Assembly: GCA_049510095.1 (NCBI GenBank)
Contig: JBEKZG010000001.1
Location: 1 to 39,653, forward strand
Source of the DNA: Terracidiphilus sp.
GTDB lineage: Bacteria; Acidobacteriota; Terriglobia; Terriglobales; Acidobacteriaceae
DNA: 39,653 bases
Reading direction: 5' to 3'
A program made the translations under genes and the position numbers. The notes beneath the pieces are model-generated. The model saw nothing but the letters and a program-made list of their open reading frames with translations. It searched no databases and was not told where the DNA came from. Below, piece by piece: positions 1 to 39,653 of the stretch. How positions within the stretch are numbered: the stretch's first letter is position 1; every line of letters begins with the position of its first letter.

Positions 1-2
1 TG

Positions 3-233
3 CGGCAGGATGTGCTGGCCAGCGGGAGTTATATTTCGGCGAACGACCGGCGGCCGCATTTTGGGCTGGGCGACGCTACGGATGCGGGGACGGCGGAGAT
101 TCATTGGCCGGATGGGACGAAGGAGACGGTGAAGCTGCCGGCGGCGGACCGGATTTATACGATTACCGAGGGGCAGGGGATTACGGGGGCGCTTTGCGGG
201 GGGAAGGCTTGCGAAGGTGGTGCGACGCATTGA
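3..233 (+). CDS. C-terminal fragment of a CRTAC1/ASPIC-UnbV domain protein (5' truncated by window edge)
   Basis: Frame open from window start. GSYISANDRRPHFGLG followed by EIHWPDG matches the ASPIC/UnbV pattern. Confidence 0.8.
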   Translation, partial: RQDVLASGSYISANDRRPHFGLGDATDAGTAEIHWPDGTKETVKLPAADRIYTITEGQGITGALCGGKACEGGATH

Positions 234-286
234 GCAATTCTCAAATGTCACGGATCGAATTAAGGGTTTAGGCGTAGATTGATTGC

Positions 287-922
287 ATGAATTGGCGGCG
301 GGGACTTTTGTTGGCTGGGATTCATTTGGTTGTGGCTTGGATTCTGGTTGGGTGGCAAGAAGCGGGCGATTGGTCCAGTCGCAGTAGCAATGCGGGTCCT
401 AAGACTACCGCAACGCTACGCTTGACGGCCTGGCAGGAAGGGGAGCAGGCCGTGCCCTTCGATCCATGCAATGGCGGTTATGTGTGTTATTGGGTAACGC
501 CTCAGTATCAGGTTGTTTCTGTGGCAGACTTTCCGGCCGTAGCGATCTCGGGTTGGTTCCTGCCTTGCCCGCCGCCTTGGACTTTAGCTGGAATCCTGCG
601 CAGAGGATCTTCCAACGTTTCCCGGAGTGAGGCTTTGCTCGTTGCGGCCTCCCTTTGTGCACTCGTTCCCCTGCAGTGGTTCCTGATCGGTGCGTTCCCA
701 CTCATTCGGCCTCGAAGGTGGTGGTTGGAGCCGGGAGCGATCATCACTGTGTGGACGGTGGTTGCATTTGTTATGGTGCTAATTCCCGGAACCCGCGACA
801 TTGCGAATTTCCCGATGCTAGTTGCCGTACTTGGATGGATCTATTGGTTAGCACTGCTAGTCTGGAAGGGTTTTCGCACGGGATGGCGGCTGGTTATGCC
901 GAAGCCCGCAGCCGCGGGTTAA
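287..922 (+). CDS. Hypothetical integral membrane protein, 211 aa
   Basis: ATG start, N-terminal hydrophobic helix plus about 3 C-terminal TM segments; fits between two same-strand genes without overlap. Confidence 0.65.
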   Translation: MNWRRGLLLAGIHLVVAWILVGWQEAGDWSSRSSNAGPKTTATLRLTAWQEGEQAVPFDPCNGGYVCYWVTPQYQVVSVADFPAVAISGWFLPCPPPWTLAGILRRGSSNVSRSEALLVAASLCALVPLQWFLIGAFPLIRPRRWWLEPGAIITVWTVVAFVMVLIPGTRDIANFPMLVAVLGWIYWLALLVWKGFRTGWRLVMPKPAAAG

Positions 923-986
923 GCTTGGTGGTCAACGGTCTTGGAATTAGGCCGTCTAAAGGGGTGAAGGTGTGTTCGAACCCATC

Positions 987-2186
987 ATGATGCGAAATCA
1001 ACTTGTATTCAGATTCTCTTTGACTTTGTTGGCGATCGGTTGTGCGCCTGTGGCGAGTCTGGCTCAACAGGCTGCCAACACCGGGCCTCAGCCTGCTGGC
1101 GATCAGCCCTCCGCAACCCTGAAGATTCAGGCGCGGGAGGTGGTGCTGCCGGTGACCGTGCGCGACAAGAAGGGCGCGCTGGTGACCACGCTGAAGATCA
1201 GTGACTTTGCGCTGACCGAAGATGGGCGGGCGCAGACGATCAAGAGCTTTACGCGGGAGAGCAACCTGCCGTTCCGGCTGGGGCTGCTGGTGGATACGAG
1301 CCACAGCGTTTCCGGTGCGATGGACAGCGAGCGCAAGGCGGCGGGAAAGTTTGTGGATGCGATGCTGCCAGCCGATCCCAAGACGGATACGCAAAAGGAT
1401 GAGGCCTTCCTGATCCACTTCGACCGGGAGGTGGAACTGCTGGAAGACTTTACCAACTCGCGCGACAAGCTGCACCACGAACTGGACGATATGGGGCCGA
1501 CGCGGGCTGCCAACAATTCGTCAAGCGGGCCGGAGACGAGCGACAGCGACAGCGGCGGCGGCAGGCAGACGCACAGGGGCGGCGGCACGCAGCTTTACGA
1601 CGCGATCTACCTGGCATCCGATGAGTTGATGAAGCCCAAGGATGGACGGAAGGCGCTGATTGTTTTTTCCGACGGCGTGGACCGGGGCAGCAAGGAGACG
1701 CTGAATGACGCGGTGGATGCGGCGGACCGGGCGAACCTGGCGGTTTATACGATCTATTTCAAAGGCGAGCAGGAAGGCGGCCAGAACAACGGCTTTCCCG
1801 GCGGCGGAAGGCACGGGGGAATGGGCGGGGGTGGTTATCCCGGTGGCGGCGGCGGGTACCCTGGTGGCGGAGGTGGCTATCCCGGCGGCGGTGGCCAACG
1901 GCGCGGTGGCGGCTCGAATGAGCCCCAGGTGGATGGGAAAAAGATCATGGAGAAAATTGCCACGCGCACCGGAGGCCGGTATTTCGAGGCCAAGGGCAAG
2001 GATAAGCTGGACGAGATCTATGGGCAGATTGCCGAGGAACTGCGCGGGCAGTATCTGCTGACTTATACGCCGGACATGGTGGACAATGACGGTGGGTTTC
2101 ACAAGATCGGGCTGAAGGCGAACAAAGACGATTTGATTGTGGTGACGCGGGAAGGGTATTACGCGCCGGGCGGGGATTCGAAGTAG
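987..2186 (+). CDS. Secreted VWA-domain protein (Acidobacterial VWFA-related type)
   Basis: Signal peptide, VVLPVTVRDKKG strand, MIDAS elements DTSHS / GGTQLYDAI / FSDG, C-terminal QYLLTY...REGYY. Start at 987 or 990. Confidence 0.88.
   Translation: MMRNQLVFRFSLTLLAIGCAPVASLAQQAANTGPQPAGDQPSATLKIQAREVVLPVTVRDKKGALVTTLKISDFALTEDGRAQTIKSFTRESNLPFRLGLLVDTSHSVSGAMDSERKAAGKFVDAMLPADPKTDTQKDEAFLIHFDREVELLEDFTNSRDKLHHELDDMGPTRAANNSSSGPETSDSDSGGGRQTHRGGGTQLYDAIYLASDELMKPKDGRKALIVFSDGVDRGSKETLNDAVDAADRANLAVYTIYFKGEQEGGQNNGFPGGGRHGGMGGGGYPGGGGGYPGGGGGYPGGGGQRRGGGSNEPQVDGKKIMEKIATRTGGRYFEAKGKDKLDEIYGQIAEELRGQYLLTYTPDMVDNDGGFHKIGLKANKDDLIVVTREGYYAPGGDSK
1822..1896 (+). repeat. In-frame Gly-rich repeat (GGGG(G)YP x3) inside the VWA gene
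   Basis: MGGGGYPGGGGGYPGGGGGYPGGGG, 21-bp period with synonymous variation. Confidence 0.8.
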
Positions 2187-2192
2187 AAGAGT

Positions 2193-3041
2193 TCAGCTGG
2201 CGACCGCGGGAGCTGGCTCGGCGAGAGTCGTGGATTCCGCCGGTTCTTCCTCGGTGACTACGAAAAAATAACGCAGGTCAGCCTGGCCGAACGAAGTGGT
2301 TATGGCAACGTCCGAGGCATCGCGGCCGGTTGCCATGAGCACACGGCCAATGCGAGGCTGGTTGTTGCGGGCGTCGAATGTCCACCAGCGATGGTCGAGG
2401 TACACCTCAAACCACGCACTGAAGTCCATGGGCAGACGGAGCGGCACGCCAATATCGCCCAGATAGCCAGTGGCGTAGCGGGCGGGGATGTTGAGTGCGC
2501 GGCAAAAGGTGATGGCGAGGTGCTGGAAGTCGCGGCATACGCCGACCCGCTCAGTGAACACGTCGAGAGCGGTTTTTGTGGGCCGCGCCTGCTGATAGTT
2601 AAACGTCACATGGCTGTTTACCCAGTTGCAAATGGCTTGCACGCGACCCCATCCTGGCGCAAAGCCCCCAAACAGTTCGATCGCGATATTTGAAAAGCGA
2701 TCCACTTCGCAGTAACGGCTGTTGAGAAGGAAAGTAAGAACCTCGTGGGGCAGATCGCCGACGGCGTGCTCGCGAGCTGACCAATCGAGCGGGTCAGGTT
2801 TACCCGAATCTCGAATGAGGTTGTGGCTGCTCAACTTCAATCGGCCTGCGGGCGCAACGAAGCGCGAGCAACGATTACCGAAGTTGTCGATGTAGGAGGT
2901 GACGTCGAGCTTTGGCTCTGTTTGCAGCTCGTCAGGCTCCAGGAGGTCGTGAACGCGGGAGGGATGGACGTTGAGCAGCGCGACCATGGCGACCGGCGCC
3001 GGAAGGTCGAATTGAAGGTCGTATCCAAGACGGATGAGCAT
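2193..3041 (-). CDS. Transglutaminase-like family protein, 282 aa
   Basis: SRYC, GVCRDFQHLAI..CRALNIPARY.TGYLGD, MDFSAWFEVYL...W.TFDAR and GRDA motifs. ATG at 3041 preferred over TTG at 3050. Confidence 0.9.
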   Translation of the reverse strand: MLIRLGYDLQFDLPAPVAMVALLNVHPSRVHDLLEPDELQTEPKLDVTSYIDNFGNRCSRFVAPAGRLKLSSHNLIRDSGKPDPLDWSAREHAVGDLPHEVLTFLLNSRYCEVDRFSNIAIELFGGFAPGWGRVQAICNWVNSHVTFNYQQARPTKTALDVFTERVGVCRDFQHLAITFCRALNIPARYATGYLGDIGVPLRLPMDFSAWFEVYLDHRWWTFDARNNQPRIGRVLMATGRDASDVAITTSFGQADLRYFFVVTEEEPAESTTLAEPAPAVAS

Positions 3042-3123
3042 TTGCTGCAAAGGCCTCTGAGTTGAGAATACGGGATAATTGCGCTTAGGGCGCGAAGAGA
3101 GCCGAACGGACGACTCAGGTTGA

Positions 3124-3204
3124 TCGCCCGGATACGCGAGACTATCTCGATTACGCGATCGGGATTGCGTGTTCTGGATTGCGTATCATTGCGTATCCGG
3201 GCGA
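3124..3204. repeat. Perfect 14-bp inverted repeat enclosing iterated ATTGCG motifs
   Basis: TCGCCCGGATACGC (3124-3137) and GCGTATCCGGGCGA (3191-3204). Confidence 0.75.
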
Positions 3205-3235
3205 CGGTTTATGGATTGCGGCCTGATGCCGTGAT

Positions 3236-3844
3236 TCAGGCGTGGGATGAAATGCCTACTTCAAGGGCCCGCGATTCAGCAGGCGCGGTGATTTGCAGGA
3301 GTTCGTCGAACAAGGCGCGATAATGCAGGATCGCGTTTCGCAATTCTTCCGTGGTGGCCTCGTTTCTTGCGGCGCGCAGCGTGACATCGTGCGCGGTGCG
3401 GTAGGGGCCGACGAAGTTGCAGTGGTGGACGGAGATATCGGCAGCGCGCTCTTCGAAGACGGCAGTGGGGTAGCCGCGGGTTTGAAGGATGGAATTGATA
3501 AGCTCATCCGCTTCAACCACAGCTCCCCTGGGTTGATCGACGAATCTCGACTGCACGATGTCCCATTCAGCGATGAAGCGAGCGCGCTCCGAGGGCGTGA
3601 GTTCTCGAATTTTGAGGTGATTGATGCGCCGGACGCGGGTCACCATGGCTGCCTCGGCGCGCCTCCGGGTACCTTCGTTGCGAAGGATCAGATCGTACTC
3701 GGTTCCAAATCGACTGCGCAGTATTTCTGTTCTCTTTCTGCGCTGGTACACGGCGATGGCGATTGCAACGACGATCAGGATCAATGCAACCACCAGCCAA
3801 GTGATTACGGTGGGACTCGTAAATGTGGTTGAGTCAAAATGCAT
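3236..3844 (-). CDS. Hypothetical membrane-anchored protein, 202 aa
   Basis: GGAGG RBS before ATG 3844; single N-terminal TM followed by a basic stretch, LRSRFGTEYD, FVDQPRGAV.EAD and TEELR.A..HYR.LF segments. The upstream extension in the ORF track looks non-coding. Confidence 0.8.
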   Translation of the reverse strand: MHFDSTTFTSPTVITWLVVALILIVVAIAIAVYQRRKRTEILRSRFGTEYDLILRNEGTRRRAEAAMVTRVRRINHLKIRELTPSERARFIAEWDIVQSRFVDQPRGAVVEADELINSILQTRGYPTAVFEERAADISVHHCNFVGPYRTAHDVTLRAARNEATTEELRNAILHYRALFDELLQITAPAESRALEVGISSHA

Positions 3845-4269
3845 GAATGTTTCCTCCGATTGGGCGTCCGAGGGCGGTGGAGGACACTCGCGAAAAAGCC
3901 GATTTCCGGCATTTTTCCAAACAGAATGAATCCACCGGCCGGGGCCCGTACGTTCCTGTGTTGGGATGAGAATCACGGCTTTGCCGTTGCTTGGGGAAAA
4001 GCCGCGCAAGGGGTGTGCACAACCACGGGAGCTGCTTCTGATTCGACATTCGAAACAATGGTGCGACAAAGGCGCGGCGCAAGTTGCGGCAAGCATTAGG
4101 GAAGGCGGAACGGGTGAATGCCGCAAGGGCATCCGCCATGGCGAACGCCCCTGTTTATTTGCATGCTGAATGAATCAGCAGGTTCCGCTGTGAATGTCGG
4201 GCGGCTGAAACTCCTGGAGCGAGGCCTGGGCGGCACGAAAAGTCCGCGAGCGAGATCGAGCTGAGGGCT

Positions 4270-5454
4270 TTATAGCTGCGCGGGAACTGCCTGCGTGCCG
4301 AGAAGCGGTGTGTGACCGTTGCATTCGCCGATCTGACAGAGGTTCAGAAGGGAGCCGGCAGGTTTGGAATTGGGTCCTTTCCAATCGCCATAGGCGGGTT
4401 CGCAGGTGGCGCATTGAGGGGCCGGCAATGCGACGGCAGCTTCCGGTCTCCATGTGAGGCTTCTTTCGGAGAGAATTTGCTCCCACGGCACGACGATGCA
4501 ATCCCACTGGGGAAGGACCTCGGCGTATGCGGCTCGGCACAGGCGGTCGAAATCGTCATAGCCCCTTGCGAAGTAGCGTTCGGTTAACTCGGAAAGAGAG
4601 CCGTCCCGGATGTTGCCGAGCGCGTAGCGATGGCTCAATGTGGGTACTTCCGGAAGCACGGTTCCGTCTTCCCGGATGACGAGTTTCTTGATTTCCTTTG
4701 TGACGCCGCGGTGACAGCCCGTTCCGTTGCACACGAAGGCTCCGCAGGGATGTTGCAGGAGAAACTTCTTCTTTGCGCCGATTACCTGGCATTTGAGATT
4801 GCGGATTTCAGGCCGGTTTGCGAGATCGGTCAGTTTGAGAATCAACCTGTTCAACTGCGCGAAGCTCAGGCAGGAGTCCGTGATTTGCGTGCCGCGGCCG
4901 AGATTCAAGAGAGGCTGTGCGAAGAATTCGCCGGCACCGACATTCGCGGCCCAGTGAACGAGAAAGTCGAGCGAATCGAGATTCTTTTGAGAGATGCTGC
5001 CGATGATGGTGAGGGGAATGCCCGCGTCCACGGCATGGCGAGCGCCGCGCTCAGAGGAGCGAAACGCCCCCGGTAAATTCCTGAAGCGATCATGGAACTC
5101 CGGCTGGCCATCGATGCTGATGTTGATGCGGAGACCCAACTTCCGGAACTGCTCGGCCTTTCCGGCGGTGAGCAACGTACCATTGGTGCAGAGAGTGGTT
5201 TGGACATTGGGTAGATTGGCCGCGGCCTCGAGAACTTGATCGAGACCGCGATAAAGCAGGGGTTCGCCACCGGTAACAACGATGGTTCCTATGCCAAGCC
5301 TGGGGCACTCTTCGATTGCCTGAAGCACAAGCTCCAATGGCAACTGCTCCGTCCGCCGAGGAGAGCCTTCCATGTAACAGTGAAGGCACTCCAGGTTACA
5401 GCGGCCAAGCAGGTGAATCATTAACAGGCCAGGCGGATGATTTGCAGTTGCCAT
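4270..5454 (-). CDS. Radical SAM protein with atypical SPASM/twitch-like C-terminal domain, 394 aa
   Basis: C19-x3-C23-x2-C26 (CNLECLHC), TGGEPLL, TNG, ISIDG...HD..R..G.F, GRG; C-terminal CGAFVCNGTGC, LVIREDGTVLPE, LGNI and CATC. Confidence 0.93.
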   Translation of the reverse strand: MATANHPPGLLMIHLLGRCNLECLHCYMEGSPRRTEQLPLELVLQAIEECPRLGIGTIVVTGGEPLLYRGLDQVLEAAANLPNVQTTLCTNGTLLTAGKAEQFRKLGLRINISIDGQPEFHDRFRNLPGAFRSSERGARHAVDAGIPLTIIGSISQKNLDSLDFLVHWAANVGAGEFFAQPLLNLGRGTQITDSCLSFAQLNRLILKLTDLANRPEIRNLKCQVIGAKKKFLLQHPCGAFVCNGTGCHRGVTKEIKKLVIREDGTVLPEVPTLSHRYALGNIRDGSLSELTERYFARGYDDFDRLCRAAYAEVLPQWDCIVVPWEQILSERSLTWRPEAAVALPAPQCATCEPAYGDWKGPNSKPAGSLLNLCQIGECNGHTPLLGTQAVPAQL

Positions 5455-5520
5455 ACGAAAACCCCCAGGGGATGGGTTCCAATCAGGCGCGGCGGGAATC
5501 GAGCGGGGAAGCCGGTCTTA

Positions 5521-5553
5521 TTGGGATGGGTTGGAATGGGTTGGGATGGGTTG
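5521..5553. repeat. 10-bp tandem repeat TTGGRATGGG x3.3
   Basis: TTGGGATGGG TTGGAATGGG TTGGGATGGG TTG read directly; a partial copy lies at 5469-5478. Confidence 0.9.
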
Positions 5554-5556
5554 AAT

Positions 5557-5895
5557 CTAACCTTCAGTTTCGGTGGCGATCTGGCGGAGACCCACGGATT
5601 CAGCGTTGTCCAGGGAGACAACTCCCCAGTGCGGTGGGCGCGGGACGGTCCCGTAGCCGGGCTCGCCATCGCCGACAACAAAGTAATACTCGACCGATGC
5701 GCCGATGCCCGCTCCCAGGCCCTCTTGCTTCAGCCCGGCTTCAGCAACATGCTGGACAAGCTGCGAAGAGATCTGGGCAGCCGCCTGCTTTGCAACAGTA
5801 TCGGTGAACTCAAGAAGCCTTCCGCTGGCAATCACCGATCGCAACGCTTCGTGGTTGACGCTCAGTGTGAGATTTGCGATTTGATTATTTCCCAT
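5557..5895 (-). CDS. Small hypothetical protein, 112 aa; candidate precursor/substrate of the adjacent radical SAM enzyme
   Basis: Strong RBS GAGGAGG 8 nt before ATG 5895, protein-like composition, co-oriented 102 bp upstream of the rSAM gene. The precursor role is inference. Confidence 0.78.
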   Translation of the reverse strand: MGNNQIANLTLSVNHEALRSVIASGRLLEFTDTVAKQAAAQISSQLVQHVAEAGLKQEGLGAGIGASVEYYFVVGDGEPGYGTVPRPPHWGVVSLDNAESVGLRQIATETEG

Positions 5896-5995
5896 GGTGT
5901 GAACCTCCTCATGCATCTCTATATCGCTGCGCGGGGAGTTTTTCCTTTGCCGATTGGAATTGAATTCTGAATCTCTTTATGAATCTCGTGTGTAA

Positions 5996-6456
5996 GAACC
6001 CGTCTAAGAACTAAGTCGATCGGCGGAGGAGCAAATGCGCGAAGGCGATGTAAACCATGGAATCTGCCGGGGTGTGTCGCAATTCGCAGTCTTTGCTAAG
6101 TCGGGGTGACCAGTTGAGCCAAGCGAAGCTACGTTCGACGATCCAGCGCTTCGGTAGAACCTTGAACAGATGCCGGCCGAGTGAACAAGGACCGCCGGCA
6201 AATTGCCTTGCGTGTCTACAGCGATATGCCTCTTGCGCCCCTCGATCCTCTTGCCCGCGTCATACACGCGCCGCAGCGGATACTTGCGCGGACGCCCGCC
6301 CGCATCGCGGCTCCCCCAGAGCGGCTTCAGCAACGGCTCCAGCTCAACCCACCGCGCGCCGGTCAAATCGCCCGGATACATGCGCTTAACCTACCGCCAT
6401 CGCCAACCCGCGCCTATATAAGTCTTGGTTCCTCGTGTTAGTTTTTAGACAGGTTC
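5996..6456 (-). mobile_element. Internally deleted IS5-family (IS1031-like) element, 461 bp, with 19-bp TIRs and TAA target duplication
   Basis: Left end GAACCCGTCTAAGAACTAA (5996-6014) vs reverse complement of right end GAACCTGTCTAAAAACTAA (6438-6456), 17/19 identical; TAA at 5993-5995 and 6457-6459; transposase fragments inside. Confidence 0.92.
6011..6381 (-). pseudogene. IS5-family transposase remnant (three joined fragments, frameshifted)
   Basis: N-terminal YPGDLT...W..LEPLL...GGRPRK joined to [20 protein letters not shown], then in another frame [28 protein letters not shown]...LLRRST-stop. Confidence 0.9.
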
Positions 6457-6792
6457 TAAGGGAGTGCGGTGACCGTCCTAAGAAGAACCCCGGCGGGATC
6501 TGCGGGTTACGCCCAGGTGGGCGGCGGGAGCGCAAACGCTGATCCCATCGGATGAGAGCGTTGAGCCGGGCATCCCGTGGGTCAGCAGGAAATCGCCAGG
6601 GGAGTGTGCTCGCCGGCTTCGCCGGGTCCGTAGCTCCGGACCTGATGGTGCGGCGTGAAGATCCCTGCTTTGCCGATGGCGTGTTTCTATTGCGGGAAAA
6701 ACATGGTTAGCGTCATTGAAACGCGCGGAGCCCGCAAGCGCTTCAGCGCCCCGGGACGGCCGGTAATGGAGATATGCGATACTCGGAAAGGC

Positions 6793-7497
6793 ATGTATAA
6801 ACGCATTGTTCTGAAGCTTTCGGGTGAGGCTCTGGCAGGCGAACGCGGTTTCGGCCTTGATCCAGACAAAGTGGCTGGCATCACGGACGAGATCGTTGAA
6901 ATTCACGGCCTGGGTGTGGAAATTGGCATCGTGGTGGGTGGAGGGAATTTCTTCCGCGGTGTGGAGGGCCAGGCCAAGGAAATGGATCGGGTTAGCGCGG
7001 ACAGCATGGGGATGCTATCCACAGTAATCAACGCCATTGCGCTGCAGGACTCGATCGAGCGGCGGGGCGTGCAGTGCCGGGTCATGAGCGCAGTCTTCAT
7101 GAACCAGCTTGCCGAGCCGTATATTCGCCGGCGTGCGACACGCCACCTGGAAAAAGGCCGGATCGTGATTTTCGCGGCGGGCATTGGCAATCCGTTTTTC
7201 TCATCCGATACGGCAGCCAGCCTGCGCGCCATGGAGATCAAGGCAGATGTGCTGCTGAAGGGAACCAAGGTGGAAGGCATCTACAACGCCGACCCGGTGC
7301 TGGTGAAGGACGCGGTGAAGTACGACGAGATTACCTACATGGATATCCTGCGCCAGGGACTGAAGGTGATGGACCTGACTGCGGTGAGCCTGTGCAAGGA
7401 TAATGACCTGCCCCTGATTATCTTCAATATGAACCAGCCTGGAAACATCAAGCGGGTTGTGCTGGGCGAAAAGGTAGGATCGCTGGTGACCGCCTGA
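6793..7497 (+). CDS. pyrH: UMP kinase, 234 aa
   Basis: [50 protein letters not shown] and LKVMD motifs; GGAAAGG before ATG 6793. Confidence 0.97.
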
Positions 7498-7502
7498 ACC
7501 AA

Positions 7503-7528
7503 CCCACGGACGAAGACCTATCCGTGGG
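7503..7528 (+). terminator. Hairpin just after the pyrH stop (REP-like or terminator)
   Basis: CCCACGGA-N10-TCCGTGGG; no U-tract, so function is uncertain. Confidence 0.4.
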
Positions 7529-7668
7529 GGCCCCGGCGTGAGACGAAGTGTGAAGAAGTGAAACAGTGAAGAAGAGTGATCGGAGGTCAGTTATCGGAAT
7601 CCCCTGACTGACTTGGATTCGATCAATTGCGCGTATCGTCGGTCTGGCCGGAGACGTCTAATAGCTAA

Positions 7669-8763
7669 GTGGAGACAAGCAAGCCAGAACGACTGAATGC
7701 ACTCACGGGCTTGCGATGCTTCGCAGCCATCAATATCGTTCTTTTCCATTTCTCCAATCCACAATCGTTCGGCATTCTGGCGCCGGTGGTCAACGCCGGG
7801 TATGCATCGGTGAGCTTTTTCATTTTGCTCTCCGGGTTTGTGCTGGCGTATAACTACGCGGACCGCGCGCGCGCAGGAAAACTGGACCGGGTGCGCTTCT
7901 GGAAGGCGCGGTTCACGCGGCTATACCCAATATACTTTCTCAGTTTGCTGTTGAGCGCGGGAAACCTGAACGGCGAATACGGCGCGCACACGCACACAAT
8001 GTTCTGGCTGGGTGTGGCGCTGACGCCGCTGCTTTTGCAGGGCCTGGTTCCGGAGATTGCAACCTTCCTGAACACGCCGGCTTGGACGATGTCGGCCGAA
8101 AGCTCGTACTACGCGATCTTTCCCTGGCTGGCGAACTGGAAGCGGGCGGTCAGCTTCAAGTCGCATCTGTCGAAGATGACGGGCGTCTGGCTTCTGGGCA
8201 TGGTGCCTGGGGCTCTTTACATCGCCTTTAGCCCGGATGGCATTGCGCACCCTGACCGCTGGAGCACCGGACCATGGCTGCAGGCGCTTAAATTCACACC
8301 GTATACCCACTTGGCCAGTTTTGTGTTTGGGGTGATGCTTGCCAACCTGGACCTGTTGGTGGAACGAGAGAGCCGTCTGCGGCTTTGGCTGGGTCTGGCT
8401 GGATTCGCCGGGCTCTTCGGCTTGCTGGAGCTGGGGCCGCTGGTTCCTTACGCGCTGATTCACGACGGGCTGCTGATGCCCTTTTTCGGATGCATAATTC
8501 TAGGACTGGCAGGACGGAATCCGCTGTCGTTTTTCTTCGGATTGCGTCCGCTTGTCTTTGTGGGCGAAGCGAGCTATTGCCTGTATTTGTTGCACTTCAC
8601 GCTATGGAATCTGATTCACGACGCGCATGTGCTGGAGTGGCTGCACTTGAGCCAGTTCGACCCCTGGATCAGTTACGCGATTCTGATTGGGCTCGCCCTG
8701 CTCGCGCTGCACCTGATTGAAAAGCCCGCGCAGCGGCAACTGCGAAAGTGGATGGGGGCATAG
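7669..8763 (+). CDS. Acyltransferase-3 (OafA/YrhL-like) membrane O-acyltransferase
   Basis: LNALTGLR..AA..IV.FH, VSFFILLSGFVL, F...RF.RLYP.Y, PAWTMSAE, GEASY.LYL.H and IEKP motifs; multiple TM helices. Confidence 0.93.
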   Translation: METSKPERLNALTGLRCFAAINIVLFHFSNPQSFGILAPVVNAGYASVSFFILLSGFVLAYNYADRARAGKLDRVRFWKARFTRLYPIYFLSLLLSAGNLNGEYGAHTHTMFWLGVALTPLLLQGLVPEIATFLNTPAWTMSAESSYYAIFPWLANWKRAVSFKSHLSKMTGVWLLGMVPGALYIAFSPDGIAHPDRWSTGPWLQALKFTPYTHLASFVFGVMLANLDLLVERESRLRLWLGLAGFAGLFGLLELGPLVPYALIHDGLLMPFFGCIILGLAGRNPLSFFFGLRPLVFVGEASYCLYLLHFTLWNLIHDAHVLEWLHLSQFDPWISYAILIGLALLALHLIEKPAQRQLRKWMGA

Positions 8764-8895
8764 AAACAGTGGTTAGCGATCGGTGTTTTGCGGTTAGTTG
8801 TAAGTTCTAAGTTGTCAGTTGTCAGCTTTTAGATACAGATCCTTATCGAAGGCAAACTTCATGTTCCAGCGGAGCCGGTGGAGGATATGACGGCA

Positions 8896-8923
8896 GCAAA
8901 AAGCCCAGCCGGTTGGCTGGGCT
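8896..8923 (-). terminator. Rho-independent terminator of the beta-propeller gene cluster
   Basis: AGCCCAGCC-N4-GGCTGGGCT stem followed by a T-run on the minus strand, 20 bp past the stop at 8944; possibly bidirectional. Confidence 0.75.
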
Positions 8924-8943
8924 CTTTGCGAAGAGATTGCAGG

Positions 8944-10167
8944 TTACGGCGTAACCGATTGGGTGGCGTGGTTGCCATGCGGAATGGTGGCAAGCGCGGC
9001 AGGCGCGGCGCCAGTGGGGTAAGGCGTCGAGATGGTTTGAGTCAGAGCGCCTGTGTTTGGGTTCAGCTCGAATCCGGAGACGGAATCACCGAGGTGGTTG
9101 GCGGTGTAGACGTAACGGCCGAGCGACTGATCGATCAGGATGGCCACAGGCTGCGTATCCGTGCTGTTGGTCTGACTGCCAACGGTGTTTACGGCCGCGG
9201 ATGGAGTGCCTGTGCTCAGGGCGATCGTGTACGCCGAAACGCTTGAGTCAAGCGCGTTGGAGACATAAATGTAAAGGCCGCGCGGGTCGATGGTGATGGC
9301 CGAGGGCTCATTGCCTGTCTTGAAGGGGCCGTTGACCATGAAATCCAGCACGTTGCCGTTCTGAACCGTGTAGCCGATCAGCTCGTTGGAGGCGAAGTCA
9401 GTGACATAGACAAAGCGGTTGGTGGGGTCGGAGGTGATGGCGGTGGGCTTGACGCCGGCTTTCCATGGGCTACCCGTGGCCGGGGTAAGCGCGCCTCCCG
9501 AGCCGACGGTGAAGCCGAAGACCCATCCGGGGTTAGCATTGCTGGAAACGCTGCCGCCAGGGTTGTAGGCGGATTGATCGTAGGCCGTGACAAAGACGGC
9601 ATTGCCGTTTGCCAGTACATTGACACCGGTGGGGACGATGGTGTCTGCAGCGAACCCAGGGCTCACGGTGGCGAGGGTCAGCGGGATGGTGGCAACCGGG
9701 GAGCCGATGGCGCCCGACGAGAGTGGGTATGCCGTGAGTGTGGCCGAGCTAGTACCGGAGACTACGTACAGATAGCTGCTGGCGGGACTGACCGCGATGG
9801 AGACAGGAGTAGCGGCGGTTGTGACGGTGTCTTTGTCAGTCAACACGCCGCTTCCGGAGACGGCGAAGTGAACCACCGAGTTATTTCCCTGGTTGGCGAC
9901 GTAAAGGTCTGTATAGTCGGGGGCGACAGCCATCGAAACCGGATTGACTCCTCCGGAGGGGACGTTCGCCTGTCCGGGCCGCAATGCGCCCGATCCTTCG
10001 TCCAAATCGTAAGTTTGGATCTGTCCGGCGCTGCCTGCTCCCGAACCCGAGGAACTGGCGACGAAGAGATAGTCGATGGTGACGATATTGCAGGACGTCA
10101 AGAGGGCGGCCACGACAAGGCCGATGATAGAGACCAGGAAAAGCTGGCTCAATTTGCTGAACTTCAT
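8944..10167 (-). CDS. Lactonase-family (cycloisomerase-2-like) beta-propeller lipoprotein, 407 aa
   Basis: Signal peptide with lipobox LTSC; repeated blades G..P.AI..DP...Y/FVYV.N. Confidence 0.85.
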   Translation of the reverse strand: MKFSKLSQLFLVSIIGLVVAALLTSCNIVTIDYLFVASSSGSGAGSAGQIQTYDLDEGSGALRPGQANVPSGGVNPVSMAVAPDYTDLYVANQGNNSVVHFAVSGSGVLTDKDTVTTAATPVSIAVSPASSYLYVVSGTSSATLTAYPLSSGAIGSPVATIPLTLATVSPGFAADTIVPTGVNVLANGNAVFVTAYDQSAYNPGGSVSSNANPGWVFGFTVGSGGALTPATGSPWKAGVKPTAITSDPTNRFVYVTDFASNELIGYTVQNGNVLDFMVNGPFKTGNEPSAITIDPRGLYIYVSNALDSSVSAYTIALSTGTPSAAVNTVGSQTNSTDTQPVAILIDQSLGRYVYTANHLGDSVSGFELNPNTGALTQTISTPYPTGAAPAALATIPHGNHATQSVTP

Positions 10168-10288
10168 GCGCTTCCTTCGTTGTGGGCCATCAAGCTGAAG
10201 CCCAGAGAAAACTGATTAGGTTGCCCCGTATGTATTGTAGAAGCCAGGTACGGGGTGTTTCGATTGCGTTCACGGCTGCGGAGAGTTC

Positions 10289-11662
10289 TCAATTCTGTTT
10301 GCTGCTTTGGGTTACGCCGTGCGGGATGGCAGCGACGGCGGTGGGAAAAGCATTGACGGTGTAAGGCGAATTCTGGGAATTGACAAGCGTGCCCGCGGTG
10401 CTGCTGAGTTCGAAGCCGGAGACGGTGCCGTTGATTCCGCTCCCCAGATAGTTGGCGGTAAAGAGAAAGTGGTTGGTCGAGGGATCGATACCGATGGCGA
10501 CAGGCTCCGAGCCGGCGGCATAAGTGCCGAGACTGATAAGCTGGCCGCTGCTCATGGAATAGGCCTGAACGGTTGAATCCAGCGCATTGGCCACGTAAAG
10601 GTAAGGATACTCAGGATCGGCCACGATTGCCGAGGGCTGGTTTCCGGCCGGGAACGGGCTGCCGCCGACTTCGGTCAAGAGGCCAGTTGAGCCGACAGAA
10701 TACCCAAGAACGGCGCCATTCGCGGCGTTGGTGACGTAGACGTAGCTGGTGCTGTTGGCAGTGGCACTGGCGATCGCAGAAGGACAGGTTCCTAACACAT
10801 AGGGGGCGTTGAGGAAGGCGTTTGTGCAGGTCCCCGTGGCGAAGGGACCGCCAGCCAGGGGCGCGCCGCTGTTGAGCGGGCAGAGTGTACCCGCCGGAAA
10901 CTGGTTTACCGGAATTGGGCCGCTTGCTGGGCAGGGTCCGCCGGTCAGTGTAGAAGAGGTGGTCGGAGGGGCAACCGAGAAGCCAAATAGGTAGTTGGCG
11001 CTCGAAGTCGCGTCGTAAGCGGCCACGTACAGGAAAGCACCGGAGGCGAGAACATTGATTCCGGTGGGTTCAATGACGTCGTTCGGCTTGCCGGGCAGAC
11101 TCAATGGCCAGTAGGTCAAGCTTCCATTGGGCACCGGATTCGACCCGATCGAATCGCTCGGAGGCGTGCTGGATGAGGAAGTGATGGGATACACAGCGAT
11201 AGAGCCTGAGCACGGGGCCGCGGTGGAGCAGATGGGCAGCGGCTGGTAGGTATCCACGACGAAAAGGTTCTTTCCATTTACCGCCACGGCGACCGGGTAG
11301 ATTCCCGGCGTGTTGGTGGTGTTCTGCGGATAGAGCTTGCCGTCGTTGCCGATGATGAACTGGACGATGGAATTGTCATCCTGATTGACCACATAAAGGT
11401 TTGTATTGTCAGAGGAGACGGCTTCGGCAACCGGGTTGCGCCCGCCGGAGGGAAACGGCGAGGTGGGAATGTGGCGCATAGCCCCGGATTCGGAGTTGAT
11501 TTCGAGGACATCCATCTCGCCGTAGTTGTTGGTTCCGGCAGCCTTGGAACTGGCCACAAAGACAAAATCCACGGTGAGCGTGCCACAGGCGGTCACAAGT
11601 CCAGCTACCAGGAGACTGGCCGCGGAGACCAGCAGCAGCTGGCTCGATTTGTTGAACTTCAT
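10289..11662 (-). CDS. Lactonase-family beta-propeller lipoprotein, 457 aa
   Basis: MKFNK start, lipobox VTAC, blade repeats (GGRNPVAEAV, GNQPSAIVADP..YLYVAN). Confidence 0.85.
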   Translation of the reverse strand: MKFNKSSQLLLVSAASLLVAGLVTACGTLTVDFVFVASSKAAGTNNYGEMDVLEINSESGAMRHIPTSPFPSGGRNPVAEAVSSDNTNLYVVNQDDNSIVQFIIGNDGKLYPQNTTNTPGIYPVAVAVNGKNLFVVDTYQPLPICSTAAPCSGSIAVYPITSSSSTPPSDSIGSNPVPNGSLTYWPLSLPGKPNDVIEPTGINVLASGAFLYVAAYDATSSANYLFGFSVAPPTTSSTLTGGPCPASGPIPVNQFPAGTLCPLNSGAPLAGGPFATGTCTNAFLNAPYVLGTCPSAIASATANSTSYVYVTNAANGAVLGYSVGSTGLLTEVGGSPFPAGNQPSAIVADPEYPYLYVANALDSTVQAYSMSSGQLISLGTYAAGSEPVAIGIDPSTNHFLFTANYLGSGINGTVSGFELSSTAGTLVNSQNSPYTVNAFPTAVAAIPHGVTQSSKQN

Positions 11663-11860
11663 GCGCATCTTTCGTCAGCGGGCCGGAACTCTGGGCCCGA
11701 ATATCAGGTTTGGAATCGAATCCCAAGGCGTGGATGAATGAAGCCGCGCCCGGCATTCGGCTGCGTTCTTAGAGAATCCGGTTTCGTCAGAAACCTGAAG
11801 CGGGAGCCAGCCAGCCGGCCGGCGCCCGCTCCACATTTACAAAGAGCTATCGCCGACTGT

Positions 11861-13270
11861 TTATCCGGTACGTCCATCCATCAGGCACCATGTAGCCGGG
11901 CCCTCGAGCGAATAGGTTGTAGTCACACGCAAATTGTTGAGCACGCCCGAGTTCGGGTCAACCACCCGGCCGTTCACAGCGGAATCGTTGAAGTCGGCCG
12001 AATAAATGAACTGGTCGGAGGGATCTTCGACCAGGCACTGTGGGCCCGCACCGGAGCCGAACGGTTCACCGGCGATGAAACTGAGCTGGTAAGCGGGGGC
12101 GGTAGTCAGGAAGTAACCGGCGATTCCGCTCTGTGCATTAGCCCCCTGAGCATTATTTCCCTGGTTGGCCACATAGATGAACTTGCCCTTGGACTCAACG
12201 AGCAGGTAGATCGGATTGGCGAGGGTCGGGTCGTCAGGGACGACCCCGCCGGGCTCAGCCTGCAATGCCCCGTTGGTTCCCACGGTGTACGGCAGGATCT
12301 GGCTGGCCGCGGTGGTTGGGATGCCGTCCGAGTTGTTGTAAGTGAAGGGCTGATTGTCGAGAACGTAAATGGTGCCGGAACCGGCCACGATGGCCGTGGC
12401 CGAGGGCACGCCGCTGGGGCTGCCGTCGTTGAGGACCTGGGAGCTGTTCTGGTTGATCGTCAACTGACCGCTGCCGCCATTCAGGGTATAGGGGAATACC
12501 GTATTGCCTCCCGTATACGGATAGCTGGCTGGCTGGTTGGTTGCGCTCAAGGTGAGGAAGTACCCGCCATTCTCCACGAAATCGACGGGGCGGGCCGGGA
12601 CGGGGAAGTAGGCCAGCGCCGCGCCATTTGCCGCGGTTACCTGGGCATTCACAATGAGCTGAAGGCGGCCGGTCGTCGAGTTGATGGAGAAGGCGGTAAT
12701 GTCGCCGCAGCTAGTGACATTGGAACCAAGCGCCAGAGCGCAGCCCTGGCCCGGATTGGCCGGTGTCGCCGGGTTCTTGCCGTCAGCGCCGATGGCGTCG
12801 TGATCGAGCACGTAAAGGTAATTACCTGAGGGATCGGCGATGAGGCGGAAAGGGTTGAGGCCCTGCGTGTAAAAGATCTCCTGCTGGGTAAGGATACCGT
12901 TGCCGCCCACAGCGAACTGGGTGATGTTGGAACCCCCGCAGGGGTCCGCGGTGGTGCAGTCACCGTTGCCCGCGGCATTTACGCCCCGGTTTAGAACATA
13001 AAGGAAGCGGCTGCCGGTGAGCAGTACGGCGCGAACCGGATTTGCGCCGCCGGAAGAGATGGGCAGTCCGTCGACTGTAATGAGCTTGCCGGTATTGTGG
13101 TCGATCTTGAATCCGCTGATGATTCCGTTGCCACCGGACTGGGCCGTAACCGTACCCGTCACATACAAAAAGCCGACTGTATAATCCTCAACGCAAGACG
13201 TAACGCTGAGGACGATGCCAGCAGAAATGGCGCTCAGCAGGAGGGCCTTGCCGAATTTCGTAAACTTCAT
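11861..13270 (-). CDS. Lactonase-family beta-propeller lipoprotein, 469 aa
   Basis: AAGGA RBS, MKFTK start, lipobox VTSC, blade repeats (GGANPVRAV, NPFRLIADP.GNYLYV, GPQCLVEDP). Confidence 0.85.
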   Translation of the reverse strand: MKFTKFGKALLLSAISAGIVLSVTSCVEDYTVGFLYVTGTVTAQSGGNGIISGFKIDHNTGKLITVDGLPISSGGANPVRAVLLTGSRFLYVLNRGVNAAGNGDCTTADPCGGSNITQFAVGGNGILTQQEIFYTQGLNPFRLIADPSGNYLYVLDHDAIGADGKNPATPANPGQGCALALGSNVTSCGDITAFSINSTTGRLQLIVNAQVTAANGAALAYFPVPARPVDFVENGGYFLTLSATNQPASYPYTGGNTVFPYTLNGGSGQLTINQNSSQVLNDGSPSGVPSATAIVAGSGTIYVLDNQPFTYNNSDGIPTTAASQILPYTVGTNGALQAEPGGVVPDDPTLANPIYLLVESKGKFIYVANQGNNAQGANAQSGIAGYFLTTAPAYQLSFIAGEPFGSGAGPQCLVEDPSDQFIYSADFNDSAVNGRVVDPNSGVLNNLRVTTTYSLEGPATWCLMDGRTG

Positions 13271-13353
13271 GCGATTCCTTTATCCTGGTCAGGCGTGCGC
13301 CGCCAAGTTTGCTAGTTCCACAGCACAGCTGGGTTGGGACGGGTCCCTGCTGC

Positions 13354-13383
13354 ATTGTAAAAGCCAAGGGTAGGTTGTGCCTA
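13354..13383 (-). promoter_or_regulatory. Possible sigma70-type promoter for the beta-propeller cluster
   Basis: Minus strand TAGGCA-N18-TACAAT about 85 bp upstream of the ATG; weak -35. Confidence 0.3.
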
Positions 13384-13545
13384 GTTTCGGATGCATACAG
13401 ACGAAAACAACTTGCTTTTCGCGGCCGTTCCACCAGGGCACGTCCGAATCAGGCAATTGACTTCATGCGTTCCGAATTTCGGGCGCGGTTGCAGCTTGGA
13501 CGATGGCATGGCGGGAAAGGTCAACGGGCGGAACATTGCTCGACA

Positions 13546-13587
13546 GCTGTCCGCGGCTGTCCGCAGTTGAACTGTGCCGCGGACAGC
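13546..13587 (-). terminator. 12-bp inverted repeat downstream of the M13 peptidase
   Basis: GCTGTCCGCGGC / GCCGCGGACAGC, 22 bp after the stop codon; no clear U-tract. Confidence 0.45.
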
Positions 13588-13609
13588 GATGCGACGACCG
13601 AGCGCCGGA

Positions 13610-15691
13610 TTACCAGACGCGGCAGGAATTGACTGGATACATCGGCTGGCCCTTGGTGCAACCGAAGGCCTTGCCGAACTCGTCGAAATTCTGCACGGTT
13701 CCATTCACGCGCCATCTGCCCGGCGAGTGGGGATCGGTTAGGGCCGACTGGCGAGCGGATTGCTCGGTCTGGTTCTGGCACCACACCTGGGCGAAGCCGA
13801 GGAAATAGCGCTGCGCTTCGGTATAGCCATCGATTTTGTCGTTGATTGATTTGCCTTCCGCGGCCAGCGTGTCAAGCAACGCCAGATAGGCAATGCGCAG
13901 GCCGCCGTTATCGGCGGTGTTTTCTCCCAGGGTGAGCTTTCCGTTGAGCTTTTGTTCAGGCTGATTGTCGTGAGCGGGCGCTGCCTCAAAGCCTCCGTAC
14001 TCCTTGACTTCGCAGTCGGTTCGTTCGGTGAATGCTTTGCGATCTTCGGTAGTCTGCCACTCGCGCAGATTGCCCTTGCCGTCGTACTTGGAGCCCTGGT
14101 CGTCGAAGCCGTGCGTCATCTCGTGTCCGATGACCACACCTATGCCGCCGAAGTTTACTGCCGGGTCGATGGTGAAGTCGAAGAAGGGAGGTTGCAGGAT
14201 GCCGGCGGGAAAGTTGATGTCATTCATCGATGGATCGTAGTAAGCATTAACCGTTGGCGGCGTCATGCCCCATTCCTTCTCGTCGACAGGCTTGCCGAGG
14301 TGTCCAAGGTCCCAGTTGCGCTCGAAGACCGCGGTACGGTGCAGGTTGCCGATGAGGTCGTCGCGCTTTACCTTGAGGGCCGAGTAATCGCGCCACTTTT
14401 CCGGATAGCCGATCTTGTTGCGGATCATGGCAAGCTTCTCTTCGGCTGCCTTCTTTGTGGCGTCGCTCATCCAGGGCAGGGTCTTGATATCGTCGCCGAG
14501 GGATTTCTCCAGCGCTGCCACCAGCTTGTCCATGCTCTCCTTGGCCGCGGGCGGGAAGTTCTTCTTGACCCAATTCTGGCCAACGGCTTCTCCCAACGCG
14601 CCGTCGGTCATTGAAGAGCATTGCTTCCATCGGGGGGTCGGCTCCTTTTGGCCTTGCAGCGTCTTCCCAAAAAAGGCGAAATTCTCATCGAAGTAGGCCT
14701 TCGGGAGGTTGCTGGCATAGGCGTGGATTGTGTGCCAGCGGAAATAGGATTTCCAGGCGTCGACCGGTTCTTTGGCGATCAGGTCGTTCAGGCCCTTGAA
14801 GAAGTCGGGCGTGGACACGTTGAGGGAATCGAACGCTCCGATTTTGATGTCTTTGAAGTAGATATTGAAGTCGAAGCCGGGAGCCAGTTTCTGGAAGTCT
14901 GCCAGGGTGTAAATGTGGTAGTGCTTCTCAGGATCGCGCAATACGGTTCGGTCAGTAGACGCGGTCGCCAGCGCGGTTTCGATTTCCATGACGGCAGCGG
15001 CTTCTCTGGCTGCGGCTTCAGGCGTGTCGCCTGCCAGAGTGAACATTTTGGTCAAGTGCGCGAGGTACTGCTTGCGGATCTCGATGAAGCGCGGGGTGTC
15101 CTTGATGTAGTAATCGCGATCGGGGAGCGAAAGACCGCCCTGGCTGATTTGGGCGATCTGCTTTGAGGAATCCTTCTCGTCTTGCCCGACGCCGAAGCGG
15201 AACAGAGGCGCGGCACTGCCTTCTTCGGCCAACTCGCCGATGAGTGAAGCAAGATGTTGCGGATCCTTCAGATCGGCGATGCGCTTGAGGGCCGGCTCGA
15301 GGGGTTCAAGTCCTTTCTTCTCGATCAGGTCGGTGTTCATGCAGGCGGCAAAGTAGTCGCCGAATTGCTTTTCGAGCGGAGACTTGGGATCCTTGGCGGC
15401 GGCGGCGAGTTCCTGCCAGAGCAGGTAGCGGTTGCGCTCGCCCAACAGCGAAAACGAGCGCGCCCAGCGCACCTGGTCGGAGGGAATGGGGTTGTTTTTG
15501 ACCCAGTTGCCGCAGGCGTATTGATAGAAATCCGTGCACGGGTCGGCGGTTTTGTCGATTGCGGTAAGGTCGAAGCTCTTACTGGCTGGAGGGGGCGTAG
15601 GAACGGATGCGTCGGTCTGCGCAAAGATGGGCGACGCAGCCACGGCGGTCGCGGCTGTCAGAATTACAAAGGCAAAGCGAGTACAGTTCAT
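13610..15691 (-). CDS. Secreted M13-family (neprilysin/PepO-like) zinc metallopeptidase, 693 aa
   Basis: DPCTDFYQYACG, LPDRDYY, VNAYY, FPAGILQPPFF, GHEMTHGFDD, GENTADNGG and DPHSP motifs; signal peptide after ATG 15691. Confidence 0.96.
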   Translation of the reverse strand: MNCTRFAFVILTAATAVAASPIFAQTDASVPTPPPASKSFDLTAIDKTADPCTDFYQYACGNWVKNNPIPSDQVRWARSFSLLGERNRYLLWQELAAAAKDPKSPLEKQFGDYFAACMNTDLIEKKGLEPLEPALKRIADLKDPQHLASLIGELAEEGSAAPLFRFGVGQDEKDSSKQIAQISQGGLSLPDRDYYIKDTPRFIEIRKQYLAHLTKMFTLAGDTPEAAAREAAAVMEIETALATASTDRTVLRDPEKHYHIYTLADFQKLAPGFDFNIYFKDIKIGAFDSLNVSTPDFFKGLNDLIAKEPVDAWKSYFRWHTIHAYASNLPKAYFDENFAFFGKTLQGQKEPTPRWKQCSSMTDGALGEAVGQNWVKKNFPPAAKESMDKLVAALEKSLGDDIKTLPWMSDATKKAAEEKLAMIRNKIGYPEKWRDYSALKVKRDDLIGNLHRTAVFERNWDLGHLGKPVDEKEWGMTPPTVNAYYDPSMNDINFPAGILQPPFFDFTIDPAVNFGGIGVVIGHEMTHGFDDQGSKYDGKGNLREWQTTEDRKAFTERTDCEVKEYGGFEAAPAHDNQPEQKLNGKLTLGENTADNGGLRIAYLALLDTLAAEGKSINDKIDGYTEAQRYFLGFAQVWCQNQTEQSARQSALTDPHSPGRWRVNGTVQNFDEFGKAFGCTKGQPMYPVNSCRVW

Positions 15692-16120
15692 CGGGAGTCC
15701 TTTTTCGAATAGTACCGACCGGCCGTTTCGTATCTTGCTTAGAACGTGGGTGGAGGCGGGCCAGGATTGATCTTCAAGCGGCTGATTCGTTCGCGGCCGC
15801 GTTGCATAGGAGCCTATCACGCCGGGTTTCTGAGACGGCGGCCGGAGGGAGTTCACTCAGGCCAATCGCATGAAGAAGCTTGCCGGCAGAACTGTTCCCA
15901 CGAAGTGAAAATAGGCTCTTGTGCAGGCACAGTCAATCCCGGAAGATGCCCCAGTCTTTCGCCGGAGTTTGCAGGTTAATTCGCGGAAACGCGCACAATC
16001 GATTCATGCCCATCAAAACACTTGAAATCGCTCAATCCCTTCAACCCGCCCAGGATGTCCCCGGTCCGTACCGCCAAAAACAGGTACCCCACCCCCCCCT
16101 CTTTTTTCACCAAATACATG

Positions 16121-16220
16121 AAAGTAAACAGGTTACGTAAAATGGAAGATTGCAAACAACAGAAAATAAACAACTTAAAAATACAAGCAAAAATTACACC
16201 ATGCCAAAACAAAGGACTTA
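16121..16220. repeat. Three degenerate 15-bp direct repeats at 42-43 bp spacing in an AT-rich tract
   Basis: AAAGTAAACAGGTTA (16121), AAAATAAACAACTTA (16163), AAAACAAAGGACTTA (16206). Confidence 0.65.
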
Positions 16221-16345
16221 CGATGAGCACTCCGTCGAGTATCTCCGGTTTTGAGCGCAAAACAGCAGTTTTTGAGCACTACGAGTAACGATTGAGGCCG
16301 CATGAGTATCTTTACAGTGCGCCGTTGCCCCTGCCACACTGGGGA

Positions 16346-17896
16346 GTGGACACCCAGACAATTGTTATTCTCGATTTTGGCTCGCAGTATACGCAGCTGA
16401 TTGCACGGCGCATCCGCGAATTGAATGTCTTTTCAGTCGTGTTGCCATGCACGGCGCCTCTCACTGAAATCAAAGCGCTTAAGCCGCTCGGCGTGATTTT
16501 GTCGGGCGGGCCGTCGTCGGTTTATGACGCGGACGCGCCGGACGCCGACGCCAGTGTGCTGGAGTTGGGCGTGCCGTTGCTGGGTATCTGCTATGGGCTG
16601 CACTTCATCGTGCATCATTTGGGCGGGAAGGTGAAAGCGGCGCCGCTGCGCGAGTATGGACACGCCGAGGTGACGATCGAGGACGGCGCAACCCCTTTGT
16701 TTGCAGGACTTCCGGAGACGATGCAGGCTTGGATGAGCCACGGGGACGAGGCCGAGGAACTGCCTGCGGGATTTCGGCGGACTGCGGTCACATCGAATGC
16801 GCTGGCGGGGATTGCGGATGAGGAGCGCCGCATTTGGGCGGTGCAGTTCCATCCCGAGGTGCACCACACGCCGCTTGGCCCGCAGCTGATTAAGAACTTT
16901 GTTTTCAGCATTTGCGGGGCGACGGGTGACTGGACGCCGGCGCATTTCATCCAAAGCACGGTGGCTGGGATTCGCGAGAAGGTGGGCAAAGGGCATGTTA
17001 TCTGCGGGTTATCGGGAGGGGTGGACTCCTCAGTGGCGGCGGTGCTGGTGCACAAGGCCATTGGGAACCAGTTGACTTGCGTGTTTGTGAACAATGGGGT
17101 GCTGCGCAAGAACGAGTTCCTCAATGTACAGAAGAACTTACGGGACAAGCTGGGGCTGAACATTGTCGCAGTGGACGCCAGCGAGCGGTTTCTGTTGAAA
17201 CTGGCTGGTGTGACCGATCCGGAGTTGAAAAGAAAGAGGATAGGGGCGGAATTTATTGCTGTGTTTGACGACGAGGCCAAGCGCATCGCGATGGAGACTG
17301 GTGGGGTGGAATGGCTGGTGCAGGGAACGCTGTATCCCGATGTGATTGAATCGAGTAGCGTTAAGGGGCCTAGCCAGACGATCAAGAGCCATCACAATGT
17401 GGGCGGGCTGCCGCTGGGAATGAAGTTGAAACTGATTGAGCCGCTGCGGGACCTTTTCAAGGACGAGGTGCGGCGGATCGGGCGCGACCTGGGCATGCCG
17501 GAAGACGTTCTTGGACGGCAGCCGTTTCCAGGGCCGGGGCTGGCGGTACGGATCCTGGGCGAGGTGACGCCGGAGCGCGTGGCGCTGCTGCAAGATGCCG
17601 ATGAGATTGTGGTTGCGGAGATCAAGGCGGCGGGGTTGTACTCGAAAATCTGGCAGAGTTTTGCGGTGCTGCTGCCGGTGATGAGCGTGGGCGTGATGGG
17701 CGACCAGCGGACTTACGCGTACACCTGCGCGGTGCGGGCGGTGCATTCCGAGGATGGGATGACGGCGGACTGGACGCCCCTGCCTTATGAAGTACTTAAG
17801 CGGATTTCGAGCCGGATTGTGAACGAGGTGCGGGGGATCAACCGGGTGGTCTACGACATAACTTCGAAGCCGCCGGGGACGATTGAGTGGGAGTAG
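16346..17896 (+). CDS. guaA: GMP synthase (glutamine-hydrolysing), about 516 aa
   Basis: [50 protein letters not shown] and terminal [12 protein letters not shown] start at 16346 inferred. Confidence 0.98.
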
Positions 17897-17908
17897 GACT
17901 GGCTGGAA

Positions 17909-17938
17909 GGGGTTGACTTGCGAACCAACCCCATGTTT
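17909..17938 (+). terminator. Possible terminator after guaA
   Basis: GGGGTTG-N10-CAACCCC followed by ATGTTT. Confidence 0.4.
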
Positions 17939-18271
17939 GCTTGCGTGGTGCGTCGACCCCGCGAAACGTAACTCTGGATGGCTGTGCGAAAGGCGCAAAC
18001 GTTGGCCCAGGCGGTGATGAAAGACCGAATGACTAACCTAAGAATTGAACCCGTTTTGCGTTTTGTCGGCTAGGAATTGGATCAATTTGGCGATCGGTTC
18101 ATAGAGAATTGAACCAAGAATTCGCGCAAGGCGCTGAAAAATGACGACAAAGGGCGAAGATGCCTGAAGTTGAAGCATTTTTCCCGTTGGTCCTGACTGT
18201 GGGGGCGCGGTCGGGAATGGGTTCTTCCCGCATCTTCCGCCGCGGCGGACTGGATGTGGAGCACCCGGAGA

Positions 18272-19552
18272 TTAGTGGGGTGGGCCGAGGCGGATTACGC
18301 AGTTGACTCCGTGGGTTTGGGGATCGGCGTGGACGTCGTAGTTGATCTTGACTCCGAATAGGGTGCTCGCGAGGATGGGGTCGTCTTTCTCCACCGTGGC
18401 GATGAAGTTGGCCACGTAGCTTTCACTGAAGGGGTCTCCGGGGAGCATCTGCCAGTTGCGCATGAGCAGCTTGCGCAGGTCGTCGCTGACGTTTTCAAAC
18501 TTGACCAGGGCCAGATGGTAGACGGGGCCGGGATCGATGTCGACGGTGTAGTTGACGGTTGCAGTTGCGTCGTCCAATTGCGGATGCGGAGTCACGGCGC
18601 AGTCGAGATATCCATAGTCCTTGTAGCGGGAGCAGATAAGAACCCATATGGCGCGGAGGGCAGCGCCTTTTGACGGCGCGTTGGTGGGCGAGGAACTGAG
18701 TTTGTCAATGTCCGCCTGGGGGACCAGCGAGTCGGCCGGCAGTTGGATGGAGCCCAGCTTATAGATCTTTCCTTCGTCAATGGTGACGGAATAGGGGATG
18801 CTGATTGCCGCAGGCGTGATGACTGGGGCGCCGGAGGCGGCGTGAACTTTGACAGCCGCGAACCCCTGGTCGGCGTATAAGGTCTCGAGCGCGTGCACAA
18901 GGTCGATGGACGAGTTCGCGGTGTCGAATGGGGTCCCAGATGCGTGCCCGGTAATGGAATTGATCTTTGCCTGCATGGCGGAAGAGACGCCTTGCAACCG
19001 AATTTCGCCGACGAGCACCGGGGGCGCGGCGATGGAGAAGTTCAGGGCGGTGGCGGTCTTGGCGCCGATGGGTCCAAATGGAGTGACCGACACGGTGGCC
19101 TTGATTCCTTGAGCGGCGAGCATCTCTTCGAGGGCGGCGCGCACGCTCTCAAGCAGGCCGCCTTCGGGCGGAACCTTGCCGTGATAGAGCGGGAAGCGAT
19201 CGTGCAATTTGTCGTCGATCTCCTTGCCGGACGCGAGGGGGAGATTCTCGATGCGGACGGGGTACATCAGGGCGGCCGGTGTTACCGTGTAGACGAGGTC
19301 GACGCCATCGAACTTGTAGGAGACGTTGTCAAAGACGCCGGTGTCCATGAGCCGCTGGAAGTGGCCTTTCATTTCATCGATAGTCAAGGCCGTACCTTTT
19401 TTCAGGCCTGCCGCATCGAGCATCTCCTGATCGGAGTACTCCGGGGCACCCTTGAATTGAATTGTCTGGGGAAGGAATTTCTGCGCTGCGGCAGAGCTTG
19501 GGGCGGAGAGAATAGCGACGGCGGTTAGGAACAGAAAAAGATGACGTGGCAT
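18272..19552 (-). CDS. Secreted POTRA-repeat protein without a beta-barrel, 426 aa
   Basis: Signal peptide; POTRA-like units (I.F.G...YSD.E, L.DTGVF.NV, LY.DQGF, Y.DYGYLD, IDPGPVY.L..V.F). Confidence 0.8.
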   Translation of the reverse strand: MPRHLFLFLTAVAILSAPSSAAAQKFLPQTIQFKGAPEYSDQEMLDAAGLKKGTALTIDEMKGHFQRLMDTGVFDNVSYKFDGVDLVYTVTPAALMYPVRIENLPLASGKEIDDKLHDRFPLYHGKVPPEGGLLESVRAALEEMLAAQGIKATVSVTPFGPIGAKTATALNFSIAAPPVLVGEIRLQGVSSAMQAKINSITGHASGTPFDTANSSIDLVHALETLYADQGFAAVKVHAASGAPVITPAAISIPYSVTIDEGKIYKLGSIQLPADSLVPQADIDKLSSSPTNAPSKGAALRAIWVLICSRYKDYGYLDCAVTPHPQLDDATATVNYTVDIDPGPVYHLALVKFENVSDDLRKLLMRNWQMLPGDPFSESYVANFIATVEKDDPILASTLFGVKINYDVHADPQTHGVNCVIRLGPPH

Positions 19553-19659
19553 GGTACGGAAAGGGTAGCAAAAGGTGCGGGGTTTAGGGAGGGGATCGTT
19601 TGATTCGATCCGATGTGTCTGAGAGGCGATGAGGGGACGAGGCGGATGGACGCCCACTT

Positions 19660-19681
19660 ATCGGTCGCCGCGGCGACCGAT
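19660..19681. repeat. Perfect 22-bp palindrome within a REP-like element
   Basis: ATCGGTCGCCGCGGCGACCGAT is self-complementary, flanked by GCCC and GGGC. Confidence 0.8.
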
Positions 19682-19779
19682 GGGCACAGTTTTTCTCGCA
19701 CGGCTCAGAATTGAGATGTGGGCACCCTGGGTGATCCTCCTGATCTATACTCGGGGCGGAGAATTACGGAGGCGGTGCG

Positions 19780-22700
19780 GTGCGCGGAACGATCTTGCTG
19801 GCGTTCTTGGCTGTCCTGGTTCTTCCCGCCAATGCGGCTCAACACGCAGCCAGTATCACGGTGGACCAACTGGAGCAGACACTCGCTTTATGCGAGGCGG
19901 CGCACCGGACGGATGCGGATGTCGCGCTGCAACTCTCAGGGATGGAACTGACCGAGCGGCTGAGCACTGCGCGACTGGCGCGCTTGATGGCAGGTTTGCC
20001 GGGTGAAGACGCCCAGCGAGCGCTGGCTGCGCTGGCCGATTCGTCGGTCTTCCTCGCTCCTCCGGCAGCGGAGATTCCCTCAGACCCCCGGCCGGACGCG
20101 GCTGCGCTGCGGCAGATGCTCGTGCTGGTGGTGAGTTATGTGAACACCGCCCTTCACCAGCTGCCCAATTTTATTGCCACGCGCGATACAACTCGCTTTG
20201 AAGACAGGCTACTTGAGGATATTCAAGGCTCAGTTGGAATGACCACCATGGTCTATCTGCCATTGCACGTTGTAGGCAGGTCGAATGTCCTGGTGACTTA
20301 TCGTGACGGCCATGAGGTTTTGGAGAAGGCGGCGAAGGCGAAGGGAGGCGAATCGCAGGAGCGCGGGCTGTTTTCCGAAGGTTTGTTTGGGCCGATTCTG
20401 AGCACGGTGGTGGGAGATTCCCTGAATGGCCAAATTACATGGAGCCGCTGGGAAGAGGGTGCGAATGGCGCTGAAGCGGTGTTCCACTTTGCGGTGCCGA
20501 GGGAGAAGTCGCATTACTCGGTGGGGTATTGCTGCGTATCGACCGGGGCGGCCTACGATGCGGCTGAGCGCGGGGATTGGCACGCGTTTGCCGAAATTGC
20601 CGCATACCATGGAGAAATTGCGTTCGATCCGGCGAACGGGGCAATTCTTCGCATCGCGCTGGAAGCGGATATGCAGCCGAATGAAGTTGTTCTCAAGAGC
20701 GGTATGATGGTGGAATACGGCGCTGTGGATATAGGGGGACAGAGCTATATTTGCCCACTGCGCAGCGTCTCGATCTTGTTGGCGCACACGACAAAGCCTC
20801 CGTTGGGAACGCATGCGGCGGAGGGTTACAAGGGGCCAACAAAGACATTCCTGAATGAAGCTGTTTTTGAGCGATATCACCGCTTTCGCGCGGAGACGCG
20901 TATTGTGGCTGGGGACGAAGGGGAATCGGGCGGTGATGCTGCTGCTGCCGTTGCCTCAACTCCGGTTGGCGGGAACGCGGCGTCGACGAGTTCGCAACCT
21001 GTGGCGTCTGCGAGCACTGAGTCGCTTAAGGTGGCAGAGAATAACAGCGTGCCGGCGGCGGTGGTCGAGACGGCTCGGAGGGCTACGCCTGAAACAGGGG
21101 CTGCGCCGGCGCTGCCGGCAGAACCGGAAATCAGCATGGGAACGGCCGGCGACTTGCCGGGCAATGCCCAGCCGGTTCAGCCCGCTGCTTCTACTCTGGG
21201 CCAGCCGTCCGGCTATACGCTCAAGGTGACTTCGCGGCTGGTGGATGTGAGCCTGGTGGCGGACGACAAGAAGGGCCGCCCGGTAAGCGGGCTGAAGGCG
21301 GAAGATGTTGAGGTTTACGACAACGGACGCAGGCAGGAGATCAGGTTTTTCAGTTCGGTGGGAGGTGTTTCGCCGGCCGCGGGTAATGCGGCAGGCGCTT
21401 CGGCGGAATTTACATTTTCAAACCAGAATGGCGATGCGGCTTCAGGTTCATCGTCAACTCCGCGCGGCGAGGCTGGAGCTACGATTCTGCTGATTGATGA
21501 GAGCCACATTGGCTGGAACGACCTGAATAACGCGCGTACACAGTTGCTTCAATTCCTTGCCGCCGCGCCCCCGGATGAGCGAATTGGTCTCTACACCATG
21601 AGCAGCCTCGGTTTTCGCGTGCTGACGGAGGTCACTACGGATCACGCCGCTGTGAGCGCGCGGTTGCGCAAGTGGATGCCTACGGTGCAGTCCGTCGCGG
21701 AGGCTCAGAACGAGGAGACACGCAACCGGCAGCATTTCAACCAGGTGCGCAACGGATCGGACCTCAACTCAGTGAATGGCAATCAAGTGAATTCGATGGA
21801 TGGGATTTCCCCAATCGATCCGCAGTTGCTGACCATGGGGAGTAATCCAGCGCGCGCGTCGCTGATTATTCTGGTTGGCGTGGCGCGCCGCCTGGCTGCT
21901 GATCCCGGCCACAAGAACCTGGTCTGGGTGTCGAGCGACAACGTGCTTGCCGATTTCCGCGATCAGGAAGTGGGCATTGACCGGACCACCGGAACCCTGG
22001 ACAGCTATGCCCTTCGCGCGCAGGAGGCCATGAATGAAGCGCACGTGGCCGTTTATCCCTTCGATGTATCGCAATTGGAGACATCGGCGATAACCTCAGA
22101 CACCCAGCACCGAAACGTGCAATTGGACCCGACAAACCCGATGATCGGGGTTGTTCCAATTGACCGTACAGCAGGCCGCACCAAGGCCGCGATGCTTCAA
22201 GATATCCACCCGATTCAGTGGCCAGTGCGCGAAGTGGCAGAGGCAACCGGGGGACGCGCGATCCGGCGCGCGGGCGATCTGGCAGGTGAGCTCGAGGAGA
22301 TTGTGGAGGACGGACATGCCACTTATCGATTGAGCTTTTCTCCGGATCAGCCGGCGGATGGGCAGTACCACGTCATCACGGTGAAACTCAGCGGCAAACA
22401 GCATGGGCTGACTCTGCACTACCGGACTGGTTATCTGTATACAAAAGAGCCGGCCACGATGAAGGAGCGCTTTGAGCAGGCGGTATGGCAGCCGGTGGAT
22501 GCGAATGAGTTAACTATCGCCGCGAAGGTGATTTCGATGGATGGCGGCAGCAATATCAGGATCAACATCGGGGCGGGCGGGCTGGAGCTGGAACAGCAGT
22601 CGGAGCGGTGGATGGACAAGCTGGATGTTTTCTTCGTCCAACGCGACGATGCGGGGCTTCATGCGCAGGTGGAGGGACGGACGATGGGATTGCGGCTGAA

Positions 22701-22866
22701 GTCCTCGACTTACCAGCAAGTGCTGTCTGCGGGCATACCGTACGAACAGTTGGTTCAGTTGAAGGGGAATGTGGGTTCGGTGCGGGTTCTTGTGGTGGAC
22801 GAGAACTCGGGGCGCATGGGGTCGGTGACCATTCCAGTTTCGGTTTTCGGGGCTGATAGACAGTAG
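19780..22866 (+). CDS. Large secreted protein: N-terminal uncharacterised YCC-motif domain, Ala/Pro/Ser linker, C-terminal VWA domain, 1028 aa
   Basis: Signal peptide; LKVTSRLVDV..V..DKKG.PV.GL...D..VYDNG..Q.I, PGHKNLVWVS, AEATGG and Y.LSF.P VWA features; N-terminal half paralogous to the next two genes. Confidence 0.85.
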   Translation: MRGTILLAFLAVLVLPANAAQHAASITVDQLEQTLALCEAAHRTDADVALQLSGMELTERLSTARLARLMAGLPGEDAQRALAALADSSVFLAPPAAEIPSDPRPDAAALRQMLVLVVSYVNTALHQLPNFIATRDTTRFEDRLLEDIQGSVGMTTMVYLPLHVVGRSNVLVTYRDGHEVLEKAAKAKGGESQERGLFSEGLFGPILSTVVGDSLNGQITWSRWEEGANGAEAVFHFAVPREKSHYSVGYCCVSTGAAYDAAERGDWHAFAEIAAYHGEIAFDPANGAILRIALEADMQPNEVVLKSGMMVEYGAVDIGGQSYICPLRSVSILLAHTTKPPLGTHAAEGYKGPTKTFLNEAVFERYHRFRAETRIVAGDEGESGGDAAAAVASTPVGGNAASTSSQPVASASTESLKVAENNSVPAAVVETARRATPETGAAPALPAEPEISMGTAGDLPGNAQPVQPAASTLGQPSGYTLKVTSRLVDVSLVADDKKGRPVSGLKAEDVEVYDNGRRQEIRFFSSVGGVSPAAGNAAGASAEFTFSNQNGDAASGSSSTPRGEAGATILLIDESHIGWNDLNNARTQLLQFLAAAPPDERIGLYTMSSLGFRVLTEVTTDHAAVSARLRKWMPTVQSVAEAQNEETRNRQHFNQVRNGSDLNSVNGNQVNSMDGISPIDPQLLTMGSNPARASLIILVGVARRLAADPGHKNLVWVSSDNVLADFRDQEVGIDRTTGTLDSYALRAQEAMNEAHVAVYPFDVSQLETSAITSDTQHRNVQLDPTNPMIGVVPIDRTAGRTKAAMLQDIHPIQWPVREVAEATGGRAIRRAGDLAGELEEIVEDGHATYRLSFSPDQPADGQYHVITVKLSGKQHGLTLHYRTGYLYTKEPATMKERFEQAVWQPVDANELTIAAKVISMDGGSNIRINIGAGGLELEQQSERWMDKLDVFFVQRDDAGLHAQVEGRTMGLRLKSSTYQQVLSAGIPYEQLVQLKGNVGSVRVLVVDENSGRMGSVTIPVSVFGADRQ

Positions 22867-23046
22867 GGTGTGATTCTCGGGTCTCGGGATCGAGATGAGC
22901 TGCCCGCGCCGAGTTACAGATGACAAATTACAGATGACAGATTACAGATGGCCGCATCGTTCCGCTCGGGCCGCTACTTGTCACAGCAGTTCCCAGGCGG
23001 GAATCTGTACATTCGATCCGCTCAGAAACTTTGGAGGATTTATTCG

Positions 23047-24212
23047 ATGAAGCGGTTGGGATGGATTCTTGCACTTTTTCTCATGGCGTCGCCCGCGTGG
23101 GCCGTTAAGAAAATCACCGTAGCGCAATTGCAGGAGCTGCTGTACGGGTTGCAACAGGCCAGGAAGACGGATGCGGAGGTGGCCAAAGAGCTGATGCTGG
23201 TTGAGCTGTCGGAAGAACTGACGAGGAGCACAATCGACGGGCTGGCGAGTTCGATTCCCGGCCCGCTTTCGACGCAGCAGATCTACGTATTGGAAGGACG
23301 CAGCGCGGTGCTCGCGCCGCCAACCGCCGATCTGCCTTCTGTACCTGTGCCCGATGCAGACACGCAGAAGGCTCTTCTGAACAAGGCAGTGGACTACGCA
23401 CTGAAGACCTACGCGCAACTGCCGCATTTGACGGTAACGAAGACCACGGCGCGTTTTCAGGACAACATGAAGCCGCCGGACTTAGCCGACCCGAGCAAGA
23501 TTCCCGATAAGGTGTGGTTAGATCCGCGACTAGGCGGCCAGGTTATTTACTACGTTGGCTCGACCGAGGCCAATGTGGAAAGCCAGAACGGCGCGGAGAT
23601 GGGTTCCAAGACGAAAGACCCGACGCGGTGGGGCGCGAACAGCCAGATCATCCGGATTGGATCCGGGCCTGTTTTGGGCGCTGTTCTGCAGGAGGCGCAA
23701 GCGGCCGGCAATGTCAACTGGCTGCGCTGGGAGACGGTGAACGGACGGCAAGCCGCGGTGTTTTCTTTCGCAGTGGAAAGAAGAAATCTCATTACACGGT
23801 GAACTATTGCTGCTTCCCGGATACGGATCAGGCCGGGCTGACAGGCAATCGAGGCAACGAGGGCATTGGAAGCGCGGGGCGCGGCACGATGCAGATGAAC
23901 ACAAGTTGGTCTCCCTACAAGGAGACGCCGCCCTATCACGGCCAAATCTTTGTGGATTCCGGGACAGGGGTCATTGTTAGGCTGGTGGTGCAGGGGGAAT
24001 TCAAACCATCCGATGTAATTCTTCAGGAAGACACGCGGATCGACTATGGCCCAATGATGGTTGGCGAGATGGCAATGGTGTTGCCGATGAGGACCATCAT
24101 CGACACCATGGTGGTCCCGACGGGGGCGGACACCGCCGGCAAGTTTTCGACTCGGCGCACGCTGTTCATGATCGGGTACAAGGACTATCAATTGGCTGGG
24201 GCGGGCCAGTGA
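23047..24212 (+). pseudogene. Frameshifted paralogue of the YCC-motif secreted protein (about 388 aa if repaired)
   Basis: The ORF from ATG 23047 stops at 23802; homology continues in the -1 frame (KKKSHYTVNYCC...YHG...D..TG.I.R) to 24212. One extra A at 23777-23779 restores it. Could be a sequencing error. Confidence 0.8.
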
Positions 24213-24219
24213 CGAGGGG

Positions 24220-24308
24220 CCACCTGCCGGTGGGGCAGACGCTCGCGGGAGGCTCGCACCGGGATTGTTGCTCTCCCTGGTCCCTCCGCCGCGGCGGACG
24301 AGGGACCA
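24220..24308. repeat. Intergenic repeat family A, copy 1 (shortened)
   Basis: CCACCTGCCGGTGGGGCAGACGCTCGCGGGAGGCTCGCAC...TGGTCCCTCCGCCGCGGCGGACGAGGGACCA, between convergent genes. Confidence 0.85.
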
Positions 24309-24327
24309 CCCGCCGCCCGCCTGACGT

Positions 24328-25617
24328 TTAGTTCGGTGCGGGAGGTGTTGAGGGTGCGGGCGCCGGGCTTTGGACCTGCGGGGCTGGTGGGGCGACTTCG
24401 CTGGATTCGGGGATGATGCGGATGGAGGAGCCGAGGCGGTGGTAGTTGGTAAAGCTGGCCTCGTTGATTTGCATGTCGGGCGGGATGCCGAGGGTAGCGT
24501 TGGTTCCGGCGAGGCCCTGGGTGAGGGCGAGGCTGCGCAGCGGACAGATGAATTTGCGGTCGCCGATGAGGACCGGTCCGTAATCGACGAGGATGTCGGC
24601 TCGGGTGACGGGGCCGTCGATGTCCAGTTCCGCCTGGATGGTGATGCGCAGGATGGCGCCGGAGGCGGGATCGATAACCAGGGCACCGTGGTAGGCCGGC
24701 ATTTTGTGGAAGTGGTTGGCGGGATCGTCCTGGATGTTGGGAGGTGGCGGGGCTCCTCCTCCTCCGCGCCGGCTCCGCGCCCCGGTTGCGCCCGTGGTGT
24801 CGGCGATGCAGCAGTAATCGACGGGGTAATGCGAGGCGGATTTGGGCACGGTGTAGCGGAAGACGGCGAGTTGTCCGGCGGAGGTTTCTTCCCAGTGGCT
24901 GAAGCTGACTTTCCCTTTATCGATGTCGATGAGGATCAAGGGCAAGGGCGCGCCGAATTCGCCGGAGAGCTGGAGGCCCGGTTCGGGCTGGAGTCTTTGT
25001 GTGGGCGGCGGCGCGTGATAGGCCGCGGGCGCGGCATTGGGCAGGGCGCTGGGAGCGGGGCTGGGAGCGGTATTGGCTTTCTGCGCCTGCTGGTTAGATT
25101 CCTGACTGCTGCGCAAGGTGATTTCGCGGGTGGAATTGCCGACGAGATGGAGGCCGGCGCGGACGGGCCACTCATTGACGGCCAGAATCTGCTCGCTGTT
25201 ATCGAAGTGAAACGTGGTGCGGGTGGCGAGTAGATCGGGCAGGGAGGCCAGGGTTTTGGCGGCATAGACGCGGGCGGTGTTGATGATGTGCTGCTGCGTG
25301 GCGGGGTCGGGCGGCGCGGCGGTTTGGTGAGAGGTCTTTGGTGGATCGAGGAAAGCGGATTGGTCGGCGAGCAACTGCAAGGCAAGAGTGGTTTTGGGAC
25401 CCAGGTGCAGTTTTTCGTCCATCTGGCTGCGCGCGGTGTTGGTGAGCTGCTCAGTGAGTTCGAGGTCGCCGAAGATGCGCACGATGGCCTCGTCGGAGCG
25501 GTGGGCGGCGCTGGCATTGGTCAGAATCTGCTCAAGCTGGGCCACGGTGACGCGCTTCATGGCGCATGCGGGAAGGACCGCGACTGCCAGCAAACCGAGG
25601 AGAACGAGCCTGCGCAT
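24328..25617 (-). CDS. Secreted protein of the same YCC-motif family, 429 aa
   Basis: AAGG RBS, signal peptide, VTVAQLEQ, LELTEQL, GEFG, FSHWE, AVFRY.VP...SHY.VDYCC and AYHG...DP..GAILR motifs shared with the 19780 and 23047 genes. Confidence 0.85.
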   Translation of the reverse strand: MRRLVLLGLLAVAVLPACAMKRVTVAQLEQILTNASAAHRSDEAIVRIFGDLELTEQLTNTARSQMDEKLHLGPKTTLALQLLADQSAFLDPPKTSHQTAAPPDPATQQHIINTARVYAAKTLASLPDLLATRTTFHFDNSEQILAVNEWPVRAGLHLVGNSTREITLRSSQESNQQAQKANTAPSPAPSALPNAAPAAYHAPPPTQRLQPEPGLQLSGEFGAPLPLILIDIDKGKVSFSHWEETSAGQLAVFRYTVPKSASHYPVDYCCIADTTGATGARSRRGGGGAPPPPNIQDDPANHFHKMPAYHGALVIDPASGAILRITIQAELDIDGPVTRADILVDYGPVLIGDRKFICPLRSLALTQGLAGTNATLGIPPDMQINEASFTNYHRLGSSIRIIPESSEVAPPAPQVQSPAPAPSTPPAPN

Positions 25618-25826
25618 TTGGACCTTCTTCGTTTCTTGGGCTCCGTTTCGGGGCTCCGCTAGTCCGGAGGCATCCTAGGCCGGAACTTGTTGAAGATTGG
25701 GCCGGGGAGCTTGCCTAGAACTGTACACAGGGGAAGGCGACCGGGCAAGAGTAATGCGAAGTGGTCAGGAGGGAATGCGGGAGTCTGGTCGCCGGTTGTT
25801 GCGATAGCGTCGTTCCGGAATGATGT

Positions 25827-25897
25827 CCCTCGGCGGCTAAAGCCGGTGCATTTTCCAGGGCGTTTGCGGCACGATTAGAATCCTGCCCTTTCAAAAC
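25827..25897. repeat. REP-like family B element (TAAA/TGAA-loop hairpins)
   Basis: CGGCTAAAGCCG hairpin followed by degenerate CGGCACGATTAGAATCCTGCCC; compare 33448-33470 and 38707-38766. Confidence 0.6.
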
Positions 25898-25976
25898 TAT
25901 GAGGGTTGAGTTTTGTGCTTTCCCGCCCTTGTGCCAGAAAAAAGGCGCGAGAACAGAGCACGGAGCTTCACGCCAT

Positions 25977-26927
25977 TCAGGCGTTTACGGCTAGCTTGCT
26001 TTTGAAGAAGTCTAGCGACTTGACCAGCCCTTCGCGGAGGGTGATACGGGGCTCCCAGCCCAGCAGATGGCGGGCCTTGGCGATGTCGGGGCAGCGGCGG
26101 GTGGGGTCGTCCTGCGGCAGAGGCTCGGAGCGCAGCTCACTGTTTGAGCCGGTGACCTCGAGCACTGCCTGGGCGCATTCCAGGATGGTGAATTCGACCG
26201 GGTTGCCAATGTTCACGGGAAAGTGCTCGCTGGAGCGGGAGAGGCGCATGATGCCCTCGATAAGGTCGTCGACGTAGCAGAAGCTGCGTGTCTGGGTGCC
26301 GCTTCCGTAGATGGTCAGCGGCTCGCCGCGCAGGGCCTGCATCATGAAGTTGGAGATGACGCGGCCATCGCTGGGGTGCAGGCGCGGGCCGTAGGTGTTG
26401 AAGATGCGGACCAGGTGCGTGTTGACGCCGCGGTGCTGGTGAAAGGCCATGACGAGCGACTCGGAGAACCGCTTGGCCTCGTCATAGACAGAGCGGGGGC
26501 CGACGGGGTTGACGTTGCCCCAGTAATCTTCCGACTGGGGATGCTCAAGCGGGTCGCCGTAGCACTCCGAGGTGGAGGCGTGCAGATAGCCCGCGCCATG
26601 TTTTTCCGCGATTCTGAGGGTGTTTTCAGTTCCGACAGAGCCGACGCGGAGAGTTTCGATGGCGAGGCGAAGATACTCCGGCGGGCTGGCTGGAGAAGCC
26701 AGGTTGAAGACGTAATCGATTGGTCCGGAATCCAGCACATCGGCGAAGGGCTCGCAGATGTCCCATTCAAGGAAGGAGAAGCGCGATTGGTGGGCGAGGT
26801 GGGCCAGGTTTTCGAGGGTGCCGGTGGAAAGATTGTCCACTCCTATGACGGAATGGCCTTCGTCCAGGAGCCGGTCGGTGAGGTGAGAGCCGAGGAACCC
26901 GGCAGCGCCGGTAACAAGTATGCGCAT
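25977..26927 (-). CDS. uxs: UDP-glucuronate decarboxylase (UDP-xylose synthase) family SDR, 316 aa
   Basis: [66 protein letters not shown] and DDP.RR.PDI motifs. Confidence 0.92.
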
Positions 26928-27009
26928 GGTCAAAAGCTCTTCATCCCCAACCTGGGGCGTCGGACAGGTTGGCTCACCAACATTTCCATCAACAACCAGT
27001 TCCCGATCC

Positions 27010-27061
27010 GGGCCTGAAGGCCTCGCTATTTTGGGCCTGTTTTCAGGGGGTTGAAACCCCC
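27010..27061. repeat. Paired TGAA-loop hairpins (REP-like)
   Basis: GGCCTGAAGGCC and GGGGGTTGAAACCCCC hairpins in the ugd-uxs spacer. Confidence 0.55.
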
Positions 27062-27085
27062 TGCTCCCTCCGGAACTGCTATCGA

Positions 27086-27146
27086 CTGTGACATAAATCG
27101 CTATCAACAGCTGTTACATAAATCGCAATCGGCAACTGTGATATTA
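27086..27146. repeat. 25-bp-period direct repeat, about 2.4 copies
   Basis: CTGTGACATAAATCGCTATCAACAG / CTGTTACATAAATCGCAATCGGCAA / CTGTGATATTA. Confidence 0.75.
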
Positions 27147-27161
27147 GGCGTGGACTTATCT

Positions 27162-28577
27162 CTACAATACCATGCTGCGCGGCTTGGCTTGTTGCGCCTG
27201 GTTACTGGCGGGCCTGCCCACGCTCACATAGGTAAATCCGTGATCGAGCATGTGCTGGGGAGTGAAGAGATTGCGTCCGTCGATCACAATCGGGAAGCGA
27301 ACGGCCTGGTTGAGCCGGACGAGGTCGACGGCGGCAAACTCTTTCCAATCGGTGAGAATCAGGACGGCGTCGGCATCCTTTGCGGCTTCATACATGTCGG
27401 ACGCGTAACTCATTTTCTGGGAAGGCGGGAGTACGGCCTTGGCGCGCTCCATGGCTGCCGGGTCGTAGGCGGTGATGGAGGCGCCTGCGTCGAGGAGCCT
27501 GCGGATGATGTCGAGGGCGGGAGAATCGCGAATATCGTCGGTATTGCCCTTGAAGGCGAGGCCGAAGGCGGCGAGGCGCTTGCCACGGAGGGTCCAGAGC
27601 ACGGAGAGCACTTTCCTGTAGAAGATGTCTTTCTGGGTCTCGTTGATTTTGCGGACTTCCTGAAGCAATTGGAAGTCGACGCCATGCTGCTGCGCGACCC
27701 AATGAAAAGCGGCGACATCCTTGGGGAAGCAGGAACCACCGTAGCCCAGGCCGGCGCGCAGGAATTTGGGGCCGATGCGGCTGTCGAGTCCCATGCCCTC
27801 GGCAATGTCTTCAATGTCGGCGTTCACGGTTTCGGCGAGGTTGGCGACGGCGTTGATGAAGGAGATTTTGAGAGCCAGGAAGGCGTTGGAGGCGTGCTTG
27901 ATGATTTCAGAGCTTTGCGCCGATGTGACCAGGAGTTTAGCCGGATTTTGCGCATTGCACGATCCCGGCAAGGCATCGGGCCGGGAGTAATAGCTGCCGG
28001 AGGTGAGCGGCTCGTAGATGCGGCGAAGCACCTCGGCGGCACGGTCATTGCCTGCGCCCACGACAATCCGGTCGGGATGGAGAAAGTCCGAGATGGCGGT
28101 GCCTTCACGGAGGAACTCGGGGTTGGAGACGACGTCGAAGTTGTGGGCATCGACACCGTGGCGAAGGAGGACACGGCTGATCTGCTCATTGGTATAGACC
28201 GGGACGGTGCTTTTTTCGACGATGACCTTGTAATTGTTGATGGAGCGTGCGATTTGGGAGACGACGGCTTCGACATAGGAAAGGTCGGCAGCGCCGGTAT
28301 CGCCCTGGGGAGTACCGACGGCGATGAAGACGGCCTCGGATTGCTCGACGGCAGCACCCAGATCGGATGAGAACTCGATGGAGTGGCCGCGATGGCGAGT
28401 CAGCATCTCGGGCAGGTGGTCTTCATAGATAGGGACGCCACCCTGGCGAAGGAGCTTGACCTTGGCCTCGTCGTTGTCGACGCAGAGGATGCGGTGACCC
28501 ATTTCGGCAAAGCACACGGCGGCAACGAGTCCCACGTATCCAGACCCAATCACACAGATGGAAACTGGTTTTGACAT
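27162..28577 (-). CDS. ugd: UDP-glucose 6-dehydrogenase, 471 aa
   Basis: GSGYVGL, IAVGTP, EKSTVP, SNPEFLREG, K.ASNAFLA.KISFIN, GYGGSCFPKD (catalytic Cys) and GLAFK..TDD.R.SP motifs. Confidence 0.95.
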   Translation of the reverse strand: MSKPVSICVIGSGYVGLVAAVCFAEMGHRILCVDNDEAKVKLLRQGGVPIYEDHLPEMLTRHRGHSIEFSSDLGAAVEQSEAVFIAVGTPQGDTGAADLSYVEAVVSQIARSINNYKVIVEKSTVPVYTNEQISRVLLRHGVDAHNFDVVSNPEFLREGTAISDFLHPDRIVVGAGNDRAAEVLRRIYEPLTSGSYYSRPDALPGSCNAQNPAKLLVTSAQSSEIIKHASNAFLALKISFINAVANLAETVNADIEDIAEGMGLDSRIGPKFLRAGLGYGGSCFPKDVAAFHWVAQQHGVDFQLLQEVRKINETQKDIFYRKVLSVLWTLRGKRLAAFGLAFKGNTDDIRDSPALDIIRRLLDAGASITAYDPAAMERAKAVLPPSQKMSYASDMYEAAKDADAVLILTDWKEFAAVDLVRLNQAVRFPIVIDGRNLFTPQHMLDHGFTYVSVGRPASNQAQQAKPRSMVL

Positions 28578-28826
28578 GCGATCCTTTTTGTCTCCCTGAT
28601 TTCCATGTCTAGGGTATCCGGTATGCGTGGCGCTGGGCAAACAGCAGGGGGAAAGTGGTGGAGAGCGCGCAGTGAACAGCGATTGAGTGAAGAAGTGAAC
28701 AAGTGAAGAAGTGAACAAGAGCCGTGGACCGTGGGCCCTGGACACGAGCAGTGGTGATCGATTTGGGGGAGTTTTCATTCTGGTAGAGTTAGATTGCTGA
28801 ATCGCGAGAGAATAGGGACAAAGGCT

Positions 28827-29855
28827 ATGGGATTGTCTGGGGATTCTGGAAGTTCTGAACTGGCTCCTTTCCGGATCGAGCCCAGATTTGTGGGCCGGGT
28901 GTGGGGCTTTGACGATCTTCGTCCCTGGTATGACAAGACTGCACAAGGGGAGCCCCTGGGGGAAGTCTGGCTGACCGGAGACGAGTGCCTGGTGGCGAGC
29001 GGTGCGCATGCCGGGCAGACACTGGGCGGCTTGTTTGCCCAGGAAGCTGACAGGCTGCTGGGCCCGGATGTTCCGAGCGATGGATCGGGCTCACCGCTGC
29101 TGATCAAGGTGATTTTTGCCAGGGAAAAACTCAGCGTGCAGGTGCACCCTGACGATAAACTGGCACAGAAGTACGGAGAGCCCCGCGGTAAAACGGAATG
29201 CTGGTATGCTCTGGCGGCGGAGCCCGGGGCCAAGGTGGCTTGCGGGCTGAAGCCGGGCGTGACACTGGAACAGATCGAGGAAGAGATTCGTACGGGTACG
29301 CTGGAGCAGAGCCTGAATATTCTGGATGTTGCCCGGCACGAGATGATTTTTGTGGATGCTGGGACGGTGCACGCCATCTGGCCGGGATCGATTTTGCTGG
29401 AGACGCAGCAGAACTGCGACCTGACGTATCGGATGTACGACTACGGACGAGGGCGCGAACTGCACATCGAGAAGTCGCTTGAGGCGACACGGCTTGCGAC
29501 CCGCGCAGGGGTGATCGCGCCCAGGGAGATGGCGGACCGTACGGTTCTGGTGGATGAAGAGTACTTCCGCGTGGAGCGGATTCCGGTGGTTGGGAGCCGG
29601 GGAAGCGAAAGCATTGCTGGGGCAGAAAGGCCGCAGCAGGGGCTGGCTTACCTTTTTGCCGCTGCGGGGGCGGCCAGGATCGCCGGGCCGGGATTTGAGG
29701 AGGTGGATCTGGCTGCGGGCGGGATTGTGGCTGTGCCGGCCAAATCGCCTGCGTTCGTCGTGGAGGATATGGGAGGGCTGGACCTGATCGGGATTACACC
29801 GAACTGGCCTGGGCCACCTGCGGTGGGGCAGACGCTCGCTGGAGGCTCGCACTGA
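28827..29855 (+). CDS. manA: Type I mannose-6-phosphate isomerase, about 342 aa
   Basis: RVWG, GEVW, PLLIK, LSVQVHPDD, GKTECWY, AGTVHAI, ETQQN.D.TYR.YDYGR and RELH motifs. Confidence 0.92.
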   Translation: MGLSGDSGSSELAPFRIEPRFVGRVWGFDDLRPWYDKTAQGEPLGEVWLTGDECLVASGAHAGQTLGGLFAQEADRLLGPDVPSDGSGSPLLIKVIFAREKLSVQVHPDDKLAQKYGEPRGKTECWYALAAEPGAKVACGLKPGVTLEQIEEEIRTGTLEQSLNILDVARHEMIFVDAGTVHAIWPGSILLETQQNCDLTYRMYDYGRGRELHIEKSLEATRLATRAGVIAPREMADRTVLVDEEYFRVERIPVVGSRGSESIAGAERPQQGLAYLFAAAGAARIAGPGFEEVDLAAGGIVAVPAKSPAFVVEDMGGLDLIGITPNWPGPPAVGQTLAGGSH

Positions 29856-29944
29856 CTTCATTGAGGATGCATCCGAACGGGATTGAGCTTGTTGCTTTTC
29901 CCGGTCCCTCCGCCGCGGCGGACGAGGGACAAGGGGCACCCGGC
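29814..29944. repeat. Intergenic repeat family A, copy 2 (overlaps the manA 3' end)
   Basis: CCACCTGCGGTGGGGCAGACGCTCGCTGGAGGCTCGCAC...CCGAACGGGATTGAGCTTGTTGCT...GTCCCTCCGCCGCGGCGGACGAGGGAC.AGGGGCACCCGGC. Confidence 0.9.
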
Positions 29945-30349
29945 TTGGGACGAACTGGCCAGGGAAGTCCCGAGGGTGATTTGCGGAATGGCCCGGCAAA
30001 TGAGGCTAATCGGGGATCTTCTGTCTGGGGTCGAACCGAATTGAGACCATCCGGCTGCTATGTTGAGGGATAATTCCGTGGTTTTCCTACTCCATAAGTC
30101 ACACCCAATGTGAAACTAAGGTTAAGCATTTCCGGACATGGGGGTTCCACAATCCTTGTCAAATATGAAATAGTGTGTCCACGCGGTTGAACGGGAAGCT
30201 GGCCCCACTGAAGTATGTGTCTCATTGCAGTTTTGACCTTGGTTTTCCCGCCGCCGGCACTCTTCTGTTTATTAGAGTGGTTTAATTGAGTGCATACACT
30301 TCAACGATTCGAGATCGAACACTCCAACATTCGAGGAAAAGTACGATAG

Positions 30350-31342
30350 ATGCCTATTCGTGGTTCACACGTTCTGGTATGCGGGGCAGGCGGGTTTCTC
30401 GGCGGACATCTGGTAAACAAACTGTTTACCGAGGGTGCGGCCACCGTCCGCGCAGTGGATGCGAAGCCATTCGCCGAATGGCACCAGAAGAACCCGTTTG
30501 CCGATAATCAGGTGCTTGACCTGCAACTGCGCGAGTGCTGCCAGGAAGCTGCGGAGGGGATGGATGGGGTCTTCCAGCTTGCGGCGGATATGGGCGGGAT
30601 GGGCTTTATTGAAAACAACAAAGCCCTGTGCATGTTGAGCGTGTTGATCAATACGCACATGCTGATTGCCGCGCGCGACGCGGGAGTGAAGCGATATTTC
30701 TACTCATCTTCAGCCTGTGTTTACAACGCGGAGAAGCAGAAATTCCCGGAAGTGATTGCGCTGAAGGAAGAAGACGCCTACCCGGCGATGCCGGAAGACG
30801 GTTATGGCTGGGAGAAGCTTTTCAGCGAGCGAATGTGCCGCCATTTCAGTGAAGATTTTGGCCTGGAAATGCGAATTGCGCGCTTTCATAATGTGTATGG
30901 TCCGATGGGCACCTGGACCGGGGGACGCGAAAAGGCGCCTGCCGCGATCAGCCGGAAGGTGCTGGAGGCAAAGCTCTCCGGACAGCGCGAGATTGAGATC
31001 TGGGGCGACGGACGCCAGACGCGCAGTTTCATGTTCATCGACGACTGTACCAAGGGCGTTGTGGACATCTTCGAGAACGAGATTGTAGACCCTATCAACC
31101 TGGGTTCCAACGAGTTGGTGACCATCAACCAACTGGTGGATATCGCTGAAGAGATTGCGGGAGTAAAGCTGAAGCGCAGGTACAACCTGTCGGCCCCGAG
31201 GGGCGTGAACGGTCGCAACAGCGACAACACGCTGATCAAGCAGTTGCTTGGTTGGGAGCCTTCCATCTCATTGCGGGAAGGAATGGAAAAGACGATGGCC
31301 TGGATTGAAGAACAAGTGCTGGCCGGGGTGGCATCGAAATAG
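30350..31342 (+). CDS. GDP-mannose 3,5-epimerase-like NAD-dependent epimerase, 330 aa
   Basis: GAGGFLG, LAADMGGMGFI, SSACVY, YGWEK, RFHNVYGP.GTW.GGREKAPAA, QTRSF.FIDDC and GV.GRNSDN motifs. Confidence 0.88.
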   Translation: MPIRGSHVLVCGAGGFLGGHLVNKLFTEGAATVRAVDAKPFAEWHQKNPFADNQVLDLQLRECCQEAAEGMDGVFQLAADMGGMGFIENNKALCMLSVLINTHMLIAARDAGVKRYFYSSSACVYNAEKQKFPEVIALKEEDAYPAMPEDGYGWEKLFSERMCRHFSEDFGLEMRIARFHNVYGPMGTWTGGREKAPAAISRKVLEAKLSGQREIEIWGDGRQTRSFMFIDDCTKGVVDIFENEIVDPINLGSNELVTINQLVDIAEEIAGVKLKRRYNLSAPRGVNGRNSDNTLIKQLLGWEPSISLREGMEKTMAWIEEQVLAGVASK

Positions 31343-31523
31343 GGTCTGGACCGGGACTTCGCCGTTTGCCGGATGTATAGCGGAGTGAGCGCCGATGGGG
31401 CAGCGGGGCGGTCAGGCTGGTGGAATTCATGCGTCTTTCACATACTTTTTTCAAAAGCCTCCATTAATTTGTGACAGAGCCTGTTCCCGAAACCAACCCT
31501 CTTCAGGCAGAATCTAAGGCGAT

Positions 31524-33236
31524 ATGAGCATACGATTCGAACTCCCCGCGGAACTTCGTGACGCCGTGAATCTGGCGGCCGCCGACTGGCAATCCAACAG
31601 CAAGGTTGAACGGTTCTGGAAGAAGGACCCCAGCCTGTGGACGAACGATGGCGAAGAGAAGTGGCAGGGCTGGATCGACATCGTGGAGCGGGAACAGGCA
31701 GACCTGGCGTCGTTCAGTGCCCTGGCCGAGGACGTGAAGAGCGCTGGGTTCAAGACCGTTCTGCTGCTGGGCATGGGCGGCTCGAGCCTGTGCCCCGAGG
31801 TGCTTTCTGTGACCTTTGGACCGCAGCCTGGTTTTCCCGTTCTGCACATTGTGGACTCCACCGATCCGGCGCAGGTGAAGGCGGCACGCGAGAAGGTGGA
31901 CCTGGCCGAGACGCTGGTGGTGGTAGCCAGCAAATCGGGTTCGACGCTGGAACCGAACATCCTGAAGCAGTACTTCTTTGAGGAAATGAAGAAGGCCGTG
32001 GGCGCGAAGGAGGCCGGCAACCGTTTTCTGGCCATCACCGACCCGGGGTCGAAGATGGAGCAGGTGGCGAAGGCCGATGGGTTCCGGCACATTTTTTATG
32101 GCGATCCCGAAATCGGCGGACGCTATTCGGCACTCTCGGATTTTGGGGTGGTGGCGGCCACGGTGGCCGGCCTGAATACCGCGAAGCTGCTGGCTGAGGC
32201 GGCAAAGGGAGTGGCGGCGGCCAAACAGCCGGTGAGCGAGAATTCCGCGGTGGAGTTGGGTCTGCTGTTGGGTACCGCCCACAATGCGGGACGCAACAAG
32301 CTGACGGTTTTCACTTCTCCTGAGATTTACGACCTGGGCGCGTGGCTTGAACAACTGATTGCCGAATCGACCGGCAAGCTGGGCAAGGGTATAACGCCGG
32401 TGGACCGCGAGGCCATTGGCGGGCCGGAAGTATACGGGAACGACCGGGTGTTTGCTTACGTGCGGCTGTCGGGCACCGCAGACTGGGAGTTGGATGGGAA
32501 AGTGGCGGCGCTGGGGGCGGCCGGGCATCCGGTGGTTCATATTGAGATTTCGGACCTTTACGAGATTTTCGGGCAGTTCTTCAGTTGGGAGGTTGCGACG
32601 GCGGTTGCGGGCTCGGTGATGGGCATCAACCCGTTCAACCAGCCGGATGTGGAGTCGGCCAAGATTGAAACGCGGGCGCTGACTTCAGCCTACGAGCAAA
32701 CGGGAAAGCTGGAGGAACACACGCCGGTGCTTGAGGAAGGCGGCATCAAGCTCTACGCCAGCGAAGCCTACGCGGCCACGACGCTCAAGACGCAGGCGGA
32801 GGATGGTACGCTGGCCGGCTTTCTGCGGGTCCATCTGAACCAGATTCAGCCGGGCGACTACTTTGCGATGCTGGCGTTTCTGCCCATGTTCGCCGAGCAT
32901 GAGGACGTGATACAGGGCTTCCGCCACAAGGTGCGCGACACGAAGCGCGTGGCGACCTGCCTGGGCTTCGGGCCGCGGTTTCTGCACTCGACCGGGCAGG
33001 ATTACAAGGGCGGACCGAACACCGGAGTTTTCTTGCAGATCACCGCGGACCATGCTGTCGATTTGGAGATTCCGGGGCAGAAGTACAGCTTTGGGGTGGT
33101 GATCGCGGCCCAGGCCGCGGGAGACCTTGCGGTGCTTCAGGCGCGCGGGCGGCGGGCGGTTCGGGTGCACCTGGGCGCCGATGTGGCGGCGGGCCTGAGG
33201 ACGCTGTCGGCGGCGATCGAGAAGGCGCTGGGGTAA
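31524..33236 (+). CDS. pgi: Glucose-6-phosphate isomerase (type found as the PGI half of transaldolase/PGI fusions), 570 aa
   Basis: LLGMGGSSL, DSTDP, ASKSGSTLE, AITDPGS, IGGRYSALS, EQLIAESTGK, INPFNQPDVESAK and GPRFLHSTGQ..KGGP motifs. Confidence 0.9.
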   Translation: MSIRFELPAELRDAVNLAAADWQSNSKVERFWKKDPSLWTNDGEEKWQGWIDIVEREQADLASFSALAEDVKSAGFKTVLLLGMGGSSLCPEVLSVTFGPQPGFPVLHIVDSTDPAQVKAAREKVDLAETLVVVASKSGSTLEPNILKQYFFEEMKKAVGAKEAGNRFLAITDPGSKMEQVAKADGFRHIFYGDPEIGGRYSALSDFGVVAATVAGLNTAKLLAEAAKGVAAAKQPVSENSAVELGLLLGTAHNAGRNKLTVFTSPEIYDLGAWLEQLIAESTGKLGKGITPVDREAIGGPEVYGNDRVFAYVRLSGTADWELDGKVAALGAAGHPVVHIEISDLYEIFGQFFSWEVATAVAGSVMGINPFNQPDVESAKIETRALTSAYEQTGKLEEHTPVLEEGGIKLYASEAYAATTLKTQAEDGTLAGFLRVHLNQIQPGDYFAMLAFLPMFAEHEDVIQGFRHKVRDTKRVATCLGFGPRFLHSTGQDYKGGPNTGVFLQITADHAVDLEIPGQKYSFGVVIAAQAAGDLAVLQARGRRAVRVHLGADVAAGLRTLSAAIEKALG

Positions 33237-33359
33237 CCACCTGCGGTGGGGCGGGCGCTCGCGGGAGGCTCGCACAGGGTTTATTGCCGAGGCACCCGAA
33301 CGGGATCGAGCTTGTTGCTCTCCCTGGTCCCCAAGTGCGAGGGACCAGGGGCACCCGGC
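33237..33359. repeat. Intergenic repeat family A, copy 3
   Basis: Begins immediately after the pgi stop: CCACCTGCGGTGGGGCGGGCGCTCGCGGGAGGCTCGCAC...CCCTGGTCCCCAAGTGCGAGGGACCAGGGGCACCCGGC. Confidence 0.9.
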
Positions 33360-33447
33360 ATTCATGCCGGCAAAGGACAGGCCGCAGGGGATAAATGGGT
33401 GGGTTAAAACCACCCCTACCTGCCCAACGTTTATTTTGTGCGACTTA

Positions 33448-33470
33448 CGGCACGACTGAAGTCGAGCCCT
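33448..33470. repeat. REP-like family B hairpin
   Basis: CGGCACGACTGAAGTCGAGCCCT vs CGGCACGACTAAAGTCGTGCCCT at 38744. Confidence 0.75.
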
Positions 33471-33509
33471 GACGCTTCTTGACCCTTCCGATGAGTTTCC
33501 CGCAAGCCT

Positions 33510-33627
33510 CCTGCGGTGGGGCCAAACGCTCGCGGGAGGCTCGCACCGGGGTTTGTGCCGACGGGTGCGAGCGAGATTGAGCTTTTTGCCCTCCCTGGTC
33601 CCCAAGTGCGAGGGACCAGGGGCACCC
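33510..33627. repeat. Intergenic repeat family A, copy 4, flanked by 25/26-bp direct repeats
   Basis: CCTGCGGTGGGGCCAAACGCTCGCGGGAGGCTCGCAC...CCCTGGTCCCCAAGTGCGAGGGACCAGGGGCACCC; flanks CTTCCGATGAGTTTCCCGCAAGCCT (33485-33509) and CTTCCGATGAGTTTTTCCGCAAGCCT (33632-33657). Confidence 0.88.
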
Positions 33628-33860
33628 AGTTCTTCCGATGAGTTTTTCCGCAAGCCTGCGTGGCCACTCTGATTCGCCGACGTTTGCGCGGAACTTTTTC
33701 TGTGCGACCGGGTTCACAGAGATGACTGCTTCCGGCGAACCTCGTCTAACTGTTTGAGTTGGCAGTTCGAGACGGAAGCACGAATTCAAGTATCTTTTCA
33801 ATCGGCGCAGCATCAAAACAGCCGGTTGGAGGACGTTTCAGGCAGAGGAGACCTACAACA

Positions 33861-35192
33861 ATGGATCGGCCATTCTTCAAGAAACATTTCCCGCAGGCAC
33901 GAGCGTGGTTTGGCCTGGTTGGGCTTCTTGTCGTGACCGGCGCGCTCGCGCTGGGCCAGGACGCGGCACCCGGCCAACGCACGGACGGACAGATTGAAAT
34001 GGACGTGGTGCATGCCCTGGACGGATCCAAGGCGCTGAAGAACGACCTGATCACGGCCGCAACGATTCAGGGCGAGGTTACGCTGTCCGGCACGGTTTCA
34101 TCGGCTGCTTCCAGCGAACTGGCGGAGTCGATTGCCGGGCATGTGACGGGCGTGACCAAGGTGAATAACAACCTGAAGATCGGCAATCCGCAGGATGCGG
34201 CGGCGGACCCGAATGCGCAGATGGCAGAGAACCAGCAGGACGACGCACAGGCGCCGCCTCCGCCTCCGCCGCCAGCTGCTTCGGAGGAGCCGATGCCGGC
34301 TCCGGATCAGGGACAGGCTCAGCCTCCGTACCAGCCTCCGGCGCAGGCCCCGTATCCTTATCCCGCTCCGCCCCCGCGGCCTCAGTATGCGCCAGCTCCG
34401 CCTCCGGCGCAGGCCCCGTATCCTTATCCCGCTCCGCCCCCGCGGCCTCAGTATGCGCCAGCTCCGCCTCCGGCGCAGGCCTATGAAGCGCCCAAGGGAC
34501 CGGTGACGATTCCGCAGGGAACGCTGCTGCAGCTGCGGACCAGCGAGGCGGTGGGCAGCAAGCGCGCCAAGGACGGCGAGCCGGTTCAGTTCACGGTAAT
34601 TCAGGATGTAACGTTCGGCGGCGTGCTGGCTATTCCGCGCGGAGCGACGGTGCATGGCGTTGTGTCTGAAGTGAAGAAGGAGCACGCGGGCGAACTGGGC
34701 GGGAGCTCGGAACTGGTGCTGAAGCTGACGTCGCTGGATTTGGGCGGACAGAGCTATCCGATGGATACGGACGCCTTCAAGGTGAAGGGGCCGAATAAGG
34801 CTGGTCAGACGGTGGGTAACGGGCTCGGCGGCGCGATTGTGGGCGCGATCATTGGCGGCGCACTGGGCCGCGGTGAGGGCGCAGCGATTGGCGCGGGCGC
34901 GGGCGCGGCGGCCGGTGTGGGTGCTTCCGCTGCTTCTTCGGGACCGAACGTGTGGATTCCGGCTGAAGCGCTGGTCACCTTCCACCTGAAGACGCCGTTG
35001 ACGGTGAATCCGGTGAGCGCGCAGGAAGCTGCACGGCTGGCGCAGGGACTTTATCCCGGCGGGCCGAATCTTTACCGGCGCGGCTATTACCCCTATGGTT
35101 CGCCCTATGTGGCAGGGTATCCGTACTATGGGTATCCGCCGGTCTACTATCGTCCGTACTATGTGGTGGGCGGGGCGTATTACTGGCGGTAA
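33861..35192 (+). CDS. Secreted BON-domain protein with Pro-rich linker, beta-rich domain, Gly zipper and Tyr-rich tail, 443 aa
   Basis: GAGGAG RBS; signal peptide; D.QI...V..AL...G.VTLSG.V......AE.IA..V.GV..V.NNL BON pattern; VTIPQGT.L.LR and GAIVGAIIGG segments. Confidence 0.88.
   Translation: MDRPFFKKHFPQARAWFGLVGLLVVTGALALGQDAAPGQRTDGQIEMDVVHALDGSKALKNDLITAATIQGEVTLSGTVSSAASSELAESIAGHVTGVTKVNNNLKIGNPQDAAADPNAQMAENQQDDAQAPPPPPPPAASEEPMPAPDQGQAQPPYQPPAQAPYPYPAPPPRPQYAPAPPPAQAPYPYPAPPPRPQYAPAPPPAQAYEAPKGPVTIPQGTLLQLRTSEAVGSKRAKDGEPVQFTVIQDVTFGGVLAIPRGATVHGVVSEVKKEHAGELGGSSELVLKLTSLDLGGQSYPMDTDAFKVKGPNKAGQTVGNGLGGAIVGAIIGGALGRGEGAAIGAGAGAAAGVGASAASSGPNVWIPAEALVTFHLKTPLTVNPVSAQEAARLAQGLYPGGPNLYRRGYYPYGSPYVAGYPYYGYPPVYYRPYYVVGGAYYWR
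34335..34481 (+). repeat. Perfect 66-bp in-frame tandem duplication (PPAQAPYPYPAPPPRPQYAPAP x2.2)
   Basis: 34335-34400 is identical to 34401-34466, plus a 15-bp partial third copy. Confidence 0.93.
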
Positions 35193-35232
35193 CGAAAAAC
35201 AGGGACTAGGGACTTAGGGACTAGAAAAGCGG

Positions 35233-35269
35233 CGGGCATCCCGGAAGATTGGGATGCCCGTTTTGTTTT
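35233..35269 (+). terminator. Rho-independent terminator after the BON gene
   Basis: CGGGCATCCC-N8-GGGATGCCCG followed by TTTTGTTTT. Confidence 0.85.
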
Positions 35270-35454
35270 GACGTTATGTGGACGCGGCCGGGTGTGGCTG
35301 GGGTCGTCTATAATGGCATTGAATCGCGCCCGTTGGATAGCCGCGCGAGAATTGCGCATCCGCGGTGGATGCCCGTCCCCCCAGGCATAGCAAGTTCTGG
35401 CCCGGCGGAGCCCACAGCGACCGCGCGTAGAGAGCAGAAGGTTCAAGTCCATCC

Positions 35455-37428
35455 ATGATTCGTTTCCTGCAAACAGACAATCGCATTACCAAGGCGATCT
35501 TCGTAGTGATCATCGGCGTGGTTTCAGTGGGCATGGTGGTCTACCTGATACCCGGCCTAACCGGGCTGGGCGCCTCGACCACCGGCAGCTATGCGGTGGT
35601 TTACCCCCACTGGTACAGCATGTATTTCGGCGCGGGGCATCCGGTGAGCCAGCAGCGGGTGGAGATGATGACCCGCCAGCAACTGATGCAACGCAACCCG
35701 CAATACGCCGACAATCCGGCCATCGTTAAAATGATGGAGCCGCAGGTCGGGCAGCAACTGGTACAGGAACAGGTCCTGCTGGCAGAGGCGGAGAAACTCG
35801 GGATTTATGCGACGGACGAGGATGTGCGCCAGTATCTGCACACTGGTCAGCCCGGGCAGGTTTTGTTTCCCGACGGCAAGTTCATCGGCGAGGATGCGTA
35901 CGCCAACCTGATTGCCACGCGATTCAACTTGTCGGTGAAGGATTTTGAGGATGACGTCAAGCACAGCATTGCCATCCGGCGGCTCGAGTCGCTGATTACG
36001 GCCGGGGTTACCGTGGGCGACCAGGAAGTGCGAGACACCTATCGCAAGGGGAATCTCAAGATCAAGTTCGACTACGCGGTGATTTCGTCGGACGACGTAC
36101 GCAAGTCGATCAATCCCACGGACGCGGATCTGGAGGCGTATTTCAAAAAGAACGCCGCACGCTATGCCTCAGCGGTTCCTGAAGAGCGGAAGATCACCTA
36201 TTTTGCTTTTACTCCCAACGAGCTGCCCGGCGGTGTGCCACAGCCGAGCCAGCAGGAGATTCAGAAGTACTTTACCGATCATCAGGCCGAGTACACGGTT
36301 CCGGAGCAGGCTCGTTCGCGTCACATCCTGATCAAGGTGGACGCGGGCGCGGACGCGAAGACGGAGGCGGCGGCGAAAGCGAAGGCGGAGGGAATTCTGA
36401 AGGAGCTTCAGGCTGGCGGAAGCTGGACGGACCTGGCGAAGAAGAACTCCGACGACCCAGGGAGCAAGGATGCGGGAGGCGAACTTGGCTTTGCCCAACC
36501 GAAACGCATGGTGCCGGAGTTCGACCACGCGATCTTCACGCAGAAAATCGGCGACATTGCGATTGTGAAATCTCAGTTTGGTTATCACATCGTGCAGGTA
36601 GAAGAGCGGCAGAAGGCGCACCCCCAGCAGTTGAGCGAGGTGCTGCCTACGATCCAGGCCACGCTGATTCGGCAGAAGGAAGCGAAGGCCGACCAGGACT
36701 ACGCGCAGGCGTTGACCTCAGAGGCGATCAAAAACGGACTGGCGAAGACAGCAGCGGCCCACCACATGGAGCTGGTGAATACGCCGCCCGTTACACAGCG
36801 GGGAATTATCTCGTCGCTGCCCGACAGCGCGCAGTTGCTGTCCAAGGCGTTCCAGGCAAAACAGGGCGATGCGCCGCAGTTTGCACCCACAGGCGAAGGT
36901 TATGCAATTTTCCAGGTGACCGGGGTGACCCCGGCTCATGCACCTAACTTCGCGGACTGGAAGAGCCACGTTCTGGAGGACTACCAGAATGACAAAACAC
37001 CCGCGCTGCTGAGCCAGAAGATCGGCGAGCTTGTGGCGAAGGCCAAGGCTGAGAACGATCTGGCGAAGGCGGCAAAGGAACTGGGCGCAACGGTGAAGAC
37101 CAGCGATCTTGTGGGTGAATCGGGGCAAGTGCCCGACCTGGGGCAGCTTGGGCAGGTCGCTCCGCAGCTGTTCGACCTGAATGTGGGCGACTTGAGTGAG
37201 CCCATCCACGCCGGCAGGACGGCAGTGGTAGCGAAGATCGTGGACAAGCAGGAGCCGTCGGCGGCTGAGATCGCCAGCAGTTTCGGCCAGACCCGTGAGC
37301 AGTTGCTGGATCAGCGCAGGCAGGAGGCGTTCAGCGTCTTCCTGAGCGGGGTCATGGACACCTACAAAAAGGCCAAGCTGATCCGGATGACGGAGAAGGC
37401 GAAGGAACCCACGATACCGGGGTTGTAG
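35455..37428 (+). CDS. ppiD: PpiD-like membrane-anchored parvulin chaperone, 657 aa
   Basis: N-terminal TM anchor, SurA-N-like helical region, parvulin motifs ARSRHILI, LAKKNSDD.GS...GGELG, MVPEF and SQFGYHI. Confidence 0.88.
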   Translation: MIRFLQTDNRITKAIFVVIIGVVSVGMVVYLIPGLTGLGASTTGSYAVVYPHWYSMYFGAGHPVSQQRVEMMTRQQLMQRNPQYADNPAIVKMMEPQVGQQLVQEQVLLAEAEKLGIYATDEDVRQYLHTGQPGQVLFPDGKFIGEDAYANLIATRFNLSVKDFEDDVKHSIAIRRLESLITAGVTVGDQEVRDTYRKGNLKIKFDYAVISSDDVRKSINPTDADLEAYFKKNAARYASAVPEERKITYFAFTPNELPGGVPQPSQQEIQKYFTDHQAEYTVPEQARSRHILIKVDAGADAKTEAAAKAKAEGILKELQAGGSWTDLAKKNSDDPGSKDAGGELGFAQPKRMVPEFDHAIFTQKIGDIAIVKSQFGYHIVQVEERQKAHPQQLSEVLPTIQATLIRQKEAKADQDYAQALTSEAIKNGLAKTAAAHHMELVNTPPVTQRGIISSLPDSAQLLSKAFQAKQGDAPQFAPTGEGYAIFQVTGVTPAHAPNFADWKSHVLEDYQNDKTPALLSQKIGELVAKAKAENDLAKAAKELGATVKTSDLVGESGQVPDLGQLGQVAPQLFDLNVGDLSEPIHAGRTAVVAKIVDKQEPSAAEIASSFGQTREQLLDQRRQEAFSVFLSGVMDTYKKAKLIRMTEKAKEPTIPGL

Positions 37429-37511
37429 GCCTGAGGAAAGCTGAAGTTTGCAGGAGCAAGGCCCGCGTTCCTTAAGAACGTGGGCCTTGCTCGATTTAGC
37501 CGGGCTTGTCT

Positions 37512-38444
37512 TCAGTTTTGTTCGGCGGGGCAGGGTCGGGGTGTGGGAGTTGCTACCGTGGCGGCTTTCTCGGGCTTGGAACGCAGATTCAGAAGGACCA
37601 GTCCGGCGAGGACTACGGCGACGCCGTCCAGGGCGGTCCAGCGAATCTCTTCGCCCGCGATGAAGCCCCAAAACAGGCCCCAGATGGGCAGCACGTAGGT
37701 GACAGCCACGGTGCGCGTGGGCGAGATAGTGGCCAGCAGGCGGAAGAAGAGGAGATAAGCGAGGCCGCTGCCCAGAACTCCGAGGACGGTGACCGCAGCG
37801 ACGGATTTCCAGTGGAGGGCGACCGGATGCGGTCCGATGAGCGCGATGGGCAGCAACGTGAGCGCCGCCAAAGATAACTGGAAGGTGGCAATGACAACCG
37901 GCTCCACGCCTTGCAGCCAACGCTTGGCGGCAACCGCGCCCGCGCCATAGCTGAAACTGGCGATGGCGATGAGGATGACTCCAAAAAGAAATCCGCCGGA
38001 GCCGGTTCCCGTCTGAATTCCCGCAGAGTGGCCGTAGACCACTGCCAGCACGCCAAGGAAACCCAGCGCGACACCGGCAGCGGTGAGCCTCGTTGCGCGG
38101 GCGCTGCCAGTGGCGAGGCCTAACAAAAGCGCCCAGATGGGCGTGGTGGCATTTAGGATGGCCGCTATGCTGGAGGGGACGGTCCGTTCTCCCCATGCGA
38201 AGAAACAAAAGGGGAGGGCATTGTTGAGGAGCGCGACAACCAGCAGCGGGCCGACGAGGCGAAGCGGTGGCATTTTGTGGCGGCCGAGCTTGAGGACGGT
38301 CCACAGCAGCATGGCGCCAAAGGTGAGGCGCCCGAGCGCGACCCAGACCGGCGGCAGATCGTCGCCGGCGAGCTTGATGAGGATGAACGACGCACCCCAG
38401 ACGGCTGAGAGCAGAAACATTTCCAACATGTCGCGCAGCTTCAT
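37512..38444 (-). CDS. DMT/EamA family transporter, 310 aa
   Basis: About 10 TM helices; WGASF..IK, S.IAAILNATTP.W, G.LGSGLAY.LFF.L and VTY..P motifs; AGGAG RBS before ATG 38444. Confidence 0.93.
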   Translation of the reverse strand: MKLRDMLEMFLLSAVWGASFILIKLAGDDLPPVWVALGRLTFGAMLLWTVLKLGRHKMPPLRLVGPLLVVALLNNALPFCFFAWGERTVPSSIAAILNATTPIWALLLGLATGSARATRLTAAGVALGFLGVLAVVYGHSAGIQTGTGSGGFLFGVILIAIASFSYGAGAVAAKRWLQGVEPVVIATFQLSLAALTLLPIALIGPHPVALHWKSVAAVTVLGVLGSGLAYLLFFRLLATISPTRTVAVTYVLPIWGLFWGFIAGEEIRWTALDGVAVVLAGLVLLNLRSKPEKAATVATPTPRPCPAEQN

Positions 38445-38654
38445 TCGATTGGGCTCCTGAACAACAGACCGGCGAGTTCCGGCATCCATGTGTCGATTGT
38501 CGCGGGAAATCCGGGGGGAAGTCTTCCCGGAACTTGCTGTCTACTTCAATTGATACGCGGAACTGGCAATCGACGCCACGAAAGATACGGATGGCTACGA
38601 TCTGTTCTGGAGATGGGTTGGGCGGTTTGCGGAAAGGGGCCCGCAGGGGCTAAA

Positions 38655-38816
38655 CAGGCTGCGGAAAAACTCCAGGCGACGGGTCAGAATCGCACAGCGA
38701 GCCTTAGCAGGGGCTAAAGCCCAGCTCATTCTATTGGCTTTATCGGCACGACTAAAGTCGTGCCCTGTTACAAAGCCTTAAGAATTCGGCTCCTCAATGA
38801 GTTTTTCCGCAGCCTG
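38655..38816. mobile_element. MITE-like element, 162 bp, with perfect 18-bp TIRs and REP-like cargo
   Basis: CAGGCTGCGGAAAAACTC (38655-38672) / GAGTTTTTCCGCAGCCTG (38799-38816); flanks TAAA and TGAA resemble a 4-bp target duplication; no coding capacity. Confidence 0.8.
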
Positions 38817-38895
38817 TGAAGCCCATCTCATTTTTTTTGGCCAAGCGCCCTGCTCTCTCCACAATCTGCAATTTACAACTGCAGCACCGGTCGCG

Positions 38896-39653
38896 TTACT
38901 TCGCCTTGTAGGTGTAGTCGATGTATTTCACCTCGCCATCGATAATCGAATAGAGACGCGCATAAATCGTCTCTCCGCTCAGCGGAATCGAGAAAACGGT
39001 CTTATAAGTGCGAGTTATAGGACCCGATGCGTCGAGGTCATAGCCTCCAGGCGCCACGGCGCTCAGGTGGAGATCGTATTGCGTGACCCCAGTGCCGGGA
39101 GTCCAATCAAACCATACTTTGCTGGTCGTAATCGTTGAACCTGGAGCCGGATAGATCATCTGCGCCAACGTCGCAGACATCGCGGTGTAGGTGTAGTCGT
39201 TGTAATACGTGACTCCACCGACAATCGTATAGAGCCGCGCATAAATCTTTCCTCCGTTGATTGGAAGATTGTTCGCGGTCGTCGAAGTGCCGGTTATATG
39301 GCCCGATAAATAAAGGTCGTAGCCCCCGGGCGCAACGGCGCTGAGGTGGAGATCGTACGCCGAGGCCCCGCTCACAGCCGACCACGCGAACTGTACGCTG
39401 GTGCTCGTCAACTTGCTGCCCGGTGTTGGAGACGCGAGTGTTGCGGGCGGCAGACCGGTACCGCTCAAGGGGATGCTTTGTGTAGCTCCGCTGACATTGA
39501 GGGCGTTATCCGTCAAGACAAGTGACCCGCTCAGCGAACCCGCAGTTGTTGGAGAGAAGCTGATGGGAAGGAGGCAGGATCCACCCGCCGCCAAAGTTCC
39601 CGCCGAAGAGGAACTGGAGTTGATAAGGGGACAAGCCGAGGCCACGCTGCTGC
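38896..39653 (-). CDS. C-terminal part of a large secreted/surface protein: Ig-like (choice-of-anchor D/ASH-like) domain plus two tandem ~90-aa beta-rich repeats (5' truncated)
   Basis: LAAGGSC.L.ISFSPT..G..SGSL.LTDN......Q.I.LSGTG pattern, then two repeats sharing YDLHLSAVAPGGYDL and IYARLY...DYTY.A. Confidence 0.82.
   Translation of the reverse strand, partial: SSVASACPLINSSSSSAGTLAAGGSCLLPISFSPTTAGSLSGSLVLTDNALNVSGATQSIPLSGTGLPPATLASPTPGSKLTSTSVQFAWSAVSGASAYDLHLSAVAPGGYDLYLSGHITGTSTTANNLPINGGKIYARLYTIVGGVTYYNDYTYTAMSATLAQMIYPAPGSTITTSKVWFDWTPGTGVTQYDLHLSAVAPGGYDLDASGPITRTYKTVFSIPLSGETIYARLYSIIDGEVKYIDYTYKAK

What the first reader, a model, noticed from the sequence alone, without database searches (positions are those of the whole stretch)
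4270..5895. Candidate undescribed RiPP-type system: 112-aa protein plus atypical radical SAM/SPASM enzyme
Seen: a small gene with a strong RBS lies 102 bp upstream of a co-oriented radical SAM gene, and the pair is separated from neighbours by a 425-bp gap on one side and an IS remnant on the other. Established: rSAM-SPASM enzymes (PqqE, MftC, AlbA, triceptide maturases, spliceases) commonly modify a peptide encoded next to them. Seen: the small protein has no Cys, which excludes sactipeptide/ranthipeptide thioether chemistry, and I see no PqqA, MftA, Nif11 or NHLP signature. No RRE/PqqD gene, peptidase or exporter is adjacent, and the enzyme has no N-terminal extension to hold an RRE. Inference: a minimal two-gene peptide/protein-modifying system that I cannot assign to a known class.
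Basis: partly seen in the sequence, partly recalled or inferred. Interest (0 to 1): 0.85.

Follow-up and report, generated by a model that had tools for sequence, protein, structure and literature searches.

The report
Undescribed two-gene radical peptide-modifying cassette
A small protein gene and a radical-SAM enzyme gene travel together as a bare two-gene cassette in bacteria of several phyla, and the enzyme likely modifies a conserved aromatic-x-threonine motif of the small protein, most likely by closing it into a three-residue ring, a reaction that is untested and that I found in no family library or paper searched.

Summary
Observation confirmed; the precursor/maturase reading is much strengthened, the chemistry remains untested. 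The 112-aa gene is under purifying selection (dN/dS about 0.17 overall, 0.03 in residues 1-54). Homologues lie directly upstream of this enzyme subfamily in 72 of 86 other loci; the other 14 are cut short or fragmentary. In the reverse search all 5 genomes with the small gene have the enzyme beside it. No third gene is conserved. The small protein has a conserved helical N-terminal half and one motif, acidic-[F/Y]-x-T-x-P (F/Y 200 of 205, Gly 182, Thr 175). Phe and Tyr swap at least six times on the enzyme tree, which argues against tyramine splicing. The enzyme is not a true SPASM protein: the second cluster motif is gone, and C237, C247, H248, E269 and C306 are invariant. It reaches no NCBIfam cut-off and is not NirJ/Ahb. 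Best mechanism: an aryl-to-C-beta three-residue cyclophane (about 0.4). A sister enzyme family without the cysteine loop has its own small partners with x-G-[I/T]-P motifs, which keeps epimerisation or glycine-centred chemistry alive. Verdict: new variant of a known kind, directly testable.

The parts
5557..5895 (-). Small protein gene, 112 aa (P0001), predicted precursor
   Evidence: homologues; dN/dS
5904..5909 (-). Shine-Dalgarno AGGAGG, 8 nt before the ATG at 5895 (favours this start over the in-frame ATG at 5916)
5734..5895 (-). Residues 1-54: conserved N-terminal half, predicted helices 15-23 and 27-55; inferred leader/recognition region
   Evidence: AlphaFold2 pLDDT 87-92 over residues 11-40; G25 209 of 211, L27 196 of 211, E29 186 of 213; dN/dS about 0.03
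5632..5670 (-). Residues 76-88: acidic-[F/Y]-x-T-x-P-x-x-P motif (Y81-G82-T83 here); inferred modification site
   Evidence: F/Y 200 of 205, G 182 of 205, T 175 of 205, P85 184 of 203, P88 181 of 195
5455..5556 (.). 102-bp spacer with three copies of a 10-nt repeat at 5521-5553
4270..5454 (-). Radical SAM enzyme gene, 394 aa (P0002); residues 351-394 low-confidence and not conserved
   Evidence: Pfam Radical_SAM 82 bits; model pLDDT 83.7; closest fold SkfB, Z 28.0, rmsd 3.0, 280 aligned
5377..5400 (-). CxxxCxxC motif (C19, C23, C26) for the SAM-binding [4Fe-4S] cluster
   Evidence: 50 of 50 paired enzymes
4537..4746 (-). Remodelled twitch-like region: C237, C247, H248, E269, C306 invariant, C242 in 44 of 50; inferred single auxiliary metal site
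5994..6460 (-). Internally deleted IS5-family element about 100 bp upstream of the small gene; not part of the cassette
   Evidence: terminal repeats and 91-96% copies on contigs C575 and C412; no match to it in L004

Best explanation
The two genes form a conserved, stand-alone cassette in which the radical SAM enzyme likely binds the predicted helical N-terminal half of the small protein and would cross-link the ring of Tyr81 (Phe in most relatives) to the beta-carbon of Thr83, giving a predicted three-residue cyclophane (-2 Da). Shown: both genes are real, obligately linked, co-diverging, without a third gene, and the motif is aromatic-x-Thr. Inferred from radical SAM chemistry: reductive SAM cleavage at the C19/C23/C26 cluster gives a 5'-deoxyadenosyl radical. 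Inferred (about 0.8): the small protein is the substrate and residues 76-88 are the site; with no RRE, the enzyme itself reads the long leader. Inferred (about half of that): the radical takes the C-beta hydrogen of residue 83, the carbon radical adds to the ring of residue 81, and one auxiliary Fe-S centre (C237, C247, C306 plus C242, H248 or E269) accepts the electron. Unknown: whether a housekeeping protease releases a Pro-rich core or the protein stays whole; the lack of any linked peptidase or exporter suggests an intracellular product.
For: Linkage 72 of 86 loci, none intact with room and lacking the gene; reverse search 5 of 5. Pairwise identities of 50 gene pairs correlate (Spearman 0.86, 0 of 2000 permutations). 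Two tandem small genes before one enzyme in L049 and L067 and a two-unit protein P0245 fit a substrate better than a fixed subunit. Motif: aromatic 200 of 205, middle residue variable (Gly 182; Ala, Leu, Tyr, Arg, Ile and others), third residue Thr 175, Asn 10, Val 6, Ser 5; triceptides are defined by an aromatic-to-C-beta link on aromatic-X2-X3, with Asn, Ser and Ala among known third residues (PMC11499958; PMC11002830). Phe/Tyr needs 7 changes on the enzyme tree, at least 6 forced by well-supported branches, with the invariant enzyme residues unchanged, so the ring and not the phenol OH is conserved. The Cys loop that could bind an electron-accepting cluster is kept in this family and absent from the sister family, whose partners lack the strict aromatic. 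Top three of four fold matches include the peptide maturases SkfB (Z 28.0) and SuiB (24.5).
Against: No modification has been observed. The enzyme is not a member of the triceptide maturase family TIGR04269 (no match at E 1e-20), and no triceptide family is among the 25 best NCBIfam models shown; similarity to ChlB covers only residues 11-143. I saw no Thr third residue among the triceptide examples in the passages read. Gly is 89% conserved here and present in all 16 motifs read by eye in the 8 sister partners, where the preceding residue is aromatic in only 7 of 16, so the shared ancestral chemistry may centre on Gly or the following residue. Six of 205 aligned motifs have Gly, Trp, Phe or Tyr third. 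The second-ranked sequence match and third-ranked fold match is BlsE, a small-molecule enzyme. Co-divergence of adjacent genes shows co-inheritance, not substrate use. Cluster ligands are assigned by alignment only; no model coordinates were available.
Confidence: 0.4

Rival explanations
1. The enzyme is a peptide epimerase: it abstracts the C-alpha hydrogen of the aromatic residue or of Thr83, and an enzyme cysteine returns a hydrogen on the other face, giving a D-residue with no mass change.
For: The 8 sister enzymes lack the Cys loop, as proteusin epimerases lack an auxiliary cluster, while EpeE has one twitch cluster and a Cys hydrogen donor (PMC13012085 passages). Those epimerases act on Ile and Val, and the residue after Gly is beta-branched here (Thr 175, Val 6 of 205) and in 13 of 16 sister motifs. 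C306 is invariant here.
Against: Does not explain the near-invariant aromatic two residues before Thr. The C306 equivalent is present in only 4 of 8 sister enzymes. Similarity to EpeE covers only residues 10-132; fold Z 19.3 against 28.0 for SkfB.
Confidence: 0.2
2. The small protein is a bound partner or activator, not the substrate, and the pair acts on a small molecule or another cellular protein.
For: The N-terminal half is more conserved than the motif region (dN/dS 0.03 against 0.06) and predicted to fold. No peptidase, exporter or tailoring gene is conserved. BlsE ranks high among structural matches.
Against: One short, Pro-flanked motif in a region predicted to be unstructured, followed by a tail of variable length, is a precursor layout. 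Duplicated small genes with one enzyme (L049, L067). No pathway gene that would supply or use a small molecule is linked in any set of loci.
Confidence: 0.2
3. The chemistry is centred on the glycine or the backbone at aromatic-Gly (splicease-like excision, a C-alpha cross-link, or oxidative cleavage), shared with the sister family.
For: The window copy reads G-Y-G, which fits the XYG site of spliceases (PMC10849128 passage). Gly is present in 16 of 16 sister motifs and 182 of 205 family motifs. TIGR03913 and TIGR04103 give the longest NCBIfam alignments, reaching residues 311 and 292.
Against: Phe 111 against Tyr 89 at the aromatic position and 23 of 205 non-Gly; repeated Phe/Tyr swaps. Scores 71.9 against 591.75 and 61.5 against 725, where a true member scores 848. 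The second-cluster motif is missing.
Confidence: 0.15
4. The enzyme is a NirJ/Ahb-type tetrapyrrole or other cofactor enzyme and the small gene is a bystander.
For: AhbD, NirJ and AhbC models are the top NCBIfam scores and some database names say 'Fe-coproporphyrin III synthase'.
Against: Scores near 100 bits against cut-offs of 500-650, covering only the first 200-250 residues; no heme genes among 81 flanking proteins scanned; separate branch from two Ahb-like proteins; obligate two-way linkage to the small gene.
Confidence: 0.03

Closest known systems
Triceptides (three-residue cyclophane RiPPs; XncB, OscB, MscB, HaaB, HtkB, ChlB)
   Same: Aromatic-X2-X3 motif with free middle residue; Phe and Tyr both used; Cys-free precursor beside a radical SAM enzyme; ChlB is solved bound to its precursor's leader (PDB 9gm3 title).
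   Different: Enzyme outside TIGR04269 and far from ChlB in sequence; no second-cluster motif; Thr as third residue; one motif behind a 55-residue helical region; no linked peptidase or transporter.
SkfB (twitch-domain sactipeptide maturase, PDB 6efn, TIGR04403)
   Same: Closest solved structure by sequence (E 1.5e-29) and fold (Z 28.0); single-cluster C-terminal domain.
   Different: SkfB has about 100 extra N-terminal residues (match starts at its residue 113) and a Cys-containing substrate; score 67.8 against cut-off 300; the partner here has no Cys.
Spliceotides (PlpX/PlpY, TIGR04103; TIGR03913 type)
   Same: The window copy has a Tyr-Gly site; enzyme aligns over 314 columns with a TIGR03913 member.
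   Different: Phe in most relatives, Gly replaceable, no Nif11 leader or RRE partner, SPASM cysteines lost, scores far under cut-off.
Radical SAM peptide epimerases (EpeE; PoyD/OspD)
   Same: One or no auxiliary cluster; preference for beta-branched residues.
   Different: No sequence similarity beyond the core barrel for EpeE; PoyD/OspD were not compared; strict aromatic requirement unexplained.

Membership tests
Triceptides | Aromatic-X2-X3 motif in the precursor | tested here: met
   F/Y at position 1 in 200 of 205, variable X2, X3 Thr/Asn/Val/Ser in 196 of 205
Triceptides | Aryl-to-C-beta cross-link actually formed | not testable with these tools
   needs co-expression, MS/MS and NMR
Triceptides | Maturase in family TIGR04269 (FxsB/MscB type) | tested here: not met
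   no match at E 1e-20 in the own genome
Triceptides | Maturase in another triceptide family (XncB, OscB, HaaB, HtkB types) | tested here: inconclusive
   none among the 25 best of 75 NCBIfam models shown, and the best model overall is far below cut-off; families without a model cannot be excluded
SPASM-domain radical SAM enzymes | C-terminal domain with ligands for two auxiliary clusters (the CX2CX5CX3C motif is recalled; two clusters per PMC10114670 passage) | tested here: not met
   Pfam SPASM 17.5 bits under cut-off 21.5; only the first Cys of the second motif kept; C-terminal domain alone hits no NCBIfam model better than E 0.09
Twitch-domain radical SAM enzymes | One auxiliary Fe-S cluster | tested here: inconclusive
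   three invariant Cys plus His and Glu; fold closest to SkfB; binding not shown
Spliceotides | X-Tyr-Gly target site | tested here: not met
   present in the window copy but Phe 111 / Tyr 89 and 23 of 205 non-Gly across the family
Spliceotides | Enzyme in TIGR04103 or TIGR03913 | tested here: not met
   61.5 of 725 and 71.9 of 591.75 bits
Sactipeptides / ranthipeptides | Donor Cys in the precursor core | tested here: not met
   0 Cys in P0001; none in 159 of 162 homologues
NirJ / AhbC / AhbD | Family score and heme-pathway context | tested here: not met
   100.8 of 500 bits; no heme genes among neighbours
Radical SAM peptide epimerases | Conserved Cys hydrogen donor facing the substrate | tested here: inconclusive
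   C306 invariant, position relative to substrate unknown
Radical SAM peptide epimerases | D-residue in the product | not testable with these tools
   needs D2O labelling or Marfey analysis
RRE-dependent RiPPs | Fused or separate RRE/PqqD domain | tested here: not met
   barrel starts at residue 9; no PqqD hit on the enzyme or among 81 flanking proteins

The most novel reading that the evidence does not exclude
This cassette and its sister family are one undescribed superfamily of two-gene modules in which a radical SAM enzyme edits a small intracellular protein that is never cut or exported. This branch makes the first Phe/Tyr-to-Thr cyclophane using a Glu/His-remodelled cluster, while sister enzymes with no auxiliary cluster ligands do different chemistry on x-Gly-[Ile/Thr]-Pro loops. 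The pair of families would be a natural experiment on what the auxiliary cluster is for.
Probability: 0.25. Interest if true: 0.85.

Novelty: new variant of a known kind. Interest (0 to 1): 0.66.

Why it matters
Radical SAM peptide maturases are a rich source of new bond-forming chemistry, and the mining routes described in the review passages read use RREs, SPASM annotation, transporters or ORFs of 20-100 aa. This cassette has no RRE, no SPASM call, no transporter and a partner over 100 aa, so such screens would likely miss it. It needs only two genes to test, occurs in cultured strains (Paraburkholderia mimosarum WP_414218872.1/WP_414218870.1; Mycolicibacterium sp. CBMA 213 plasmid WP_155921909.1/WP_155921908.1), and comes with a sister family lacking the auxiliary-cluster cysteines. 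That lets one ask directly whether the auxiliary cluster decides between oxidative cross-linking and redox-neutral chemistry, a role the review PMC10114670 calls unsettled.

Tried and rejected
Complex prediction of enzyme residues 1-352 with the small protein gave no answer (score 0.02, mark 0.32); not used either way. Fold search of the small-protein model: best Z 4.0, none at 5 or more, uninformative. ESM Atlas suggested HK97-gp10-like phage proteins for P0001 (score 0.95, family on 11-27% of members); not supported, as 0 of 69 members hit that Pfam family and 0 of 90 hit any PHROG. Atlas search with a sister small protein: best 0.84, no family. The two kinds of small protein show no profile similarity (hhalign probability 0.7), so their motif resemblance is by eye only; L101 is the one protein carrying both motif types. 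No enzyme match in annotated phages; viral contigs gave only generic radical SAM hits to the sister profile. No sigma-70 promoter and no excess of terminators. RNA: contigs from metatranscriptomes of three studies cover parts of both genes, some at 99-100% identity, but the runs were picked with this stretch, contigs cannot show strand or level, and one run covers 24 of 30 bins of the 20-kb control; taken as no more than compatible with expression. Literature: ten searches for family motifs, host names, accessions and topic words found no description; motif and accession searches in the supplements of PMC9062424 (2 files) and PMC10288494 (1 file) found nothing, though I did not check that these files list precursor sequences. 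The library lacks most subscription papers, including several primary triceptide, splicease and atlas papers cited in the reviews, so prior description is not excluded. A recalled name ('origamin') matched no relevant paper. Earlier findings of this scan: nothing by sequence or relatives. In one search locus L080 was flagged unlinked; this is a script artefact, since the family enzyme there is cut by the contig start. The careful tree did not finish; the quick tree was used.

Full report
Observation. The window has two co-oriented genes on the minus strand: a 112-aa ORF (5895..5557) with AGGAGG 8 nt before its ATG, and 102 bp further a 394-aa radical SAM ORF (5454..4270). The next gene starts 425 bp downstream. 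Upstream, at 5994-6460, lies an internally deleted IS5-family element with 20-bp terminal repeats and 91-96% copies elsewhere in the genome; the closest relative, locus L004, has no match to it.

The small gene is real. Against L004 it shows dS 0.41 and dN 0.068; residues 1-54 give dN/dS about 0.03, residues 75-91 about 0.06 and the tail about 0.18 (one pair, small counts). Searches returned 46, 132 and 94 cluster representatives homologues. No member reaches a Pfam, NCBIfam or PHROG family.

Linkage. Of 86 other loci collected through the enzyme, 72 have a homologue of the small gene directly upstream on the same strand. Thirteen have under 450 bp before the estimated enzyme start or hold only an enzyme fragment; two of these (L056, L057) have about 370 bp without a hit and are borderline. 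The last (L080) is cut at the contig start. The loci are not independent, as some are near-duplicates. In the reverse direction the small-protein profile hit 3 of 301 genomes of one phylum and 2 of 281 of the window's own phylum, including the window's genome, each within a few hundred bases of the family enzyme (against 104, 20). Pairwise identities of 50 gene pairs correlate at Spearman 0.86. Clustering all other ORFs found no recurring partner beyond generic kinases and sensor proteins, and Pfam on 81 flanking proteins, chosen from 128 candidates, gave unrelated functions, with a few unlinked proteases or transporters and no PqqD or heme gene. The cassette is sporadic: 2 of 401 genomes in the own phylum, 0 of 33 others in the own family. 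Named hosts include Isosphaeraceae and Bryobacteraceae MAGs, Paraburkholderia mimosarum, Acetobacteraceae, Pyrinomonadaceae and Blastocatellia, and a Mycolicibacterium plasmid. It behaves as a mobile two-gene module.

Anatomy of the small protein. Among 213 homologues at under 80% identity, the N-terminal half carries a conserved G-R-L-x-E-F motif and is predicted to form two helices (pLDDT 87-92 for residues 11-40). A variable linker follows, then one motif: acidic residues, Phe or Tyr (200 of 205; Phe 111, Tyr 89), Gly (182), Thr (175; Asn 10, Val 6, Ser 5), x, Pro (184 of 203), then a Pro-rich stretch and a tail of variable length (8 rows were truncated before the motif and left out of the 205). 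This region has low model confidence. Loci L049 and L067 have two such genes before one enzyme, and P0245 has two leader-motif units in one chain. This is the layout of a leader-core precursor.

Anatomy of the enzyme. The barrel starts at residue 9, so no RRE is fused. The best NCBIfam score is 100.8 bits against a cut-off of 500, and none of the models shown comes near its cut-off. Ahb-like controls score 441-467 on AhbC and a true TIGR03913 member scores 848. The closest solved structures are SkfB (Z 28.0), SuiB (24.5), BlsE (23.9) and anSME (23.3). The C-terminal domain is not SPASM: aligned with the TIGR03913 member, C247 matches a cluster-I Cys, Glu269 replaces the next Cys, and only the first Cys of the second-cluster motif survives as C306. 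In 50 paired enzymes H235, C237, C247, H248, R249, E254, E269 and C306 are invariant, C242 is Cys in 44, and a C-terminal Cys at 348 is present in 41. I infer one remodelled auxiliary site; this is not shown.

A sister family. Locus L080 carries a second cassette in tandem. Its enzyme aligns with this family over 323 columns (27% identity) but lacks the Cys loop. Searches found eight such enzymes; they form one branch (support 98) next to this family (support 99) and apart from three outgroups (quick tree, long branches flagged). Every one lies directly after its own 100-120-aa gene with two x-Gly-[Ile/Thr/other]-Pro-like motifs. By eye, Gly is present in all 16 motifs, the next residue is Ile, Thr or Val in 13, and the preceding residue is aromatic in 7. 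L101's partner has one motif resembling this family's acidic-x-G-T core and one of the sister type. The two partner types show no profile similarity. None of the four sister enzymes with scores shown, nor L080's, reaches an NCBIfam cut-off.

Mechanism. That the small protein is the substrate I put at about 0.8. For the chemistry, the aromatic residue is the most conserved motif position, the middle residue can vary, and the third nearly always has a C-beta hydrogen. That is the triceptide pattern: an aromatic-to-C-beta link on aromatic-X2-X3 (PMC11499958, parts 1-2 of 3 read; PMC11002830, passages). Phe and Tyr exchange at least six times on the enzyme tree, which disfavours any reaction needing the phenol, including tyramine excision at XYG (PMC10849128, passage). 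An oxidative coupling needs an electron acceptor, and the candidate cluster ligands are kept in the family with the strict aromatic and lost in the family without it. I therefore favour a Tyr/Phe-to-Thr cyclophane (0.4 overall). Against it, the enzyme is outside TIGR04269, Thr as third residue has no precedent in what I read, and the sister motifs point to Gly or the beta-branched residue as the ancestral target. Epimerisation (0.2; PMC13012085 passages), a non-substrate partner role (0.2) and Gly-centred backbone chemistry (0.15) remain open. Cofactor biosynthesis is nearly excluded (0.03).

Comparison and novelty. It works most plausibly like a triceptide system but fails or leaves open the membership tests on the enzyme side, and it fails those for spliceotides, sacti/ranthipeptides, NirJ/Ahb and RRE-dependent classes. 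Ten library searches and two supplement searches found no description; from PMC10288494 I saw the outline, one section and the supplement search, from PMC10114670 passages, from PMC9062424 only the supplement search. Subscription papers and their supplements, which I could not see, may list this family as an unstudied cluster. I class it as a new variant of a known kind: an unnamed precursor family and enzyme subfamily, without RRE, peptidase or exporter, with an unusual auxiliary site.

Verdict. Real, conserved, apparently undescribed and testable with two genes. Interest 0.66; 0.85 if it proves to be a superfamily that edits uncut intracellular proteins with new chemistry (probability about 0.25).

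Noticed in passing
L080:744-2128; L088:1040-2502; L089:1147-2517; L090:1381-2780; L095:1140-2541; L100:1507-3100; L101:997-2484; L108:970-2520: Sister two-gene cassettes: radical SAM enzymes without the auxiliary Cys loop, each after a 100-120-aa protein with two x-Gly-[Ile/Thr]-Pro-like motifs; no family name. An identical pair is on record as WP_041975744.1/WP_041975745.1. Deserves its own study.
   Followed up: partly
L089:1147-1482 and L090:2463-2780: In these two sister partners the first motif is flanked by two Cys (C-x-Y-G-I-C), unlike the others.
   Followed up: no
P0280, P0288, P0289, P0291, P0301, P0312: A distant subgroup of the small protein has one or more Cys right after the aromatic-G-T/V motif in place of the Pro-rich stretch; genomic context not seen.
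   Followed up: no
P0194 and P0331: Two homologues carry about 105-115 extra N-terminal residues of similar sequence (PF01060 precomputed on P0194) fused to the small protein.
   Followed up: no
P0176: A homologue of the small protein is labelled as from a Candidatus Hodarchaeota MAG; binning and context not checked.
   Followed up: no
window 5994-6460: Internally deleted IS5-family element about 100 bp upstream of the small gene; may have displaced or supplied the promoter. Longer copies on contigs C575 and C412.
   Followed up: partly
window 5521-5553: Three tandem copies of a 10-nt G-rich repeat in the spacer between the two genes.
   Followed up: no
window 8944-13270: Three tandem minus-strand genes (407, 459, 469 aa) with similar N-termini that look like secreted beta-propeller lipoproteins; RNA contigs pile up near their 5' ends. 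Identity is by eye.
   Followed up: no
L096:619-2743: A TIGR03913 splicease-type enzyme (848 bits) with three tandem 60-64-aa precursors (two Tyr-Gly, one Tyr-Ala) in a Bryobacteraceae genome that also has this cassette; used as an outgroup.
   Followed up: partly
window 3236-3844: Downstream gene for a predicted membrane-anchored protein with no Pfam family at cut-off; syntenic only in L004, so not part of the cassette.
   Followed up: partly
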